From an uncultured Alphaproteobacteria bacterium (lineage in GTDB: Bacteria; Pseudomonadota; Alphaproteobacteria; RF32; CAG-239): a stretch of 64,000 bases of DNA. Numbering within the stretch: position 1 is the stretch's first letter; each line of letters begins with the position of its first letter. The stretch spans positions 2,216 through 66,215 of the forward strand of contig CANPYJ010000002.1 in the NCBI GenBank assembly GCA_947588275.1, in the 5' to 3' direction. Below are positions 1 to 64,000 of this stretch, in pieces. Below the pieces are notes generated by a model that had not been told where the DNA came from, searched no databases, and was given only the letters and a program-made list of their open reading frames with translations. Both the position numbers and the translations under genes were made by a program.

Positions 1-184
1 GGCCTTCGCAGGTTTTGAGCAGATTGGTGACAAACTCGCCGCTGTTGCCCTCGACGTTGTCGGCAAATTCTACCACCACTACCCGAAAATTAATCTGCAA
101 CGCAGCTTCGGGCGACAAGTCTTCAGGCGAGGTCGACCGCGGCTTGAGAAACAGGGATTTTAAGAGTTCGAAAGGTCCCATCAT
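1..184 (-). CDS. hypothetical protein, N-terminal fragment running off the left edge
   Basis: ATG at 184 forms an ATGA overlap with the stop (181-183) of the upstream minus-strand gene. The frame stays open to position 1 (MMGPFELLKSLFLKPRSTSPEDLSPEAALQINFRVVVVEFADNVEG...). It is absent from the ORF track because it is truncated. Confidence 0.4.
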   Translation of the reverse strand, partial: MMGPFELLKSLFLKPRSTSPEDLSPEAALQINFRVVVVEFADNVEGNSGEFVTNLLKTCEG

Positions 185-1239
185 TTTTTCCGTTTTATCC
201 GGTTGAGGTTGTTTTTCAGATCGGTGGCGTTTTTCTTGAGTTCACTCATAATCTGCCGGTTGGTCTCGCCAAAGCTCAGAGGCCGAACATTCAGGTTTGT
301 CAGCCGAAGCATCTGCCATGCGGTGGCCAACGCACAAATAATCAACATGGAATACCAGTTCGGCGCATAAACCTGAAAACAGCCGAACAAAATCAGCAAT
401 ATGTTGATGCGTACGACATATTGGTTTGCAAGCTCAAGATTCAAGCCTTGCGCAACGGCTTTGGCCAACGCGGTGTCGGTCGGCAGATTTTGGTAACGAG
501 GTAAAAACGTGAGCTTCTGTCCTGCCGCAAAAACAAATTCAAACAAGGGATAAAGCAAAAATATCAGCAGCGCCGAAGCTCCGCCCTCGGCAACTTCCAA
601 GGCCAAAATGCCGCTCAGAATAAATCCGAGAAGTTCGGCACCGGCGGTGTTGAGCAAAGGTTTGCCGTCCGGAAGCCGATAAAAAAGAAGAGGCAGAACC
701 GCCGCGGCCAGACACAGGCCTTCGATGCCAAGGATAAACGGCGCCGCCCCCAAAATATAGAGCAAAAAAACGGCACCGGCAGTGCAAGCCGTCTGCGCCG
801 CAGCCGCCGTCGGAATATAATTGAGAACGCCAAAACTGACGGCACACAACGTCCACGCGCCGACAATCAGAAGCTGATTGAGCCACAACGGCCATGCAAA
901 TACTAAAACAGTCGGTATGGAGCCGCCAAAAACGGCTGCCGCCGCGCAAACAAAAATCAAAAGCGTCCGCCAGCCTATCGGCAGAGGTGCAAAAACCGTC
1001 AAGGCCAAAGGAAGCGCCGCGGTCAAAGGAGCAAAAAGACACCAAACCGACATCTCCGAGATGAAGTCGTTGTACGGATGAGGCTCAAACAAGCCGACAG
1101 CGGCAGCCAAGGCGGTCAACAGCAAGGCCGTCCAAGCCGGAGAATAAAATTTGCGAGTGCCGAGCAAAACCATTGCGGCGGCGGAGACGATCAAACAAAC
1201 AATGATGCCTGCAAGCGGAAAAAGAAACTGAAAGCTCAT
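181..1239 (-). CDS. polytopic inner-membrane protein, function unknown
   Basis: The 372-aa ORF is almost entirely hydrophobic A/L/G/V-rich segments, suggesting about 9-10 TM helices. The likely start is MSFQFLFPLAG at 1239; the ORF-track start is 1299. I recognised no family motif. Confidence 0.6.
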   Translation of the reverse strand: MSFQFLFPLAGIIVCLIVSAAAMVLLGTRKFYSPAWTALLLTALAAAVGLFEPHPYNDFISEMSVWCLFAPLTAALPLALTVFAPLPIGWRTLLIFVCAAAAVFGGSIPTVLVFAWPLWLNQLLIVGAWTLCAVSFGVLNYIPTAAAAQTACTAGAVFLLYILGAAPFILGIEGLCLAAAVLPLLFYRLPDGKPLLNTAGAELLGFILSGILALEVAEGGASALLIFLLYPLFEFVFAAGQKLTFLPRYQNLPTDTALAKAVAQGLNLELANQYVVRINILLILFGCFQVYAPNWYSMLIICALATAWQMLRLTNLNVRPLSFGETNRQIMSELKKNATDLKNNLNRIKRKK

Positions 1240-1318
1240 TCTGCCCTCTTGTTTTGTAATATCAGGCAAAAGTATAAACGGTCTTTGCCCGTTCTTCAAG
1301 AATCTTTGTGCGGTTATG

Positions 1319-2236
1319 CTAAGGATTGTTTGCCAACAACATCAGCTGCCGCCGCAGCAAAGGCGCCCGATGGTCGCTTTGGGCAAGACTGCGAAAAAGC
1401 ATTGCGGACAGCCGCTGCAGGCGCAGCAGACGCACAGGAGTCGAATCTGACAACAGCGGCGATGAACAGTTTTCCGGCAGCTTATGCAAAACGTTGATAA
1501 TTTGCTGATTGTTCAAGATTACATTGTCAACGGCCGCCAGTTCGGCAATTTCGTCAAGGCACTGTTCAAGCGTGCGACGTGCCGGCGTTTTTTTGAGAAC
1601 GCGGGCAACGCTTTTCTCCGGTCCGGCTCCAAAGATAAGAGCCAAGGCCCGCGGAGAAAGCCAGTTCCAGTAATTGACGGCATCGTTTTCGGAAGCTTTT
1701 GTCGCAATTGCCGCGGAGTCAAAAATGTCGGCCAGCGCGTGCATTTGCCGAGACTGCGGCGGCAAGGAGAAAACGAGGTCAGACGAGGCCGAAAACAGAG
1801 AAACGTGATTCTTGTTTTGTTGGAGCCAGCTGTCAAAATAAGCTTTGACAATCGGCAGGCCGAGCGTTTCGGAGATGAGGCCGGTCGGAACTTCCGGCTG
1901 CAGAGTGACAATCGGCACGGCTTTGATTTTTGAGGGAGAAAGCAACAGCAAATCACTGCGCAGGTTCGGGCTGTCCGAGCCAATAATCAGCAAGTCCGGC
2001 GAGGCTGTCTGCTCAAATGTGCAAAAAAACCGACAGCGGCGGCTTTGCAGGCGCGTTGTTTCTTTGATGATAATATCGGTGGCATTGTATTCGTCGGCTT
2101 CCTGAGGTCGGCACAACACGGTAACGCGATGACCGTATCTTTGCAAAGTTGCTCCCAGATACAGGCTTTGAGCCGAAGTTCCCAAAATGTGAATGTTTTG
2201 CGGCTGTACATCAGGTGTTTTTTTGTTGTCGGGCAT
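1319..2236 (-). CDS. PanE/ApbA (ketopantoate reductase)-like oxidoreductase-fold protein with a degenerate dinucleotide motif
   Basis: 305 aa. The N-terminus IHILGTSAQSLYLGATLQRYGHRVTVLCR resembles a Rossmann beta-alpha-beta unit in which GxGxxG is not conserved. The length is typical of the family. This is a weak call. Confidence 0.3.
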   Translation of the reverse strand: MPDNKKTPDVQPQNIHILGTSAQSLYLGATLQRYGHRVTVLCRPQEADEYNATDIIIKETTRLQSRRCRFFCTFEQTASPDLLIIGSDSPNLRSDLLLLSPSKIKAVPIVTLQPEVPTGLISETLGLPIVKAYFDSWLQQNKNHVSLFSASSDLVFSLPPQSRQMHALADIFDSAAIATKASENDAVNYWNWLSPRALALIFGAGPEKSVARVLKKTPARRTLEQCLDEIAELAAVDNVILNNQQIINVLHKLPENCSSPLLSDSTPVRLLRLQRLSAMLFRSLAQSDHRAPLLRRQLMLLANNP

Positions 2237-3493
2237 TTAGGCCTCCTTTTTCAAAACAGCGGCAAAAAAGCCGTCGGCCCCGCCAAAGGCGGCCAAATGC
2301 GACGGCAATATCCGCACCCAACCCTCGGGGGTTTTGAGTTCGTTTAACTCAGCCGGCAAGGCCGCGGGAAGAGTCTTAAAATCGGCGTGCGTTTGCAAAA
2401 AATCATTTATCCGGTCTTCTCCTTCGGCTTTGGAAAGCGAACAGGTGCAATAAACCAGACGCCCGTCGGCACAAACGGCTTCGGCCGCCAAATCAAGCAG
2501 CTTTTTCTGCGTGGCGGCAAGGGCTTCGACATCATGCAGATTTTTGATGTGTACCAATTCGGGATGACGGCGCAGCGTTCCGGTGGCCGAGCAGGGCGCG
2601 TCAAGCAGAACAAGGTCGTACGGCGCGCCGGTAAAGTTTTGCAGCCAGTCGACGGCGTCGGCGCAGATGATGTCAGATGCTTGCAGGTTGAGGCGCCGCA
2701 GATTTTGGCGCAGACGCTTCAAACGGGCAGAGGATATGTCCAAAGCGTCAACTTTGGCGCCGGCGGCAATAAGTTGTGCGGTTTTGCCGCCCGGAGCAGC
2801 ACATAAATCAAGCACGCGGCTGCCTTGCAGGCGGTCTAAGAGCCTGACCGGCAAAGCCGACGAAAAATCCTGCACCCACCATAAGCCTTCGTTGTATCCG
2901 GCAAGTTTGGCAACAGCCCCGTTGTTTTTGCATCGGCGGGTTCCGAGAGGCAAAACGACCGCGCCGGAAATTTCCACGCCGGATTTTACCGTAATGTCCA
3001 GTTCGGGTTCAAGGAGGGCGGCTTTTTCAATGGCGCTGACCGTCTTTTTGCCGTAAGAAGCATTGAGCAGGCGGCGAAATTCCGGCGGAAAAAAAACACT
3101 TTCGGCTTGCGGCCGCAAAACTTCTTTTTGAGCGCAGATTTTGCGTAAAACGGCATTGACGAATCCGGAAACATATTTGTCGGTGCGGGCTTTGGCAAGC
3201 TCTACCCAGCTGTTTATGACCGCGTAATCCGGCGTGTCAAGCCAGAAAGCTTCGGTTGTGCCTAAAATCAGCGCATATGAAGCAAAGTGCGCTTTAGGCG
3301 GCAGTTTTTTTGAGGCAAACCGTTTGAGAATCTGCCTTATGCCTGTCAGATGCCGCAGCGCCGTCTGCACCAGCATGTTTGCAAAAGCCGAATCTCCGGC
3401 GTCTTTAAAGCGTTCGCGCGCGTCGGCGGCAAAACGTTTGTTTTCTAAAATGTCCTGCAACAGCAAGGCGGCCGGCAAGCGCGTGTCTGACAT
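2237..3493 (-). CDS. rsmB: 16S rRNA (cytosine-C5) methyltransferase RsmB/Sun
   Basis: NusB-like N-terminus. SAM motif LDLCAAPGGKT, catalytic motifs LLDAPCSATGTLRRHPE and LVYCTCSL. Confidence 0.9.
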   Translation of the reverse strand: MSDTRLPAALLLQDILENKRFAADARERFKDAGDSAFANMLVQTALRHLTGIRQILKRFASKKLPPKAHFASYALILGTTEAFWLDTPDYAVINSWVELAKARTDKYVSGFVNAVLRKICAQKEVLRPQAESVFFPPEFRRLLNASYGKKTVSAIEKAALLEPELDITVKSGVEISGAVVLPLGTRRCKNNGAVAKLAGYNEGLWWVQDFSSALPVRLLDRLQGSRVLDLCAAPGGKTAQLIAAGAKVDALDISSARLKRLRQNLRRLNLQASDIICADAVDWLQNFTGAPYDLVLLDAPCSATGTLRRHPELVHIKNLHDVEALAATQKKLLDLAAEAVCADGRLVYCTCSLSKAEGEDRINDFLQTHADFKTLPAALPAELNELKTPEGWVRILPSHLAAFGGADGFFAAVLKKEA

Positions 3494-3628
3494 TGGCGAA
3501 TCCTTTACTCAATTGTTTAGATTTTAGATAATCGGGGCAAGAATTACAAGAGCGAAAATAAGGTCTTGTCAAATTTGTGAAACTAAGCTAATTTTGAAAA
3601 AGTTTTTCGTTTTGGGGATACACTGATT

Positions 3629-6082
3629 ATGAGCAAAAAATTTGACGGTAAGGCCGACTTTGCAGAGTGGAAAAAAAGCTGGGCTTTGGAAGAACGCTAC
3701 AATTTTAAGAAAATAGAGAAAAAATGGCAGGAAATTTGGGAGGACGAGAAGGCTTACAAGGTTGAAATCGATAAAAATAAAGAGAAGTTTTATGCTTTGG
3801 TCGAGTTTCCGTATCCTTCCGGCGCCGGTCTGCATGTGGGGCATCCGCGCTCTTATACGGCTTTGGACGTGATTGCCCGCAAAAAACGCATGCAGGGTTT
3901 TAACGTGCTGTATCCGATGGGTTTTGACGCTTTCGGTTTGCCGGCCGAAAACTATGCCATTAAGACCGGCGTGCATCCGGCCATTTCTACCAAGGCTAAT
4001 ATCGAGACGTTCACCAGACAGCTGAAGTCGCTGGGATTTAGTTTCGACTGGGACAGATGTATTACCACCTGCGATCCGGAATATTATAAGTGGACCCAGT
4101 GGATGTTTATTAAGTTTTTTGAAAAAGGGTTGGCTTACAAAGACAAAATAGCCATCAATTGGTGTCCGAGCTGCAAAGTCGGTTTGGCTAATGAAGAAGT
4201 CGTCAACGGACATTGCGAACGCTGCGGCGCCGAAGTGGTGCGGCGCGATAAAGAGCAATGGATGATTGCCATTACCAAATATGCCGATCGCCTGATTGAA
4301 GATTTGGCGGATTTGGACTTTATCGATCGGGTCAAAACGCAGCAGATTAACTGGATTGGGCGTTCGGAAGGTGCCGAACTTGATTTTGCGTTCGGCGACG
4401 ACAAGCTAACGGTGTTTACGACACGTCCGGATACGGCGTTTGGCGTTACTTATATGGTTTTGGCACCGGAGCATGAGTTTGTGCAAAAATATATGAGCCG
4501 CTTTGAGAATCCTGACGAAGTAAAGGCCTATGTGGAAGCAACGGCCAAAAAATCGGATTTGCAGCGGACAATGGACGACTCTAAAACCGGCGTCGAACTC
4601 AAGGGTATGAAAGCCAAAAATCCGTTTACCGGCACCGAAATTCCGGTGTTTATTTCCGATTATGTCCTTACCGGCTACGGAACCGGCGCAATTATGGCGG
4701 TGCCGGCGCATGATCAGCGCGACTACGATTTTGCCAAAGTTTTTAAGCTGCCGATTGTTCAGGTTTTGGAAGGCGGCGACATTTCGGAAAAAGCGTGGGA
4801 AGAAGACGGCGCGCATATCAACTCGGGCTTTTTGAACGGCATGAACAAAGAGCAAGGTATGAAAGCGGCGATTGATTATGCGGTTAAAAACGGTTTTGGC
4901 CGCGCCAAGGTCAACTTTAAGCTGCGTGACTGGGTGTTCTCGCGCCAGCGGTATTGGGGCGAACCCATTCCGATGGTTTACTGCGAACATTGCGGTTGGC
5001 AGCCGATTCCGGAATCCGAGCTGCCGCTTACCTTGCCTCCGGTACCGGACTATCATCCGAATGATGAGGGAGAATCGCCTTTGTCAAAGGCCGGCGACTG
5101 GCTCAATGCCACTTGTCCGAAATGCGGCGGCAAGGCGCGGCGCGAAACTGATACCATGCCCAACTGGGCCGGTTCTTCATGGTATTTTCTGCGTTATTGC
5201 GATCCGCATAACGATAAGGAATTCGCTTCAAAAGAAACCCTTGATTATTGGATGAACGTGGACTGGTACAACGGCGGTATGGAGCATACCACGTTGCATC
5301 TGCTGTATTCGCGTTTTTGGCACAAGTTTTTGTACGACTGCGGGTTGGTGCCGACTAAGGAGCCTTATAACAAACGGACGTCTCATGGGATGATTTTGGC
5401 CGAGAACGGCGAAAAAATGTCAAAATCACGCGGCAATGTGATTAATCCGGACGATATTGTCAATGCTTACGGCGCCGATACGTTTCGTCTTTATGAAATG
5501 TTTATCGGACCGTTTGATCAGGCGGCAATGTGGTCGGACGAAAGCCTTATGGGCGTGTATCGTTTTGTCGGCAAAGTGTATACCTTGTTTGCCAAAGTTG
5601 TTTCGGATCTCAAACCCGACGAGGCGGATTTGAGGGCAATGCATAAGTGTATTTTGGAAGTGACGGAACGCATTGACCAAATGAAGTTTAACACCGCCGT
5701 TTCATCACTGATGACGTATGTGAACTATCTTTCGTCCAAGCCGCAAATTGCAGCGGAGCTGTATCGCACGCTAATCTTGTTGATGGCTCCGTTTACGCCG
5801 CATTTGGCCGAGGAAATGTGGGCCAGACTTGGTTATGACACTTTGGTTGTTAAGGAAAAATGGCCGCAGGGCGATGCCAAACTGGCTGAAGATACGAATG
5901 TGACCTATGCGGTGCAAATCTGCGGCAAGGTACGCGGTACTATTGAACTGCCCAAAAACGCGTTGCGCGAGGACGTCGAACAGGCGGCGCTTCAAGTGCC
6001 GAATGTGCGGCGGCAGCTTGAGGGCAAAGAGGTGCGCAAGATTATTGTGGTGCCGAACAAGATTGTCAATATTGTGGCTTAA
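3629..6082 (+). CDS. leuS: leucine--tRNA ligase
   Basis: 817 aa with the class I motifs HVGHPRSY (HIGH-type) and KMSKSRGN. CP1 and zinc-type cysteine pairs are present (CPSC, CERC). Confidence 0.97.
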   Translation: MSKKFDGKADFAEWKKSWALEERYNFKKIEKKWQEIWEDEKAYKVEIDKNKEKFYALVEFPYPSGAGLHVGHPRSYTALDVIARKKRMQGFNVLYPMGFDAFGLPAENYAIKTGVHPAISTKANIETFTRQLKSLGFSFDWDRCITTCDPEYYKWTQWMFIKFFEKGLAYKDKIAINWCPSCKVGLANEEVVNGHCERCGAEVVRRDKEQWMIAITKYADRLIEDLADLDFIDRVKTQQINWIGRSEGAELDFAFGDDKLTVFTTRPDTAFGVTYMVLAPEHEFVQKYMSRFENPDEVKAYVEATAKKSDLQRTMDDSKTGVELKGMKAKNPFTGTEIPVFISDYVLTGYGTGAIMAVPAHDQRDYDFAKVFKLPIVQVLEGGDISEKAWEEDGAHINSGFLNGMNKEQGMKAAIDYAVKNGFGRAKVNFKLRDWVFSRQRYWGEPIPMVYCEHCGWQPIPESELPLTLPPVPDYHPNDEGESPLSKAGDWLNATCPKCGGKARRETDTMPNWAGSSWYFLRYCDPHNDKEFASKETLDYWMNVDWYNGGMEHTTLHLLYSRFWHKFLYDCGLVPTKEPYNKRTSHGMILAENGEKMSKSRGNVINPDDIVNAYGADTFRLYEMFIGPFDQAAMWSDESLMGVYRFVGKVYTLFAKVVSDLKPDEADLRAMHKCILEVTERIDQMKFNTAVSSLMTYVNYLSSKPQIAAELYRTLILLMAPFTPHLAEEMWARLGYDTLVVKEKWPQGDAKLAEDTNVTYAVQICGKVRGTIELPKNALREDVEQAALQVPNVRRQLEGKEVRKIIVVPNKIVNIVA

Positions 6083-6114
6083 AGACGCCATATCGGTTGG
6101 TTTGGGAGCAACGC

Positions 6115-6669
6115 ATGAAAAAACTTTGGCTTGGGTTTTGGGCGGCGGTCTTGTCGGCCGGCTGTGGTTTTGAACCGCTGTATGTGCAGCGCGACACAAA
6201 GTCGGCTTGGTATTTCGGCGGTCAGACAGATACTTCGATTACGGCGGAAATGGCGCAAATCAAGGTGGAGCCGATTGCCGAAAGGTTTGGCCAGCAGATC
6301 CGCAACGATTTGCTGGATTTGCTGACTCCGCGCGGAATGCCGAAGAATCCGCGTTATCGACTCAAAGTTTATGTCATCAGCCGCGACGTTACCCAGCAAG
6401 CCATGCGCCGCGATATTACCGCAACCAACGAACGCGTCAGCTATAGAATCGGCTATGAGCTTTATTCGGATAATCAGGAACAACTGCTTAAAGGCGACAG
6501 CGTGGCGTTTGTGAGCTACGATATTATGGCCAATCCATACTCAACCACCATGGCGCAAAAAAAGACAGAAGCTGACGCGGCTAAAATCGTGGCTAATGAC
6601 ATTGCGCTTCGGCTGGGGGCATATTTTCATTTGCAGCACAGCAGAGGGGTGAGCGGCAGTGATTTATAA
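6115..6669 (+). CDS. lptE: LPS-assembly lipoprotein LptE
   Basis: Signal peptide plus lipobox MKKLWLGFWAAVLSAGC. It sits in the conserved leuS-lptE-holA position. The ORF-track start at 6097 is probably too early. Confidence 0.75.
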   Translation: MKKLWLGFWAAVLSAGCGFEPLYVQRDTKSAWYFGGQTDTSITAEMAQIKVEPIAERFGQQIRNDLLDLLTPRGMPKNPRYRLKVYVISRDVTQQAMRRDITATNERVSYRIGYELYSDNQEQLLKGDSVAFVSYDIMANPYSTTMAQKKTEADAAKIVANDIALRLGAYFHLQHSRGVSGSDL

Positions 6670-7693
6670 AGCGGCGCAGCTTGATAAATATCTTAAGAAA
6701 CCCGAATCGGGCATCCGCGGCTTTTTGATTTATGGCAGCAACGAAGGCTTGGTTGCCGAATATTTGCGCAAATTGATTTTGAGCGTGTCGGCGGATTTGT
6801 ATGATCCGTTTGCGGTGGCTTATCTGGAAGGCGCCGACGTCAATGCCGATGTCGGCGTATTGGCTGCCGAATATAACAGTCGTTCGCTGATAGGCGGCCG
6901 TCGCGCGGTGGTGGTGAAAGATGCCGACAATAATTTGACCAAACACCTCAAAGCGCTGTTGGAAAACGGCGTTAACGAAGACGCGCTGCTGATTATCTGC
7001 GGAGTGGCGCTGAACAAAAAGTCTTCGCTGGTCAGTTTGGCGGAAAAACGCGATGATTTTGCCGTGATTGCGTGTTATGAAGACCGTGACGAGGACATTT
7101 CCGCCTCCGTTCGCAGCAAATTTGTCGAAGCCGGTGTTACCATCGGCCGCGACGCTTTGGACCTCTTGCGCGCACGGCTGTCCAACGACCGCAAATCCAA
7201 TTTGGGAGAGATTGACAAGCTGATAACTTATATCGGCGACAAAAAGAATGTAACTGTTGAAGATGTGCGCGCCGCCGTGTCTGATCAATCGTCAATGTCA
7301 GGAGAAGACTTATGTTATTTTACGGCCGGCGGAATGATTGCGCAGGCCCAGGCCGCGCTTGGCAAAATGCTGGCGGAAGGCGAAGACGCGGTGGGTATTG
7401 TGCGGGCGCTGAGTTATCATTTCGGGCGGCTGCTTGTCTGCAAGTCCGATATGGAAAAAGGTCAAACGGCCGATGCGGCGGTCAATTCGTTGGTGCCGAA
7501 ATTATTGTATTTCAGAGTGCCGGATTTTAAACGGCAGCTTTTTATCTGGCCGCGTGAAAAAATACTCGGGGCTTTAGAGCTTTTGTACAAATGTGAAAAA
7601 GACTGCAAGACAACCAATATGCCGGCGGAAGAAGTGTTGAGCTACGCCGTTTTGCAGCTCGCCGGCGGTGCGGCCAAACTCGCTCAGCGTTAA
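6659..7693 (+). CDS. holA: DNA polymerase III subunit delta
   Basis: 344 aa with a GTG start overlapping the lptE stop. It lies in the conserved position after lptE, and its size and helical C-terminus fit HolA. Confidence 0.75.
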   Translation: MIYKAAQLDKYLKKPESGIRGFLIYGSNEGLVAEYLRKLILSVSADLYDPFAVAYLEGADVNADVGVLAAEYNSRSLIGGRRAVVVKDADNNLTKHLKALLENGVNEDALLIICGVALNKKSSLVSLAEKRDDFAVIACYEDRDEDISASVRSKFVEAGVTIGRDALDLLRARLSNDRKSNLGEIDKLITYIGDKKNVTVEDVRAAVSDQSSMSGEDLCYFTAGGMIAQAQAALGKMLAEGEDAVGIVRALSYHFGRLLVCKSDMEKGQTADAAVNSLVPKLLYFRVPDFKRQLFIWPREKILGALELLYKCEKDCKTTNMPAEEVLSYAVLQLAGGAAKLAQR

Positions 7694-7760
7694 AAGTCGA
7701 ATCATTTTAGGCATTTCTTAAATCTCTTGCGCTAAGCTCAGACAAAAGACAGGAGCGCTG

Positions 7761-9065
7761 ATGTTTAAGCGATGGATAATGGCGGCGAAGATTTATGCCG
7801 ACCGTCGAATGCTAAAAATGATTCTGCTTGGTTTTTCAAGCGGATTTCCTTATTTGCTGGTTTTCGGAACTTTTAGTCTTTGGCTTAAAGACGCCGGCGT
7901 TTCGCTGGCGGCGATAGGTTTGTTTTCTTTGGCCAAAGCGCCCTACAGTCTCAAATGGCTTTGGTCGCCGCTGGTCGATAATGTGAGGCTGCCGGTGTTA
8001 GGGCGGTTGGGACGACGACGCGGTTGGGCGTTGTTGGCACAAATTGCCCTGTTTTTGTCGTTGATGGGAATGGCCGCGACTAATCCGGCGCTGCATCCTT
8101 GGCAAATGGCGGCGTTTGCGTTTTTGACAACGATGGCTTCGGCAACGCAGGATATTGTGCTTGACGCTTATCGTATTGAAAGCTTTGAGTCTCATGAACA
8201 AGGTGCCGGTGTGGCCGTTTTTGTGCTCGGTTATCGTATCGGAACGGTTTTTTCGGGTGCCGGTGCGCTGTTTTTGGCGGCCGTGATGTCATGGAAGCAC
8301 GTTTATGAGATTATGTCTTTGGGGGCGTTGGTCGGTATGCTTGCCGTCATTTTGAGTCGTGAACCGCAACACAGTCTGAGCTTATGTCCAGCGGCCAAGT
8401 CCGCGAAGTCTATGCGGCAGAAATTCGCGGATTTTTTACGTCGTGCGGTTTATGCGCCGTTGGCTGATTTTGTTCAGAGGCCGCATTGGCTGCTGATTTT
8501 GCTGTTTGTGCTGCTTTACCGAATGAGCGACGCCTATATGGCACCGATGGTGTATCCGTTTTATGACGATATGGGTTTCAGCAAAATCGAGATTGCGTCG
8601 GTCACCAAAATTTACGGGGTTTTGGCCACCATTGCCGGCACCTTTGTCGGCGGGCTTTTGGTCAGTCGTTGCGGAGTGATGCGGGCGTTGCTTTGGTGCG
8701 GAATTTTGCAGGGAGTGTCAAATCTGGTATTTGTAGGACAGGCGGCCGCCGGACATAATGTTTATGTCTTAATGGCGACCATTTCGGTCGAAAATATTTC
8801 CGGCGGCATGGGAACGGCGGCTTTTGTGGCTTATTTGTCGCAGCTTTGTCACGCAGAATATACGGCCACGCAATATGCGCTGTTGTCATCGCTGATGAGT
8901 TTGGCGCGCGACGTTTTTGCCGCCACGTCCGGATTTGCGGCGGCTGCGGTATCATGGCCGGTGTTTTTTGTCGAAACGACTTTGATGGCGGTTCCGGGGT
9001 TAGTTATTCTTTATTTTTTGAATCGGGACGCGCCTAAACCTTGTAAGGCAGCAAAGCATAAATAA
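7761..9065 (+). CDS. ampG: AmpG-family muropeptide/MFS permease
   Basis: The N-terminus ILLGFSSGFPYLLVFGTFSLWLKDAGVSLAAIGLFSLAKAPYSLKWLWSPLVD matches the AmpG signature region. It is a polytopic MFS-type protein. Confidence 0.85.
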   Translation: MFKRWIMAAKIYADRRMLKMILLGFSSGFPYLLVFGTFSLWLKDAGVSLAAIGLFSLAKAPYSLKWLWSPLVDNVRLPVLGRLGRRRGWALLAQIALFLSLMGMAATNPALHPWQMAAFAFLTTMASATQDIVLDAYRIESFESHEQGAGVAVFVLGYRIGTVFSGAGALFLAAVMSWKHVYEIMSLGALVGMLAVILSREPQHSLSLCPAAKSAKSMRQKFADFLRRAVYAPLADFVQRPHWLLILLFVLLYRMSDAYMAPMVYPFYDDMGFSKIEIASVTKIYGVLATIAGTFVGGLLVSRCGVMRALLWCGILQGVSNLVFVGQAAAGHNVYVLMATISVENISGGMGTAAFVAYLSQLCHAEYTATQYALLSSLMSLARDVFAATSGFAAAAVSWPVFFVETTLMAVPGLVILYFLNRDAPKPCKAAKHK

Positions 9066-9795
9066 GGCTGCTGACGCAATTGGGCAAAATCGATACCAGC
9101 CATGCGGACAACCGCATAGGCCATGGAAACGCAATCAAACCCACGTTTTTTTCAATACCGCGGGCAATAATTTCGGCCGCTTGCGGAGCTTCCATAAAAA
9201 ATGGCATCGGGCAGGTGTTTTGGTCGGTAATGCGCGAGCGAACAAACCCCGGACAAATGACGTTAAACTGGATTTTTTCGCGTTTCAGCGCCGGCCGCAA
9301 CGCTTCGCCCCAGGCTTTTACGCAGGATTTGCTGGCACTGTATGAAGGACATGTCATGAGTCCGTGATAGCCGGCGATAGAGCTGGTGACGGCGATAGCA
9401 CGTGGACTTGCGTCGCCGCGGGCGCGATAAATTTCCAAGACGGGAACAACGGTGTTGACGACACCTCCGACATTGGTATCAAAGGTGCGAAAGACGTTTT
9501 CAGACGTTTCGGCGCCGGTTGAAACGCCGGCGTTGGCAAAAACGAGGTTAAGCGGCGCCTTCTGGTTGCAGGCGGCAATCCACTCGGCGGTTTTGTCACG
9601 GTCGGCGACATCCAGAATTTTGGTCTGCACTTTGGCTCCTTGAGCGCGGCAGGCTTCGGCCACGGATGTCAGGCGTTTGGCGTTGCGTCCGCACAAAAAC
9701 AAGTGTTCGGCGCCGCTGCCGGCGTAGTGGCGGGCCAAGGCTTCGCCAATTCCGCTGGAGGCGCCGGTAATTAAAATATTTGCAAATTTGAGCAT
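9034..9795 (-). CDS. short-chain dehydrogenase/reductase (SDR)
   Basis: ITGASSGIGEALA (TGxxxGxG) and YSASK (YxxxK). The likely start is MLKFANI at 9795. Its 3' end overlaps ampG convergently by 32 nt. Confidence 0.85.
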   Translation of the reverse strand: MLKFANILITGASSGIGEALARHYAGSGAEHLFLCGRNAKRLTSVAEACRAQGAKVQTKILDVADRDKTAEWIAACNQKAPLNLVFANAGVSTGAETSENVFRTFDTNVGGVVNTVVPVLEIYRARGDASPRAIAVTSSIAGYHGLMTCPSYSASKSCVKAWGEALRPALKREKIQFNVICPGFVRSRITDQNTCPMPFFMEAPQAAEIIARGIEKNVGLIAFPWPMRLSAWLVSILPNCVSSLIYALLPYKV

Positions 9796-9869
9796 AAAAG
9801 TTCTCCGCAGTAAAAACTTTTTAAGTATTTGACTATATAATATCTCAAAGTCAAAAAAGGAGTAGTGCT

Positions 9870-10769
9870 TTGAGTATAGCAAGTATGACCGGATTTGCAA
9901 GAGCCGGCGGCGAGATACAGACAGGATCGCGCTGTCTTGGCTGGCAGTTTGAAATTAAGAGCGTCAACGGCAAGACGCTTGAGATTAAGACGCGTTTGCC
10001 GCAGTCTTATGAAGACATGGCGGTTGAGTTCAAAAAAATTGCCGGCAAATATTTGCAGCGTGGCAACGTCAGTTTGGCGCTTGAATTGCGTGACACGCCG
10101 ACGGAAGCGTCGGTGCGGATTAACGAGGCGTTGCTGACGGCATTGGCCGACAAGGCGCTGGATTTATATCGGAGTTATCGGGGAGAAATTGAAAAGCCGC
10201 GCAGCAGTGAGCTTTTGGCGATTAAAGGGGTGATAGAAACCGAGGAAACGCCGCTTGATGAAACGGTTGAACAAGAATTGCGCCGCCGGCTGACTGCCGA
10301 TTTTGAGGTTTTGTGTCAAAAACTGGCCGCCGATCGGCAGGCCGAAGGGCAAAAAATCGGTTTGGCGTTGCAAGATATTTTAAGCAAAATCGGAGCCGTG
10401 ACGGCGCAAATTGACGCGATTGCCGATGCACAGCCCGACAAAATAAAGGCCAAGCTTCAAGAACAGCTCAAACTTTTGAGCGATGCGCCGGTGAGCGAAG
10501 ACCGATTGGCGCAGGAGATTGTGTTTTTTGTTACCAGAGCGGACGTCCGCGAAGAAGTCGACCGGCTTAAAGCACATTTGAAAACCGCCGCAGAATTGCT
10601 GAAAAGTTCTGAGGCCGTCGGGCGGCGGTTGGATTTTTTGTGTCAGGAACTCAATCGCGAAGCCAACACGACTTGCTCCAAGTCAACGGATACGACGCTG
10701 ACCGCTTTGGGAATGGAACTTAAAGCGCTGATAGAACAGTTTCGTGAACAAGTGCAAAACATAGAATAA
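9870..10769 (+). CDS. yicC: YicC-family stress-induced protein
   Basis: TTG start with an AGGAG 7 nt upstream. N-terminus SMTGFAR and C-terminal motif DFLCQELNREANTTCSKS. Confidence 0.88.
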   Translation: MSIASMTGFARAGGEIQTGSRCLGWQFEIKSVNGKTLEIKTRLPQSYEDMAVEFKKIAGKYLQRGNVSLALELRDTPTEASVRINEALLTALADKALDLYRSYRGEIEKPRSSELLAIKGVIETEETPLDETVEQELRRRLTADFEVLCQKLAADRQAEGQKIGLALQDILSKIGAVTAQIDAIADAQPDKIKAKLQEQLKLLSDAPVSEDRLAQEIVFFVTRADVREEVDRLKAHLKTAAELLKSSEAVGRRLDFLCQELNREANTTCSKSTDTTLTALGMELKALIEQFREQVQNIE

Positions 10770-10781
10770 AGGAAAACCGCC

Positions 10782-11444
10782 ATGAATGAAATCATCAATC
10801 GGCTCAGAAAGGTACGCAAAGGCGCCATGTTTATCATTGAAGCGCCGTCCGGAACCGGCAAAGGGACAGTCATAAAAGAATTGCTTAAGGCTGATGCAAA
10901 CATCAAATTTTCGGTGTCGGTGACAACCCGCCCGCCGCGTGAAGGAGAAGTTGACGGTGTGGACTATTATTTTGTGACGGATGCGCAATATGACGAGTTT
11001 TTGGCGCAAGACGCGTTTTATGAATATGTCAATTCGCAGTATGGGTCGCGTTACGGAACACTGCGCTCAGAAGTCGACAGTTTTATTAATGTCGGGCAGG
11101 ACGTGATTTTTGACATGGATTGGGCCGGTGCGCGTCAAATGCGCGAAAAAGCCGGCGCCGACGTGGTTACAATCTATTTGTTGCCGCCGTCAATCAAAGA
11201 ACTGCGCCGTCGGCTGGAGAATCGCGGTACCGATACGCAGGAAGTGATAGAGCAGCGAATGGGGATTATTTTGGACAAAGTCAGCCATTGGAACGAGTTT
11301 GACTATGTGATTGTCAATGTCAGTCTTGAAGAAACGGTGGCCAAAATACAACGCATTATCTCCGGCGAAAGGATGAAAAGAGTTCGGCAGGTCGGGTTGA
11401 AAGGTTTTGTTCGCGAGCTTATAAAAGAAGCCAAAGAAAGTTAG
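10782..11444 (+). CDS. gmk: guanylate kinase
   Basis: P-loop APSGTGKGT and SVSVTTRPPREGEVDGVDYYFV. It follows yicC, as in many Proteobacteria. Confidence 0.95.
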   Translation: MNEIINRLRKVRKGAMFIIEAPSGTGKGTVIKELLKADANIKFSVSVTTRPPREGEVDGVDYYFVTDAQYDEFLAQDAFYEYVNSQYGSRYGTLRSEVDSFINVGQDVIFDMDWAGARQMREKAGADVVTIYLLPPSIKELRRRLENRGTDTQEVIEQRMGIILDKVSHWNEFDYVIVNVSLEETVAKIQRIISGERMKRVRQVGLKGFVRELIKEAKES

Positions 11445-11445
11445 C

Positions 11446-11994
11446 TTATTTGAGGAGGGCACGCTGTTCCGGAGTCATAGCCTTGTATACCAGAGCGGCG
11501 TTTTCGGCGGCCTGCGGAACCTGAAGTTTTTCGGCCTGGCGATAAAGACGGAAAGCGGCCGGCAAATCTTGGCGAACCCCAACTCCACGGGTGTACATCC
11601 AGGCCAAAACCTCCACGGCCTTAGCGTCGTTGAGACTGACGCGATAAGTTATTTCGCTGAGGTCAAGCGGGGTGGTGCGGTTTTCTTCCACCGCTTTGAG
11701 GGTTTTGTTCCAACGCAGTTGGCGGGCGCGTACAAAAGCCTCTTTTTGCAAGCGGTTGTTGGTCAGGTTTATCGGGTGTCGGGTTTGCTGCAGGTTGTTT
11801 TTGGCGTCCGCGTTATAGCTTTCTTCGTTCAGAATGTCGGGCGTAGAGCGGTTTTTGACAAACAACGGCAGATAACCTTCGTTGTCGGAACGGATGATGT
11901 CGCGGTAAAGGTCATCAAGGCTGGCGGCCTGTGCCGCGCCCGAGATGCCGAATACCGCCCACAGGCAGGATATGAGATAACGTGCGCTTTTCAT
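11446..11994 (-). CDS. secreted Sel1-like (TPR-family) repeat protein
   Basis: Signal peptide MKSARYLISCLWAVFGISGAAQA. Sel1-type repeat AKAVEVLAWMYTRGVGVRQDLPAAFRLYRQAEK. The start is ambiguous (11994 or 12003). Confidence 0.7.
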   Translation of the reverse strand: MKSARYLISCLWAVFGISGAAQAASLDDLYRDIIRSDNEGYLPLFVKNRSTPDILNEESYNADAKNNLQQTRHPINLTNNRLQKEAFVRARQLRWNKTLKAVEENRTTPLDLSEITYRVSLNDAKAVEVLAWMYTRGVGVRQDLPAAFRLYRQAEKLQVPQAAENAALVYKAMTPEQRALLK

Positions 11995-12085
11995 ATTTTG
12001 CATACCCGAATTTTTCAAAAACATAATAACAGCGCCGAGTCGTTCGTTCCAGAACAATTTGCGGATTATGAACAGGGAGGTTAAA

Positions 12086-13030
12086 ATGAACAAAATTTTT
12101 GATTCGGTCGCCGAGATGGTCGGCCATACGCCGCTTTTGCGTCTGCATAAGTGGGAGCAGAGTCATCATCTGCGGGCGGCGCTGATTGCCAAATGCGAGT
12201 TTTATAATCCGTTGTTTTCGGTGAAAGACCGGGCCGCGCTCAAGATGATTGAAAAAGCAGAGGCCGAACGCAAAATTACCAAAGATACGGTATTTGTGGA
12301 GGCGACCAGCGGCAACACCGGAATCGCGCTGGCGGCAATGTGCGCGGCCAAAGGTTACAAGCTGGTGATACTGATGCCCGAAAACATGAGTTTTGAGCGC
12401 ATTGCCTTGATGCGGCATTTTGGGGCCGAGGTCATTTTGACTCCCAAGGAAGAGGGGATGAAAGGCGCGCTGGCCAAAGCGCATGTTCTGCGCGAGAAGA
12501 ATCCGCAGGTGATAATGTTTGAGCAGTTTGAGAATCCGGCCAATGTTGACGCGCATCGGTTTGGCACCAGTCTTGAAATTCTGGATGCGACACAGGGGAA
12601 AATAGACGTTTTGGTATCGGCCGTCGGAACTTCCGGCACGCTTACGGGAATTGCGGCAACACTCAAAAGCAACAATCCGGATTTGTTTGTGGCAGCGGTG
12701 GAACCGGCGGCCAGTCCGGTTTTGAACGGCGGGCCGGCCGGCGCACATGATATTCCGGGTATCGGCGCCGGATTTGTGCCGCCGTTGTATGATTCGGAGC
12801 TGGTCAGCGAGGTGGTGGACATTACCGATGACGAGGCTTGGAAAACGGCGGCCGAGGTGGCGGCCGTGGAAGGGCTGCCGGCGGGAATATCTGCCGGCGC
12901 CGCATTGTGCGCTGCGACCAAATTGGCTCAACGGCCGTCGTTTGAAGGCAAAAATATTGTGGTTATTCTGCCTGATGCCATTGGCAACTATCTTTCGCGC
13001 TTGTCCGAACAAAACTGTTGCCAAGAGTGA
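12086..13030 (+). CDS. cysK: cysteine synthase A (O-acetylserine sulfhydrylase)
   Basis: PLP-lysine motif NPLFSVKDRAAL and TSGNTGIALA. GGGAGG lies 6 nt before the ATG at 12086. Confidence 0.92.
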   Translation: MNKIFDSVAEMVGHTPLLRLHKWEQSHHLRAALIAKCEFYNPLFSVKDRAALKMIEKAEAERKITKDTVFVEATSGNTGIALAAMCAAKGYKLVILMPENMSFERIALMRHFGAEVILTPKEEGMKGALAKAHVLREKNPQVIMFEQFENPANVDAHRFGTSLEILDATQGKIDVLVSAVGTSGTLTGIAATLKSNNPDLFVAAVEPAASPVLNGGPAGAHDIPGIGAGFVPPLYDSELVSEVVDITDDEAWKTAAEVAAVEGLPAGISAGAALCAATKLAQRPSFEGKNIVVILPDAIGNYLSRLSEQNCCQE

Positions 13031-13083
13031 AATTTGCGGCTATTTTACAGGCAGGAACAAACTTTTTTTGAAAAAAGGCGCCC

Positions 13084-14190
13084 ATGAAACCGACTTCTAT
13101 TCTCGGCCGCTATCTCACCAAACAGATTTTGCTTAATTTTTTGGCCGTTTTGCTGATGATTTTGAGCGTCATCATGCTGTTTGAGGTGGTGGAGCTTTTG
13201 CGCCGCGCATCCGGTCGCGAAGACGTTAGTTTTTGGTTTGTTTTGGAGCTGGCCATCACCAAAATGCCCAAGACAATCGAGATGGTCTTTCCTTTTGTGG
13301 TGATGATTGCGGCCATGGCGACTTTTTGGAAACTCAGTAAGAGCAACGAATTTGTGATTATGCGTGCCGCCGGCGTGTCAATCTGGGGGTTTTTGCTGCC
13401 GGTAATGACGGCCATTTTTATGATTGGCGTGGTTAATGTCGCTTTGGTTAATCCGATGGCGGCGGATTTGTATGATTGGTACGAAACGCTGGAATACCGT
13501 TTTAAGACGCATAACCCGAAAGCGGTGCTGTTTTCGGATCAGGGGTTGTGGATTCGCGAGGCGCTGGACGAAAACAACGTCATGGTTTTGCAGGCAAAGT
13601 CTTTGCGGCAGGAAAACGAAGAATTGTTTTTGCGCAATGTGACAATTCTGGAAATGAATCGAAAATCGCAGCCCGGCCGCCGGCTAGAGGCTTTTGCCGG
13701 CGTATTGCGTTCGGGGTATTTTGAGCTTAAAGACGTGCGGATATTTGAGGCCGGTTTGCCGACAAAGGTGTTGAACAGTCTCAAATACGACACGACGCTG
13801 GACGCCGACCGAATTAAGGAAAATTTTGCGGCGCCGGAATCCATCTCATTTTGGGATTTGCCGGACACCATCAGATTTTATGAACGATCGGGGTTCTCGA
13901 CTTTGCGCTTGCGTTTGCGTTATTTGTCGTTGTTGGTTTCGCCGTTTTTGTTGTGTTCAATGGTTTTGGTGGCGGCGGTGTTCGCTTTGCGTCCCAATAT
14001 GCGTGGCGGCGGCATAATGTTTTTGATTGTCGGCGGCATTACCACGGGTTTCATACTTTATTTTTTGACGCAGTTGGTATACGCTTTTGGTGTCAACGGT
14101 TTTATTCCGGTTGGTTTGACGGTGGTTACGCCGGCGCTGATTACCGCGTTGATTGCGGTGTCCATACTGTTGCATTTGGAAGACGGATAG
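13084..14190 (+). CDS. lptG: LPS export ABC permease LptG
   Basis: YjgP/YjgQ architecture. N-terminus LGRYLTKQILLNFLAVLL, 3+3 TM helices flanking a periplasmic domain. Assignment as G rather than F rests on there being a second family member at 26520. Confidence 0.8.
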   Translation: MKPTSILGRYLTKQILLNFLAVLLMILSVIMLFEVVELLRRASGREDVSFWFVLELAITKMPKTIEMVFPFVVMIAAMATFWKLSKSNEFVIMRAAGVSIWGFLLPVMTAIFMIGVVNVALVNPMAADLYDWYETLEYRFKTHNPKAVLFSDQGLWIREALDENNVMVLQAKSLRQENEELFLRNVTILEMNRKSQPGRRLEAFAGVLRSGYFELKDVRIFEAGLPTKVLNSLKYDTTLDADRIKENFAAPESISFWDLPDTIRFYERSGFSTLRLRLRYLSLLVSPFLLCSMVLVAAVFALRPNMRGGGIMFLIVGGITTGFILYFLTQLVYAFGVNGFIPVGLTVVTPALITALIAVSILLHLEDG

Positions 14191-14230
14191 CTCCAAAGCC
14201 CGTTTCTGTGGAAAATCAGGCAGATTTTGT

Positions 14231-14261
14231 AAAAAAACTCCAGAAATTCCGGAGTTTTTTT
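14231..14261. terminator. bidirectional rho-independent terminator
   Basis: AAAAAAACTCC-agaaattcc-GGAGTTTTTTT lies between the convergent lptG and the Cys-rich gene. Confidence 0.7.
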
Positions 14262-14276
14262 GAATAAAGCCTGATT

Positions 14277-15092
14277 TTAATTACCGGTGCATTGTTGAAT
14301 ACAGTGTGCGGTAATTCCGTTTTTGTAACGTGCGTCATACGTAATCAAGCGTGTTGTAGATCTGCACTCTCCGATAATAATTGAACCGTTTGTCACGCGA
14401 CTCCAACCTTCGGTATAGACTACGGCTGGGCAGTTGTTGCTGTTTGGACAGCTTACGGTACAAGGCATGCCCTCATGTTCTCCGTCTTCTGTTGTATAAT
14501 CAAATTCGCCGCTAGTAAATTTAGAAAAGATTTCATAAGCCGTGTCGTCCCATGTCATCTGGCCACCTTGGCGTAAAGCATAGAACGGAATACACAGCTG
14601 TAGCGACGAATCCTTAATCGGACACGCCGGCCACACTATATAAGCCGGAACCTTGAAATGCGGAATTGTGGCAATGTCTTTTCTGTAATCATCATAGCCA
14701 TACAGCAAAATTTCTCCGGAACAGGAATATTTATCCGGCACTTTAGTTCCGGCCGGCGTATCAGGATCAAGACCATAGCATGATGCCGGCACACACCTGC
14801 CTTCCGAAAGGGTCACGGTTCCCTTCGGACAAGCTCGGTTTTCTCCGGTAACCTTATATTTGGTTTCGCAGGTTTTGCCGGCAGGACAGGAATCCAGCCA
14901 CTCATTTTTATAGCTGACGCAGGCTTTATAATTTGTATCAAACGGACAATTAATCGAATCAAGACAATTAGCCGGCAGAGAGGAACTATAACCCAGACTT
15001 GCGCAATCAGCATTGGTGCAATTTGCGGCCCAAGCCGAGGTTGTGAACATTGTTCCGATACTCAACGCCGCAATAAAAGGTAGCTTTTTCAT
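14277..15092 (-). CDS. secreted cysteine-rich protein, unknown family
   Basis: Signal peptide MKKLPFIAALSIGTMFTTSAWA. There are about 19 Cys in the mature part, no TM helix, and a GGAGG RBS. The region is visibly more AT-rich than its neighbours. Confidence 0.75.
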   Translation of the reverse strand: MKKLPFIAALSIGTMFTTSAWAANCTNADCASLGYSSSLPANCLDSINCPFDTNYKACVSYKNEWLDSCPAGKTCETKYKVTGENRACPKGTVTLSEGRCVPASCYGLDPDTPAGTKVPDKYSCSGEILLYGYDDYRKDIATIPHFKVPAYIVWPACPIKDSSLQLCIPFYALRQGGQMTWDDTAYEIFSKFTSGEFDYTTEDGEHEGMPCTVSCPNSNNCPAVVYTEGWSRVTNGSIIIGECRSTTRLITYDARYKNGITAHCIQQCTGN

Positions 15093-15121
15093 AACCCGCC
15101 TCCATAAAAAAACTTTCTTTT

Positions 15122-15150
15122 ATTTTAGCAGGATAATAAAAGCGTGTCAA
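15122..15150 (-). promoter_or_regulatory. near-consensus sigma70-type promoter for the Cys-rich gene
   Basis: On the minus strand: TTGACA (15150-15145), 17 nt, TAAAAT (15127-15122), then GGAGG and the ATG at 15092. Confidence 0.5.
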
Positions 15151-15206
15151 TGCCTTATTTTACGCGGCGGACAAAAGATAAGCCAATCGCCGATGGTTTG
15201 CAAATA

Positions 15207-15240
15207 TAAAATCCCGTGGCCGAGACAGTCGCGGGATTTT
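15207..15240 (-). terminator. hairpin downstream of infB
   Basis: AAAATCCCG-(13 nt)-CGGGATTTT lies 17 nt after the infB stop. On the minus strand it is followed by a T-rich stretch. Confidence 0.5.
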
Positions 15241-15256
15241 ATCAGACCAAATCAAC

Positions 15257-17722
15257 TCAGGCCAGTTTGGCGGCGATTTCTTCAATCTCATAACATTCAA
15301 TAAAGTCGCCTTTTTGAATGTCATTGTAATTTTCAAACGAAATGCCGCATTCAAAGCCTTCTTTGACTTCCTTGACGTCTTCTTTGTAGCGCTTGAGCTG
15401 TCCGATAGAACCATCGTGAATAACCACGTTGTCGCGCAGAAGGCGAATTTTGGCGCCGCGGCGAACCAAGCCTTCGGTGACCATGCAACCGCCGACTTTG
15501 CCGACGCCGGTAATGTTGTAGACTTCGCGAATCTCGGCGTAACCAAGCAGTTTTTCTTTGAGCTCGGGCGAAAGCATGCCTTCAAGACCTTTTTTGACGT
15601 CGTCAAGCACATCATAAATGATGGAGTAGTATCTAATCTCGATATTGTCGCGCCGCGCCATGTCACGCGCCTGCGGATTGGCGCGCACGTTGAAGCCGAT
15701 GATAAGCGCATGCGACGCCTTGGCCAGCGTGACATCAGATTCCGAAATCGGACCGACGGCCGAGTGCAGAATCTGAACGCTGACTTCGTCGTTGGAGAGC
15801 TTTTTGACGGTGCCCTCAATCGCTTCAATAGACCCTTGAACGTCAGCTTTGATGATAATCGGCAGATGTTTGACTTCACCCGACTTAATCTTGTCAAGCA
15901 TTTGTTCCATGGCCGATTTGGCCGATTTGACCAACTTGGCTTCGCGCTCTTTGCGAATCCGATAACCGGTGATTTCTTTGGCCTGATTTTCGTCGGCCAC
16001 AACCACAAAGTCATCGCCGGCCGAGGGTGTTCCCTGCAAGCCCAAGACTTCTACCGGCGTGGCCGGCGCCGCTTCTTGAACTTTTTGGCCCAGTTCGTTA
16101 AACATCGCACGGACACGACCCCATTCTTTGCCGGCTATGCAAATGTCGCCGACTTGGAGAGTGCCTTTTTGTACCAAAACCGTCACGACCGTGCCGCGGC
16201 CTTTTTCCATTTTGGCTTCAATAACCGCACCTTCGGCTTTGCGCGCCGGATTCGCCTTGAGATCCAGCATTTCCGCCTGCAGCAGAATGGCATCGACCAG
16301 TTTGTCGATGTTGATGCGCTTTTTGGCCGAAACTTCGGCGCACAGGCATTCGCCGCCCATTTCTTCAACTCCGATGCCGTGTTGAAGCAGGGCCGTCTTG
16401 ACTTTCATCGGATCGGCGCCGGGGAGGTCTATCTTGTTGATGGCTACCACAATCGGAACTTCGGCTGCTTGCGCGTGGCGAATCGCCTCAATGGTCTGCG
16501 GCATGATGCCGTCATTGGCCGCCACAACCAAAACCACAATGTCGGTCACCTTGGCGCCGCGGGCTCGCATCTCCGAAAAAGCCTCGTGTCCGGGAGTATC
16601 AATAAAAGTGATGCGGTCGCCGGTCGGAACCGTGATTTGATAGGCGCCGATGTGCTGTGTGATGCCGCCGGCCTCGCGCGCAGCAACGTTGGTTTCTCGC
16701 AGAGCGTCCAAAAGCGAGGTCTTGCCGTGGTCAACGTGCCCCATAACCGTAACAACAGGTGCCCGCGGCAAGAGCTGTTCGGGAGCGTCAATTTCGTGCT
16801 GGAGAGCCTGCTCAACGTCGCTGTCGGCCACACGCTTGAACTTGTGTCCAAAATCTTCGACAATCAGCTGCGCGGTATCGGCGTCAATCGGCTGGTTGAT
16901 GGTGGCCATGACTCCGAGCGCCATCAGCTTTTTGATGACGTCGGCGCTTTTTTCGGCCATGCGGTTGGCCAGTTCCTGCACCGTGATGGTTTCCGGAATC
17001 ACAACTTCTTTTATGACTTTTTCCTGCGGTTGTTGAACCGTGGGCTGCGGTTTGGGCTGTTTTTTCTTAAAACGCCGCCGCGGTCCGCCAAATCCGTAAT
17101 CGTCGTCGTCATCGTCGCCGGAGCCGATGTTGTGCAGGTTGACTTTGCCGCCGCGACGCTGCATTTCAAAGCTGCGCTTCGTTATTTTTTTGCGCTCCTG
17201 CTCAAAAACTTCTTCTTTGGTAATCGGACGGGAGCCGGTTTTGCGCGGCGACGGCGTTTCGTCATCGTCGTCTTCATCAAAATCGCGCGATTTTTTGTCA
17301 CGCATTTTCAAACGGGTTTCGGCTTCGGTCGAAGATTTTTCGGCGGCAGCGGCGGCCTCTTTTTTGACCTTTTCGGCGGTCATTTCTTCTGCCTCGGCAG
17401 CGCGCTTTTGCCGCTGTTGCTCCTCTTCTTCACGCTGTTTGCGACGCAAGGCGCTGCGCTCTTCTTCTTCCTGTCGGCGTTTGTTGTCAAACTCTTTGGC
17501 TTCGGCAATCAGGCGCAGTTTGGCCGCGGTCTGTTCGTCAATCTCAACCTTGGGTTCGGGTGCGCCGGTTTTGGTCATAATCACGCGTTTTTTGCGCACT
17601 TCAACCTGCACCACCTTTTTGCCGTCGCGTCCGGAATTGCGCGACGAATCGCTCATCCCTTTGAGCGTCAGGGTGGATTTTCCCGAGAGTGTTAATTTGC
17701 TTTTCGCATTCTCTTCTGTCAT
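15257..17722 (-). CDS. infB: translation initiation factor IF-2
   Basis: G-domain motifs [20 protein letters not shown] and NKID, with a charged K/E/R-rich N-terminal region. The ATG at 17722 has a GGAGAAG RBS. The ORF-track start at 17752 is a TTG. Confidence 0.97.
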
Positions 17723-17755
17723 CGTGTTAAACTTCTCCGTTTGTACTCGCAAAGT

Positions 17756-18328
17756 TTATAAGTTCAAAAAATCAGCCAGCCTGTTAAACTCGCGGCGGAC
17801 CATATCGGCTATTTCGCTTTTTAAAAAAGCGGCGTGAATAGTGTTAGCTTTGTCAAGTGCCGAATCCAACTCCTCCGATGTAAACAATTTGTATATCTGC
17901 AAGCCTTTGCTCAGGCGGGCAACCTTTTCGGTTCCGTCAGCGCCGGCGTCTATGGCCTCAAGAACAAAGGCAACATTGTGTTTTTTGAGCGCTTCCGAAA
18001 CTTTTTCCATTCCGGTAACCAAGGCTCCGGCTTTGCGCGCCAGAGAAACGGCTTGCAGGCCGGAAACGCGCAGCAAACGTTCGACCATTTGTTCCAGCTC
18101 AGGCGCAGGTTTGACTTTGCACTTGAGGCTCTTGGCAAACAAATTGCCGGCAATGGCCTTGTTGAGGCAGCTGCGGGCACAGTGAACCCAGACGCCGCGG
18201 CCGGGCAGACGACGTTTGAAATCCGGAATAACCAAATTGTCCGGACCGAGCGTAAAGCGCAGTAAGTGCTCTTTTTCAAGCACTTGGCCGCAGGTAATGC
18301 ATCTTCGGGTCGTCTGCTCAGAGGTCAT
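17756..18328 (-). CDS. YlxR (DUF448)-family RNA-binding protein fused to an L7Ae-like domain
   Basis: RRCITCGQV...LLRF motif, and a C-terminal half ARKAGALVTGMEKV resembling L7Ae/YlxQ. It sits between nusA and infB. Confidence 0.8.
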   Translation of the reverse strand: MTSEQTTRRCITCGQVLEKEHLLRFTLGPDNLVIPDFKRRLPGRGVWVHCARSCLNKAIAGNLFAKSLKCKVKPAPELEQMVERLLRVSGLQAVSLARKAGALVTGMEKVSEALKKHNVAFVLEAIDAGADGTEKVARLSKGLQIYKLFTSEELDSALDKANTIHAAFLKSEIADMVRREFNRLADFLNL

Positions 18329-18336
18329 CGGCGCTT

Positions 18337-19854
18337 CTATTCCTCAGTGAACCAGTGTTCGCGCGCGTTCATGATGATTTTGTTGGCTTCCTGAATCGAA
18401 ACCGTATTCTCGCCCAAAATCTCAATCAGCTCGTCCGCCGCCAAATCGGCCAAATCATCAATCGTCTTGATGCCTTTGCCGGCCAGCGTCAGCAACATGT
18501 CGCGGTCAAGCCCTTCCACACTCTGAAGTTTGTCGTCAAGGCCGAGCGACTTGCTCTTTTCCTCAAATTCTTTGTCACGTTTTTCGACATATTCTTTGGC
18601 ACGCGATTGCAGCTCTTTGGCAACATCTTCGTCAAAGCCTTCAATCTCCGATAATTCGCGCAAATCCACCATCGCAATCTCATCGACATTTGAGAAACCT
18701 TCGGCAATCAGCAGATGAGCAATCATCTCGTCCACATCAAGAGCTTCCATAAAGCGCTGCGAATGAACTTTGTTTTCGTTGGAACGGCGCTCCTGCTCTT
18801 GTTCTTCGGTCAGGACATCAATGTCACAGCCAAGCAGCTGCGAGGCTAATTTGACGTTTTGACCGCGACGGCCGATGGCGATGGAAAATTGCTCCTGCGC
18901 CACCACGGCTTCAATGCGGTTGTTTTCTTCATCTATAACCACCTTGGTAACTTCAGCCGGTGCTAAGGCGCTGACAATATATTGCGCGCGGTCTTCCGAA
19001 TATGGCACAATATCAATCTTTTCGCCCTGTAGCTCGGTTACCACCGCCTGCACGCGAATTCCGCGCAAACCGACGCAAGCGCCAACCGGATCAATGGTCA
19101 TGTCTTCGGCGCGGACGGCAATCTTGGCCTTGGAACCGGGATCGCGAGCCACACCCATGATTTTGACGATGCCGTCATAAATTTCGGGAACTTCCGACGT
19201 AAACAGTTTGGCCAAAAACTCAGGACAGGTGCGCGACAAGAAAATCTGCGGACCTTTGGCTTCGCGGCGGACATCCAGCACATAGGCGCGGACGCGGTCG
19301 CCGTTTTTGAACTTCTCCCGCGGAATAATCTCGTCGCGGCGCAAAACCGCCTCGGTTTTGCCAATGTCCAGAACAACATTGCCAAACTCAATGCGTTTGA
19401 CCGTGCCGTTGACAATGGTGCCGATTTTTTCTTTGTATTCTTCAAACTGCTTGTTGCGCTCAGCCTCACGAACCTTTTGCATAATAACCTGTTTGGCGGT
19501 TTGGGCGGCAATGCGGCCAAAGTCAATCGGCGGCAGGGGATCAATCAGAAACTCGCCGACCTTGATTTTGGAATCGTATGCTTTGGCGTCTTCCAACAGA
19601 ATCTGAGCGGCTTCGTTTTCAATCTCTTCGGGGTTGGACACAACTTCGCGATAGCGTGCCATGCTGATAGCACCGGTTTTGCGGTCTATCTGGGCGCGAA
19701 TGTCGTGCTCAAAACCATATTTGGAACGTGCGGCTTTTTGAATGGCAACTTCCATTGCTTCAAAAACGTCATCACGATCGATGTTTTTTTCGCGGGCTAC
19801 CGTATCTGCAACCAATACGATTTCCGGTCGGGGCATATTTTCATAAGTTTCCAT
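18337..19854 (-). CDS. nusA: transcription termination/antitermination factor NusA
   Basis: S1 and KH domains (GACVGLRGIRVQAV) plus acidic C-terminal HhH repeats. Conserved operon position. Confidence 0.96.
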   Translation of the reverse strand: METYENMPRPEIVLVADTVAREKNIDRDDVFEAMEVAIQKAARSKYGFEHDIRAQIDRKTGAISMARYREVVSNPEEIENEAAQILLEDAKAYDSKIKVGEFLIDPLPPIDFGRIAAQTAKQVIMQKVREAERNKQFEEYKEKIGTIVNGTVKRIEFGNVVLDIGKTEAVLRRDEIIPREKFKNGDRVRAYVLDVRREAKGPQIFLSRTCPEFLAKLFTSEVPEIYDGIVKIMGVARDPGSKAKIAVRAEDMTIDPVGACVGLRGIRVQAVVTELQGEKIDIVPYSEDRAQYIVSALAPAEVTKVVIDEENNRIEAVVAQEQFSIAIGRRGQNVKLASQLLGCDIDVLTEEQEQERRSNENKVHSQRFMEALDVDEMIAHLLIAEGFSNVDEIAMVDLRELSEIEGFDEDVAKELQSRAKEYVEKRDKEFEEKSKSLGLDDKLQSVEGLDRDMLLTLAGKGIKTIDDLADLAADELIEILGENTVSIQEANKIIMNAREHWFTEE

Positions 19855-19880
19855 GACTTTCCTCAGTAGTGTTTTCTTTG

Positions 19881-20372
19881 TTAAAATTCTTCAGCGGCGG
19901 CTTGAGCCAAAAGGTCGTCGGTGAGCGTTAATTTTGCTTTGGAGACGGCGGCAAAAGGAATCGTGTATTCGGTGCCGTCCATGGCCAAAAGAATCTGTTG
20001 GCGGGCATCAATTCCTTTGAGCACTCCCTTAAAGCGCTTGCGCCCCTCAACCTCAACATTGGTTTCAATCTTGGCTTCGCTGCCGGCAAAACGGGAAAAA
20101 TGTTCCGGTTTGGTCAGCGGGCGGTCAATTCCCGGAGAACTGACTTCAAGCGCATATTGGCCGTCTATGGGGTCGGCTTCGTCTAACTTGGCCGAAACAG
20201 CGCGGCTGACTGCGGCACAGTCATCAACCGTCATGTCGGCATGGTCTTGACGCTCAATCATAATCTGCAAAGTCGGATTTTTGGCGCCGACGGTCATGAT
20301 GCGTACAACCTCGTAACCAAGGCTTTCGACCATCGGTTCAATCAGATTTTGCAGCGGGTGCACAGATGCCAT
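19881..20372 (-). CDS. rimP: ribosome maturation factor RimP
   Basis: 163 aa with LEVSSPGIDRPL. It lies directly upstream of nusA. Confidence 0.9.
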   Translation of the reverse strand: MASVHPLQNLIEPMVESLGYEVVRIMTVGAKNPTLQIMIERQDHADMTVDDCAAVSRAVSAKLDEADPIDGQYALEVSSPGIDRPLTKPEHFSRFAGSEAKIETNVEVEGRKRFKGVLKGIDARQQILLAMDGTEYTIPFAAVSKAKLTLTDDLLAQAAAEEF

Positions 20373-20394
20373 GTTGCGTTTTCTCCTAATAAAG

Positions 20395-20420
20395 AAGCGG
20401 GGTTTTTACCCCGCCTCATC
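20395..20420 (-). terminator. GC hairpin plus T-tract in the rimP leader (terminator or attenuator)
   Basis: The minus strand reads GAGGCGGGGTAAAAACCCCGCTTCTTTATT, which runs directly into the rimP RBS AGGAG. Confidence 0.45.
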
Positions 20421-20502
20421 TAATATCATTTATTATTGTGCTTCCTATATAACAGAGATTTTTTTTTAAATCCAGCATTATTTTTACATTTTATCGTTTT
20501 TT

Positions 20503-21567
20503 TTAATCAGTCAGCGTCGGCCACGGATAGTCGTCCGGATGAAATTCGTCAAACATTAAGGCGGCCATGTATTTGGCAATCAGGCGTTCGTTGAACAATT
20601 CGTGATATTTCTGCCAGCCTTTTTGCGCCGTCTGCATCCGCGCTTCGGGATTTTGGCGATAGAAGTCAATCAGGCGATACATGTCGTCTTCATCCTGATA
20701 AAAGGCAATTTCGTCTTTGGTAAACAAGTCGCCAAATCCGCTGCGAACGTCGATGATTGCCAAAGCTCCGTTGCCCATCAAATGCGCCATGCGGTCTGAA
20801 GAATACAAGTAATCGTGGTTGCTGCGGTTGAGGCACAGACCCATCGCCGCATTGGCAAAAACCCGTTGGTATTCGGCGCCGACCAAATTGTCGTCCATCG
20901 TGCGGGAAAACAAAACTTTGCGCATGTCAATATTTTGAGCCAAACGCGTCACAATGTCCGAAGTGCGCATCAGGCGGCCGGCAAATTCGCGAACACTGTT
21001 GGGAGAAGACGGAAAAACCAAGTCCCATTCGGGATCTTTGTATTGAAACGCAGTGCCTTTTTCAACCGATTTATCAACAGGGTTGGGAATAAATCCGACT
21101 TTGTGTTTCCGCGGTTCAAATTGCGCCAGCAAAGACTTGTCGGCAGTGGTTATCAGCGTGAAATCCACTAAGTCGATTTTAGACTTGATATGTTTGATGT
21201 TCTCGGGAACGATTTGCGGATTGATACAGTCAACATTCCATTGCAAAATTTTGGTCTCAGGCAGGACTTTTCTGATTTGCGCCAGAGTTTTCGGCGTAAT
21301 GATATCGGCATGCCCCAGAATAATTCCGTCGGGGCGGGTGTCGACACAATAGTCATAGAACAGGCGGTTGAAAGGCTTGAGACCCAATTGTTTCAGCCGG
21401 CCGAAAACAGAAAACGTCTTGGCAATATCGCGATCCGAAAAATCAAGAACATTGTGACCGTTGCGAATAAGTCCGTGTGAAAGTTTGTAGGGCGCAATGT
21501 TCATATAGCAGCCGCTGCGCTTGATGATGTTGAAATTGGTGCAATGAATGATTGTTTTGGGCGTCAT
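20503..21567 (-). CDS. glycosyltransferase, CgeB/Glyco_trans_1_2-like
   Basis: The C-terminal half (LCLNRSNHDYLYSSDRMAHLMGNGALAI...YRLIDFYRQNPEARMQTAQKGWQ) resembles CgeB-type GT-B enzymes. The family call is tentative. Confidence 0.5.
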   Translation of the reverse strand: MTPKTIIHCTNFNIIKRSGCYMNIAPYKLSHGLIRNGHNVLDFSDRDIAKTFSVFGRLKQLGLKPFNRLFYDYCVDTRPDGIILGHADIITPKTLAQIRKVLPETKILQWNVDCINPQIVPENIKHIKSKIDLVDFTLITTADKSLLAQFEPRKHKVGFIPNPVDKSVEKGTAFQYKDPEWDLVFPSSPNSVREFAGRLMRTSDIVTRLAQNIDMRKVLFSRTMDDNLVGAEYQRVFANAAMGLCLNRSNHDYLYSSDRMAHLMGNGALAIIDVRSGFGDLFTKDEIAFYQDEDDMYRLIDFYRQNPEARMQTAQKGWQKYHELFNERLIAKYMAALMFDEFHPDDYPWPTLTD

Positions 21568-21728
21568 GTTAGATTTCCTGAGATTTGTGCATAAGTTTAT
21601 TTAATAAGAGAAGACCGGCAGAATGAACAGATTTATCAAAGTTTTCCCCAAGTATTGGAAAAACGCCGCCGCTATGGGCAGGCTCTGTTTTTTTTGGTAA
21701 GCTCATAGTAACAGATATATAAAATATA

Positions 21729-21757
21729 TTGACGATGATGTTGTAAAATTATATATA
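21729..21757 (+). promoter_or_regulatory. sigma70-type promoter for the XRE regulator
   Basis: TTGACG (21729-21734), 17 nt, TATATA (21752-21757), followed by AGGAGGA and the ATG at 21793. Confidence 0.45.
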
Positions 21758-21792
21758 TACAATCAAGAGTTAACTACATCTCAGGAGGAAAC

Positions 21793-22308
21793 ATGAATAG
21801 ACAACGTAAAAACTCTTCTCGCGGCCGTACTCCGGTGGGTGGACCGAATCCGGTTGACGTGCATGTCGGCAATCGTATTCGTTTGCGCCGTACGCTGCTT
21901 GGCTTGAGCCAAGAGAAATTGGCAAGCATGCTTGGTCTTACGTTTCAGCAGGTGCAGAAATACGAGCGCGGTTTTAACCGTGTCGGCGCCAGCCGTTTGT
22001 GGGATATCGGCAATGTCTTGGAAGTTCCGATTAATTTCTTTTTTGAAGATATGGACAAGACGACGGCAAATCAATCTCCGCGAATGGTCAACACACCGGA
22101 CGACAATCTTAATTTTTTAAATGAGGACGATGCTCCGTATTCTTCTGATCCGATGCTGCGTGAAGAAACTTTGCAGCTTGTTCGCGCTTACTACAAAATT
22201 TCCGATCGGCGGTCCGCACATTATATTTTTCGGCTGTTGCTCAGCCTCTCCAAGACGGAATCTGAGTTGCTTGAAAAAGCAGATGAGGAAGACGACGAGA
22301 TTAAATAA
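21793..22308 (+). CDS. XRE-family helix-turn-helix transcriptional regulator
   Basis: HVGNRIRLRRTLLGLSQEKLASMLGLTFQQVQKYERGFNR is a classic Cro/C1 HTH. The C-terminal tail is acidic. Confidence 0.88.
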   Translation: MNRQRKNSSRGRTPVGGPNPVDVHVGNRIRLRRTLLGLSQEKLASMLGLTFQQVQKYERGFNRVGASRLWDIGNVLEVPINFFFEDMDKTTANQSPRMVNTPDDNLNFLNEDDAPYSSDPMLREETLQLVRAYYKISDRRSAHYIFRLLLSLSKTESELLEKADEEDDEIK

Positions 22309-22316
22309 ATTTGTCT

Positions 22317-22351
22317 CAAAAAAAGCGCCGGAATATTCCAGCGCTTTTTTG
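22317..22351. terminator. bidirectional terminator between the XRE gene and hydA
   Basis: AAAAAAAGCGCCGGAATATTCCAGCGCTTTTTT. Confidence 0.7.
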
Positions 22352-22365
22352 CACTTCTGCCAAAA

Positions 22366-24144
22366 TTAAGATTCTTTTTTGTTATAGCATTCACGAATAA
22401 AGTAATGCGTATGTAACAAATGGTGCGCTTTTTCGCCGCCAATCTCGCCCAAATACTCTTTATAAAGAGTTTTGACAGACTCGTTATGGTGAGACAAACG
22501 GTTTTGGGCGCACTCATCTTCGCACAACAGGCCGCGAGAACGCTTGCGGCGGATGTCGTCAGTGATGCCGCGCGGTTTCGACTGACCGGGCAGCATTACC
22601 CGCGGCTGACCGCCGCCGGAGATACAACCGCCGCGGCAGGCCATCACTTCCACAAACTGATACGGCAGAGGTTCGCCGGCCGCTTGTGCCGCCCGAATGC
22701 GGTCCAGCACAATCTGAATGTTGCCGCAGCCGTGGGCCACGGCAACTTTTACTTTCTGTCCCTTAATTTCGATTTCGGCTTCCTTGATGCCTTCAAGGCC
22801 TTCAATTTCCTTAAAGTTCAATTCACCAAGCTCTTCGCCGGTAATATAATAGTATGCCGTGCGCAATGCCGCCGTCATAACGCCGCCGGTGACACCGAAA
22901 ATCGTGCCGGCGCCGGAATATTCTCCCAACGGGCTGTCGGCTTCTTCCTCAGGCAGGCTGCGGAAATCAATGCCGGCCTGTTTAATCATGCGGCACAGCT
23001 CGCGCGTGGTCAGAGAGACGTCAATATCCTGATAGCCCGAGCAGCTCATATCTTTGCTGCGGACAATTTCCCACTTTTTGGCCGTGCAGGGCATAACTGA
23101 AACCACCCGCATTTTAGCCGGATCTATGGCCGCCTTTTCGGCATAATAGGTCTTGGCCAGCGCGCCGACCATCGATTGCGGTGATTTGCAGGTCGAGAAA
23201 TATTCAATCATATCATGCTGCGTTTTTTCGAGCATGTCCACCCAAGCCGGACAGCAAGACGTAAACATCGGCAGACTTTCCGGACTTTCGGTAAAGCGGC
23301 GGACAAACTCTGTGGCTTCTTCCACCACCGTCAGGTCAGCGCCGAAATTGGTGTCAAAAACGCGATCGAAGCCAAGCCGGCGCAGCGCCGCGTAGGTTTT
23401 TCCGGTGAGATTCTCGCCAAAGTCAAAACCAAATTCTTCGCCGATGGCCACTCTGACTGCCGGCGCAATTTGCACCACCGTGGTAATATTCGGATCGCGC
23501 AGCATTTCCCAGACTTTTTGCGTTTCGTCATATTCGACGATGGCGCCGGTCGGGCAGTGCGCCGAGCATTGGCCGCATTTGATGCACGGACTGTCAGCCA
23601 AGGGAATTCCGCCGGCAGCGGTTACCCGCGTGGCCAAACCGCGGTTCAGATAACTGAGTGCCCAAACATTCTGCTGGTTTTGGCAAACCTCGACGCAACG
23701 ACCGCAGATAATGCACTTTGAGGGATCCAAGACGATGGCTTTGGTTGATTCGTCTTTTTCCCATTTTTTGGTCAGATTCGGCAATTTAGCCGCCTCAATT
23801 CCAAATACGTTGGCCATGTCTTGCAATTCACAATGTCCGGAGCGGATGCAGGTGAGGCAGGCATTGGGATGATTGCTCAAAATCAACTCCAATACCGTAC
23901 GCCGCACATCCACAATTTCGGCATCTCCGGTTATGACCTGCATACCCTCGGCCACCGGCGTGCAGCATGAGCGCATGATGCGCCCGTTAACTTTGACAAT
24001 GCACATTCCGCAACCGGCCGACGGGTCGACATCCGGATGCTTGCACAAAGTCGGAATATCGATATGCGCCTGTCTGGCGGCATCCAGAATCGTGGTGCCG
24101 GCAGGTACTTCCACATCAAAATTATCAATTTTCAATTTTACCAT
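22366..24144 (-). CDS. hydA: [FeFe]-hydrogenase catalytic subunit (M3-type, group A)
   Basis: N-terminal 2Fe-2S domain, a His-ligated cluster motif HPNACLTCIRSGHC, and two ferredoxin motifs (CIICGRCVEVC, CIKCGQCSAHCP). H-cluster motifs FTSCCPAW, MPCTAKKWE and ACRGGCISGGGQP. Confidence 0.93.
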   Translation of the reverse strand: MVKLKIDNFDVEVPAGTTILDAARQAHIDIPTLCKHPDVDPSAGCGMCIVKVNGRIMRSCCTPVAEGMQVITGDAEIVDVRRTVLELILSNHPNACLTCIRSGHCELQDMANVFGIEAAKLPNLTKKWEKDESTKAIVLDPSKCIICGRCVEVCQNQQNVWALSYLNRGLATRVTAAGGIPLADSPCIKCGQCSAHCPTGAIVEYDETQKVWEMLRDPNITTVVQIAPAVRVAIGEEFGFDFGENLTGKTYAALRRLGFDRVFDTNFGADLTVVEEATEFVRRFTESPESLPMFTSCCPAWVDMLEKTQHDMIEYFSTCKSPQSMVGALAKTYYAEKAAIDPAKMRVVSVMPCTAKKWEIVRSKDMSCSGYQDIDVSLTTRELCRMIKQAGIDFRSLPEEEADSPLGEYSGAGTIFGVTGGVMTAALRTAYYYITGEELGELNFKEIEGLEGIKEAEIEIKGQKVKVAVAHGCGNIQIVLDRIRAAQAAGEPLPYQFVEVMACRGGCISGGGQPRVMLPGQSKPRGITDDIRRKRSRGLLCEDECAQNRLSHHNESVKTLYKEYLGEIGGEKAHHLLHTHYFIRECYNKKES

Positions 24145-24146
24145 AA

Positions 24147-25841
24147 TCAGTTCTCCCCGACTTGCGCAGGTTTTGCGTCAACCAGTTTATCCAAATATTC
24201 CTTTTCAAAGAATCGGAGCGTCGAAAGCACCGGATTCGGCGCGGTTTGTCCCAATCCGCACAGAGATGCCTTTTGCATGGCGGTGGCGATTCTCTTCAGA
24301 TTGTCCAAATCGGCTCTGGTGCCTCTGCCTTTTTTGATTTTTTCAAGCAAAAGCAACATTTGCTTGCCGCCGATTCGGCAAGGAGCACATTTGCCGCACG
24401 ATTCGTCAACCGTGAAATCAAGATAAAAGTCGGCGATGTTGACCATATCGGACGAATCGTCCATCACAATCATACCGCCCGATCCCATAATTGAGCCAAT
24501 CTTCTTGAGTTCGTCATAACACACCGGCAAGTCGAGTTTCTCGGCCGGAATAACGCCGCCCGACGGGCCGCCGGTCTGCACGGCTTTAAGCTTGCGTCCG
24601 TTGGGAACGCCGCCGCCGATTTCGTTGACAATCTCGTTGATGGTGGTTCCCATCGGAACTTCAATCAACCCCGAATGTTCAACTTGTCCGGTGAGCGCAA
24701 ACACTTTGGTGCCTTTGGACGTTTCGGTGCCGAAAGAAGAAAACCAGTCGGCGCCTTTGAGAATAATCTTGGCAATGTTGCCGAAAGTTTCCACGTTGTT
24801 TACGCAGGAGGGTTTGTCCCAAAGTCCGCGATCGGTCGGATAGGGCGGGCGCGGGCGCGGGGTGCCGCGTTTGCCTTCAATCGAATGAATAAGCGCGGTT
24901 TCTTCGCCGCAGACAAAAGCGCCGGCGCCAAGCCGCACTTCCATATTAAATGAAAAGTCCGTTCCCATAATGTTGTTGCCGAGCAGACGATTCTTTTTGC
25001 AGGCTTTGATGGCTTTTTCGAGTCGTTCGACCGCCAGCGGGTATTCGGCACGCACGTAAAACCATCCCTGAGTCGCGCCGATGGCATAAGCGGCAATCAT
25101 CATGCCCTCAATCACCGAATGCGGGTCGCCTTCCAGAATCGAACGATCCATATAAGCTCCGGGGTCGCCTTCGTCGCCGTTGCAAATGATAAACTTTTCA
25201 TCGATGGTCGGAACTTTGGCCGCCAACTCCCATTTCACGCCGGTGGGAAATCCGCCGCCGCCGCGTCCGCGCAGGCCGGAACGTTTGATTTCATCTACCA
25301 CTTGCGCCGGAGTCATGGTTTTGAGAACTTTTTCCAACGCCAGATATCCGCCACGGGCAATGTATTCTTGAATGTCTTCGGGATCCATGTGACCGGCGTC
25401 TTTGAGCACCACTTTTTCCTGTTTGGTAAAGAAGGGCAAATCCAAAGACAAAATATGTTCAGCCAAAAACGGCGGAATTTCAAAAGATTCGCCCTCGGAC
25501 AGCTTGAGCGCCGGAACAACATGCTCAGTGATAATCAGGCGCGCCACCAACGGTTCAATGCGCTTATACAAAATGTCTTTTTGTCCGTTGATTTCGACTC
25601 TGACCAAAGGCCCCTGAGCGCACAGCCCCATACAACCGGTGGCCACGACGCGGACGTCACCTTCCAAACCGTGCTCAACCACGGCCGCCTTGAGTAAATC
25701 AATAATATCATCGCTGCCCGAAGATTTGCAGCCGGTGGAGTGGCAGCAATAAATATTGCAGCGGAATCGTTGCAGTTCGGCCTGTTTGGCCTTGGCAATC
25801 TCGTGAATGTCAAATCTCTTGTCAATATCCGTATCGGCCAT
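24147..25841 (-). CDS. hydB: NuoF-like NAD(P)H-binding flavoprotein subunit of the hydrogenase
   Basis: N-terminal thioredoxin-like 2Fe-2S domain (CHSTGC...CMGLC), FMN/NADH region GRGGGGFPTG, and N3-type cluster ESCGKCAPCR...C. There is no C-terminal ferredoxin domain. Confidence 0.9.
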   Translation of the reverse strand: MADTDIDKRFDIHEIAKAKQAELQRFRCNIYCCHSTGCKSSGSDDIIDLLKAAVVEHGLEGDVRVVATGCMGLCAQGPLVRVEINGQKDILYKRIEPLVARLIITEHVVPALKLSEGESFEIPPFLAEHILSLDLPFFTKQEKVVLKDAGHMDPEDIQEYIARGGYLALEKVLKTMTPAQVVDEIKRSGLRGRGGGGFPTGVKWELAAKVPTIDEKFIICNGDEGDPGAYMDRSILEGDPHSVIEGMMIAAYAIGATQGWFYVRAEYPLAVERLEKAIKACKKNRLLGNNIMGTDFSFNMEVRLGAGAFVCGEETALIHSIEGKRGTPRPRPPYPTDRGLWDKPSCVNNVETFGNIAKIILKGADWFSSFGTETSKGTKVFALTGQVEHSGLIEVPMGTTINEIVNEIGGGVPNGRKLKAVQTGGPSGGVIPAEKLDLPVCYDELKKIGSIMGSGGMIVMDDSSDMVNIADFYLDFTVDESCGKCAPCRIGGKQMLLLLEKIKKGRGTRADLDNLKRIATAMQKASLCGLGQTAPNPVLSTLRFFEKEYLDKLVDAKPAQVGEN

Positions 25842-25845
25842 ATCG

Positions 25846-26325
25846 CTACTCCTCGTTCTTAAATTTTTCGCGCCATTCGTTCAAGATGCCGCGCACCTGA
25901 TCCGGCGTCATCCGGCCGTAAGTTTTGCCGTTGACCACGCACACCGGCGCCAAGCCGCAGCAACCGACGCAGCGCACGCTCTGCAAATGAAACATCCGGT
26001 CAGGAGTGCTTTCGCCTTCGCCGACGCCGAGTTCTTTTTTGAACTCTTCCAAAACTTTGTCATTGCCTTTGAGGTAGCAGGCCGTTCCGGTACAAACCGA
26101 AATCACCGCTTTTCCGGGGGCGTCAAGCTTGAAAAAATTGTAAAATGTCAAAACTTCGTAAATTCGTGCCAGCGGGATTCCCATTCCTTCGGCAATCGCG
26201 GTGGCGTCTTCCCACGGCACGTAGCCTTTTACGCCCTGAATCTCGTGCAGCGCCATAATCAGCGAGCCGCGCTTCTTATGCCACTTGGCCGCCACCTGGG
26301 CCGCCAGCGAATTGTTGTCCATCAA
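25846..26325 (-). CDS. hydC: NuoE-like [2Fe-2S] subunit of the hydrogenase
   Basis: 159 aa with the NuoE pattern CTGTACYLKG...VRCVGCCGLAP. Confidence 0.9.
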   Translation of the reverse strand: MMDNNSLAAQVAAKWHKKRGSLIMALHEIQGVKGYVPWEDATAIAEGMGIPLARIYEVLTFYNFFKLDAPGKAVISVCTGTACYLKGNDKVLEEFKKELGVGEGESTPDRMFHLQSVRCVGCCGLAPVCVVNGKTYGRMTPDQVRGILNEWREKFKNEE

Positions 26326-26359
26326 AATCTCCTTCTGTTAGGTGTTTGTTATACCGCAT

Positions 26360-26387
26360 ATCATATCGGATATTTTTTTGTGTTCAA
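26360..26387 (-). promoter_or_regulatory. candidate promoter of hydCBA
   Basis: On the minus strand: TTGAAC (26387-26382), 16 nt, TATGAT (26365-26360), then AAGGAG and the ATG at 26325. Confidence 0.4.
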
Positions 26388-26457
26388 GGATATTCGGCAA
26401 AGCCTCCCCGTCTTTTTTTCGCAAAATAAAATTAAAACAAATTTAAATATGTGCATT

Positions 26458-26480
26458 TTTTTTGCAATATATGCAAAAAA
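26458..26480. promoter_or_regulatory. perfect 9-bp inverted repeat in the hydC/lptF divergent region
   Basis: TTTTTTGCA-ATATA-TGCAAAAAA. This may be an operator, but its low complexity makes it uncertain. Confidence 0.25.
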
Positions 26481-26519
26481 TTTGTTTCTAAATCCGATAA
26501 TTTGGTTATAATCGCCTTT

Positions 26520-27647
26520 ATGAAAAAATTGAATCTGTATATTATACGGCAAATTTTAATCGGCTTTTTGTTGGTTTCGTTTTCTCTAATGTCCATCATT
26601 TGGCTTACGCAATCTTTGCGTTTTGTGGATTTGATAACCAACAAAGGCATTTCCGCCGGCATATTTGTCAAGCTTACGTCGCTGCTGATGCCGCGGATAT
26701 TCACGATTTTGTCGCCGGTGTCGGTTTTTGCCGCGGTTTTGTTTGTTTATAACCGCATGCTCTCGGATCGCGAGCTGGTGGTCATGAAAGCCGCCGGCAT
26801 CAGTCCGTGGCAAAATGCCAAGCCGGCCGTATTGTTCGGACTGGCAACGGCGATTTTGAGCTTCTATATCATCAATCAGACCATACCGCAGGCCGAAAAA
26901 GCCTTTAAAGACTTGCAGTGGCAAATTAAAAACGATGTTTCGCACCTGATGTTTCGCGAAGGCGAGTTTACGACGCTGCAACCCGGTCTGACCGTGTTTA
27001 TCACCTCTCATGAAGAAGACGGCGCCGTGAGCGGCATTCTGATAAACGATGAGCGCAATCCCAAAAGCCATTCGACCGTTTCGGCCGAGCTGGGGCGCAT
27101 CGTGCATACGGACAAAGGCCCCCGGATAATTCTGGTTCATGGCAATCGGCAGGAAATCAGCAATGTTAATCAGCAGTTCAGTTCAGTCTTGTTTGACCGC
27201 TATTCGGTTGATCTCGGCACCACGGAAACCAAAGCGCGCAAAGAAGCCGGTGCCCGCGAGCAGACTTTGACCGAATTGCTGACGGCCGGTTCCAATCCGG
27301 ATTTGGATGCCAAAGAAGCGCGGCGCTGGGTTGTGGAAGGGAACAAACGGTTTACGACGGCGCTTTTGAATGTCGTGTTTGCTTTGGTTGCCTGCACCGG
27401 ACTGCTGATAGGCAATTTTAACCGCCGCGGACAGATAAAAATCGTATCGCTCAGCGTTTCTGCCGCGGTTATTCTGCAGGCTTTGGACTTGGCGCTCGGA
27501 AATCTGGCGGTCAAACATTTGTCGTGGCTGGCGGTGATGTATTTGAATTTGCTGCTGCCGTTTGTCGGCTGCCTGTTTTTGCTGCGGTTTTATTCGCCGT
27601 CCATGCTGCGCCGCAAGAATCCGCGGCAGGGAGAGGCCGATGTGTAG
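26520..27647 (+). CDS. lptF: LPS export ABC permease LptF
   Basis: MKKLNLYIIRQILIGFLLVSFSL with YjgP/YjgQ architecture. Its stop overlaps the lptD start (ATGTGTAG). Confidence 0.8.
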   Translation: MKKLNLYIIRQILIGFLLVSFSLMSIIWLTQSLRFVDLITNKGISAGIFVKLTSLLMPRIFTILSPVSVFAAVLFVYNRMLSDRELVVMKAAGISPWQNAKPAVLFGLATAILSFYIINQTIPQAEKAFKDLQWQIKNDVSHLMFREGEFTTLQPGLTVFITSHEEDGAVSGILINDERNPKSHSTVSAELGRIVHTDKGPRIILVHGNRQEISNVNQQFSSVLFDRYSVDLGTTETKARKEAGAREQTLTELLTAGSNPDLDAKEARRWVVEGNKRFTTALLNVVFALVACTGLLIGNFNRRGQIKIVSLSVSAAVILQALDLALGNLAVKHLSWLAVMYLNLLLPFVGCLFLLRFYSPSMLRRKNPRQGEADV

Positions 27648-29883
27648 ACGTTGGCGTCTGTGGACATGCGGCGGATTGGCCGTATTGATGCCTTTGTGGG
27701 CGGCGGCAGACAGTATTGTCACTCCCGATACGCAGAAGGCCATCGAAGAAACGACCGGCCGTAAAAGACCGCGGATTTCGCCGCAAATCAATATGACCGA
27801 CGTTATGATGCCCAAACCGGCCGCCGAAGACGAAAACCCCGAGATTTATTTCAGCGCCGACGAATTGGAGAACAATCAGGAAACCGGCGTGGTGACCGCA
27901 CGCGGACACGTTGAGATTGTCCGCGACAATTTTACCGTCAAAGCCGACAAAATCATGTATAACCGGCCGGACGACACAATTGTTGCCGAAGGCAATGTCG
28001 TTTTGCTTGATGACACCGGCGACGTGGTTTTTGCCGATCAGGCGGAACTTACCGACCGCCTCAGTCAGGGGACTATGGAAAATATCAAAATTCTGATGGC
28101 CGACCGTACGCGGATTGCCGCACGTTCTTTCCGACGCGCAGAAAACAACAAGAAAATAATGACCAACGCGGTTTATTCCCCCTGCGATTCATGTCGGAAC
28201 AGCAGCCCTTTGTGGCAGATTAAGGCGCGCAAAGTTGAGCACAACGCCGAAAAGAAAGATGTCAACTACCAAAACGCCACACTTGAAATCAAGGGCGTGC
28301 CGGTGTTGTATACGCCGTTTATGTCTCACCCGGATCCGACAGTCAAACGCCGCTCGGGATTTTTGTTTCCGCGGCTTATCAGCAACCAATATCTGGGCGC
28401 CGGTATCCAGCCGCAGTATTTTTGGAACATTTCCGACCAAGAAGACGTTTTGTTTAATCCTATTATAACAAGCGACAAAGGCGTTATCGCCGGTGCCGCT
28501 TATAACAGATATTTTGTTCGCGGCGACGTCAATGCCTCCGGAACTTTTCTGCGCGATCCGGATTCAAAAGAAGACCGCGGCAATATTTTTGCTCGCGGAC
28601 GGTATGAAATAAATGATTTTTGGGTCGCCGACACCGATGTCAATTATGCTTCCGACAGCGCTTATCTGAAAGACTTGTCCCTGCCAAAAAAAGACGACAC
28701 TTGGCTGACTTCGCGCGCCCGCATGCAGGGGTTTGACAATCGCAACTATGCCGCTTTGGAAGCCTATTACTATAAGATTTTGAGCTATGATTTGCGTTAT
28801 GCCAACAGTCCCTATGTGCTGCCGACGTTTACTTATGAGAACATCAGCAATCTTTCCAAACTTGGCGTTTATAACAAAAACAGCTTTTCTGCCGCTTCGG
28901 TGTATCATAAGGACCAAGACAACAACTCGCAGCGCGCCACTTGGATAACCTCGTGGAATCTGCCTTATACCAGCCGCTTTGGCGAGAAATATAAGTTTGT
29001 GGCTTCTTTAAAGTCGGATTTGTACTATGTCGACAATTATTTTTATGAAGACAATCCGGTTTATGACGGAACGACGGCGCGTGTGTTTCCTCAGGCCGGC
29101 GTAGAATGGCGGTTGCCTTTTATTCGCGCCGGAGAAGAATCGCGCCAGATTATCGAGCCGATTGTGGTGGCCGCATTTGCGCCGAATCAGAGCAACAAAG
29201 CGGAAAAAATCCCCAATGAAGACAGTCAGGATATTGAACTGACCGATATCAATATCTTAAATCTTGACCGTTATTCCGGCTATGATCGCAACGATACCGG
29301 CAGCCGTATCAGCTATGGTCTGAACTGGAGTTCTTATGGCAACGCCTGGGGACGCACCTCCGCCCTGCTGGCTCAAAGTTATGAGTTCAGCGATGACGAA
29401 AGTTTTGCCCAGGCCGACGGACAGGAGGGGCATCTGACCGATTATGTCGGACGCGTCTATGCCTCGCCGAACGAATATTTTGATTTGAACTATCGTTTCA
29501 AATTAGATAAAGATGATTATAAAATTACATACAATGAATTATCCACCTCTTTCGGCGGCAATATCCTGCGGATGTATATATCCTACATCTATTTCCAGAG
29601 CAACGAAACGTCTTCGGTTGCCAATGCCGACCGTAAAGAGTTGTTTACGTCTTTGCAGACCAAGCTGACCAAAAACTGGTCTTTGGATCTGTACAATCGT
29701 CAGGATTTGGGAGAATATGAGGGGTCTTTGGAACAGGGGGCGCTGCTTTCTTATGAGGACGAGTGCACCAAAGTTGTCTTTAATGTCGAGAAAGACAATT
29801 CCAACGATCCCAATTATGAAGGAGATTTTACCATCGGTGCCACTTTCTATCTCAAAACTCTGGGCGGCATCGGTACAAAATAA
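27640..29883 (+). CDS. lptD: LPS-assembly outer-membrane protein LptD
   Basis: Signal peptide MCRRWRLWTCGGLAVLMPLWAAA, an OstA-like N-terminal domain (FSADELENNQETGVVTARGHVEI) and a large beta-barrel. It is followed by surA. Confidence 0.9.
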   Translation: MCRRWRLWTCGGLAVLMPLWAAADSIVTPDTQKAIEETTGRKRPRISPQINMTDVMMPKPAAEDENPEIYFSADELENNQETGVVTARGHVEIVRDNFTVKADKIMYNRPDDTIVAEGNVVLLDDTGDVVFADQAELTDRLSQGTMENIKILMADRTRIAARSFRRAENNKKIMTNAVYSPCDSCRNSSPLWQIKARKVEHNAEKKDVNYQNATLEIKGVPVLYTPFMSHPDPTVKRRSGFLFPRLISNQYLGAGIQPQYFWNISDQEDVLFNPIITSDKGVIAGAAYNRYFVRGDVNASGTFLRDPDSKEDRGNIFARGRYEINDFWVADTDVNYASDSAYLKDLSLPKKDDTWLTSRARMQGFDNRNYAALEAYYYKILSYDLRYANSPYVLPTFTYENISNLSKLGVYNKNSFSAASVYHKDQDNNSQRATWITSWNLPYTSRFGEKYKFVASLKSDLYYVDNYFYEDNPVYDGTTARVFPQAGVEWRLPFIRAGEESRQIIEPIVVAAFAPNQSNKAEKIPNEDSQDIELTDINILNLDRYSGYDRNDTGSRISYGLNWSSYGNAWGRTSALLAQSYEFSDDESFAQADGQEGHLTDYVGRVYASPNEYFDLNYRFKLDKDDYKITYNELSTSFGGNILRMYISYIYFQSNETSSVANADRKELFTSLQTKLTKNWSLDLYNRQDLGEYEGSLEQGALLSYEDECTKVVFNVEKDNSNDPNYEGDFTIGATFYLKTLGGIGTK

Positions 29884-29892
29884 CTGAAAGGA

Positions 29893-30813
29893 ATGACAAT
29901 GCGCAAATTTTTTCTGGCTTTTCTGATGACTTTGACGACTTTTGCCGCCGCGCAGGCGGCGCCGGTCAAAATCGCGGCCTTGGTCAACGGCGATGTAATT
30001 TCCAGCCAAGACATGCAAAACCGCATCAAGGCCTTTTTGATGACATCGCGGATTCCGTTTAATAAACAGACACGACTGATGATTACGCAGCGCGTGCTCA
30101 ACGGCGCGATTGACGAAAAACTCAAACTTCAGGCCGCGGCCAAAGACGGGATTAACATTACCGAAAAAGAAGTTGATGCGCAGGTCAAGGAGTTTGCCAA
30201 AAACAATCAAATATCCGCCGCTCAATTGCCTCAGATATTGGCGGATTCCGGTGTCAGCATGGCCACTTTGCGGGAACAGCTCAAGGCCGAATTGGCATGG
30301 GTGAGAGTCGTCCGTAAAAAATATTATGCCGAAAATAATCTGACGCAGAAAGAAATCAATGAGATGATGGACGAAGCGCAGACGGATTTGATTACGCCCA
30401 AATATCAGGTGTCGGAGATTTTTATTCGCAAGCGCAATGCTGCCGATATCAGTCAATTGGTCGATAATCTGCGGCAGGATCCGCGTTTTGAGCTTTATGC
30501 CATGCAGTTTTCCGAAAGCCCAAGCGCTTCAAACGGCGGCAATCTGGGTTGGGTCAACAGCGGCAAACTGGCTCCGGTTTTGGAACAAAAGCTGGAAAAA
30601 ATGGAACCCGATGAAATTTCCGATCCGATATTGGTCGGAGACGGCTATTACATCTTGAAGCTCAATCAGGTTTTTAATCCCAAAGAAGAAAAGCCGCAAC
30701 AGCCGAACGAACAAGAAATTCGCATGTTGCTGGAGAACCAGAAAATGGAAATGCTGTCCAAGAAACTTTTGCAGGATTTGCGCGAAAAAGCCATCATAGA
30801 ATATCGGAGCTGA
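29893..30813 (+). CDS. surA: periplasmic chaperone/peptidyl-prolyl isomerase SurA
   Basis: Signal peptide, SurA N-terminal domain and a single parvulin domain (NGGNLGWVNSGKL). Conserved position after lptD. Confidence 0.85.
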   Translation: MTMRKFFLAFLMTLTTFAAAQAAPVKIAALVNGDVISSQDMQNRIKAFLMTSRIPFNKQTRLMITQRVLNGAIDEKLKLQAAAKDGINITEKEVDAQVKEFAKNNQISAAQLPQILADSGVSMATLREQLKAELAWVRVVRKKYYAENNLTQKEINEMMDEAQTDLITPKYQVSEIFIRKRNAADISQLVDNLRQDPRFELYAMQFSESPSASNGGNLGWVNSGKLAPVLEQKLEKMEPDEISDPILVGDGYYILKLNQVFNPKEEKPQQPNEQEIRMLLENQKMEMLSKKLLQDLREKAIIEYRS

Positions 30814-30815
30814 CA

Positions 30816-31667
30816 ATGGCTGAAACGGCCGACAAAATAAATGCCCTGCCATCGTTGCGCACAATGGTGGAGGCGCATCGCCTGCTGGCAGACAAATCGC
30901 TCGGGCAGAATTTTTTGCTTGATCAGAACATCACCGACAAAATTATCCGTGATTCTTTGGCCGCACAGCAACTGCCCGATTTTCAGAATGCCGAAGTCTT
31001 TGAGGTCGGTCCCGGTCCGGGAGGACTTACGCGTGCGGTGCTCAAGGCGGATCCCCGTCGGCTTACGGTGATTGAAATGGACATGCGCTGTGTTGAAATC
31101 ATGAAGGAAATGCAAGCCAAAATCGGCGATGTTTTGCATATTGTCGCCGGCGATGCCCTAAAATTTGATTTTGGGCAAAACGCCGCAGCTCCCAAACATA
31201 TTGTATCCAATTTGCCGTATAACATTTCTGTGCCGCTGCTGACCGGCTGGCTGAAACAAATCCGAAATTTTAAGAGCTTGACCCTGATGTTTCAAAAAGA
31301 AGTCGCCGATCGTATTTTGGCGCCGACGCATTGCAAGGACTACGGACGCTTGTCAATTTTGGCACAGCTGCAATGCAAAATTATCCGTCTGTTTGATTTG
31401 CGTCCGGAATGTTTTGTGCCGGCGCCGAAAATTTGGTCAAGCGTGTTGTTGTTTCAACCGGCGGAAAAGCCGCTCTCTTTCGCGCAAACAGAAGCTTTGG
31501 AGAAACTGACGGCATTGGCTTTTTCCGGCCGCCGCAAGATGATTCGACAGACGCTTAAGTCACAGCCGCGCCTGATTGAGGCCTGCGCGGCAGCCGATGT
31601 TCCGCTGACGGCGCGTCCCGAGGAAATATCGCCTGGGCAATTTTTAACTCTTAGTCAAAATTTATAA
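30816..31667 (+). CDS. rsmA: 16S rRNA (adenine1518/1519-N6) dimethyltransferase
   Basis: LGQNFLLDQNI, VFEVGPGPGGLT and VSNLPYNIS. Confidence 0.95.
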   Translation: MAETADKINALPSLRTMVEAHRLLADKSLGQNFLLDQNITDKIIRDSLAAQQLPDFQNAEVFEVGPGPGGLTRAVLKADPRRLTVIEMDMRCVEIMKEMQAKIGDVLHIVAGDALKFDFGQNAAAPKHIVSNLPYNISVPLLTGWLKQIRNFKSLTLMFQKEVADRILAPTHCKDYGRLSILAQLQCKIIRLFDLRPECFVPAPKIWSSVLLFQPAEKPLSFAQTEALEKLTALAFSGRRKMIRQTLKSQPRLIEACAAADVPLTARPEEISPGQFLTLSQNL

Positions 31668-31759
31668 GAAAAATCTTGCAATTTTTTTAAAAATCTTTAT
31701 TCTTGTCAAATCAACTTTATTATTTAAAATTATTGTATCACTTTTTAAATTATTAAATT

Positions 31760-32323
31760 ATGGCTTATACAAAACCCGGAGAATTTGCCAATGCTCTTGT
31801 ATGCGCATTGCGCAAAACGGCTCCTTACCCTACGGTAACTTTGAGAGAAGTCTTGCAGACGCCTGCTTTTTTGTTGGCAGAAAAGAACGAAAGAATTTTT
31901 TATCTGACTTGGCAGAAAATCGAATTTAAATCGGATGCTCCAAGTCTGGAAAAAATCGACAAGCTGACAACTGTCAGCCGACTGGATCTTTATTATGCCG
32001 GCATATTGTCGTCACCCGACAGCCGTGAGATTAATCATGAGCGTTTGCGCGAGGCGATGGCGGCTTTTTATGCTCAGATAGTTCATAAAAATGTCGAAAC
32101 CATCGAACAGCAAAAAGTCAGAGATTGTTTTGATTCTTTCTTTGGTTGTGATTGGAGAATTCCGATTTTTTGGCTTCAAGACGAGATAGACAACTATTTT
32201 ATTTGCGGTAAACGACCCAGTTATCTCTTCAAGGGGCTTTATCTGGAATGGATAGGTCCAGATACTACGGTAAAAGAGTTGCTTGACTTCACCGTTTCGG
32301 AGGTGCAGAACACACTCAACTGA
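31760..32323 (+). CDS. hypothetical protein (orphan)
   Basis: 187 aa with no signal peptide, TM helix or recognisable motif. It is preceded by a 92-bp very AT-rich spacer and followed by its own terminator. Confidence 0.55.
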   Translation: MAYTKPGEFANALVCALRKTAPYPTVTLREVLQTPAFLLAEKNERIFYLTWQKIEFKSDAPSLEKIDKLTTVSRLDLYYAGILSSPDSREINHERLREAMAAFYAQIVHKNVETIEQQKVRDCFDSFFGCDWRIPIFWLQDEIDNYFICGKRPSYLFKGLYLEWIGPDTTVKELLDFTVSEVQNTLN

Positions 32324-32326
32324 AAT

Positions 32327-32352
32327 AAAGGAGCTTTCGGGCTCCTTTTTTT
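32327..32352 (+). terminator. rho-independent terminator
   Basis: AAAGGAGC-tttcgg-GCTCCTTTTTTT. Confidence 0.7.
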
Positions 32353-32415
32353 GTGCTTGCTTTCGCGCCGGTTTGATACTATGATGAGCCATATTTGAGG
32401 CAAAAGGAGAAGATT

Positions 32416-33288
32416 ATGCGCAAAGTTTTGGCTTTTGATGTCGGCGGTACCAAAATTGCTTATGCGGCTATTGCCGCAGACGGCAGTTTTGCCAATGAAA
32501 TTATCAAAGTCACAACGCCTCGGTCGGCCGCCGCCGTTTATGAGCTGTTGCATACGGTTATCAAGGGACAGGAACATGAAATCGACGGTGTCGCAATTGC
32601 TACGGCCGGGGCAATAGATAATGCCAACCTGCATATCATCAGCCGTGTGGGCAATCTTCCGGAAGGGTATGGAGAGCTTGATTTTCAATCGTTGACTCAT
32701 AAGCCGTTGTTGCTTGAAAATGATGCCAATGCCGCGGCTTGGGCAGAATTTTGTCTCGGCGCGGCCAAAGGCGCAAGCAATGCTGTCGTTTTAACGCTCG
32801 GCACCGGCGTCGGCGCGGGAATAATCGTCAATTCCCGATTGCTGAAAGGCAAGTCCGGTGCGGCCGGCGAAATGCATGTGCGCTTTAATAACGAACATCG
32901 GCGGCTTTGTACCTGCGGATTATGGGATTGTCTGGAAACTTATGTTTCGGGCAATGCCCTTACGGCCGACGCCAAAGATTTTATGGGTGCGGAAATGACC
33001 AGTTATGACGTTATCCGCGGATTAAAATCCAATGATCAAAAAGCTCGCGCCGCTTTTGACCATTGGCAAAATTGTCTTGAAAATGCTTTGGTGATGATGG
33101 GAAATCTGTTTGATCCGGAAGTTATCGTTTTGTCCGGTTCCATGGCGCAATTTGTGGAGTATGACAAAGTCGGGCGTCAGGCAAACCAAGATATTTTGAC
33201 CAGCCCGTTCGCCTTGCGGCCGGCCAAGTTTGAAAACAATGCCGGCATGCTTGGCGCCGCCTTGCTTTTATTGGAGAAAATCAAATGA
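32416..33288 (+). CDS. ROK-family sugar kinase (glucokinase-like)
   Basis: ATP motif LAFDVGGTKIAYA and ROK zinc motif CTCGLWDCLE. The probable start is MRKVLAF at 32416. Confidence 0.85.
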   Translation: MRKVLAFDVGGTKIAYAAIAADGSFANEIIKVTTPRSAAAVYELLHTVIKGQEHEIDGVAIATAGAIDNANLHIISRVGNLPEGYGELDFQSLTHKPLLLENDANAAAWAEFCLGAAKGASNAVVLTLGTGVGAGIIVNSRLLKGKSGAAGEMHVRFNNEHRRLCTCGLWDCLETYVSGNALTADAKDFMGAEMTSYDVIRGLKSNDQKARAAFDHWQNCLENALVMMGNLFDPEVIVLSGSMAQFVEYDKVGRQANQDILTSPFALRPAKFENNAGMLGAALLLLEKIK

Positions 33289-33659
33289 AATATTCGCTGC
33301 CTGTACATGAGTTTTCATTTAATAAAATCAAAACCGGACAACGCAAAGTCGGCGTCCATCTGCTGGACAAACAAGCTCAGCAGATTAAGATAAACGATGT
33401 TTTGGAACTCAAAAACGGCACTACCGGTGAGCTCTTGGAACGACAGGTCAGCGGCATCGCCGTGTTTGACAATTTCAGCGATTTGGTCGATGCGTTATCG
33501 CCGCAAAGCCTCGGTTACAACAGTAAGGAAGAGATTATGCTGCGTTTGCGGCGGATTTATTCGCCAAATGCTCAGCAAAGTCTTAATGCGGTCGGATTTT
33601 TTCTGAAACCGTTGCCGGAGAAAAACTCGGTTAAGACGCGCTCGCCTATCGAACGCTGA
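33285..33659 (+). CDS. ASCH-domain protein
   Basis: 124 aa with an ATGA overlap to the kinase gene. A PUA-like/ASCH-type N-terminus (FSFNKIKTGQRKVGVHLLD) is plausible. This is a weak family call. Confidence 0.5.
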   Translation: MKYSLPVHEFSFNKIKTGQRKVGVHLLDKQAQQIKINDVLELKNGTTGELLERQVSGIAVFDNFSDLVDALSPQSLGYNSKEEIMLRLRRIYSPNAQQSLNAVGFFLKPLPEKNSVKTRSPIER

Positions 33660-33676
33660 AAAACCAAAAAAATTGC

Positions 33677-33705
33677 TTGCAAAATAAAAAGAAACCTTTT
33701 ATTAA
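33677..33705 (+). promoter_or_regulatory. candidate promoter upstream of the repeat array and tRNA-Ser
   Basis: TTGCAA (33677-33682), 17 nt, TATTAA (33700-33705). Confidence 0.3.
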
Positions 33706-33756
33706 ATATGCCGATAAATGTACGAAAGCTGAATTATTATAAACATATGCAGTGCT

Positions 33757-34072
33757 GAATATATGCAGTGAATGGATGAGTGGCAGAGAGGCTGGAATCG
33801 CAGCGTAGCGGAGATTGGTGCAGGCGCTTTGAAAAAAGCGGCAAACCAATTAAGCGCGACAAAGCGGAGCTTTGAAAGCACGCATCCGGCAAATGTATGA
33901 AAGCGAATTATTTTGAATATATGCAGTGAATGGATGAGTGGCAGAGAGGCTGGAATCGCAGCGTAGCGGAGATTGGTGCAGGCGCTTTGAAAAAAGCGGC
34001 AAACCAATTAAGCGCGACAAAGCGGAGCTTTGAAAGCACGCATCCGGCAAATGTATGAAAGCGAATTATTTT
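33757..34072 (+). repeat. two identical 158-bp tandem units, each containing the tRNA-Ser leader plus its first 21 nt
   Basis: 33757-33914 and 33915-34072 match base for base by eye. A third start of the unit (34073-34110) continues into the intact tRNA. A diverged copy of the unit tail lies at 33711-33756. Confidence 0.9.
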
Positions 34073-34089
34073 GAATATATGCAGTGAAT

Positions 34090-34181
34090 GGATGAGTGGC
34101 AGAGAGGCTGAATGCGCGCGACTCGAAATCGTGTATACGGGGTGACTCGTATCGGGGGTTCAAATCCCTCCTCATCCGCCA
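34090..34181 (+). tRNA. tRNA-Ser (anticodon CGA), class II with a long variable arm, encoded CCA
   Basis: Acceptor GGATGAG/CTCATCC. Anticodon arm CGCGA-CTCGAAA-TCGTG. Variable arm ATACG..CGTAT. T arm GGGGG-TTCAAAT-CCCTC. Discriminator G followed by CCA. Confidence 0.92.
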
Positions 34182-34329
34182 TTTTAATTAAAAAGACGTT
34201 ATCATAAATTTCATTGAATTGCCGTTTCCGCTGAAAAAAAACATGAGAAAAGTCAGTGAAATATTAAAATCCGGTCATTAAACGGCAGTGTTTCCAAACT
34301 GATTTATTGAAGAACATAAATATTTTATG

Positions 34330-35889
34330 TTACTTGGCATATGAAGCCGGACAAAGTTTTGAACTGCTATTTTTTCTTAAAAAAGGAAACAGAGCTGCCA
34401 GAAGAAGCAGGAAGATGCAGAGCCCGAGAATCAAGCTGTTTCCGGTTTGGGCATATAGGGCAGGTATTGAGGATAACTTGGGCAGTTTCAGGTCAAGGAT
34501 GCCTTTTTGGTTGAGCGGAATTTGTCCGATGACAACGCCGGTCGGCGAAATGAGGGCCGAAATACCGGTGCCGGAAACGCGGGCTATGGCAAGGCCTTCT
34601 TCTACGGCACGTAGTCTGGTTGCGGCTAAATGTTGGTGAGGACCGGCCGAATCGCCATACCAGCCGTCATTGGTGATGTTGACCAGCCATTGCGGCCGGT
34701 TTTGCGAATCGACTATTTCGGCCGGAAAAATAATTTCATAACAAACCAATCCGCCAAAAGCCGGGAGACCGTCTACTGTAATGACTTTTGGCCCATCGCC
34801 GGCCTTAAAAGTTCCGACGGCATTGGCCACCGGTCGTATCCAGCGCGGCAGCCACTCGCGCAGAGGGACGTATTCGCCAAAAGGAACCAGATGCGATTTG
34901 TCGTAGCGGGCGGCAATTTGTCCATGGTCGTCAACGACAAACAAAGAGTTGGACGAATCATAACGGCCGTCTTCATATTCGTTATGTCCGATGCCGCCGG
35001 TAATCAGCCAGCCTTTGGGCGGCACGGCGTAACGCAGCATGTCTCGGTGGTAGTCGTCGAATTCCAGAGCATAGGGAAATGCGGTTTCGCTCCAAATAAC
35101 GACATTGGCTTTGTCTTGTTCGGGCAGCTGCGACATTTTGATATGAGCCGCCAGATTATCTTCCAGCATGGCCCGGTTCCATTTAAGCGTCTGCGGGATA
35201 GCCGGCTGTACCAGTCGAATAGTGATGTCCGACGGCGCATAGGGATAGTTTTGCAGACGCCAATATCCCCAACCTTCTGACAAGGCAAATATGAGAACGG
35301 GCAGGCCAAGGCCGACAGCCATATTCCAGGGGCGGCGGGCGCTAAACAAAAAAATCGGCGCGGCGGCAGCCAAAAGCAGCAGAAGCGACAGCAGATACGT
35401 GCCGCCCAATGATGCCGTCTGAATGAGAGAATCCGAAAAAGTCAAGACAGAGCCGAGCAGATTCCATGGAAATCCGGTCAGAACAAAACTGCGCAGCCAT
35501 TCAAAGATAACCCAGAGCGCGGCAAACGATAGATAGCGTGCGGGCAAGGTTTTGAAGCAGTGGCTGAGAGCTGCCGGAAAAGCGACAAACAGTCCGAAAA
35601 AAACGCCGGCAGCCAAAAAGGTTATCGGAACCAGCCAGCCGAACAGGCGGGCATCTAGAAGCAGAGCGTTGTTGACCCAAAGCAAGCCGAAGGCAAAATA
35701 GGCAAAACCGAAACTGTAGCCGCGACGAAAAGCCTGTCCAAATCCTTGGGCGCGGTCAATTAACCAAATCAGTATCGGAAAACTCAAAAAAAGCACCGGC
35801 CACACATAACACGGCGGCAAGGCGGTCACGGCCAGCCAGCCGGCCCCAAAAGCGGTTACAGAGGGGTGCTTTTGCAGTTTGTTAATCAT
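34330..35889 (-). CDS. lnt: apolipoprotein N-acyltransferase
   Basis: Polytopic N-terminus plus a CN-hydrolase domain with catalytic-Cys context GGLVCYEIIFP. Conserved position after corC. Confidence 0.9.
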   Translation of the reverse strand: MINKLQKHPSVTAFGAGWLAVTALPPCYVWPVLFLSFPILIWLIDRAQGFGQAFRRGYSFGFAYFAFGLLWVNNALLLDARLFGWLVPITFLAAGVFFGLFVAFPAALSHCFKTLPARYLSFAALWVIFEWLRSFVLTGFPWNLLGSVLTFSDSLIQTASLGGTYLLSLLLLLAAAAPIFLFSARRPWNMAVGLGLPVLIFALSEGWGYWRLQNYPYAPSDITIRLVQPAIPQTLKWNRAMLEDNLAAHIKMSQLPEQDKANVVIWSETAFPYALEFDDYHRDMLRYAVPPKGWLITGGIGHNEYEDGRYDSSNSLFVVDDHGQIAARYDKSHLVPFGEYVPLREWLPRWIRPVANAVGTFKAGDGPKVITVDGLPAFGGLVCYEIIFPAEIVDSQNRPQWLVNITNDGWYGDSAGPHQHLAATRLRAVEEGLAIARVSGTGISALISPTGVVIGQIPLNQKGILDLKLPKLSSIPALYAQTGNSLILGLCIFLLLLAALFPFLRKNSSSKLCPASYAK

Positions 35890-36772
35890 CTTTTTCCTGG
35901 GGTGTGCAGGCTTGCGGGCGGATTATCATTATCTTTTTAATGCGGCGCGGATCGACTTCCAGAATGCGGAATTTGAGTCCGTCGACGTCTTCTATGATTT
36001 CGCCGCGTGAGGGAATCCGCTGCGCCAAATTAAAGACATAGCCGCCCAAAGTTTCAATTTCTTCGGCATCAGGTTGCTCAAGTTTTTGTGCCAGGTCAAT
36101 GTTGCAGGCTTCTTTGATTTCTTCAAGTTCGGCTTTGGCGTCGGCAATGATTTCGCCGTTGTTTTGAACAATGATAATCGGGTCTTCGTCCAAATCGTAT
36201 TCGTCTTCAATATCTCCGACAATTTCTTCCAGCAAGTCTTCTATGGTTACCAGACCGTCAATTCCGCCGTATTCATCCACGACCATCACCATGTGTACTT
36301 TGTGAAGCTGCATTTCGCGCAATAAGTCCAATACGCGCATTGATGGAGACACGAATTTGACATTGGGCGTGATAATCTCGGACACGCGGCATTTTTGCCT
36401 GCCGCGAACCAGATGCTTGACCAAATCCAAAACGTGCATGATGCCGACGACGTCATCGAGCGAACTGTCATATACCGGAATGCGCGAATGCCCTTTGGTG
36501 AGCATTAGTTCGGCCAGCTCTTCCAAGGTGCCGTCCTGACAAAAGCCGACAATGTCGGCACGCGGCACCATGGCATCGGCGCATTTTTTATCGCGCAGGC
36601 ATAGAATATTGTTAAGCAGCAGTTGCTCGTGTTCCGAAAATTGTTCTTCGCCGTTGGTGGAGGCTTCTTCAATCAAATCTTCAATCGTTTCGCGGACGGT
36701 TTCGGATTGGCGGCGGTGAAAAAGCCGGCCAAGCAGGCCGCAGACGGACGAATTTTTGGCGTCGTCAGACAT
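35882..36772 (-). CDS. corC: CorC/HlyC-family CBS-domain magnesium/cobalt efflux protein
   Basis: CBS pair plus a CorC_HlyC C-terminal domain. The ATG at 36772 has a GAGGAG RBS. The ORF-track start at 36787 overlaps ybeY. Confidence 0.85.
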   Translation of the reverse strand: MSDDAKNSSVCGLLGRLFHRRQSETVRETIEDLIEEASTNGEEQFSEHEQLLLNNILCLRDKKCADAMVPRADIVGFCQDGTLEELAELMLTKGHSRIPVYDSSLDDVVGIMHVLDLVKHLVRGRQKCRVSEIITPNVKFVSPSMRVLDLLREMQLHKVHMVMVVDEYGGIDGLVTIEDLLEEIVGDIEDEYDLDEDPIIIVQNNGEIIADAKAELEEIKEACNIDLAQKLEQPDAEEIETLGGYVFNLAQRIPSRGEIIEDVDGLKFRILEVDPRRIKKIMIIRPQACTPQEKDD

Positions 36773-36776
36773 AAGT

Positions 36777-37277
36777 TTACTCCTCATAGGGGTTTTTGAT
36801 GTTCATTTGGCGCAAAATGTCTATTTCAAGCTGTTCCATTATTTGAGCCTCGGCATCCGTTTGATGATCGAATCCGTATAAGTGCAGCAAACCATGAACC
36901 AGTAAATGGCAGAAATGGTCGTGCAGGCTGATGTTTTGGATTTGGGCTTCGCGCCGCAAAGTTTCCAAGGCCATTATCATATCGCCCAAGTCAAAAGTCT
37001 GATCGTCGGGCAGGGGAGCAAAGTCCGGATCGTCCAAATGAGCAAAAGACAAGATGTTTGTCGGCTTGTCAAGGCCGCGGAATTCTTTGTTTAAAATCTG
37101 CACGGCCGCATCGTCGGCGAGCTGCAGGTTGGCCGAAAGCGGCAGTTCAGTCTGCAACCGGTCTTTAAGCCTTGCGGCAACCAAGGCGAACACATCGGTG
37201 CCGATGGTTTCGGCAGCGGGCAAATCTTTGCGCCAGCCGGAAGCGGCAACAGTCAGATTAAGACGCGGCTTATTCAT
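36777..37277 (-). CDS. ybeY: rRNA maturation endoribonuclease YbeY
   Basis: Zinc motif HGLLHLYGFDH. The start MNKPRLNL at 37277 overlaps the phoH stop. Confidence 0.92.
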   Translation of the reverse strand: MNKPRLNLTVAASGWRKDLPAAETIGTDVFALVAARLKDRLQTELPLSANLQLADDAAVQILNKEFRGLDKPTNILSFAHLDDPDFAPLPDDQTFDLGDMIMALETLRREAQIQNISLHDHFCHLLVHGLLHLYGFDHQTDAEAQIMEQLEIDILRQMNIKNPYEE

Positions 37278-38235
37278 CACCGTATTCTTTCTTGCTTCGT
37301 TCCTCGTAGGCTTTGACGATTTTGGCAACCAGACCGTGGCGGACGACGTCGGCGGCGTTAAAGCGTACCGAGCTGATGCTTTCGGTTCCTTTAAGAATAT
37401 CCAGCGCATCGCGCAGGCCGGAAATGGTGCCGCGCGGCAAGTCGACTTGGCTTAGGTCGCCGTTGATGACCATGCGCGAGTTTTCGCCGAGACGCGTCAA
37501 AAACATTTTCATCTGCATCGGGGTGGTGTTTTGCGCCTCATCCAAAATGACAAAAGCATTGGAAAGCGTGCGGCCGCGCATAAAGGCCAGCGGCGCAATC
37601 TCAATTTCGCCCAAGGCAATTTTTTTATCCACTTGTTCGGCCGGCAGCATTTCGTAGAGAGCGTCGTAGAGCGGGCGAAGGTACGGGTCGACCTTTTCTT
37701 TGAGGTCTCCCGGCAAAAAGCCCAGGTTTTCGCCGGCTTCCACGGCCGGACGCGAAAGGATGATTTTGTCGATGCGGCCTTCAAGCATCATCGAGACGGC
37801 CAGCGCTACCGCCAAATAGGTTTTGCCGGTACCGGCGGGGCCTAAGCCGAAAACCAACTCATTTTTCAGCATTTCCTGAATATAGAGGGCTTGGGTGGCC
37901 GACCGCGGATAAATATGGCGTTTTTTGGTTTTGAGAACAATATTGCTCAAATCCTGGGCAGTGGCACTGTCCGATTGACCGCCGCAGATGCGGATGGCGG
38001 CTTTGACTTCTTCTTCGCCGATGGCAATGCCTTTGCTGACTTTGTCGTATAAAACGTCAATTGCGGTTTGAGCCTGCGCGGCGGCTTCGGCTGGACCCTT
38101 GATATTCATCTGATTGCCAAAAGAAGTGATTTCAACGCCCAAAATTTTTTCCATCAGTCGCAGATTGGCATCCTGCGCGCCGACAAGCTGTTGGACAAGA
38201 GTGTTGTTGTAGAGTTCAAAATTGATTTCCGCCAT
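37270..38235 (-). CDS. ybeZ: PhoH-like ATPase (YbeZ)
   Basis: Walker A GPAGTGKTYLAVA. Conserved miaB-phoH-ybeY order. Confidence 0.92.
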   Translation of the reverse strand: MAEINFELYNNTLVQQLVGAQDANLRLMEKILGVEITSFGNQMNIKGPAEAAAQAQTAIDVLYDKVSKGIAIGEEEVKAAIRICGGQSDSATAQDLSNIVLKTKKRHIYPRSATQALYIQEMLKNELVFGLGPAGTGKTYLAVALAVSMMLEGRIDKIILSRPAVEAGENLGFLPGDLKEKVDPYLRPLYDALYEMLPAEQVDKKIALGEIEIAPLAFMRGRTLSNAFVILDEAQNTTPMQMKMFLTRLGENSRMVINGDLSQVDLPRGTISGLRDALDILKGTESISSVRFNAADVVRHGLVAKIVKAYEERSKKEYGDE

Positions 38236-38238
38236 ATT

Positions 38239-39573
38239 TTAGTTTCCTTCTTTTTGGCCGGCCAGCGAGTTGACGTTGGCGTCGGTAATTTTGATGTTGA
38301 CAATGCGGTTGAGATATTCGGCCGCAAGGCTGCTGTGGACGTTTTGCATATAGGGAGAGCGTCCGATAAGCTCTCCCTTATGGCGTCCTTTGATGTCGAA
38401 CAGTACCGGCATAATTTTACCGACACTTTCTTTATTAAACTTTAATTGATATGAAAATAAAAGCTCTTGCAAGGTTTCCAAGCGCTGTTTTTTGATTTTT
38501 TCTTCTATCTGATTGGGCATCAGAGCCGCCGGCGTGCCGGCGCGGCGGGAATATTTGAACGAGAAAGCCTGTGCAAATCCGACTTGGCGTATCAAGTTGA
38601 GCGTGGCTTCAAAGTCTTGGTCGGTCTCACCGGGGAATCCGACAATAAAGTCTGACGAAAACTGTAAGTCCGGCCTAGCGGCTTTGAGCTTGCCGATGAT
38701 TTCCAGATATTGGCCGCTGGTATGGCGACGGTTCATGGCTTTAAGGATTTTGTCCGATCCTGACTGTACCGGCAAGTGCAAATAAGGCATCAGCTGCGGC
38801 AAGTCATGATGACAGGCAATCAGTTCATCGTCTATGTCAGCTGGGTAAGAAGTGGTGTAACGAATGCGCTCGAGCCCTTTAATCTCGGCCAAGCAGCGCA
38901 AGAGCCACGCCAGATTGCGTTCTTTGCCGGCGGCATCGACACCGTGATAAGAATTGACGTTTTGGCCCAATAAGTTGATTTCGACCGAACCTCCCTCTAC
39001 CAAAGTTTTGGCTTCGGCGACCACATCGGCAATCGGGCGCGAAGTTTCGATACCGCGGGTGTAGGGTACGATGCAATAGGTGCAGAAGTTGTCGCAGCCT
39101 TCCTGAATGGCCAGATAAGAACAGCCGCCCATTGATTTATTGGCAGGCAGAAAGTCAAATTTTGATTCCGGCGGAAATTCGGTGTCTATCAGCGGTATTC
39201 CCCGTCGGCGCGAAACTTTTTGCAGGATTTCGGGCAGTCGATGATAGGTGAGCGGGCCGGTGGCAAAATCTATGAATGGCGCGCGGCGCGCAATTTCTTC
39301 GTCTTCGGCCTGCACCACACAACCAACCACGCCGATAACGGTGTCTTTGCCGGCGGCTTGGCGTTCTTCGCGAACAAGGTTCAGGCGGCCCAAGTCGGAG
39401 AAAACTTTTTCGGCCGCTTTCTCGCGAATATGACAGGTGTTGAATATCACCAAATCGGCGTCTGCCAAGGTTGACGCCGCAGTATATCCCAAACTTTCCA
39501 AGATGGCGGCAATTCGGTGCGAATCGTATACATTCATCTGGCAGCCGAATGTCTTGATATAGTAGTGTTTCAT
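38239..39573 (-). CDS. miaB: tRNA-2-methylthio-N6-dimethylallyladenosine synthase
   Basis: UPF0004 N-terminus (TFGCQMN), radical-SAM motif CDNFCTYC and a TRAM C-terminus. Confidence 0.93.
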   Translation of the reverse strand: MKHYYIKTFGCQMNVYDSHRIAAILESLGYTAASTLADADLVIFNTCHIREKAAEKVFSDLGRLNLVREERQAAGKDTVIGVVGCVVQAEDEEIARRAPFIDFATGPLTYHRLPEILQKVSRRRGIPLIDTEFPPESKFDFLPANKSMGGCSYLAIQEGCDNFCTYCIVPYTRGIETSRPIADVVAEAKTLVEGGSVEINLLGQNVNSYHGVDAAGKERNLAWLLRCLAEIKGLERIRYTTSYPADIDDELIACHHDLPQLMPYLHLPVQSGSDKILKAMNRRHTSGQYLEIIGKLKAARPDLQFSSDFIVGFPGETDQDFEATLNLIRQVGFAQAFSFKYSRRAGTPAALMPNQIEEKIKKQRLETLQELLFSYQLKFNKESVGKIMPVLFDIKGRHKGELIGRSPYMQNVHSSLAAEYLNRIVNIKITDANVNSLAGQKEGN

Positions 39574-39720
39574 CAGAATCCGCTGTATTTCTTCAATTGC
39601 TTCTACGATAAGCTATAAGCGTTATAATTTCAAATGTTTTTTGCATTTTTACTTTTTAATTGTAAATTAAGGAAAAAACGGTTATGCTAAAGACAGCGCA
39701 ATTTCAGGAAAGGAACGCCG

Positions 39721-40158
39721 ATGTCGGAGTTAAATACGGAGAAAGATTTGAGCTATGTTTCGGAAATGTCGGAAAACGAACGCCGGATTTTTTTGGAAAT
39801 TTTGGTTGGGCTGGCACATATTGACGGGGTTATGGATGCCGGCGAGCAGGAGTTTATCGCCGATTTGGCTGCGGCACTGAAAGTTACTGTCGGCAAAGAG
39901 ATTAAACCAATGTCCGATGATGAAATCGTTGCTTGTGCCAAACAAATTACCGGTCGGCGCACGGCAATGGAGTTGGTGAAGGAAATGTGCATGCTGGCCA
40001 ATTCGGACGGCGATCTTTCGGACAGAGAAACCCTGCTTATCGGCCGGGTCGGCCTGGCCATGGGGTTGGAGCTGGAAAAAGTGGAGCAAATCAGCCAGTG
40101 GGTCATCGATCACATTGTCTGGTTGGAGGAAGGTAAGATTATTTTTGAAAAAGTTTAA
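39721..40158 (+). CDS. TerB-like (tellurite-resistance/DjlA N-terminal type) domain protein
   Basis: 145 aa. Two repeats match the TerB-fold pattern: LVGLAHIDGVMDAGEQEFIADLA and MLANSDGDLSDRETLLIGRV. Confidence 0.5.
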   Translation: MSELNTEKDLSYVSEMSENERRIFLEILVGLAHIDGVMDAGEQEFIADLAAALKVTVGKEIKPMSDDEIVACAKQITGRRTAMELVKEMCMLANSDGDLSDRETLLIGRVGLAMGLELEKVEQISQWVIDHIVWLEEGKIIFEKV

Positions 40159-40188
40159 GCCGCAACTGAAAAAAGGGAGATGTTCCCA

Positions 40189-41217
40189 ATGCAATACGAT
40201 GACAACAGCAAACTTAATCGCGATTTAAGAGAATACGCCGTCTTGATGAGCGGAATGAACGAGTATGAAAAAGTGCGCAATCGCAATTTTCGGCCTGTCG
40301 CCCAAACGCCGCTGGAAGAAAAGGCGCGCATGGAAAACATGGTTGCGCAGATGCGGCGCGAAGACCCCGCTTTTGTGAAAAAATATGCCAAAGAGACGGT
40401 CAGTCATCTTGTAAAAAATACTCCGCTGCGGCAGCTGAAGTTTGACAATAAGGAAATTCCGGTTTCGGATTTGAGCTATATGCTGGCCGAATCTTTGCAA
40501 TATTTGTATTCATCGGAAGATCCGCGCGCCGAATATTATAATTGGGTGGAAGAACAACGCAAAATCGAGGTTGAAATCAATACCAACGGAACAACTGACG
40601 AAGAGATTGCCGAACGTACGAAATTTTTGGGCTTTTTGGATGACCGCGAAACAGAGCTTAAACTTGTGATTGCGCTTTATCAGTCGGCGGCGCGCGGCAG
40701 TGTCGGATATTACAAGGAAATGGCTCTCAACAAGTTGAGTTTCTTGAACTTTAAGCTTTCGGAACTGCGGCGTCTGCGCGAGCGCACCGAGCAGACCAAG
40801 AGCAAATCCGATGAGCAGGAACGGCGCGAGCGCGCACTTATGGAATCTGCACAAAAAGGCGCCGCGGCGCTGGCGATGACGGCTACGGTCGGCGGGCTGG
40901 CTCAATATGCGCAGAACCGTGCACATGAAGACGAATTTATGAGCGCGATGGAAAATGTACATCCGGTGTATCGGCCGGTTACCCGTTCGGTCAACGATAT
41001 TATGGCCAAAAAGGAAACTTTGTTGCGCAATCGCGCGATTATGCGCGAGAATCTGATGGCTTTGCGGATGGGCAAAAGTTTGGAGCAAGTACGTCGGGAA
41101 CAACAAGAGGACGAAAATGAAGATTCGCTTTTGATTCGCCGGCGAATTGAGCGTTTGCGCGGATTTGAGCGCGACCGTTTCTATGATTTGAACCGTGACG
41201 CCCGCGAATACGCATAA
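40189..41217 (+). CDS. hypothetical charged coiled-coil protein
   Basis: About 342 aa, E/R/K-rich, with no TM helix or signal peptide. GGGAG lies 9 nt before the ATG at 40189; the ORF-track start is 40180. It begins 22-31 nt after the TerB-like gene. Confidence 0.55.
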   Translation: MQYDDNSKLNRDLREYAVLMSGMNEYEKVRNRNFRPVAQTPLEEKARMENMVAQMRREDPAFVKKYAKETVSHLVKNTPLRQLKFDNKEIPVSDLSYMLAESLQYLYSSEDPRAEYYNWVEEQRKIEVEINTNGTTDEEIAERTKFLGFLDDRETELKLVIALYQSAARGSVGYYKEMALNKLSFLNFKLSELRRLRERTEQTKSKSDEQERRERALMESAQKGAAALAMTATVGGLAQYAQNRAHEDEFMSAMENVHPVYRPVTRSVNDIMAKKETLLRNRAIMRENLMALRMGKSLEQVRREQQEDENEDSLLIRRRIERLRGFERDRFYDLNRDAREYA

Positions 41218-41290
41218 TGCGTTTTGGGGTTGACAGTTCTTATCGTCTGAGGTATCAACAAAACAGATTGTTTGTTTAAGGAGAAACCTG

Positions 41291-41593
41291 ATGGGCGTTA
41301 TTTTTGAGCCTTTTCTATATATTATCGGACTGTTGGTCGACATCTATTTTAAAATTGTCGTGGTTCAGGTCGTTTTGTATTGGCTGATGCATTTTAAGGT
41401 GCTGGAGCCTTCCAATAAATATGCTCTGAAGACGGTCGAAATTTTGGACAAGCTTACGGCTCCGGTCTATAAAAAAATTGCTTCCAAAGTGCCGCCGTTT
41501 GCGGGGATTGATTTTTCGCCGTTTATTCTTTTGCTGGCGCTGATTTTTGTCAGCCGTCTGATTATCCGGCTGACGGCCGTGTTAACAATGTAG
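41291..41593 (+). CDS. yggT: YggT-family membrane protein
   Basis: 100 aa with two TM helices. It is followed by DUF167 as in the yggS-yggT-yggU arrangement. Confidence 0.75.
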   Translation: MGVIFEPFLYIIGLLVDIYFKIVVVQVVLYWLMHFKVLEPSNKYALKTVEILDKLTAPVYKKIASKVPPFAGIDFSPFILLLALIFVSRLIIRLTAVLTM

Positions 41594-41602
41594 GACAGCG
41601 GC

Positions 41603-41908
41603 TTGGTTTTTGATGAAAATCAGCAAGGAATCGTTTTGAGAGTTAGGCTTGCGCCTAACTCTTCTTGTTGTAAAACGAACGGTGTTTTTGTCGACGCAGA
41701 CGGAACGCAATGGCTTAAGATTCAGGTTGTGAGCGTGGCCGAAAAAGGGCGCGCCAATCAGGAGCTTATCAAATTTTTGGCGGCGGAACTGAAACTGGCC
41801 AAGTCAAACATCAAAATCATCGGCGGCGAACTTGACCGCTACAAAAGGATTGAAATTTGCTGCGACAAAACCGCAGCGGCAAAGTGGATTGAGGAGAACT
41901 GCAAATGA
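41603..41908 (+). CDS. DUF167 (YggU) family protein
   Basis: TTG start. GRANQELIKFLAAELKLAKSNIKIIGGELDRYK fits the YggU signature. Confidence 0.75.
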   Translation: MVFDENQQGIVLRVRLAPNSSCCKTNGVFVDADGTQWLKIQVVSVAEKGRANQELIKFLAAELKLAKSNIKIIGGELDRYKRIEICCDKTAAAKWIEENCK

Positions 41909-42804
41909 CGGCGCAAATTTTAGACGGCAAAAAACTTGCGGCGGATGTGCGCGCGGAACTCGCACACAAGGTGGCGGCGCTGTCCGGCGACAATGTGCCG
42001 GTGTTGGCAGTGGTGTTGGTGGGTGACAACGAAGCCAGCCGGATTTATGTGCGCAATAAGAAAAAAGCCGCGGCCGAAGTCGGCATCGTCTGCGAGGTTT
42101 TTGAGATGTCCGATACTATCGGCGAGCAGGCTCTGTTGGCGGTGATAGACGAACTCAACGAAAATCCGCATGTCAGCGGGATTATTGTTCAGTTGCCGCT
42201 GCCCGCACATATCAATCCTTTGAAAATTTTGGCGGCCATTCGTCCGCAAAAAGATGTCGACGGTTTTAATCCCTATAATGCCGGACTGTTGGCATGCCGC
42301 GAGCCGCAAGCGGTGGTTTCGGCAACGCCCAAGGGTATCTTGCGGCTTTTGCAAAGCACGGGTATGAATTTGGCCGGCAAGCATGTGGTGGTTATCGGAC
42401 GTTCCAATATTGTCGGCCGGCCAGCGGCTATGTTACTTTTGAACCACGATTGTACGGTTACGATAACGCATTCGCACACGCGCAATTTGCCGGAGCTGAC
42501 ACGGCAGGCCGATATTGTTGTGGCGGCCTGCGGTTGTCCGAAGCTGGTTAAAAAAGATTGGATCAAGTTCGGCGCGGTGGTTATTGATGTCGGAATTAAC
42601 CGGCTTGACGGTAAATTGTGCGGCGATGTCGATTTTGAGCAAGTGAAGGAAATCGCTTCTTACATCACGCCGGTGCCGGGGGGTGTGGGGCCGATGACGG
42701 TGGCTATGCTTTTGGAAAATACATATGAGGCGGCTTTGCGTCAGCCGACGCATGAGTGTTGTCACGGGCACGGTCATTGCGGTTGCCACAAACATAACGA
42801 CTGA
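41905..42804 (+). CDS. folD: bifunctional methylenetetrahydrofolate dehydrogenase/cyclohydrolase
   Basis: VGDNEASRIYVRNK, GIIVQLPLP, VVIGRSNIVGRP and TPVPGGVGPMT. It carries an unusual C-terminal His/Cys tail. Confidence 0.95.
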   Translation: MTAQILDGKKLAADVRAELAHKVAALSGDNVPVLAVVLVGDNEASRIYVRNKKKAAAEVGIVCEVFEMSDTIGEQALLAVIDELNENPHVSGIIVQLPLPAHINPLKILAAIRPQKDVDGFNPYNAGLLACREPQAVVSATPKGILRLLQSTGMNLAGKHVVVIGRSNIVGRPAAMLLLNHDCTVTITHSHTRNLPELTRQADIVVAACGCPKLVKKDWIKFGAVVIDVGINRLDGKLCGDVDFEQVKEIASYITPVPGGVGPMTVAMLLENTYEAALRQPTHECCHGHGHCGCHKHND

Positions 42805-42816
42805 GGAGCGGCGCAA

Positions 42817-43431
42817 ATGAACAACTCGTCTGAAAGCAAAGGTTGGCGGGGAATCGTGCAGCGAACTTATAATTTGATGCTGAGTCTGGCGGCCAACCGG
42901 CGGGCAATGTTGTTTTTGTCTCTGGTAGCTTTTGCCGAGAGTTCATTTTTTCCGATTCCGCCTGACATTATGCTAATTCCGATGGTTTTGGCCATGCCTG
43001 ACAAAGCATGGCGGATTGCCGCCACAGCCACGGCGGCAAGCGTCGTCGGCGGATTTTTCGGCTATGGAATCGGCGTTTTTTTCTTCGATTTGATTGCCCG
43101 GCCAATTTTGGACTTTTATGGCTATATGCAGCAGTTTAACGCGTTTAAGGAGTGTTATCATCAATGGGGCGCGTGGATTGTGTTTGGTGCCGGCATCACG
43201 CCTTTTCCCTATAAAGTCATTACGATTGCCAGCGGCGTGGTGCGGCTGGATCTGCTGACTTTTGGCGTAGCATCGGTAGCAGCGCGCGGCATCAGGTTTT
43301 ATTTGGTGGCTTGGTTGCTTAAAAAGTATGGTGCGCCGATGAAAGTGTTTATCGAAAAGCACCTCGGCATTTTGTCGATTTTGTTTGTGGTTTTGTTGGT
43401 GGGCGGTTTTGTCCTCATCAAATATTTATAG
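42817..43431 (+). CDS. DedA/YqaA-family membrane protein
   Basis: SSFFPIPPD motif and 4-5 TM helices. Confidence 0.8.
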   Translation: MNNSSESKGWRGIVQRTYNLMLSLAANRRAMLFLSLVAFAESSFFPIPPDIMLIPMVLAMPDKAWRIAATATAASVVGGFFGYGIGVFFFDLIARPILDFYGYMQQFNAFKECYHQWGAWIVFGAGITPFPYKVITIASGVVRLDLLTFGVASVAARGIRFYLVAWLLKKYGAPMKVFIEKHLGILSILFVVLLVGGFVLIKYL

Positions 43432-44058
43432 ACGTTTGTCACCGCAGCGGCAAAATTCGGTTATCGGACAGGCAGCGCAATCGGGTTTTTGGGCTTTGCA
43501 GACGTAACGACCGAACAAAACCAGCCAATGATTGATGTGCAGGCGGTAAGAATCCGGAAGTTTGTTAAGGTCGGACTCCACTGCGAGAGGGGTATTGCCG
43601 TCGCTCAATTCCAGTCTGGAGGCCAGCCGCAAGACGTGAGTATCAACGGCTACCGTGGGCTGATGCCACCATACGTTCAACAGCACGTTGGCGGTTTTGC
43701 GGCCGACACCGGGCAAAGATTCCAAAATTTCACGTTCAGGCGGAACTTCGCCGTTGCACTCGTCAACCAAACGGCGGCTTAATTCCATAATATTTTTGGC
43801 TTTGTTGTTATATAGACCGATGGTCTTGATGTGCTCTTTGAGCTTATCGATTCCAAGGTCAAGCATCTTTTGCGGCGTGTCGGCAATTTTGAACAACTCG
43901 GCAGTGGCTTTGTTGACGCCTTTGTCGGTACTTTGTGCCGAGAGCACAATCGCTATCAACAAGGTATAGGCATTGTGATAATGCAATTCGCTGCCGGGGT
44001 TGGGATCGGCGGCTTTAAACACGTCTAAAATTCGGCAGATTTCGTTTAAGGGTCTCAT
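43426..44058 (-). CDS. nth: endonuclease III
   Basis: HhH-GPD motif LPGVGRKTANV and the [4Fe-4S] cysteine motif CKAQKPDCAACPITEFC. Confidence 0.95.
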   Translation of the reverse strand: MRPLNEICRILDVFKAADPNPGSELHYHNAYTLLIAIVLSAQSTDKGVNKATAELFKIADTPQKMLDLGIDKLKEHIKTIGLYNNKAKNIMELSRRLVDECNGEVPPEREILESLPGVGRKTANVLLNVWWHQPTVAVDTHVLRLASRLELSDGNTPLAVESDLNKLPDSYRLHINHWLVLFGRYVCKAQKPDCAACPITEFCRCGDKRL

Positions 44059-45131
44059 GCTTTTATACCTCCGGCGCCGGCGGCTTTGGGCGCATTGGTA
44101 TCCAGCGGCCAGCGCGGGCGCGGCTTAAAATCCAAAGAATCAAACATACCGCGAAGCGCCCGTTCCATTCCGGCCCAAGCAATCATAACTCCGTTGTCGG
44201 TGCATAGGCGAACCGGCGGTGCCGAAAAAATGAGGCCTTCGGTTGCAGCCAAAGTCTGAAGACGTGCGCGTAAATAAGTATTGGCCGCCACACCGCCGGC
44301 CACAACCAAGTTTTGGCCTTCGGGATATTTTTGGCGATAGCAGACAAGAGCCTTCTGCAATTTATAAATCAGGCTGTCGGCCACGGCTTTTTGAAAGCTG
44401 GCGCAAATGTCGGCCACGGTTTGTTTGGGCAAAATGGCGTGTTCTATGTTGTTATCTGGGGCATACGATTCAATGATTTTGCGCACCGCCGTTTTGAGGC
44501 CAGAAAAAGACAGATTGCAGTCTCCGGAGTTTTGCAGGGGTCGGGGCAAGACAAAACGCGAATCGTTGCCGAGCGTGGCGGCTTTTTCTATCATCGGACC
44601 ACCGGGGTATCCGAGTCCCAACATTTTGGCCACCTTGTCAAAAGCTTCACCGGCGGCATCGTCTATGGTGGTGCCGAGACGTTCAAAATCGCCGACATTT
44701 TTGACAATCAAAATTTGGCAATGTCCGCCGGAAACCAACAACAGCAAATAAGGATAACTCACATTGCAGGTCAGCCGCGCGGTCAGAGCGTGGCCTTCCA
44801 AGTGATTGATGGCGATAAACGGTTTGCCAAGTGCCAAAGCCAAAGATTTGGCCGCCATAACCCCAACCGTCACGCCGCCGATAAGCCCCGGTCCTGAGGC
44901 GGCCGCCACGGCGTCGATGTCTTGCGGTTGAAGCCGCGCTTTTTTGAACGTTTCGGCCAAAATGTCTTCAATATGGTCGAGGTGGGCGCGTGCCGCAATC
45001 TCCGGAACGACACCGCCAAAAGGTTTGTGTTCCAGCTGAGTGAGCACGCATTCTCCCAAGATTTGACGCTGGTCATTGACTATTGCCGCGGCCGTTTCAT
45101 CGCAGCTGCTTTCTATTCCCAAAACAATCAT
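44055..45131 (-). CDS. tsaD: tRNA N6-adenosine threonylcarbamoyltransferase
   Basis: GIESSCDETA and INHLEGH. 358 aa. Confidence 0.95.
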   Translation of the reverse strand: MIVLGIESSCDETAAAIVNDQRQILGECVLTQLEHKPFGGVVPEIAARAHLDHIEDILAETFKKARLQPQDIDAVAAASGPGLIGGVTVGVMAAKSLALALGKPFIAINHLEGHALTARLTCNVSYPYLLLLVSGGHCQILIVKNVGDFERLGTTIDDAAGEAFDKVAKMLGLGYPGGPMIEKAATLGNDSRFVLPRPLQNSGDCNLSFSGLKTAVRKIIESYAPDNNIEHAILPKQTVADICASFQKAVADSLIYKLQKALVCYRQKYPEGQNLVVAGGVAANTYLRARLQTLAATEGLIFSAPPVRLCTDNGVMIAWAGMERALRGMFDSLDFKPRPRWPLDTNAPKAAGAGGIKA

Positions 45132-45251
45132 ATTTGTATCCTTGCCGCGGCAATGTTTATTACCGCCAACTATTTATTGCCATTTTTTTTATATTATATA
45201 CACTACTAAATTATAAAAGCCAAGAATTTAGTGCAAAATGAGGAAAATGCC

Positions 45252-46223
45252 ATGGTTGAAAAAACAAAGTCTGAACAACGGCCGGCGGTCAAAAGCAAAA
45301 AGGGTTTTTATGCGGTTTGGCTGGCGGTGGCGGCGCTTCTGGTCGGAGCCGGTTGGTGGGGCTGGCAGAATCCGCAAGTTCGAGCGCGCGTCCGGCAGAT
45401 GTTGACCACTGCGCCGTCGCCGCACGAAGAAGATGTCTGGCAAGCGCAGATTAACGTATTGCGCGGTGAAATTATGGGTTTGCAGAGACAGATTGAGGCT
45501 TTGTCTGTGCAACGACCGGACTTGAAACCGATTGAGGAAAAAATCTCGGCCATAGAGAAAATGAATCTTAACGTGATTGATTCCAAAGCCGACATATCAA
45601 CTCTGCTTGGAGTGGTTACGCGTTTGGACAAGGCTGAGCATAAAATTGACAAGCTGTCGATGGTGACCGACGAGAGCGCTTTGAACCTGACGGCTCTGAT
45701 GCTGGTAAAAGACGCGGCGGAACGCGGGGAAAAATTTGTTTACGAGGCCGAAGTCCTGAGCCAGCTGACCGCCAATAATCCCAAGCTTGCCAAAGCCGCC
45801 GCCAAAATGGAAACTTTGGCGCAAAGCGGCATCGTTTCGGCGGCTGAATTGCAAACGGAATTTGAGCGGTTTTATGCAGCACGGGAGCAAAACGAGGCTG
45901 TTGACAAAGAGGCGGCAAAAAGCTGGAAAGAACGAGTGAACAGCAAGCTTAAGCAATTGGTGCGGATTAAAAAAACAAATGTCAACGCGCCGTCGGCAGA
46001 AAAAAACGCTATTGAACAAATCAGTGACACTGTTGCGGCCGGAAATCTGACTGCAGCCGCGGACTTGCTCGCTGCCGAATCCGAGTATGCCGAGAATGCA
46101 ATGGCGCAGGAATGGATTGCCAAAGTTCGAACCCGCGCCGAGTTTTATGACCTGATTGATTCTATGTCTGCCAATGCGCTGGCGGCAATGAAGGTCAGAT
46201 TTTTGCAAAACAGACAGAATTAG
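45252..46223 (+). CDS. membrane-anchored coiled-coil protein, HemX/Mic60 (mitofilin, COG4223)-like
   Basis: One N-terminal TM helix (FYAVWLAVAALLVGAGWWGW) and a coiled coil. The C-terminus AAGNLTAAADLLAAESEYAENAMAQEWIAKVRTRAE fits the pattern of this family. It is divergent from tsaD. Confidence 0.45.
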   Translation: MVEKTKSEQRPAVKSKKGFYAVWLAVAALLVGAGWWGWQNPQVRARVRQMLTTAPSPHEEDVWQAQINVLRGEIMGLQRQIEALSVQRPDLKPIEEKISAIEKMNLNVIDSKADISTLLGVVTRLDKAEHKIDKLSMVTDESALNLTALMLVKDAAERGEKFVYEAEVLSQLTANNPKLAKAAAKMETLAQSGIVSAAELQTEFERFYAAREQNEAVDKEAAKSWKERVNSKLKQLVRIKKTNVNAPSAEKNAIEQISDTVAAGNLTAAADLLAAESEYAENAMAQEWIAKVRTRAEFYDLIDSMSANALAAMKVRFLQNRQN

Positions 46224-47488
46224 CAGGCGCTTGTTTCGCGGCGGGTAATCTTAATCTGGCGCAACTGGTTTTTGTTGCGTTTAAGGACTTCGAACTGAAA
46301 TCCGTCAAAAATAAATTTCTGTCCGACAGACGGAATCGAACGCGTCATGTCCAGCAAATATCCGGCAATGGTGACCGCATTGTCGTCTTCAATGTTCCAG
46401 CCGAATTTGCGGTTGAGGTCGCGAATCGGAACTTGCCCGTCGACAATATATGTGTTGTCGGCAATCTTGCGAATCCCCATAATGTCCAGATTGGAAATGT
46501 CGCTTTCGTCATTGATGTCGCCGACAATCTCTTCCAAAATATCTTCAAGAGTGACGATGCCCTGCAAGACGCCATACTCGTCAACCACAATCGCAAAATG
46601 CTCGCGACGGGCGCGGAACATTTGCAATTGCTGTTTAAGCGTGGTGTTGTCGGGTATAAACCAAGGCTGGGTCATGAGTTCGGACAGGTGGACTTTTTTG
46701 TAATCGCCGCCGCAGTCTATGACGGCTTTAAACAGAGTTTTGACGCGAATTACGCCGACAATGTTTTCCGGTCTGTCTTTATACAGCGGAATGCGTGAGA
46801 AGGGGCAATTTTCAATTTTCTGCAAAAACTTTTTGACCGGCATGTCAATATCCAGCGAAAACAAGTTTTTGCGGTGGTTCATCACGTCGTAGACGGTGAT
46901 GTCCGGCAAATCCAAAATGCTTTTGAGCATTTCTTGCTCTTGGCGTCTTTCTTGACCGTTGTACATGTATATTGCGCCGCGCACTTCCGAAAGGGCATCG
47001 TCGGCCGTGACATTCGGTTTGGCAATGCCAAAGATGCGAAAAGTCAGATTGACGATTTTTTGCAGAGCCCATACAATCGGCGAAAACATTTTTACAAAAA
47101 CGTTAATCAGAGGCGCCACCAGCAGAGCGGTGGTGTTGGCATTGCGCACGGCATAGCTTTTGGGCAGCATGTCGGTATAAATCAATACCAAAAAAGTCAT
47201 TATGACGGTGGCATAGGCTACGCCTTCGTTGCCGAAAATTCCGATTAAGACGCTGGTTGAAAGCGATGTTGCCAGTGTGTTGCTTAGATTGGAGCCGAGC
47301 AGAGTGGTGATGATGAGGTTGTCACGGCGTTCGAACAAGCGGCTGACCAATTTGGCCCGCGGATTATGACCGTTTTTTTCCTGATCGGTTACAAACGCCT
47401 GCGAAGCGCCGGTGAGAGCGGTTTCCGATCCGGAAAAGAAAGCTGATAAAAACAGCAGGATTATAATAGCGGCAACCGATATAATCAT
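46220..47488 (-). CDS. CNNM/TlyC-family transporter (DUF21 + CBS pair + CorC_HlyC)
   Basis: Four N-terminal TM helices, a CBS pair and a C-terminal CorC_HlyC domain. Confidence 0.88.
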   Translation of the reverse strand: MIISVAAIIILLFLSAFFSGSETALTGASQAFVTDQEKNGHNPRAKLVSRLFERRDNLIITTLLGSNLSNTLATSLSTSVLIGIFGNEGVAYATVIMTFLVLIYTDMLPKSYAVRNANTTALLVAPLINVFVKMFSPIVWALQKIVNLTFRIFGIAKPNVTADDALSEVRGAIYMYNGQERRQEQEMLKSILDLPDITVYDVMNHRKNLFSLDIDMPVKKFLQKIENCPFSRIPLYKDRPENIVGVIRVKTLFKAVIDCGGDYKKVHLSELMTQPWFIPDNTTLKQQLQMFRARREHFAIVVDEYGVLQGIVTLEDILEEIVGDINDESDISNLDIMGIRKIADNTYIVDGQVPIRDLNRKFGWNIEDDNAVTIAGYLLDMTRSIPSVGQKFIFDGFQFEVLKRNKNQLRQIKITRRETSAC

Positions 47489-48030
47489 TTTTTGTCCTGA
47501 CTCATAAATTGATTGATAGCCTTGATAACGCGATCGACGGTAATGTCGACCTGTTCTTCTTTGGTTTCGACGATGATGTCGGCCTCGGAATAATAAGGAT
47601 ATTCCTCTTTAATATATTTTTTGAGTTTACTTTTGAGGCGGACGTCGTTGCCTTTGAGGAACGGGCGGTGTTCGCGGCCGGCAGTGCGGTGATAGAGAAC
47701 GTCGAGGTCAGCCTTGAGCCATATGGTGATGGCATTTTGGCGGGCATATTCGCGCGTTTGGGGCGCTACAAACGAGCCGCCGCCGGAAGCCAAAACGCAT
47801 GGCGCGCCTTGGAGCAGGCGTTTCATGACACGGGCTTCGCCGGCGCGGTATTCTTCTTGCCCGAAACATTTGAGAATATCCACCAAAGGCAGGCCGGCAG
47901 CTTTTTCGACCTCGCGGTCACCGTCTACAAAAGGAAGGTCCAGTTTTTTGGACAAGCGCTTGCCAACGCTGGTTTTGCCGCTGCCCATCAATCCGACCAG
48001 CAAGATAATTTTATCTTTGGTTATTGTCAT
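47485..48030 (-). CDS. aroK: shikimate kinase
   Basis: P-loop LVGLMGSGKTSVGK and FVDGD. Confidence 0.92.
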   Translation of the reverse strand: MTITKDKIILLVGLMGSGKTSVGKRLSKKLDLPFVDGDREVEKAAGLPLVDILKCFGQEEYRAGEARVMKRLLQGAPCVLASGGGSFVAPQTREYARQNAITIWLKADLDVLYHRTAGREHRPFLKGNDVRLKSKLKKYIKEEYPYYSEADIIVETKEEQVDITVDRVIKAINQFMSQDKK

Positions 48031-48122
48031 TTTTTTAATTAATCTTTCAAAATTGTTATGCTAACTATATAAATATACGGTGGCTTTCGCAACAATTTTT
48101 TAAAAAAAATAAGGAGAACTCT

Positions 48123-48251
48123 ATGCGGCAAAAAAAATCTAACTGGATTTACTATGTGTTGGGACTGGCGGTTTTGGCGGCAGCCGTATTTGTGGTTTTG
48201 CACGAAGTTCCGTTGCAGACGACCCATGTGGAAGAAGAAATTAAGCTGTAG
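48123..48251 (+). CDS. small single-pass membrane protein (42 aa)
   Basis: AAGGAG lies 6 nt before the ATG. Translation MRQKKSNWIYYVLGLAVLAAAVFVVLHEVPLQTTHVEEEIKL. It ends 2 nt before xerD and is below the ORF-track size cut-off. Confidence 0.45.
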   Translation: MRQKKSNWIYYVLGLAVLAAAVFVVLHEVPLQTTHVEEEIKL

Positions 48252-48253
48252 AA

Positions 48254-49147
48254 ATGGCGGCTTATCTGGAAGATTTTTTGAATATGCTGGCGGCCGAAAA
48301 AGGCGCCTCAATCAACACGCTGGAGGCTTATCGGCGCGATTTGGAGCAGTTTGCGGAATTTTGCGGCAATGACCTTGCGGAGATTGAGGCGCAAAAGGCG
48401 GAAGCTTTTGTCGCGTTTCTCGGCCAAAAAGGCTACGCGCCGAAGTCTGTGGCGCGCAAGATATCGGCGGTGCGTGAGTTTTATCGGTTTTTGTTCAGCG
48501 AAAAAGCGGTTTCTGAGAATCCGGCCGCACATTTGTCTGCACCCAAACTGCAAAAACACCTGCCTAAGTTTTTGACGCCGCGCGAAACAGCAAATCTGAT
48601 TGCCGCGGCCCAGCGCAATAACTCATATTGCGGTCGGCGCTTGGCGGTCATGTTAGAACTGATGTATGCCAGCGGACTCAGAGTGTCGGAACTGGTAGGA
48701 CTGCCGGAAAACTGCATTAATTTTGAAAAAAAACAAATTCTGGTGCGCGGCAAAGGCAGCAAAGAACGGTTGATTCCGGTGGCAGAAGCGGCGTTGGACG
48801 CGGTGCGGGAGTATCTGACTTTTCGCGATAAATTTACGGGCGGCAAAAAGTCGCCGTGGCTGTTTCCGTCTTTGCACGCGGCAGGTGGGCATATGACCCG
48901 CGATGCATTTTTTAAGGACATCAAAAAGACGGCGCTGCTTGCAGGAATTGATCCGGAAAAGGTTTCGCCGCATGTGCTGAGGCATTCGTTCGCCACGCAT
49001 TTGCTGCATAATGATGCGGATTTGCGCTCGGTGCAAAAAATGCTTGGACATGCCGATATCGGTACAACCGAAATTTATACGCATATATTGGCTGACGACC
49101 TGTTGCAAACGGTGATAAAAAACCATCCGTTGGCGCGAAAAGCATAA
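48254..49147 (+). CDS. xerD: site-specific tyrosine recombinase XerD
   Basis: Catalytic region HVLRHSFATHLL...DLRSVQKMLGHADIGTTEIYTH. Chromosomal aroK-xerD context. Confidence 0.9.
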   Translation: MAAYLEDFLNMLAAEKGASINTLEAYRRDLEQFAEFCGNDLAEIEAQKAEAFVAFLGQKGYAPKSVARKISAVREFYRFLFSEKAVSENPAAHLSAPKLQKHLPKFLTPRETANLIAAAQRNNSYCGRRLAVMLELMYASGLRVSELVGLPENCINFEKKQILVRGKGSKERLIPVAEAALDAVREYLTFRDKFTGGKKSPWLFPSLHAAGGHMTRDAFFKDIKKTALLAGIDPEKVSPHVLRHSFATHLLHNDADLRSVQKMLGHADIGTTEIYTHILADDLLQTVIKNHPLARKA

Positions 49148-49170
49148 AAAAACGCTCCGCAAGGGAGCGT
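49146..49170 (-). terminator. terminator of infA
   Basis: The minus strand reads ACGCTCCC-ttgc-GGAGCGTTTTTTT. Confidence 0.65.
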
Positions 49171-49174
49171 CAGA

Positions 49175-49396
49175 CTATTCTTTGTGACGGAACGTAATGC
49201 GTCCTTTGGTGAGATCATAAGGCGTCATTTCGATATCGACTTTGTCGCCGACCATTACGCGAATGCGAAACTTGCGCATTTTGCCGGCGGTGTGAGCCAA
49301 TATTTCGACGCCGTTTTCCAACTTGACGCGAAACATAGCGTTGGGCAGTTTTTCAATTACTTCGCCGCTAAGTTCCAAAAGTTCTTCTTTACTCAT
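49175..49396 (-). CDS. infA: translation initiation factor IF-1
   Basis: 73-aa S1-like fold: [43 protein letters not shown]. Confidence 0.97.
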
Positions 49397-49447
49397 AAAG
49401 CAATCCTTTAACTGATTAATGTTGAGCTATTAATAAACCCTGATTTA

Positions 49448-51139
49448 TTAATTTGCAACTCTTTTTATTGCCGGAAATGATAAGCTGAAGCAACTGCCGT
49501 GGCCGAGCTTGCTGCTGACGCTGATTTGACCGCCGCTTTTTTCGACAATGGATTTGACAATAGAAAGCCCGAGGCCGGAGCCTTTGTGAGTGTCATCGTG
49601 CCCATCGGAGAAAAACGGGTCAAAAATGCGGTTGAGGTTTTGCGGAGCAATGCCGCATCCGGTGTCGGTAAAGTCGATAATAACCCGATGTTCTTTGGAA
49701 TACTTGACATGAACGGATATGAGGCCGTTGGCAGAGGTGGCCTTAATGGCGTTTAAGATGAGATTGATGGCGGCCATTTTGAAATCAGCTTCGTTGCCGG
49801 TAATATAAAGCGGCGTTTTGGGCGGCGTAAATTCTATGGAAATGCCGTGGCTTTTGGCCTCATAATCCAAAAGGCTGACCACGTCTTTGAGACTGGCGAT
49901 GAGGTCAATCTTCCGAGTGTTGTCGGTGGAGGCGCGTGACAGTTTAAGCAGGCGTTCGGGAACTTCTATGCAGTCGACCAATTCGTTGTAAATGAGGAGC
50001 AGATTCTTTTTTTCTTCGCTGTCGTCTTTGTCGGCATAATATTTGTCAATAAGGTGCTCTAAAATAATTCGCAGGGCGCCCAAATGATTCTTGATTTCGT
50101 GGGCAACCGATGAAGACAAAAAGCCCAAAGACGAGAGTTTTTGCTGATGCGAGAAATTGATGTCGCCGCTCAAATCGCGGATCGATTCCACCACAAATTC
50201 GCCGCGGCCTTTATAAACCAACGGCGCGGCATTGATTGACAACGGCCGGTCGGGGTGGGAGCAGAACTGTTGAATGACATTGACGTGCTTTTGACCGGAC
50301 GTCATAATTTCATGAAGCGGGCAGCGTGTCGTTTCCGGCTGGCAGGGCTGCTCGCGGTTTTGCGAGGCCTGATAGCACTTGCGGCATTTTTTGTGTTCGG
50401 CGCCGATTTGTTTGTAGTAGGCTTTGTTGGCAACGACAATATTATAGTCCTGATCAACAACGCGAATGCCGTCGGGAATGCTGTCAATCAGCGCCTGCAA
50501 AAAGGCCTCTTGTTCCTGAACTTCCGAAATTACCTGTTCCAGCGTATCCAACATATTGTTGAAGGTTAGAATCAAGTAGTCAAACTCATCGCGAAATCGC
50601 GGGCGTTTTTCCGAGGATATACGTGCCGACAAATTGCCGCGCATAACTTCCGACGAAACCAAAGAAATGCGGTTTATCGGCCGCAAAACCCACCGTGTCA
50701 TCAACAGTGCCAAAAGAATTATCGAAAGAATTATCAGCACCGCGCTGGCGCCGAACAAGTGGATGCTTTGGTTGACGGCTTCGTAACGAAGGTTGAAGTT
50801 TTGCGTAATCTCGGCAATGCGTTTTTTCTCGGAATCCAAAAGTTCGATGTGCTGACGTTCCGCCGAATCAGAACCGATCAAGCCTTGGATTGCCGGTTCT
50901 ACCGTTATCTGCGGATATTGTTTTATGAGGCGGCGCAGTTCCTGTGAAAGGCTGATGTTGCGCGCCAGAAGCTCAATGTATTGATTGTTGCGCTGAATGT
51001 TGTGGCGCTGTTCTTCCTGAATTTGGTTGCCGTAAATCCAATAAAACGTATAAACGAAAATGAGCGAGGTAATCAGAAACAGCAATAGAATGCTGTAGAT
51101 GATTTTGCGGTTAAGACTAATAAACATCGAATGCCTCAA
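49448..51139 (-). CDS. membrane sensor histidine kinase (2 TM, HAMP, PAS, HisKA, HATPase_c)
   Basis: H-box SSVAHEIKNHLGAL, N-box LNAIKAT, G1 DTGCGI and G2 GSGLGLS. The PAS region carries a 4-Cys cluster. No adjacent response regulator. Confidence 0.9.
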   Translation of the reverse strand: MRHSMFISLNRKIIYSILLLFLITSLIFVYTFYWIYGNQIQEEQRHNIQRNNQYIELLARNISLSQELRRLIKQYPQITVEPAIQGLIGSDSAERQHIELLDSEKKRIAEITQNFNLRYEAVNQSIHLFGASAVLIILSIILLALLMTRWVLRPINRISLVSSEVMRGNLSARISSEKRPRFRDEFDYLILTFNNMLDTLEQVISEVQEQEAFLQALIDSIPDGIRVVDQDYNIVVANKAYYKQIGAEHKKCRKCYQASQNREQPCQPETTRCPLHEIMTSGQKHVNVIQQFCSHPDRPLSINAAPLVYKGRGEFVVESIRDLSGDINFSHQQKLSSLGFLSSSVAHEIKNHLGALRIILEHLIDKYYADKDDSEEKKNLLLIYNELVDCIEVPERLLKLSRASTDNTRKIDLIASLKDVVSLLDYEAKSHGISIEFTPPKTPLYITGNEADFKMAAINLILNAIKATSANGLISVHVKYSKEHRVIIDFTDTGCGIAPQNLNRIFDPFFSDGHDDTHKGSGLGLSIVKSIVEKSGGQISVSSKLGHGSCFSLSFPAIKRVAN

Positions 51140-51261
51140 CTGTTGAACAGATTTACAACATATTGTAGCAGCAAAATATTTAAATGAAGTAAAGACTCAC
51201 AATATTAAACGCCGGATATTTTTGAAAGTCCGCCTATGTTTTTGCAAAGCGTTGCGCAGAC

Positions 51262-51292
51262 AAAAAAAGACAGCCTAAGCTGTCTTTTTTTT
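51262..51292. terminator. bidirectional terminator
   Basis: AAAAAAAGACAGC-ctaa-GCTGTCTTTTTTTT. Confidence 0.75.
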
Positions 51293-51307
51293 GAATGACA
51301 AACCGGA

Positions 51308-52414
51308 CTATCTCTCACCATGGCCGGACAGGACTCTGCTAAGAAGCGCCTGATTGACCCCGTGATTGAGGTTGGCGCGGTTTTGGCGGTTGTCCGCTCC
51401 TTCTTTGGTGTTTTCTGCGGTCTGGATTTTGGGAGCCTCTTTGTCGACCATGGCCTGCATTTTGTTTTGTTGTTCTTCGGTGATGAACCCAAGCTCAATG
51501 CCTTCGCGCATGAGGTTGGCTTTTTTCTCAACCGCGTCATTCAAAGCCATTCCCTTAGGATCTTTTTTAATTTCGCCTTCGATGCGCGCAATTTCGTCTT
51601 TGTCGGCGTTTTCACCCTTGGCTTTCTCGACTTTCAAGGCCTCAAAGTTTTTGCCGAGTTCGGATTCCGGCTTTTGGATTTCTTCCCAAAAGTCTTTGCG
51701 CGCCTTATCCAGATTTTTGGTGGCCGCGTCATAGTCGTTTTGTTTGATTTCTTTAATTTTATCCATGGCCGCTCTGGTTGCTTCGGGGTATTGGTCGGCC
51801 AGCTGTTTAATCTCTTCCAAACTCGGCACGTTGTCGCCTTTCATCTCCAGGCCTTTTTCCAGACAGGCGGCATAAAGCATGACTTTGTATTCCGGATGTT
51901 CTTCGAATTTGCCGAATTTAACGGAGTTCATGTCCATATTGACGGCAGTTTGCGCCAAAATACGAAAACTCTCAAAGTCGCCTTCAACTCGGGCATCGTT
52001 TTTGCTGTGAAAGACAATGTTGTGGTCTTGGTCGTTCTTATAGGGCAGAGTTTCCGGCGCCGTCGCCTCGGCTTCGGGATCACGGGCAAACGATCCGTTG
52101 TGAAATTCATTGGCTTTGACAAAGGCCTCGTTGACTTCTTTTTTCCACGCCGGATCTTCGCGACCTTCGCCTTCCTTGCTGACTTCATCGACGTTCAGAG
52201 TTTTTTCGTCTTCGGGTTTCTGTCGTTCGTCCTTCGGCGGAGTGTCACCGCTTTCCAAAAAAGTCTTAAAGTCGGCGGAATGGTTCAGAATATAGTCTTT
52301 GATATCTTCGTTTGAGGCGGCAGGATTGCCTAATGCTTCACGAGCTTTGGCCAAGGCTTCTTCATTGCTCATGATGCTTGTAATGTCTAAAGAATCAGAA
52401 TTATTTTCAGCCAT
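51308..52414 (-). CDS. hypothetical acidic soluble protein
   Basis: 368 aa, D/E/K-rich, with no TM helix or signal peptide. It has its own terminator. The antisense ORF 51320-52315 has an implausible F/V/G/L-rich composition. Confidence 0.6.
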   Translation of the reverse strand: MAENNSDSLDITSIMSNEEALAKAREALGNPAASNEDIKDYILNHSADFKTFLESGDTPPKDERQKPEDEKTLNVDEVSKEGEGREDPAWKKEVNEAFVKANEFHNGSFARDPEAEATAPETLPYKNDQDHNIVFHSKNDARVEGDFESFRILAQTAVNMDMNSVKFGKFEEHPEYKVMLYAACLEKGLEMKGDNVPSLEEIKQLADQYPEATRAAMDKIKEIKQNDYDAATKNLDKARKDFWEEIQKPESELGKNFEALKVEKAKGENADKDEIARIEGEIKKDPKGMALNDAVEKKANLMREGIELGFITEEQQNKMQAMVDKEAPKIQTAENTKEGADNRQNRANLNHGVNQALLSRVLSGHGER

Positions 52415-52488
52415 CGGTTGTCTCCCAAATAGAATACTTATGATTATATACTAGCACACATTTTTTATTTTGTCCAATATTTTTGTCG

Positions 52489-53235
52489 TTAAAAAAGCGA
52501 CTTAAATTCATGCAAAGTTGCCGCCGCCAAATATGGATTGCATTTTTTCTCTTGGCCAAGCGTTATGGGGCCGGCCGGCAAACCTTGGCCAAGTTTTTGT
52601 TTGGCTTGTTCCAAATATGCCGCAATATCGCGATTTCCGCCAAAATAAGCCCAGGCTTCCGCGGCGCCGCCGGCCGTGTATTCGTGTCCCGGATAAAATT
52701 TGGTGTCGTCGGGCAGGGTTCGGATTTTTTGCAAAGCGGCAAACATCTGCTCGGGCGTTCCCTCAAACAGGCCGCCGATGCAGAGATTAAACAAGGTGTC
52801 GCCGGTAAACAGCGCTTTGGCTGACGGAAAGTAGTAGGCCAAGTGTCCTTGGGTATGCGCCGAGACATCAAGAGCCGTGAATGTGGTGGCCGCTTGATTT
52901 TGCGCCGTTGCGGGCGCAATGTCGGGTAAAGTGTAGGTTTCGTCCGGTTTGAGGCCGATGTCAAAGGCCGGCAGGCGCTCCGAATCGTTGATGTTGCCGA
53001 CAACTTTGGCGTCGAATTTTTGTTTGAGCGGTAAGTTGCCGTCCGTGTGGTCAAAATGGTGATGAGTGTTAAAAATATAGTTCGGCCGCCAATTCAATTC
53101 GGCAAGCTTTGCTTCTATAGGAGCCGATTCCGATGGATCAATCACAATAACGGCATTGCTCTTGGAATCGCGCAAAAGATAGCTGTAGTTGTCCATTTTG
53201 CCGGCTCGGCAAAGCACGGTATGAACCTCAAGCAT
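52489..53235 (-). CDS. gloB: hydroxyacylglutathione hydrolase (glyoxalase II)
   Basis: Metallo-beta-lactamase motif THHHFDHTDGN. About 250 aa. Confidence 0.85.
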   Translation of the reverse strand: MLEVHTVLCRAGKMDNYSYLLRDSKSNAVIVIDPSESAPIEAKLAELNWRPNYIFNTHHHFDHTDGNLPLKQKFDAKVVGNINDSERLPAFDIGLKPDETYTLPDIAPATAQNQAATTFTALDVSAHTQGHLAYYFPSAKALFTGDTLFNLCIGGLFEGTPEQMFAALQKIRTLPDDTKFYPGHEYTAGGAAEAWAYFGGNRDIAAYLEQAKQKLGQGLPAGPITLGQEKKCNPYLAAATLHEFKSLF

Positions 53236-54960
53236 TTATAAATACTCCTCCGGATTAATCTCATCTATCTGTTTTTTATCGATATATTGATCGGCATAGT
53301 CCATATACACCTTGTGTTCTATAAATACGCGGTAGAGATCGGGATCTAGCTGGCCGTCGTTTTTCATATTCTGCATAATATGCAGTACCTGCGAAAGTTT
53401 TTTTGGTTCTTTATACGGGCGGTCGCGCGCCGTCAGGGCTTCAAAGACGTCGGCAATGGCCATTATTTTGGCCGGAATGGACATTTGGTCGCCGGTGAGG
53501 CCGTTGGGATAGCCTTTGCCGTTGACCCACTCATGATGATTGCCGGCGTATTCAACCACGTTTTGCAGTTTTTTGGGAAAAGGCAGCGCTTTGAGCATAT
53601 CCACCGTAACCACAATATGTTCGTTGATTTTTTGCCGCTCTTCTTTAGTAATGGTGCCGGTGCGGGTCTTTAGATTATAAAGTTCGCCGCGGTTGTATCC
53701 TTCTATAAGATGATCGGGACGGTCTTGCAACAAGGTTTCCTGCGCCGGCTGCGCATAAAGTTGAGCGTCCGGAACGGCGTTGCGCTCAGCCCACGAAAGT
53801 CCCAGCATCCGGTTGAACCAACGGGTAAAGCGTCGGCTGCCCACTTGTTCCAGACGCTTGATGTCGTCATCGGTCAGCGGAGTGTCGCCGGTGTTGCAGC
53901 CGGCCACAAAGGCAAAATCGTCTTCCAACTGCTTAACTTCAGCCAAAAACTCGGCTTGCAAAATTTCTTTGCTGTCTGTATTGGCCAAACGTTTTTGCAA
54001 ATATGCAATGTGCGCGTCGCGGCGCAAAATCTCAAACCGGTTGCGGATTTCATGAATGCGGTTATTGATGGTTTCCAGTTTGGTTGCCTTGTCAACGATG
54101 TATTCGGGAGTGGTGACTTTGCCGCAATCGTGCAGCCAAGAGGCAATGTGCAAAGTATACCAGTCGTCGGATGACATCTCAAAGTTTTTGAGCGGACCGG
54201 TGTTTTCTTCAACCGCGGCGGTGGCCAAAAGCCGCGTGATAATCGGAACTTTTTGGCAATGACTGCCGGTGTAGGGAGATTTGGCATCAATTGCCCTCGC
54301 CAAAACCTCAATGAACGATTCCAAAAGTCGCGCATAAGACTGCCGCAAATGCCGATTCTCCATAGCCATTGAGAGCAGTCGGCAAATGCTTTGTAACAGG
54401 TTGCGCGCTTCCGGCGTAAAACTGATGACCTTGCCGCCGTCGTTTTGGGCATTGATAAACTGCGCCACGCCCATCAGGTTGTCGCGGCGATCCAAAAGCG
54501 GCAGTGCCAGCACCGAAACGGTGGAATAATTGTGTTTTTTATCAAAGCGGGCAATAAACGACGTGTCGATATCGTCGTTCAGATAAATATTGTCGGCATT
54601 GATGATTTCATGATTCAAGGCGCAAAGCTCGGCCGGACGTTTTTTTTCTTTGGCGCGGATTTCGGTCAGAGATGTCGGCTTATAAAAACGATCGGCGGTG
54701 TCACTGTTGAGGTCGAGGTTAAGCGACTTAATGTTGCTGAACGTCAGTTCCATAAAGTTTTCGGACGTCAGTTCAAACAAAAAACAGCCGTCAACCGAAG
54801 CGGCTTTGGCCGCCGCAGACAAAATTTTTTGCATTAAAAGAGCGTTTGTCGGTTTGCTGGACGCTTCGTTTATCAGGGCTAAAATATCCGTCAAAATAAT
54901 GTCGTTTTCGCTGGGCACGCCTAATCCTCCGCCATAGTTTGGGAATAAGTATAGCTCCAA
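53236..54960 (-). CDS. GAF-domain HD-GYP phosphodiesterase
   Basis: HD motif WLHDCGKVTTPEYIVDK and GYP motif HHEWVNGKGYPNGL. The N-terminal ~250 aa are GAF-like. Confidence 0.85.
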   Translation of the reverse strand: MELYLFPNYGGGLGVPSENDIILTDILALINEASSKPTNALLMQKILSAAAKAASVDGCFLFELTSENFMELTFSNIKSLNLDLNSDTADRFYKPTSLTEIRAKEKKRPAELCALNHEIINADNIYLNDDIDTSFIARFDKKHNYSTVSVLALPLLDRRDNLMGVAQFINAQNDGGKVISFTPEARNLLQSICRLLSMAMENRHLRQSYARLLESFIEVLARAIDAKSPYTGSHCQKVPIITRLLATAAVEENTGPLKNFEMSSDDWYTLHIASWLHDCGKVTTPEYIVDKATKLETINNRIHEIRNRFEILRRDAHIAYLQKRLANTDSKEILQAEFLAEVKQLEDDFAFVAGCNTGDTPLTDDDIKRLEQVGSRRFTRWFNRMLGLSWAERNAVPDAQLYAQPAQETLLQDRPDHLIEGYNRGELYNLKTRTGTITKEERQKINEHIVVTVDMLKALPFPKKLQNVVEYAGNHHEWVNGKGYPNGLTGDQMSIPAKIMAIADVFEALTARDRPYKEPKKLSQVLHIMQNMKNDGQLDPDLYRVFIEHKVYMDYADQYIDKKQIDEINPEEYL

Positions 54961-54980
54961 AATATTAAGAAAATTATAAA

Positions 54981-56087
54981 TTAACTGATTTTTGAGACCA
55001 GATAACGAATGTCTTCTTCGCTCAGTTCTTCGTTATTGGGCGTGTAAGACAAAATCCGCTCAATGACTTTGTGTGAGAAAGTCTTGCGGTTGCTCCTGCG
55101 GCAATCAAAATGAATCTCGCGGATAACTTTGAGCGCCGAAAACACCGCCGGAAACATCGTTTTGGGAATGTAGGCTTTGCGCAGCAGATTGCGCACCATA
55201 AAATCGGCTGAAGCCGAAAACAACGTCTTGCGCACTTCAAGAATCGGCGTGCCGGAGAGATAAACAATCGCATACTCAAAGAACTTGAGGTCACCCATGC
55301 AAATTGACCGCACGACCAATGTCGGCGTCAGGCGGCCGGAGGCATAAAGTTGGTGCACCAGTTCCTCAATCTGCGAATCCTGACTGTATTCTTCAGAGAT
55401 TTTGAGGGTGGTTTTTTCTCGTACGTCTTCAATAATGTCGGTGGCCAAATCAATTGGCAGATTATGGGTGAGAATCAGGTGCTTTTTGAGCTGCTCGGAC
55501 AGGGAATTGGCAATCTTTTCAATAACCGAAGTCGGCAATTCGGAGCGAAATACCAAGCGTTTTTTTATGTCTTCGTTTTTGTTATATTTTTTGATAATGC
55601 TGTCATAGGTGCTGTCGCGGATTTCGGCAGTTTCGTTGGAAACCAAGGTGCTGACAACTTCTTCGGGGCATTTTTCGACAATATATTGGGTAATCTCGTG
55701 CGACAGATTCAACCTCTCGGCAATGGCTTTTTGTTTGTTGATGCTCGGAATGTTGAGAATACGGATAATGTCATCGTTGCTGAGTGAGGCGTAATATTTG
55801 ATAAAGGGCACCGCCACGCTGTCCGAATCGCGGATAATCGAATCGACAATATCGGTCGGCAAATCGGTGCATTGTTTGAGGCTTTCGGACAAAGTCTGAC
55901 GCACTTTGAGCTCAACATCCCGCACCATAATCCGAAAAATGTCTTCAGCCAGCTGTTTGCCGCGTTCGGTGATGGAACGGCCGCGATAATACAATCCGAC
56001 TTTTTGTGCCACGGTTTCTTTGGCCTTGGCAGACTTTTTCGCCTTGAGGGATTCAATATCGTTTTTGTTCAAAAGTGTATCATTCAT
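54981..56087 (-). CDS. DUF2336-like helical-repeat protein
   Basis: 368 aa of all-helical repeats. The family call comes from memory of alphaproteobacterial DUF2336 proteins and is tentative. Confidence 0.4.
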   Translation of the reverse strand: MNDTLLNKNDIESLKAKKSAKAKETVAQKVGLYYRGRSITERGKQLAEDIFRIMVRDVELKVRQTLSESLKQCTDLPTDIVDSIIRDSDSVAVPFIKYYASLSNDDIIRILNIPSINKQKAIAERLNLSHEITQYIVEKCPEEVVSTLVSNETAEIRDSTYDSIIKKYNKNEDIKKRLVFRSELPTSVIEKIANSLSEQLKKHLILTHNLPIDLATDIIEDVREKTTLKISEEYSQDSQIEELVHQLYASGRLTPTLVVRSICMGDLKFFEYAIVYLSGTPILEVRKTLFSASADFMVRNLLRKAYIPKTMFPAVFSALKVIREIHFDCRRSNRKTFSHKVIERILSYTPNNEELSEEDIRYLVSKIS

Positions 56088-56159
56088 CAGTTTGTCAGGA
56101 GCTGTTATCTTTTATTTTATCTTACCGCATTCGACGCCTAAAAAACAATGACAATTTTG

Positions 56160-57083
56160 TTATATTGTGAGTTTCTGCAAATCGGGCGGCAAAGGCCTTT
56201 CTATCATTTTACTGTTCAAAACGGATTTGTCAATTGTATTGAGTTCATAATAAGACAGAGTATAGTCAAACAGGCCGGCGTAGTTGTACAGCGGCGAGTT
56301 CCATACCATATTGGCGGCCAGAGTCGAGCCCAAAAGCGGCGTGCGGCGGCGCAGAATTTCGTTGCGCAGGTTGCGCAAAGGTTCGAATCCGATGTGCGAG
56401 TTAAGTTTGATGGCAAATTCTTGCATTGAGGCGTAAATGTTCGGATAAGTCTTAATCCGATAGGTGTCGTCTTCGGTTTCGCCAATCGGTTTTAAGCCAT
56501 CGTCGGTATGCCAAACCAACGTTTTGTAAAGCGAATTGCCGTCTTTGACGATGCGCGAGGTTCCCCAGTTGGTTTCCAGTGCGGCGGCGGTAATCAAAAG
56601 CGAAGGCAGAACCACATGCACGCGGCGCAAAAGTTCGCTGAACAGATATTTATAGCGACGATGGCCTTTAAACCGTGTAAAGATGTCATATTTGGCGGCT
56701 TTTTCTTCCACAAATTTTTCTTGTTCCGGGGTCAGCTCGCCAGTGGTTTCAAAATTTTTGGCGGCCAGCTGAATACTGCGGCGTTCGTCCAAAATTTCAT
56801 TATTCAGACGCAGCGTCAGCGGCGCCAATATCTTAATAAATAATTCGTTGCGTTTTTTTTCGTCGGCTACGGTGGCAAAATCGTCAGGAAAATATTGGAA
56901 AAACAGCGGCGGATACTGATGCTCGGGAATGCTCAGATAACCGCGCATGCCGGTATAGTCGTAATAATCAAAAATTGCTTCCAGCTGGGCGGTGTTCAGA
57001 TGTCCAAACGTAAGCGAATCCGCTGCGCCGGCCGACATCGGCCATAGCAAACCCAAAATCAGAAGCAACCGCCGCAACCTCAT
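56160..57083 (-). CDS. Bax-like glucosaminidase-domain protein (secreted)
   Basis: Signal peptide MRLRRLLLILGLLWPMSAGAA and glucosaminidase motif AALETNWGTSRIV. The start at 57083 lies just after the nfu stop. Confidence 0.6.
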   Translation of the reverse strand: MRLRRLLLILGLLWPMSAGAADSLTFGHLNTAQLEAIFDYYDYTGMRGYLSIPEHQYPPLFFQYFPDDFATVADEKKRNELFIKILAPLTLRLNNEILDERRSIQLAAKNFETTGELTPEQEKFVEEKAAKYDIFTRFKGHRRYKYLFSELLRRVHVVLPSLLITAAALETNWGTSRIVKDGNSLYKTLVWHTDDGLKPIGETEDDTYRIKTYPNIYASMQEFAIKLNSHIGFEPLRNLRNEILRRRTPLLGSTLAANMVWNSPLYNYAGLFDYTLSYYELNTIDKSVLNSKMIERPLPPDLQKLTI

Positions 57084-57085
57084 CT

Positions 57086-57628
57086 TCAGGCTTCCTCCGG
57101 CGTCAGGTTGCGAACTTCGCGAACTTCCGGAATATAGGTTTTGAGAACTTTTTCTACTCCTTCTTTGAGGGTGACCATGGCGTAAGGACAGCCTTTGCAC
57201 GAGCCTTGCATTTCGACAAAAACAATGCCGTTTTCAAATTTGCAAAACTTGATGTCGCCGCCGTCGCGTTTGACGGCCGGACGAATGCGCGCATCAAGCA
57301 GCCCGCGGATTTGAGCAGTGACGTCGCCGCTCTGCGGCGCGGGGGCGGAAACGGCTGCTTCGCCAGTAGAAAGATAATCCATAATCTCGGCCATAATCTG
57401 AGGCTTAAGCAGATTCCAGTCGGCGTCCGGCATCTTGGTCACCGAAATCAGTTCGGCCGTCATAAAAACGGCGCTGATGCCGCCGAGGTCAAAAATATGT
57501 TCGGCCAGCGGCGATTTGCGCAGCGATTTGGCATCGGCAAATTCGGCTCGACCGGCCGCCAAAATGGGTTTTGGCGGAAAAAAATTAAGGACGTCGGAAT
57601 CCGGCGTAGTCTGAATCTCTATCATCAT
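57086..57628 (-). CDS. NifU-like Fe-S cluster scaffold/carrier (Nfu_N + NifU C-terminal domain)
   Basis: N-terminus IEIQTTPDSDVLNFF and C-terminal VEMQGSCKGCP (CxxC). Confidence 0.85.
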   Translation of the reverse strand: MMIEIQTTPDSDVLNFFPPKPILAAGRAEFADAKSLRKSPLAEHIFDLGGISAVFMTAELISVTKMPDADWNLLKPQIMAEIMDYLSTGEAAVSAPAPQSGDVTAQIRGLLDARIRPAVKRDGGDIKFCKFENGIVFVEMQGSCKGCPYAMVTLKEGVEKVLKTYIPEVREVRNLTPEEA

Positions 57629-58626
57629 TTTTGGTTCTCCGCCGGCAGTTGAGCGAGCCCTTCAATCAATGTGTCCAGCGTAATCACGGCTTTTTGCGCA
57701 TAAAAGCCTATGGCAGCCAGATGGTTGGGGGCAAAAGAACTGTCGAGCTCGGCATTGCGCACCACTTCGGGATTGAGTTGCGACGCCAATTCCAGCGCTT
57801 TGAGCAGGCTTGTCCAGTTTTGGTAAAGGTTGTAGTATAAAATGCTTTCTTTGAAATCATAGCTTAAAGCCTTGAGCAGCAAAAAAGAAGCATAAAGCCT
57901 GCCCTGAGCATTGTAAAAAACATTGTCCGCCTGCATGTCAAAAAGACTCTCGCTGTGTTCGCGGATATGATTTTCAAGCGCGCGAACGGTCTTTTTCAAC
58001 TCTTGCCTTGTCAAGCGCAAGACTTTTCGCAATTTTTGCGGAGAAGCATCAAACAGAGCTTCGCCGTTCAGAAGCATCTGATTATAATCTTTCAGTTGTT
58101 TGCGGGCGCGGCGGTATTGGCTGTTGGATGAGGGGGCCGGAATCAGTTTGTTGGTCGGTGAAAACATCCAAATGGTGCCGGGATATTTGAGCAGTTCGGC
58201 CGCGGCATGCAACGGCAAATCGGCGGGACTGTCGGCATCAAGCGCCGTGGCAAAAGTTTTGACCGCAGACAGGACTCCCAGCTGAAACGACGGCATGTTG
58301 TCCAGCACATAGGCCGGAAAGATAAACGGCAGCGCCGGTGTCCAAGCCTTGGAGTAAACCTCGCGCCGTATCAAAAAAGACATTGTTCCGATTGTGGCCG
58401 AGCGGGCGTCTGTTTTGGCAAATTCATATTCGGTGTTGGTGTCGATGTTGTGAGTCACCAAGGCGCCGAGCGGATAGTAGAGCAACACAAAAAGCGCCAG
58501 CGTAAAACCGATCAGCCGCGGCCAGCTGCTGACCATCCGCCGCAGTTTCGGCCAAGGTCGAAACATCACTTTGAGCCGGCTGGGAATCCGCTTTTCTGCA
58601 AAAAATTGTCTGATTTTATCTAACAT
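57625..58626 (-). CDS. membrane-anchored hypothetical protein (possibly DUF2333-like)
   Basis: One N-terminal TM helix (LIGFTLALFVLLYYPLGALV) and a large soluble domain. ATGA overlap with nfu. The start is probably MLDKIRQ at 58626. Confidence 0.5.
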   Translation of the reverse strand: MLDKIRQFFAEKRIPSRLKVMFRPWPKLRRMVSSWPRLIGFTLALFVLLYYPLGALVTHNIDTNTEYEFAKTDARSATIGTMSFLIRREVYSKAWTPALPFIFPAYVLDNMPSFQLGVLSAVKTFATALDADSPADLPLHAAAELLKYPGTIWMFSPTNKLIPAPSSNSQYRRARKQLKDYNQMLLNGEALFDASPQKLRKVLRLTRQELKKTVRALENHIREHSESLFDMQADNVFYNAQGRLYASFLLLKALSYDFKESILYYNLYQNWTSLLKALELASQLNPEVVRNAELDSSFAPNHLAAIGFYAQKAVITLDTLIEGLAQLPAENQK

Positions 58627-60203
58627 TGTTTTTTTCTCCGTCGATGCAAAAGATTCAGCACCTCGCGTATGTCCAAGACACCGCATAGTTTAGCCGATAC
58701 GGCAAAAGTTGCAACACCCAAAATGCATAACAGCGCAAACCAGCCGAGTTTAGGCAAAACAGACAGTCTCAGCCAGCCGTCATAATATAAATTAAGCAGT
58801 TTTTGAGCGTCGTCAATGGTCAGCGCCATAATCACCGAACAGGCCAAAATCCACCCGATGCGGCGCAACAAAATGCCGGAACAACTCCAAAACCGGCGTT
58901 TGCTTAAGCCGCGCAGATATTGTCCGAGCGATACAAAAGCGGCTATGGTTGTGGCAGCGGCAATGCCGACATGTCCGAAAGGACGCATCAGAATGACTGA
59001 AAAACACAGGTTGGTAAACAAAACTACAATGCTGTATTTGACCGGCGTTTTGGTGTCGCCGCGGGCAAAAAAGTTGGGCGCCAAAGCTTTGACCAGCACA
59101 TAGGCCGGCAGGCCTACGGCATAGGCAATCAGCGCGCGGCCGGTCATGGTTGTTTGAAGGGCGCCGAATTTGCCGTGCTGAAACAAGATGTTAATAATCG
59201 GTTCCGCCAAAACGATCAGGGCGGCGGCGGCGGGAATCGAGAGCAAAGCGCCGTATTCGACAGCTTTGGTTTGCACTTGGCAGGCCTGATCGGTTTCGTT
59301 GGCTTTGAGGTGGCAGGATAATATCGGCAACACCGCCACGCCGATGGCCGCGCCAACCACTCCCAAAGGCAGCTGTTGCAGACGGTTGGCATAATAAAGC
59401 CAAGAGATTGCGCCGGTACCGACCAGCGAAACCAAAATTGTGTCGACAACCATATTAATCTGATAAACGCCGGCTCCCAGCACTCCGGGAGCAATGCGCC
59501 TGAACAAAGTGCGAATGCACGAATCTTTGAATGCCGTCCAAATGTGAAAATCGGGTTTGAGATAAACCTGTTGACGGTGCAAAAAGTATGTCAGCCACAA
59601 GATTTCCAGAAATCCGGCTATCGTAACGCCAAAGGCAATGCCGTGCGCCGGCGTGGCGCCAAACGGCACAAACACGACGACTGAGGCAATCATGGTCAGA
59701 TTCAGAATGACCGGCGCCGCCGCAGGAGCGGCAAATTTGCCGAGCGAGTTCAAAATGCCGGACTGAAACGAAACGATGGAGATAAAAAGCAAAAACGGAA
59801 ACGTAATGCGCGCCAGTTGCGTTGCCAGTGCAATTTTGCCGCTGTCCGAAACGAATCCGGGCGCCAAAATCTGCACAATCATGGGCATAAAGATTTCCAT
59901 AATCAGTACGAAAATGCCCAGCACAAAAGCCAAAACCGAAATTGCGCGGGCAGCAAAGGTCAGGGCGTCGGACTTGGTTTCTGAAACCAGCTTTTGCGAC
60001 AGCATCGGTACGAAAGCTGATGTAAACGCGCCTTCGGCAAACAGCGAACGAAACAGATTGGGCAGTTTAAACGCGACAAAAAACGCGTCAGACACCAGTC
60101 CGGCACCCAGAAAGTTGGCCAGCACCATGTCGCGGAAAAATCCGGTTATGCGCGAAACAAGCGTAAAGCCGCCGAAAGTAGCAATGGATTTGAAAAGATT
60201 CAT
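58620..60203 (-). CDS. murJ: lipid II flippase MurJ
   Basis: N-terminus MNLFKSIATFGGFTLVSRITGFFRDMVLANFLGAG, 14-TM MOP-type protein, 527 aa. Confidence 0.93.
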   Translation of the reverse strand: MNLFKSIATFGGFTLVSRITGFFRDMVLANFLGAGLVSDAFFVAFKLPNLFRSLFAEGAFTSAFVPMLSQKLVSETKSDALTFAARAISVLAFVLGIFVLIMEIFMPMIVQILAPGFVSDSGKIALATQLARITFPFLLFISIVSFQSGILNSLGKFAAPAAAPVILNLTMIASVVVFVPFGATPAHGIAFGVTIAGFLEILWLTYFLHRQQVYLKPDFHIWTAFKDSCIRTLFRRIAPGVLGAGVYQINMVVDTILVSLVGTGAISWLYYANRLQQLPLGVVGAAIGVAVLPILSCHLKANETDQACQVQTKAVEYGALLSIPAAAALIVLAEPIINILFQHGKFGALQTTMTGRALIAYAVGLPAYVLVKALAPNFFARGDTKTPVKYSIVVLFTNLCFSVILMRPFGHVGIAAATTIAAFVSLGQYLRGLSKRRFWSCSGILLRRIGWILACSVIMALTIDDAQKLLNLYYDGWLRLSVLPKLGWFALLCILGVATFAVSAKLCGVLDIREVLNLLHRRRKKQC

Positions 60204-60327
60204 GGTAATTTGTGGTCTATTCGGTTTATTAAGTTGATTTTAAGAGATTATAGGCTATTATTTGCAATAATAAAACAGCAAAAATGCTTTTGTGCTTATA
60301 ATTTTCGCAGTTCCAGCGCCTTTTTTG

Positions 60328-60356
60328 TTGACAAAAGGGTTTTAAATTGCGATAAT
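60328..60356 (+). promoter_or_regulatory. near-consensus sigma70 promoter
   Basis: TTGACA (60328-60333), 17 nt, GATAAT (60351-60356). GGAG lies 7 nt before the ATG at 60394. Confidence 0.5.
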
Positions 60357-60393
60357 AGACAAAAGAAAACAATTTTATTTATGGAGAAAATCA

Positions 60394-60639
60394 ATGAGTA
60401 TTAAAGACACAGTTCAAAGATTTGAAGGAGACAATATTAAAAGACAATCTCACGGGACGGGCGGATATGAGAAGCTTCCTCCGTTTTCCTATGCCAGAGA
60501 TTTGCGCCGCCGCGGAGAGTTTCTTAAATCCTTGGCGGAAGGGAATGTTAAGGTTGTGGAAGGTAAAGCCGCTGAACGGATTGCCCAGAATGTCAACGGT
60601 AACAGCAGCGTTTTGATGCGGGAAGGAGCCACTCGCTAG
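60394..60639 (+). CDS. small hypothetical protein (81 aa)
   Basis: It has its own promoter, RBS and terminator. It is basic and hydrophilic with no recognisable motif. Confidence 0.55.
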   Translation: MSIKDTVQRFEGDNIKRQSHGTGGYEKLPPFSYARDLRRRGEFLKSLAEGNVKVVEGKAAERIAQNVNGNSSVLMREGATR

Positions 60640-60674
60640 AACACCGTATTTAATTTTTCTCCATAAAAATCTTT

Positions 60675-60708
60675 AACTCCGGAGGCGTAGGTTTCCGGAG
60701 TTTTTTTT
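60675..60708 (+). terminator. rho-independent terminator
   Basis: AACTCCGGA-ggcgtaggt-TTCCGGAGTTTTTTTT. Confidence 0.75.
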
Positions 60709-61861
60709 ATTTTAAACTGTCCAGCAGAGCCGTAAATTGGCTGAGGATGTTTTCGGTTTTGAACTTGGCGATGGCTTTTTCCGCATACTCAGGTTGAGGA
60801 GGAGTATAAGCGCCGGTGTGTAACTCAAATAGTTTTTGCGCCAAGTCATCGGCACTGCCTGCGGCAAAAAGTTGTCCGAGGCGGCCATGCTGCAAAATTT
60901 CGGCCGGCGCTGACGGGCAGTCGGCCGAGATAACCGGTGTCCCGCAGGCCAAAGCCTCAATCAACACACAGCCGAATCCTTCGCCTTTGGACGACAATAT
61001 AAGCGCTTCGGCGTTTTTCATCCAGACATACGGATTTTCCTTTTCGCCCAAGAGGAGAATCTTGTCCTGCCAGCCGCGGGCAGAGACATAATCTTGCCAA
61101 TATTGCATTTGCGGTCCGTCACCGATGAGGCAGAGCTTGGGCGCCGGTGCGGCAAGCCGATTGACGAATTTTTGATAGCCGGCCATAAGCGTGGATATGT
61201 CTTTGTCGCCGGCAATGCGCGAAACATGGACAAAATAGGGTTGTTGCATCAGATCTTGTTCGGCGGCGGCGATCGGACGACTGGCCGACGCGCGAATTTG
61301 GTCTATGTCCAGCGGGTTATAAATGAAGCGGACTTTGTCGGCAATTTTCGGATATTGTTTTTGGCAGTCCGTCATAAAAGCCCGACTTAACCCGATGATG
61401 GCCGCATAGTCGCCGACAAGGCGGGGCTTGAGGCGCTTGCGCACAGAATCGAACTTCCCGTGAAACCAGACAATCTTTTTTTGATGCGGCAAAGGTTTGT
61501 AGGATGACAAAGAGTAGTTGTTTTTGAAATCAATCAAAAAGTCGGCTTCGGCATAAATTTTTTGCAGAAAGTTCCGGCGGCAGATTGATTGCCACCAATG
61601 TTTAAGTTTCCATATTTTGCGCTTAAAACCTTTTTGCGGTTTCTGACTGTTTTGCGGCCAAGAAATAAGTTCAACTTCCTTGGGCAGCGATTTGAGCAGA
61701 AAGTTATTTTCAACAAAGCCGGTAACGACAAGGCACAAATCATATTTTTTGAGTTTGGCCAAGGCCGTGAGGTAAACGATCAATACGCGTTCAACGCCGC
61801 CCGTAAAGAAATCCGGCAGAACAAATACTATTTTGGAACGGGATGAAGATGAGCTTTTCAT
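60707..61861 (-). CDS. glycosyltransferase family 1 (GT4-type)
   Basis: GT-B fold with C-terminal motif SKGEGFGCVLIEALACGTPVIS. Confidence 0.85.
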   Translation of the reverse strand: MKSSSSSRSKIVFVLPDFFTGGVERVLIVYLTALAKLKKYDLCLVVTGFVENNFLLKSLPKEVELISWPQNSQKPQKGFKRKIWKLKHWWQSICRRNFLQKIYAEADFLIDFKNNYSLSSYKPLPHQKKIVWFHGKFDSVRKRLKPRLVGDYAAIIGLSRAFMTDCQKQYPKIADKVRFIYNPLDIDQIRASASRPIAAAEQDLMQQPYFVHVSRIAGDKDISTLMAGYQKFVNRLAAPAPKLCLIGDGPQMQYWQDYVSARGWQDKILLLGEKENPYVWMKNAEALILSSKGEGFGCVLIEALACGTPVISADCPSAPAEILQHGRLGQLFAAGSADDLAQKLFELHTGAYTPPQPEYAEKAIAKFKTENILSQFTALLDSLK

Positions 61862-61968
61862 TACTTTCTTTAGGCTGATTTTTTTGTAAATAATAATGTC
61901 TTTTTTTATACTTTACTATAGTTAATTACATATTGTGGAAGAAGTAGCAAATTACAGATTGAAGAAAT

Positions 61969-62357
61969 AAAAAACCACCATAAAGGTGGCTTTTTTGTAA
62001 TTGGAGCGGGCAATGGGATTACTTCGCATCGCTGCGTTCACTTCGGCAATCGGCTAAAGCCGAACGGCGTTCTTCCGCCCGCCTTTTCCTCGTAGTCGGA
62101 CCCACTTCCTCGTGGCTCCTAATCCGTCGCCGACTATAATTACAAAAAAAACCACCATAAAGGTGGCTTTTTTTGTAATTGGAGCGGGCAATGGGATTAC
62201 TTCGCATCGCTGCGTTCACTTCGGCAATCGGCTAAAGCCGAACGGCGTTCTTCCGCCCGCCTTTTCCTCGTAGTCGGACCCACTTCCTCGTGGCTCCTAA
62301 TCCGTCGCCGACTATAATTACAAAAAAAACCACCATAAAGGTGGCTTTTTTTGTAAT
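61969..62357 (-). repeat. two ~178-bp tandem units, each containing the last 19 nt of tRNA-Gly plus its terminator
   Basis: The tRNA 3' fragment TGGAGCGGGCAATGGGATT (+ strand) occurs at 62002, 62180 and 62358. The 123-nt modules 62021-62143 and 62199-62321 are identical by eye. The terminator hairpin occurs three times. Confidence 0.9.
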
Positions 62358-62432
62358 TGGAGCGGGCAATGGGATTCGGACCCACGACATCAACCTTGGC
62401 AAGGTTGCGCTCTACCCCTGAGCTATACCCGC
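62358..62432 (-). tRNA. tRNA-Gly (anticodon GCC), encoded CCA
   Basis: Minus strand: GCGGGTA-TA-GCTC-AGGGGTA-GAGC-G-CAACC-TTGCCAA-GGTTG-ATGTC-GTGGG-TCCGAAT-CCCAT-TGCCCGC-T-CCA. Confidence 0.93.
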
Positions 62433-62532
62433 ATCTGCAGAACGTCATACTTAATAGCATATCTTAAAAAAAATGCAAGCACTAATTTATATTTTTTTTG
62501 AATTATTTTTAGCGGCGGCGGGCATCCGGACT

Positions 62533-62991
62533 TTATAATTGCTCAATAAACGGCGTGAAGTCGGCCTCTTCGGTGATGAGAGACGAATAAGAAAACGAAA
62601 ACGCCAACAGCAAAATGGCCGCGCTGCGCAAAATAATGATGGTTTTGCGACTGCCGCCAAAAGGTATTTCATGCGCGCTTTTGCTGACAAACAACAGTTC
62701 CAGCAGCACCCATACGGATACAAACAACAGCGGAATATATAAAAACCAAGGGGCAATGAGCGTCAGGCACAGTTGCGCCAATCCGCGTCCCCAATATCCG
62801 GCATAGAAATTATGCAGTCCCGTTGTTCCCAAAAAAAACGCCAGCACAACATATATGACGCCGTTTTTTTGTTTGGGCGCGGGCAGACCGTGCAAAACTT
62901 TGTCGGCCAGACGCTTTTTTTGCTTTTCAAGCGTGGCGTCGTCTATCTTGTCGGCATCGCGTAATTGTTGCAGTTGTTCGGCATTGAGCAT
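62533..62991 (-). CDS. TM2-domain membrane protein
   Basis: GVIYVVLAFFLGTTGLHNFYAGYWGRGLAQL is the TM2 signature. Confidence 0.75.
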   Translation of the reverse strand: MLNAEQLQQLRDADKIDDATLEKQKKRLADKVLHGLPAPKQKNGVIYVVLAFFLGTTGLHNFYAGYWGRGLAQLCLTLIAPWFLYIPLLFVSVWVLLELLFVSKSAHEIPFGGSRKTIIILRSAAILLLAFSFSYSSLITEEADFTPFIEQL

Positions 62992-63049
62992 GATGTTTCC
63001 CCGATGTTTATCCTTTTATTATAGGTGATATTTTTTTATTTCCAAGTCC

Positions 63050-63085
63050 AAAAAAACCTCCTTCGCAAAACAAAGGAGGTTTTTG
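63050..63085 (-). terminator. terminator of groEL
   Basis: The minus strand reads AAAAACCTCCTTtgttttgcgAAGGAGGTTTTTTT. Confidence 0.75.
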
Positions 63086-63101
63086 GGGTTTTGGAGCAGG
63101 A

Positions 63102-64000
63102 TTAGAAACCCATGCCGCCGGGCATTCCGCCCGGAGCTGCCGCGCCGCCGCAGTTGCATTCTTTTTGCGGAGCTTCGGTAACCATCGCTTCGGTGGTAAT
63201 CAGCAGACCGCCGACCGAAGCCGCATCCTGCAAAGCCGTGCGGACGACTTTGGTCGGGTCAATAATGCCGGCTTTGACCATATCGGTATATTCGCCGCTT
63301 TGAGCGTTATAGCCAAAGTTCGGATCCGAGCTTTCAAGCAGTTTTCCGGCCACAACCGCGCCATCGACGCCGGCGTTCTCGGCAATTTGACGAATCGGAG
63401 CCTGAGCGGCTTTGCGGATGATTTCAATACCGACTTTCTGGTCTTGATTTTCGGGAGTCAGCTTGTCAAGCACACGCGAAGCATAAAGCAGGGCGCAGCC
63501 ACCGCCGGCAACCACACCTTCCTTGACCGCGGCGCGTGTGGCGTTGAGCGCGTCGTCAATGCGGTCTTTCTTCTCTTTGACTTCGACTTCGGATGCGCCG
63601 CCAACCCGCAGAACAGCTACGCCGCCAGACAATTTGGCCAGCCGCTCTTGCAGTTTTTCGCGATCGTAATCTGATGTGGTTTCCTCAATCTGCTTGCGAA
63701 TTTGTGCCGCGCGCGCTTCAATGAGATCAGATTCGCCGTCGCCGTCGATAATCGTGGTTTCGTCTTTGGTAATGGTGACTCTCTTGGCGCTGCCCAGCAT
63801 ATCAAGGGTTACGTTTTCAAGTTTCATTCCCAGTTCTTCCGAAACCACCTGACCACCGGTCAAAATGGCAATGTCTTCCAGCATGGCTTTGCGGCGATCA
63901 CCAAATCCCGGGGCTTTGACGGCACAAACTTTAAGACCGCCGCGCAGACGGTTGACAACCAAGGTTGCCAGAGCCTCGCCTTCAATATCTTCGGCCACAA
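63102..64000 (-). CDS. groL: chaperonin GroEL, C-terminal ~299 codons (the gene continues past the right edge)
   Basis: [24 protein letters not shown] and the C-terminal tail GGMPGGMGF. Confidence 0.97.

Follow-up and report, generated by a model that had tools for sequence, protein, structure and literature searches.

The tRNA-linked repeats (TLRs) of Escherichia coli, represented in Rfam by the RtT RNA (RF00391), have been known since 1978 and were first noticed as a 178-bp repeat present 3.14 times after tyrT. To our knowledge, there is no agreed origin for them. Small RNAs also arise from tRNA precursors, as in the case of E. coli 3′ETS-leuZ, and are short spacer fragments, while the non-canonical tRNA introns and split tRNA genes of archaea carry structured inserts precisely in D, anticodon or T loops. 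Integration within tRNA genes reportedly falls into sublocation classes, described by Williams in 2002. Partial tRNA copies flank integrated elements, sometimes with the partial copy upstream (PMC9897764). The last 18-19 nt of a TLR unit equal the 3′ end of the gene directly preceding it, and the function of TLRs is not known, save for three rRNA-operon members that are processed small RNAs binding Hfq and CsrA in vitro (PMC8144298).

Here we analysed a 64-kb stretch of DNA from an uncultured alphaproteobacterium (hereafter the window), in which a tRNA-Ser(CGA) gene at 34090-34181 (+ strand, as are all features of this locus; called by ARAGORN and by the Rfam tRNA model at 52.4 bits) is preceded by a tandem repeat. 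TRF reported this repeat at 33756-34110 with a period of 158, 2.2 copies and 100% matches, and repeat search and string comparison confirmed that the 158-bp units at 33757-33914 and 33915-34072 are equal letter for letter. Each unit comprises a 17-nt leader, a 21-nt tRNA start, a module body and a tail. The 38-bp element made up of leader and tRNA start occurs three times (33757-33794, 33915-33952 and 34073-34110), the third leader running into the intact tRNA-Ser(CGA) (34073-34181), as a preliminary description of this DNA had proposed. The 21-nt piece (33774-33794, again 33932-33952) is an exact copy of positions 1-21 of the tRNA (34090-34110), corresponding to the acceptor 5′ strand and the D stem/loop. 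A diverged copy of the A/T-rich tail or leader, also anticipated, lies at 33711-33756 (core 33716-33754) with 84-88% identity to the unit tail, representing either what is left of an earlier unit or the leader in its original form. The locus is surrounded by surA, rsmA, a ROK kinase, a 124-aa protein, lnt and corC. The preliminary description had seen no credible ORF; a 42-aa ORF does exist in each unit (33772-33900), yet it is not conserved across species. A small protein encoded by it was rejected, as the ATG is missing in other species and module lengths, which range from 98 to 120 nt, vary by non-multiples of 3.

From comparison of related loci, we favor with moderate confidence the interpretation that the array results from the amplification, in tandem, of a non-coding RNA module that is conserved and structured and belongs to the tRNA-Ser transcription unit, a 5′-side counterpart of the E. 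coli TLRs. Among the readings offered earlier, amplified tRNA-derived non-coding RNA genes is the one best supported, by compensatory changes, a single promoter-like motif and independent duplications. A scan with the tRNA 21-mer recovered 55 loci, all from metagenome-assembled genomes of uncultured gut Alphaproteobacteria, and a second copy of the 21-mer was located 155-166 nt upstream in 9 of them. The search for further tRNA-linked copies that had been suggested was productive: a covariance model detected full modules in 18 species-level genomes in addition to the window, each directly upstream of tRNA-Ser. The two 115-nt copies in the window (33774-33888 and 33932-34046) score 107.8 bits, the window module being a seed sequence of the model, and non-seed relatives score 29-62 bits. 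Modules of ~115 nt precede tRNA-Ser(CGA) (CGA-type) and a related form precedes tRNA-Ser(UGA) (UGA-type). The model found no module away from tRNA-Ser in 467 kb, true matches in a metagenome-wide pattern scan for the insert described below (X) were all tRNA-Ser-linked, and BLAST of the 158-bp unit against the window returned the array alone. A dispersed repeat of the REP or MITE kind was rejected on this distribution. Phage origin was likewise rejected, with both the X pattern and the tRNA 21-mer absent from viral contigs; two viral matches to a looser junction pattern were in coding DNA and attributed to chance. Neither the literature nor Rfam provided a precedent: a literature search returned nothing on the module's motif, and no Rfam family besides tRNA scored meaningfully, with no riboswitch or T-box match.

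The module consists of the tRNA 5′ piece, insert X with hairpins P2 and P3, a bipartite hairpin P4 and an A/T-rich tail, followed by the tRNA. Insert X (GAATCG...GCC; 33795-33847, again 33953-34005) is conserved, and the tail and leader (33888-33931) contain AATTATTTTGAA, a tail motif kept in both CGA-type and UGA-type modules. P2 (33797-33815) is formed by AUC/GAU, a symmetric GNA/GRA internal loop and GC/GC; it pairs in all cells, with GC changed to AU in 5 sequences and AU to GC in 1. P3 (33816-33848; UGGU/ACCA in the window, CGGC/GCC(A) elsewhere) closes a hairpin of variable length, and per-sequence folds showed that every species folds a different inner hairpin. The long hairpin initially noted at 33814-33850 is real and corresponds to P3 together with the variable hairpin that this conserved helix closes, and the proposed covariation check on it yielded two P3 pairs with compensatory change (window and L037). 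P4 (33854-33883) has an outer helix GCGC/GCAC(GC) and an inner helix CAAAGC-GGA-GCUUUG (33860-33874), whose inner pairs carry compensatory changes at 4 of 4 positions across species, in agreement with per-sequence folds. It is this inner helix that homologues back, instead of the palindrome GCTTTGAAAGC previously put forward. A helix GCUG/CGGC proposed by RNAalifold was discarded, since it is without compensatory change and broken in L037, and the competing P3 has two compensatory pairs.

Several measures bear on the structure as a whole. The unit folds at -44.8 kcal/mol (z = -3.4), more stable than shuffled versions, and 92% of cells pair in the model helices compared to just 18-37% for slid controls. 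Eight pairs (26 cells) were altered on both sides, a level reached by 0 of 500 shuffles, where covariation was counted on related sequences in an alignment fitted to the covariance model; RNAalifold on an independent MAFFT alignment found compensatory pairs too. Module positions 1-24 are strongly conserved but unpaired in the model, and conservation is high at the junction nucleotides, in contrast to the variable loops. Module identity between species is 69-80%, compared to just 56-65% for the orthologous upstream protein and 45-63% for the intergenic spacer. We infer from these alignments that the module is constrained and that its RNA structure is kept by selection.

These results also bear on whether the array could be a decaying, functionless partial duplication of tRNA-Ser whose apparent conservation would reflect recent common ancestry together with gene conversion by the tRNA. 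Truncated or degenerate copies are indeed common (L006, L022, L029, L031, L041 copy 1 and L064), loss seems frequent, and at UGA-type loci the 5′ piece follows the sequence of the adjacent tRNA, with UGA-type modules bearing the 5′ 35-36 nt of their own tRNA-Ser(UGA). However, gene conversion explains only the 21 nt common with the tRNA, as X and P4 have no donor, and decay fits poorly with an overall module identity above that of the host protein or with compensatory substitutions at eight pairs. We consider such a pseudogene highly unlikely.

At the 3′ side of the module, CATCCGGCA (33883-33891) is by direct reading a remnant of the tRNA 3′ end (in the tRNA, CATCCGCCA), and the previously reported likeness of CGCATCCGGCA to the genuine 3′ end CTCATCCGCCA, 9 of 11 positions, was read directly from the sequence as well. 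In the window module, GGATG (33774-33778) pairs with CATCC (33883-33887), followed by G-GCA. The preliminary description had regarded each unit as an acceptor-closed tRNA-like body, and this closure holds in the window species, but only ~7 of 22 homologues have the full CATCC closure, and over the whole set the five closure columns are paired in 72% of cells and show no compensatory change. Running tRNA detectors on the unit, as had been advised, gave no sign that the module is recognised: ARAGORN called only two true tRNAs in the 64 kb, and the sole match of the Rfam tRNA model at E <= 10 within 33600-34300 was 34090-34178. A T arm (GTTCRANYC loop) is absent from 22 of 22 aligned modules, and P2, P3 and P4 are unlike tRNA arms. 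The similarity of the region after X in the CGA-type module to the rest of tRNA-Ser(CGA) is not significant (p > 0.1), which leaves three observations behind an origin as a decayed paralogue: the 5′ 21 nt, the CATCCG remnant at the 3′ side, and the UGA-type modules. Two further candidates were set aside. Similarity of P4 to the tRNA-Ser variable arm was marginal: two modules gave p = 0.002-0.03 with one of the two tRNA-Ser(UGA) sequences tested, and every other comparison was non-significant. An independent acceptor-closed gene of ~87 nt, suggested by the L006 allele (GGATGCC...GCATCC; 41 bits), was not retained as L006 is 5′-truncated like L029 and L037 copy 1.

Copy number varies within the window species and beyond it. 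Three contigs of the window species hold one unit (L001, L004, L005), one holds at least two unit starts (L007), and two short-read contigs end inside the repeat (L002, L003). Relatives carry 1-2.5 copies, and the tandem copies have diverged in L063, L066, L037 and L101, so the tandem arrangement is real in these loci. That the assembler created the second unit in the window might be suspected from the 100% identity of the two units and from the same-species short-read contigs that break in the repeat or have one unit. However, L007, which comes from another sample, passes from unit 1 into a second unit, and in addition to the diverged tandem copies, the module is present in ~20 independent assemblies. 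An artefact, one of the three possibilities raised initially, is rejected for the module itself, and we find it barely credible for the second identical unit. Arrays of this kind break short-read assemblies and can pass for tRNA pseudogenes.

Tandem duplication of the module has occurred independently in several lineages, and unequal recombination involving the 38-bp repeats is the best explanation for the copies. The two identical copies in the window would be recent products of unequal homologous recombination or of replication slippage between these direct repeats. The same 38-bp repeats would permit scarless loss, which would account for a patchy distribution and a varying copy number. Among syntenic relatives, L017, L055 and L067 are empty, L018, L030, L036 and L037 are filled, and L053 has a solo 5′ piece; presence and absence in this set may reflect gain as well as loss. 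Synteny via lnt was also tried and abandoned: in relatives whose Lnt is ~60% identical the order is lnt-HTH-metK without a tRNA, so that route offers no orthologous loci.

Transcription of the locus would depend on one upstream signal. A promoter-like motif, TTGCAA-N17-TATTAAAT, at 33677-33707 is the sole one for both module copies and tRNA-Ser(CGA). The promoter suggested earlier at 33677-33705 coincides with it, and the pattern TTGCAA-N17-T(T/A)TAAT is conserved across species before tRNA-Ser. With a spacing of N16-19, it is present in 44 of 56 loci. It usually precedes the start of the first module or tRNA by 41-52 nt, and at none of the loci compared does it fall in the interval separating a module from its tRNA. 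A generic sigma-70 scan did not flag the motif at 33677-33707, and no promoter was found within the unit on the + strand. Our best guess is that the module is a co-transcribed, processed leader RNA. The modules and tRNA-Ser would be transcribed as one precursor from the single motif, the A/T-rich tail acting as leader for whichever follows, another unit or the tRNA; an RNase E-type cleavage in the A/U-rich tail and an RNase P cut at the tRNA-like 5′ junctions could then release a discrete and presumably stable RNA of ~115 nt. RNase P recognition at the module 5′ end would need acceptor-like closure, which is complete in only about one third of homologues, a point against such a cut.

The same placement could instead reflect a cis-acting leader that governs read-through or maturation of the downstream tRNA-Ser. 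It would act through a switch that senses a ligand or a tRNA, or through alternative pairings in which, for instance, the duplicated 5′ piece would compete for the tRNA 3′ strand. The module is in every case preceded by the promoter-like motif and followed by the tRNA, its junction nucleotides are conserved while its loops vary, and GAUCGGC can pair either upstream (AUC, GCUG) or downstream (GCCAAUU), two mutually exclusive pairings that are both largely kept. UGA-type modules furthermore end in a stem followed by UUUUCU that resembles a terminator and whose stem reuses the anticodon-stem 3′ strand. However, CGA-type modules, those of the window included, lack a consistent terminator in the interval from P4 to the tRNA, and in ~60% of related species tRNA-Ser lies behind the same promoter-like motif without any module. 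A tandem duplicate of a sensor would also have no obvious use, and the missing riboswitch or T-box match in Rfam weighs in the same direction. We regard control in cis as quite unlikely, and a stable leader-derived small RNA, or a decoy tied to tRNA-Ser maturation or use, appears more likely than a metabolite-sensing switch.

The module would descend from a partial upstream copy of tRNA-Ser that gained or evolved insert X. In CGA-type modules the core of X follows G21. L054 and L101 instead carry it within a truncated copy of tRNA-Ser(UGA), inside the anticodon loop, and there the tRNA-Ser(UGA) sequence resumes after X (9 of 10 nt in L054, 13 of 13 nt in L101). This difference in position, 21/22 versus 35/36, is not explained by simple vertical descent and hints at insertion.

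The window holds a second array. On the - strand, tRNA-Gly(GCC) (62358-62432) is followed downstream by two 126-nt modules of another type, Y (62199-62324 and 62021-62146; whole locus 61969-62432), in an array for which TRF reported a period of 178 (61969-62376). Each Y-type module at this locus ends with the 3′ 19 nt of the tRNA and a terminator. The preliminary description had seen the same architecture here, yet the arrangement is a mirror image, with the 3′ 19 nt and terminator repeated downstream of the gene. The tRNA-Gly array is a second, 3′-side family. Y-type homologues were found downstream of Gly, Ser and Thr tRNAs at other loci, including, on the viral contig L105, a two-copy Y array at tRNA-Thr; a prophage integrase that carries an Arm-DNA-binding domain lies ~2 kb away from this array.

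Taken together with X, the Y-type modules raise the possibility of mobility, in which the X (5′) and Y (3′) units are tiny non-autonomous elements or attP-like remnants that enter tRNA loops with a replacement end, moved now or once by a tRNA-targeting tyrosine recombinase encoded elsewhere, the tandem copies being repeated integrations. The junctions lie exactly in tRNA loops (D 21/22, anticodon 35/36, T 56/57 or 57/58) and the repeats flanking the insert are 21-66 nt. Two different tRNA-Ser genes share one X core, whose position differs between them, and one Y core occurs beside Ser, Gly and Thr tRNAs, always flanked by local tRNA pieces. Filled, empty, remnant and solo-repeat states exist among syntenic relatives, the L105 array lies near an integrase, and partial tRNA copies beside integrated elements, upstream cases included, are a known phenomenon (PMC9897764). 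Against this, tblastn with the P4-type integrase of L105, a search sensitive to related integrases only, found none in the window or in the 55 tRNA-Ser loci, and both window arrays are flanked by housekeeping genes. The units, 140-180 bp and gene-less, are below functional attP size, and the confinement of X to tRNA-Ser, by the model and the pattern scan, is likewise unfavorable. In addition, the helices, variable in both length and sequence, show G-U pairs and compensatory changes, which is RNA-like rather than typical of protein-binding DNA sites, and the resumption of the tRNA after X in UGA-type units is not produced by a simple att crossover. The earlier suggestion of att footprints retains its loop-precise junctions and its filled and empty sites, but is weakened by the lack of a nearby recombinase, the lack of copies off tRNA-Ser and the RNA-like helices; overall we judge mobility unlikely, though deserving of some weight. 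A further version, somewhat more doubtful, is that X and Y are two families of gene-less structured elements that invade D, anticodon and T loops and spread with a copy of a tRNA end, the tRNA always being regenerated; they would be a bacterial analogue of mobile archaeal tRNA introns, or "attP-only" miniature integrative elements mobilised in trans by integrases that target tRNA genes. If this were true, it would suggest where the E. coli TLRs come from as well.

The locus shows the tRNA-linked-repeat phenomenon in a distant, uncultured gut lineage on both sides of tRNA genes. The 5′-side version, a well-conserved, covarying RNA of ~115 nt absent from Rfam, is a new candidate among structured RNAs. 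Different tRNAs have the same structured cores beside them, each fused to local tRNA pieces, and the ~20 species together with truncated and tandem variants provide a comparative set for distinguishing a functional RNA from a mobile element, or a combination of both.

Among known systems, elements that integrate by tyrosine recombinases, cis-mobilisable remnants included, leave partial tRNA copies (attL/attR) similar to the Ser array in their direct repeats of a tRNA segment around an insert, regenerated intact tRNA, junctions in loops and tandem accretion. The insert here, however, is just ~120 nt, gene-less and evolving like a structured RNA with no recombinase nearby, and the 5′ end is duplicated where usually it is the 3′ end. 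Archaeal introns share the occurrence of related inserts in different tRNAs at loop positions, but here the host is bacterial and the interrupted tRNA copies are truncated with an intact copy adjacent, so splicing could not restore a tRNA. Like 3′ETS-leuZ, the Ser module is a non-tRNA part of a tRNA transcript that by analogy would be cut out by tRNA nucleases and could act in trans, although it would be a tRNA-derived, multi-hairpin RNA of ~115 nt. The RtT model (RF00391) gave no match at E <= 10 on either window array, nor at E <= 0.05 in five related loci. In organization, TLRs are nevertheless similar: both are short non-coding units inside tRNA operons, the Ser module being directly upstream of tRNA-Ser behind a common promoter-like motif; both occur in tandem, with 1-5 copies per locus in E. 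coli compared to 2.2 here and 1-2.5 in relatives; and in both the unit carries a terminal piece of the adjacent tRNA. The Ser array differs in being a mirror image, upstream and with the tRNA 5′ 21 nt where TLRs carry the 3′ end, in its host (gut Alphaproteobacteria as opposed to Enterobacterales) and in the conserved covarying structure documented for its module, while the tRNA-Gly array of the same window is near-exact to TLRs in layout, with a period of 178 and 19 nt of the tRNA 3′ end.

We are confident that the array upstream of tRNA-Ser(CGA) represents the tandem duplication of a conserved, structured module that belongs to the tRNA-Ser locus. Tandem Repeats Finder (TRF) detected it at 33756-34110 (period 158, 2.2 copies, 100% matches), along with a second array at 61969-62376 (period 178, 2.3 copies). 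As the preliminary description had claimed, the units at 33757-33914 and 33915-34072 are identical by string comparison, a 38-nt block (17-nt leader plus GGATGAGTGGCAGAGAGGCTG) is present three times, the third leading into tRNA-Ser(CGA) at 34090-34181, and the unit tail recurs in diverged form at 33711-33756. The fold of the unit is more stable than those of shuffled sequences (z = -3.4); a BLAST search of the 64-kb window with the unit gave no match outside the array, and an Rfam search matched the tRNA alone and no other family. The window also contains short tandem repeats at 14702-14738 and 18557-18603 (periods 19 and 24, ~2 copies, 82-83% matches by TRF).

The window's own population was sampled through seven metagenome contigs with an identical upstream 124-aa protein. 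In three, a single unit precedes the tRNA; a fourth continues past unit 1 into a second unit; two end inside the repeat; and one (L006) carries a 5'-truncated variant. This last allele (L006:1356-1585) lacks the tRNA 5' piece and hairpin P2, begins ...GACATTAGAAATGGATGCCAATTGGTGC and has a P3 loop one A shorter; it seems to have arisen by recombination or truncation. At the tRNA-Gly array, metagenome contigs contain one module, two, or two and part of a third. These contigs were assembled from short reads at low coverage, so the differences in copy number may reflect true polymorphism or the limits of assembly; the window's assembly is not alone in having a second unit. The 124-aa protein (33285-33659, forward strand), without a match in Pfam, is encoded directly upstream of tRNA-Ser(CGA); at least eight further species (L017, L018, L029, L030, L036, L039, L055, L062) share this arrangement, with the module present or absent. 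For Lnt, encoded beside the array, the best relatives come from MAGs named "Alphaproteobacteria bacterium" and are at most 65% identical to it; synteny with them breaks exactly at the tRNA. The relatives L008-L010 retain the order miaB-phoH-ybeY-corC-lnt-HTH-metK-trmB; the window block (34330-39573) stops at lnt, with tRNA-Ser and the array at the breakpoint, which puts the tRNA locus at the boundary of a rearrangement.

The array is real, and the phenomenon reaches further than the preliminary description could show. Scanning one genome per species for the first 21 nt of the tRNA yielded 55 loci, all from uncultured gut Alphaproteobacteria ("Azospirillum sp." CAG/UMGS bins, Proteobacteria bacterium CAG:495, Candidatus Scatocola, and human, deer, mouse and chicken gut MAGs), with a second 21-nt copy 155-166 nt upstream in 9 of the 55. 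The common layout runs from GGATGAGTGGCAGAGAGGCTG through GAATCGnAGC-loop-GCGrAGATCGGCG, a variable hairpin, aGCCAATTAAGCGCGAGAGGGC..GCCC..GCGCGCA and an A/T-rich tail (AATTATTTTGAA) to the tRNA. A covariance model seeded with 19 module copies identified full modules in 18 genome loci and the window, and scored the non-seed copies (L086, L037 copy 1, L006, L029, L022) at 29-62 bits; all matches lay directly upstream of tRNA-Ser genes, with none away from them in the 467 kb searched. The preliminary description had suggested looking for the module elsewhere, and a metagenome-wide scan placed true core-pattern matches at tRNA-Ser loci alone; the other metagenome matches were chance, in GC-rich coding DNA. 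Viral contigs gave no match to the tRNA 21-mer or to the core pattern of X, the conserved insert with hairpins P2 and P3; two viral matches to a looser junction pattern were chance, in coding DNA.

Structure was tested on 22 distinct modules with model-based alignment, 500 shuffles and slid-partner controls. In this alignment, which is fitted to the model and made of related sequences, P2, P3 and P4 (the bipartite hairpin after X) paired in 92% of cells, falling to 18-37% with slid partners. Eight pairs (26 cells) were altered on both sides, a result equalled by 0 of 500 shuffles, and an independent MAFFT/RNAalifold run gave five compensatory pairs. The inner P4 helix occurs as GGGC/GCCC, GGAC/GUCC, AAGC/GCUU (window), AGAC/GUCU, CGGC/GCCG and AAUCUU/AAGAUU; P2 switches from GC to AU in five sequences; and P3, with compensatory changes in the window (GAUUGGU/ACCAAUU) and L037 (GAC/GUC), encloses a hairpin that differs in sequence and length in every species. 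A GCUG/CGGC helix proposed by RNAalifold gained no support from compensatory changes and is disrupted in L037. The earlier reading of a tRNA-like body held in part: its acceptor-like closure exists in part of the homologues, pairing in 72% of cells, with a complete CATCC in ~7 of 22 modules and no covariation, and tRNA detectors run on the module did not recognise it as a tRNA. The palindrome singled out earlier differs from the conserved helix.

The X core is also found upstream of tRNA-Ser(UGA), in L054 and L101. There X is joined to the first 35-36 nt of the adjoining tRNA-Ser(UGA), which resumes after X for 13/13 nt (L101) or 9/10 nt (L054), placing X exactly within the anticodon loop of a tRNA copy that is truncated on its 3' side. 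CGA-type modules have X in the D loop, after G21, and beyond X they show no significant similarity to the remainder of the tRNA, save a CATCCG remnant in some species. Given the tRNA pieces around X, the module is a rearranged partial tRNA-Ser copy with a conserved structured insert; the differing insertion points are the main fact left unexplained by a purely vertical history. The UGA-type modules (L054:834-1095; L101, reverse complement 900-1508, with 2.5 tandem modules bearing compensatory differences) have a terminal stem (AAACCGUC...GACGGUUU) that is followed by UUUUCU, reuses the anticodon-stem 3' strand and resembles an intrinsic terminator or attenuator.

Across the window and four species with the same upstream gene, the upstream protein is 56-65% identical and the spacer 45-63%, but the module 69-80%, variable hairpins counted. 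The motif TTGCAA-N16-19-T(T/A)TAAT was found in 44 of 56 loci, usually 41-52 nt before the first module, or before the tRNA at module-free loci, and at none of the 56 between module and tRNA; its window copy (33677-33707) lies where the preliminary description had placed a possible promoter. This placement suggests that module and tRNA may be co-transcribed and processed by nucleases; we are much less confident about the role of the module RNA.

Among syntenic species, the site is empty in L017, L055 and L067, filled in L018, L030, L036, L039 and L037, and truncated in L029 and L064, with a solo 5' piece in L053 and the tail only in L051. The solo piece (L053:2084-2108), a tRNA 5' piece that has diverged slightly and has GGAAT after it, directly adjoins intact tRNA-Ser(CGA) and looks like the footprint of a deleted module. 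Tandem copies are identical in the window, show few differences in L063, and show many, some compensatory, in L066, L037 and L101. Every module is flanked by direct repeats of 21-66 nt, between which unequal recombination or slippage could readily produce amplification and scarless loss.

Scanning the collected loci for partial tRNA copies revealed 3' tRNA fragments downstream of tRNA-Ser(CGA) and tRNA-Gly(GCC), which delimited a second, 3'-side family, Y. Its layout comprises a terminator, a hairpin formed by a piece of the local tRNA T stem and its complement, ACUAC...three hairpins...GAGU, and the 3' half of the T loop up to and including CCA; Y amounts to an insert placed precisely in the T loop of a partial tRNA copy. 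The Gly units of the window are members of Y: in the tRNA-Gly(GCC) array (61969-62432, reverse strand; counterparts L043, L012-L014), each Y module is 126 nt and ends with the last 19 nt of the tRNA and a terminator copy. The Y core (ACTACnAG .. GGCAKACGGRAGTATGCC .. variable hairpin .. GCAACTYAAG .. GAGT) occurs beside four tRNAs, Ser CGA (L021, L047, L048, L059), Ser UGA (L101), Gly (L043) and Thr (L105), at each set within pieces of the local T arm. The viral locus L105:8234-11420 (IMG/VR UViG 3300029770_000229) carries an array of two Y copies downstream of tRNA-Thr(UGU); a cat gene and prophage integrase lie ~2 kb away. The order after the array is chloramphenicol acetyltransferase gene, 194-aa ORF, P4-type integrase and phage terminase genes, and a diverged 5' 40-nt copy of tRNA-Thr(UGU) lies ~250 nt upstream. 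L105 is the sole link seen between Y or X modules and a recombinase; tblastn with its integrase found no relative in the window or the 55 tRNA-Ser loci. At L048, L024, L056, L057, L021 and L041, more 15-nt copies of the tRNA 3' end (CCTCCTCATCCGCCA), 400-800 nt downstream of tRNA-Ser(CGA), border other, unrelated short modules, so this 3' flank gathers several kinds of tRNA-linked unit in tandem.

A mobile-element origin, which the 3'-side repeats might share, is still a live possibility and a more interesting one. In other settings, partial tRNA copies have been described as att scars of integrated elements (PMC9897764); unlike these, the Ser array has no cargo, no recombinase was found with it, and its insert evolves in an RNA-like manner. 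The RtT model matched neither the Ser nor the Gly array. [quoted passage not shown] The window's Gly array matches this description and is laid out like the E. coli tyrT repeat, 178-bp period included, while the Ser array is the mirror image of the E. coli repeats.

Follow-up and report, generated by a model that had tools for sequence, protein, structure and literature searches.

The window, a stretch of 64,000 nt, comes from a gut alphaproteobacterial lineage known from MAGs only. A tRNA-Gly(GCC) gene was identified on its minus strand at 62432–62358 (ARAGORN; Rfam tRNA model, 64.7 bits), with genes for a glycosyltransferase, MurJ, a TM2-domain protein and GroEL in the neighbourhood, and the first of a series of repeated units begins 41 nt past the CCA of this tRNA on the same strand. 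Using Tandem Repeats Finder, the array was delimited to 61969–62376, with a period of 178, 2.3 copies and 99% matches, and the last 19 nt of the tRNA, AATCCCATTGCCCGCTCCA, were found three times, at 62358–62376, 62180–62198 and 62002–62020. Read along the minus strand, the tRNA is followed by a spacer with terminator, a 123-nt module and the 19-nt tRNA end, this series is then repeated, and an A6/T6 terminator closes the array (table 1). Each 123-nt module is bounded by 55-bp direct repeats, made up of the tRNA end plus terminator and containing the tRNA 3′ segment. Exact 178-bp repeats of this kind cannot have arisen by chance.

Tandem repeat analysis and substring positions bear out the description given in the initial annotation, namely a tRNA-Gly and two 178-bp units each ending in an exact copy of the tRNA 3′ end plus terminator, and its coordinates, its period of 178 and the positions of the 7-mer GCGGGCG (62254–62260 and 62076–62082) are right; the hairpin TAGTCGG...CCGACTA that it listed ahead of each 81-nt segment is present. 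Its remark on the distal terminator was correct in that the T run differs, but this is not the sole difference, both runs being changed (A6/T6 versus A7/T8). The statement that the T-stem strand has no partner in the units was wrong: every unit contains GTGGGTCCGA, identical to tRNA-Gly positions 49–58, at 62274–62283 and 62096–62105. The tRNA copy in each unit therefore amounts to approximately 29 nt split by a 75-nt core, and not to 19 nt.

Table 1. Features of the tRNA-Gly(GCC) locus and its array, with positions in the window.
Feature	Position	Strand	Remarks
Probable tRNA promoter, TTGCAT ... TATTAAGT	62449–62478	−	inferred from sequence
tRNA-Gly(GCC)	62358–62432	−	copied parts: last 19 nt, 62358–62376; T-stem 5′ strand and half T loop, 62376–62385
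Spacer and bidirectional terminator hairpin, copy 1	62317–62357	−	ATTAC-A7-GCCACC-TTTAT-GGTGG-T8-GTAAT
RtT-like unit 1	62180–62320	−	covariance model R1, 140.1 bits
Unit 1, antisense arm	62290–62316	−	
Unit 1, loop GAGGAA	62284–62289	−	
Unit 1, sense T-arm half	62274–62283	−	GTGGGTCCGA
Unit 1, core	62199–62273	−	
Unit 1, tRNA 3′-end copy	62180–62198	−	
Spacer and terminator hairpin, copy 2	62139–62179	−	identical to copy 1
RtT-like unit 2	62002–62142	−	covariance model R1, 140.1 bits
Unit 2, antisense arm	62112–62138	−	
Unit 2, loop	62106–62111	−	
Unit 2, sense T-arm half	62096–62105	−	
Unit 2, core	62021–62095	−	
Unit 2, tRNA 3′-end copy	62002–62020	−	
Distal spacer and terminator, array end	61969–62001	−	A6/T6 variant
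Core hairpin P3, GGCG-GGCGGAAGAA-CGCC	62244–62261 (unit 1), 62066–62083 (unit 2)	−	includes GCGGGCG
Core hairpin P4, TCGGC-TTTA-GCCGA	62228–62241 (unit 1), 62050–62063 (unit 2)	−	

The promoter candidate is the sole promoter-like sequence upstream of the array on the minus strand, and similar TTGCAA...TATTAAAT blocks are found upstream of tRNA-Gly in two related loci, L010 and L013; a simple promoter scan did not call the candidate and called nothing inside the units on the minus strand. The first terminator forms the centre of a long imperfect palindrome between the tRNA 3′ half and the antisense arm, and its stem has a homologue in the native terminator behind tRNA-Gly in L010. A second array, noted initially as well, lies at tRNA-Ser in the same window (33756–34110; period 158, 2.2 copies, 100% matches). 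Alignment and nhmmer gave no significant similarity between its modules and those behind tRNA-Gly.

Relatives of the source organism retain the order GroES-GroEL-TM2-tRNA-Gly, followed by a different gene each time. L010 has a plain terminator behind tRNA-Gly; 1.4 kb further on, its tRNA-Ser(CGA) is followed by a terminator, a clearly homologous module and a copy of the tRNA-Ser 3′ end. A conserved pattern derived from the window and L010 sequences was used to scan metagenome contigs and GTDB genomes. The metagenome-contig scan returned one locus, behind tRNA-Lys, a count that is a lower bound as L010's own JGI contig was missed. The GTDB scan returned ten true loci, the identified tRNAs being Met, Pro, Arg(CCG), Arg(UCU), Gly, Ser and Val, in MAGs of Alphaproteobacteria or unplaced Proteobacteria except for one 1.4-kb contig binned as Prevotellaceae; tandem units, at least two in number, are present at several of these loci and are distinguished from each other by point changes (L029, L026). 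A further copy was found behind tRNA-Met in MT837473.1, which is filed as phage and is actually bacterial DNA. Sought behind other tRNAs in relatives, the module was thus recovered behind Ser, Lys, Met, Pro, Arg, Gly and Val, and overall the different tRNA genes that it follows in related Alphaproteobacteria of gut and rumen number at least nine. Chance or a purely local duplication is ruled out by the module behind tRNA-Ser in L010 and the ten further loci.

The order of parts is constant in all members: terminator, antisense arm, purine loop, sense copy, core and tRNA end. The antisense arm is an imperfect reverse complement of the local tRNA 3′ half, the purine loop reads GAGAA or similar, and the sense copy covers the T-stem 5′ strand and the first half of the T loop. 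Cores are 65–85 nt long, start with CUAC and end with AGU, and the terminal tRNA copy runs from position 57–59, in the window units from A58, to CCA, in many cases with the spacer and terminator that lie downstream. The antisense arm and terminator form a long palindrome with the tRNA 3′ half (45-bp arms in L033), and in seven of ten loci the local tRNA is the best match of the arm. Grouping the cores by genome or by tRNA gave no clear pattern.

A consensus fold was built with RNAalifold on ten units. It has 35 pairs, 32 of which are formed by the window unit (scored on the row of L005, another assembly of the same species, with identical sequence), and it describes a three-way junction of a GGAU:AUCC closure, an arm hairpin and the core, the closing helix joining GGAU of the arm to the AUCC that opens the tRNA copy. 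The core helices in this consensus are UAC:GUG, GGCA:UGCC, P3, P4 and a small P5. Paired cells made up 94%, versus 24–42% after the 3′ partners were slid by 1–3 columns, and two-sided changes were present at 14 pairs versus 5.3 ± 1.6 in shuffles, with none of 500 shuffles reaching 14. The helices contain approximately 31 G.U cells versus approximately 4 A.C cells, and it is therefore the tRNA-sense strand that folds. The core is shown to carry three covarying helices, sited where the T loop would continue, so that the loci supply a covariation-supported fold for it; of all helices of the family P4 covaries most, and it is common to E. coli RtT (GTTGCC-GCAG-GCAAC). An acceptor-like closure by the 5′ tail of the antisense arm was tried and set aside, the cognate value of −9.9 kcal/mol versus −8.5 kcal/mol for non-cognate combinations being a marginal difference only.

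In the initial annotation the units had been read as encoding chargeable or processable 81-nt tRNA-like RNAs (62260→62180 and 62082→62002) closed by a GCGGGCG:UGCCCGC acceptor stem. The 7-mer and its complement exist, both are used in the MFE fold of the 81-mer, and in related species GCGGGCG does form the acceptor 5′ strand of tRNA-Gly. In the consensus fold, however, the 7-mer is paired locally as part of the conserved P3; at other loci its place is taken by GCGAACG, GCGGACG or GCAGACG regardless of the local acceptor strand, while GCGGGCG itself persists unchanged behind tRNA-Lys, tRNA-Val and tRNA-Met, with which it cannot pair. When homologues were inspected for the proposed helix, its 5′ strand was accordingly invariant or varied independently of the local acceptor strand. 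The computed fold of the 81-nt RNA was no better than that of shuffled sequence (z = −0.97; 30 of 200 shuffles fold as well). When tRNA models were run on the units, ARAGORN called just two true tRNAs and the Rfam tRNA model matched 62361–62432 alone. Because GCGGGCG sits in P3 and is identical behind tRNAs that it cannot pair with, the acceptor stem was rejected, and we consider the 81-nt model very improbable. The array does not represent a novel type of tRNA-like gene.

It is a divergent case of an element long familiar from the tyrosine tRNA genes of E. coli. Knowledge of RtT (Rfam RF00391) goes back to the earliest sequencing of tRNA genes, and its Rfam model derives mainly from Gammaproteobacteria. 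A 178-bp sequence repeated 3.14 times was reportedly described by Egan and Landy in 1978, and rtT RNA is said to have been described by Bosl and Kersten in 1991. A literature search on tRNA-flank repeats with generic terms found no matching description, and the route to RtT was a sub-threshold Rfam match on a relative: both units of L029 were matched by the RtT model over its full length (model positions 1–130), with a best score of 18.2 bits (E 0.43) against a gathering score of 45. The Rfam RtT model gave no match to the window units (61900–62500), even at E ≤ 10, and none to eight other loci. In the reverse direction, a covariance model, R1, was built from alphaproteobacterial units alone and picked out exactly the four RtT units of E. 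coli K-12, in register and with 23–27 bits. The E-values of these matches were approximately 1e-6 in 2.5 kb, with rough calibration, and 4e-5 to 3e-4 in an unfiltered 82-kb search, in which the sole other new match was a truncated unit; part of the reciprocal score is owed to the T-arm-like and tRNA-end sequence common to any such mosaic. As the window units have no Rfam RtT match, homology rests on layout and on R1, with its rough E-values.

The layout of the K-12 tyrT and tyrV units agrees closely in its parts. They are spaced at 178 bp and consist of an antisense segment, GGGGAAGGATGAGAAGCTTC, directed to the tRNA-Tyr T arm, then GACC, AAGGTTCGA, the core and AATCCTTCCCCCACCACCA, the last 19 nt of tRNA-Tyr and the K-12 counterpart of AATCCCATTGCCCGCTCCA; the core contains the GTTGCC-GCAG-GCAAC hairpin followed by a ...GAAGCG...GAGT tail. 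Both systems lie directly behind a tRNA gene on the same strand, as tandem 178-bp units that each carry the last 19 nt of the tRNA through CCA, and share the order of antisense T-arm segment, loop, T-stem 5′ strand plus half T loop, and core hairpin. A GAAGCG...AGUAAUCC tail ahead of the tRNA end is found in both (R1-guided alignment, row L005), copy number is variable in both, and the models of the E. coli and alphaproteobacterial units detect each other's members (that of Rfam with L029, below the gathering score). The host and tRNA differ, being an alphaproteobacterium and tRNA-Gly in one case and E. coli and tRNA-Tyr in the other. The window core has an extra helix, P3, which the E. coli units do not have; the window units carry an intrinsic bidirectional terminator, which forms with the arm a long palindrome to the tRNA 3′ half, whereas those of E. 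coli have a 60-nt spacer without a hairpin; and the tpr start codon of E. coli RtT is absent from the window units. The closing helix of the RNA uses the copied tRNA 3′ strand in the Rfam RtT consensus as well, and the inner part of that structure differs from the RNAalifold fold obtained here. The window array is likely to be a divergent representative of tRNA-operon distal repeats of the RtT type, and we conclude that it is a remote RtT relative that lies outside the family as Rfam delimits it.

In E. coli, rttR is encoded by one tyrT repeat unit (PMC3318445), and the annotated RNA, of 171 nt, begins 7 nt past the CCA of tyrV and stops at that of the first repeat. E. coli RtT RNA has been linked loosely to the stringent response and also to stress. 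RtT members adjoining tRNA-Asn and tRNA-Lys genes are expressed in Actinobacillus (PMC4986893); these, Arrc20 and Arrc21, resemble the present module in standing near different tRNAs and differ from it in that they pass the Rfam model and were detected by RT-PCR (PMC4986893), the units described here being below the Rfam cut-off and known from sequence. The initial proposal of an RNA gene therefore holds to the extent that an E. coli relative is annotated as an RNA ending at the copied CCA, but the 81-nt form of it fails. By homology with rttR, the units would be transcribed from the tRNA promoter through read-through of the first terminator, and the enzymes that process tRNA 3′ ends may cut them out and trim the copied end to CCA; the expected products, on the same grounds, are RNAs of approximately 170 nt ending in the tRNA-Gly terminus ...GCUCCA. 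Release of a stable RNA of approximately 171 nt from the tRNA transcript is a feature of E. coli and is predicted here, and the general idea of an RNA ending in a tRNA terminus would be in line with the E. coli homologue. Given a good terminator at the start of each unit and no promoter of its own, transcription may be rare.

The units might also be kept for a small arginine-rich peptide like E. coli Tpr, and an open frame at 62019–62219 does lie in the tpr register and encodes an arginine-rich sequence (GPTTRKRRAEERRS...). The tpr position is without ATG, however, and the frame opens with a GTG in the preceding unit. Among members, indels of 1–2 nt in hairpin loops break the frame, and substitutions track base-pairing rather than codons, so that a Tpr-like function is to be regarded as exceedingly improbable.

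A different reading takes the units as copies of a non-autonomous mobile element or attachment site that inserts at the tRNA T loop and piles up in tandem, each insertion bringing or regenerating the tRNA 3′ end and terminator; the fold would in that case be a property of a single-stranded intermediate of transposition instead of a functional RNA, and such a process could be the general route by which RtT spreads. The distribution of the module is compatible with this. tRNA-Gly is empty in L010 and filled in the window and in L033, tRNA-Ser(CGA) is filled in L010 and L034 and empty on the 3′ side in the window genome, and tRNA-Arg(UCU) carries an RtT-like module in L030 and a module of the same layout with an unrelated core in L032; the cores at two tRNA-Met loci are merely 62% identical. 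The junction is always at T-loop positions 57–59, a region that Williams reportedly named in 2002 as the classic crossover site of tRNA-targeting integrases. In L030, L010 and L024 the distal terminator is unlike the proximal one, and decayed distal units are present in L033, L027 and L042. In tycheposons, new units enter next to the tRNA (bioRxiv 10.1101/2020.12.28.424599), and the decayed distal units fit such entry beside the tRNA.

Against mobility, the surroundings of the arrays have no recombinase, transposase or reverse transcriptase in common: an all-against-all comparison of the ORFs around 14 loci gave just synteny and one distant resolvase pair. Two pattern scans of viral contigs for a phage parent gave chance matches or none, a plasmid search gave nothing, and the sole phage-database match, MT837473.1, was discarded as a parent since it is a bacterial fragment with DsbD, MnmA and QueH. 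A double-stranded circle of 178 bp is implausible as a recombination substrate, ordinary integration leaves the antisense arm unexplained, the arms cannot be refitted to a new tRNA by simple crossover, and the homologous E. coli units give a stable RNA. A long target duplication by staggered cuts, Campbell integration of a 178-bp circle, snap-back reverse transcription starting from the terminator hairpin and retrovirus-like primer-binding-site logic were each considered, and no test supported any of them. The suggestion made in the initial annotation, that these are tandem integration scars, thus agrees with the patchy, tRNA-hopping distribution but not with the outcome of the searches, which found no parent element or recombinase; insertion of a mobile element is, on balance, unlikely.

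Known tRNA-integrating elements, with their attL/attR scars and tandem accretion (for example tycheposons, and the partial tRNA genes covered by the review PMC9897764), likewise repeat the tRNA 3′ segment from the T loop. They share with the window array an intact tRNA, presence that varies among relatives and older copies pushed distally. The array differs from them in having no integrase or cargo, a unit of only 178 bp, an antisense arm, a covarying structured core and an E. coli homologue that is an RNA product. At the CTX phage attP and integron attC sites, a hairpin folded from imperfect inverted copies of the target imitates its double-stranded form, and such sites too occur in tandem arrays. 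The array may resemble them and differs in having no associated phage or integrase and in its target, which is the tRNA T arm and not dif or attI; no evidence of a single-stranded DNA form came to light. A MITE was rejected as a candidate, as the inverted repeat is internal (antisense versus sense arm) and the duplicated target ranges from 11 to approximately 60 nt between loci.

With the array read as an RtT relative, the RtT mosaic design extends to uncultured gut Alphaproteobacteria, behind at least nine different tRNAs, and its arms are matched to the local tRNA, the module itself being present in some related genomes and absent from others. Two long-standing questions can now be tested, namely whether RtT serves as a functional mimic of tRNA ends or travels selfishly with tRNA operons, and in what way it is retargeted. 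We put forward only tentatively, as a bolder view that is rather doubtful at present, that modules of the RtT type, far from being a peculiarity of enterobacteria, form a cross-class family of structured RNAs that moves between tRNA genes and rebuilds both arms from the local tRNA. If true, retargeting would need an undescribed copying mechanism, for example a switch of template at the terminator hairpin or passage through a single-stranded intermediate, and the RNA would be a programmable mimic of, or antisense to, the 3′ half of a specific tRNA.

The number of units at the locus was compared among assemblies of the same species, which is present in DRR848763, DRR849034, DRR848829, ERZ27060014 and ERZ27249426. 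L005 crosses the tRNA-Gly locus with one unit, four other same-species contigs break inside tRNA-Gly, and the TM2-domain protein next to the array is present on five other same-species contigs; the tRNA-Ser array has one unit in three other assemblies (L035, L038 and L039). The copy number of two in the window is not secure, because short reads cannot count perfect repeats of this size. It is therefore conceivable that the element is real and its two-unit state an assembly artefact or specific to the strain, the true number being one or another, and the single unit of L005, the single units at tRNA-Ser, the four contig ends inside the tRNA and the 100% identity of units longer than typical k-mers would agree with this. 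As a rule, however, short-read assemblers merge repeats of this type into fewer copies instead of multiplying them, so that a count of one may itself be the artefact. We consider an artefactual or strain-specific two-unit state a fair way short of probable, though a possibility to be kept in mind. Arrays may lengthen and shorten through unequal recombination between the 55-bp repeats of tRNA end plus terminator. At tRNA genes, short-read assemblies are broken by arrays of this type, which also yield partial tRNA matches that should not be taken for integration scars or new tRNA-like genes. The units of some relatives differ from each other by a few bases (L029, L026; point changes also in L028), and tandem arrays are therefore real for the RtT-like family; E. 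coli genomes carry 1–10 RtT units, with a median of 3.

The tandem array at tRNA-Ser(CGA) of the window was located on the 5' side of the tRNA, a mirror image of the arrangement of the Gly module, the RtT-like 178-bp units behind tRNA-Gly(GCC). In each unit, a leader of 18 nt and positions 1-21 of the tRNA were followed by about 119 nt that terminated in CGCATCCGGCA, nearly a copy of the tRNA's 3' terminus. The fold was a long hairpin (z = -3.65). The array separates the tRNA from a promoter at about 33673-33707 and is therefore expected to be transcribed. A single unit was present in other assemblies, versus 2.2 copies in the window. No Rfam match to these units was obtained, and no likeness to the Gly module was found. 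An analogous array was observed upstream of tRNA-Ser(UGA) in L028, a locus from a related metagenome-assembled genome (MAG), as were all L-numbered loci below unless otherwise specified. Its units were pseudo-tRNA-Ser copies with an insertion of about 24 nt in the anticodon loop and a replaced T arm, and had blocks GGAATCGCAG and GAATTATTnTGAAT in common with the Ser units of the window.

Coordinates of the features compared.
Feature	Locus	Positions	Strand	Remarks
Tandem array at tRNA-Ser(CGA)	window	33756-34110	+	158 bp x 2.2, 100% identical
tRNA-Ser(CGA) gene	window	34090-34181	+	
Tandem array upstream of tRNA-Ser(UGA)	L028	1982-2270	+	133 bp x 2.2, 96% matches
Module behind tRNA-Arg(UCU)	L032	7640-7860	-	
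ROK kinase gene region	window	32395-33659		compared with L010
ROK kinase gene region	L010	3704-4949		compared with window
Region 3' of tRNA-Gly	L013	1218-1954		
tRNA-Gly(GCC) gene	window	62358-62432	-	
tRNA-Gly(GCC) gene	L010	3537-3611		
tRNA-Gly(GCC) gene	L013	1143-1217		
Open frame across repeat units	window	62019-62219	-	arginine-rich
Region noted on contig with RtT-like unit and terminal adapter sequence	L025	1400-1431		1.4-kb contig binned as Prevotellaceae

Behind tRNA-Arg(UCU), two RtT-like units were present in L030; in L032 the same tRNA was followed by a module of the same layout but with an unrelated core (terminator, antisense arm, hairpin, core, 15-nt tRNA 3'-end copy and the same terminator). 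Fragments of the L032-type core were nested within the decayed unit behind tRNA-Val of L028.

In L010, tRNA-Gly and tRNA-Ser flanked two genes, one for a ROK kinase and one of 124 aa; in the window both were inverted and adjoined tRNA-Ser only, 28 kb from tRNA-Gly. The breakpoints of this rearrangement adjoined the two tRNA arrays. In L013, a stretch of about 125 nt after the tRNA-Gly terminator included a decayed copy of the tRNA 3' end (GCCCGTTCCAATTC). A gene that comes next, on the opposite strand, encodes a serine recombinase (resolvase) of 195 aa.

In the window and in relatives, tRNA-Gly(GCC) had the T loop UCCGAAU, with C at position 55, which is almost universally U (pseudouridine) in tRNAs. 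The window gene contained U6.G67 and A7-U66, and the relatives C6-G67 and G7-C66. The open frame through the Gly units shared its register with E. coli tpr (protamine-like peptide) but lacked the ATG of tpr; the corresponding frame was broken by indels in other members of the RtT-like family.

The entire record MT837473.1 (human faeces), despite its GenBank label 'Bacteriophage sp.', is a bacterial chromosome fragment; it encodes DsbD, MnmA and QueH, and also holds a tRNA-Met with an RtT-like unit. The flank of the RtT-like unit in L025 was identical to proteobacterial MAG L027, and the contig is probably mis-binned or chimeric, since it terminates in Illumina adapter sequence.
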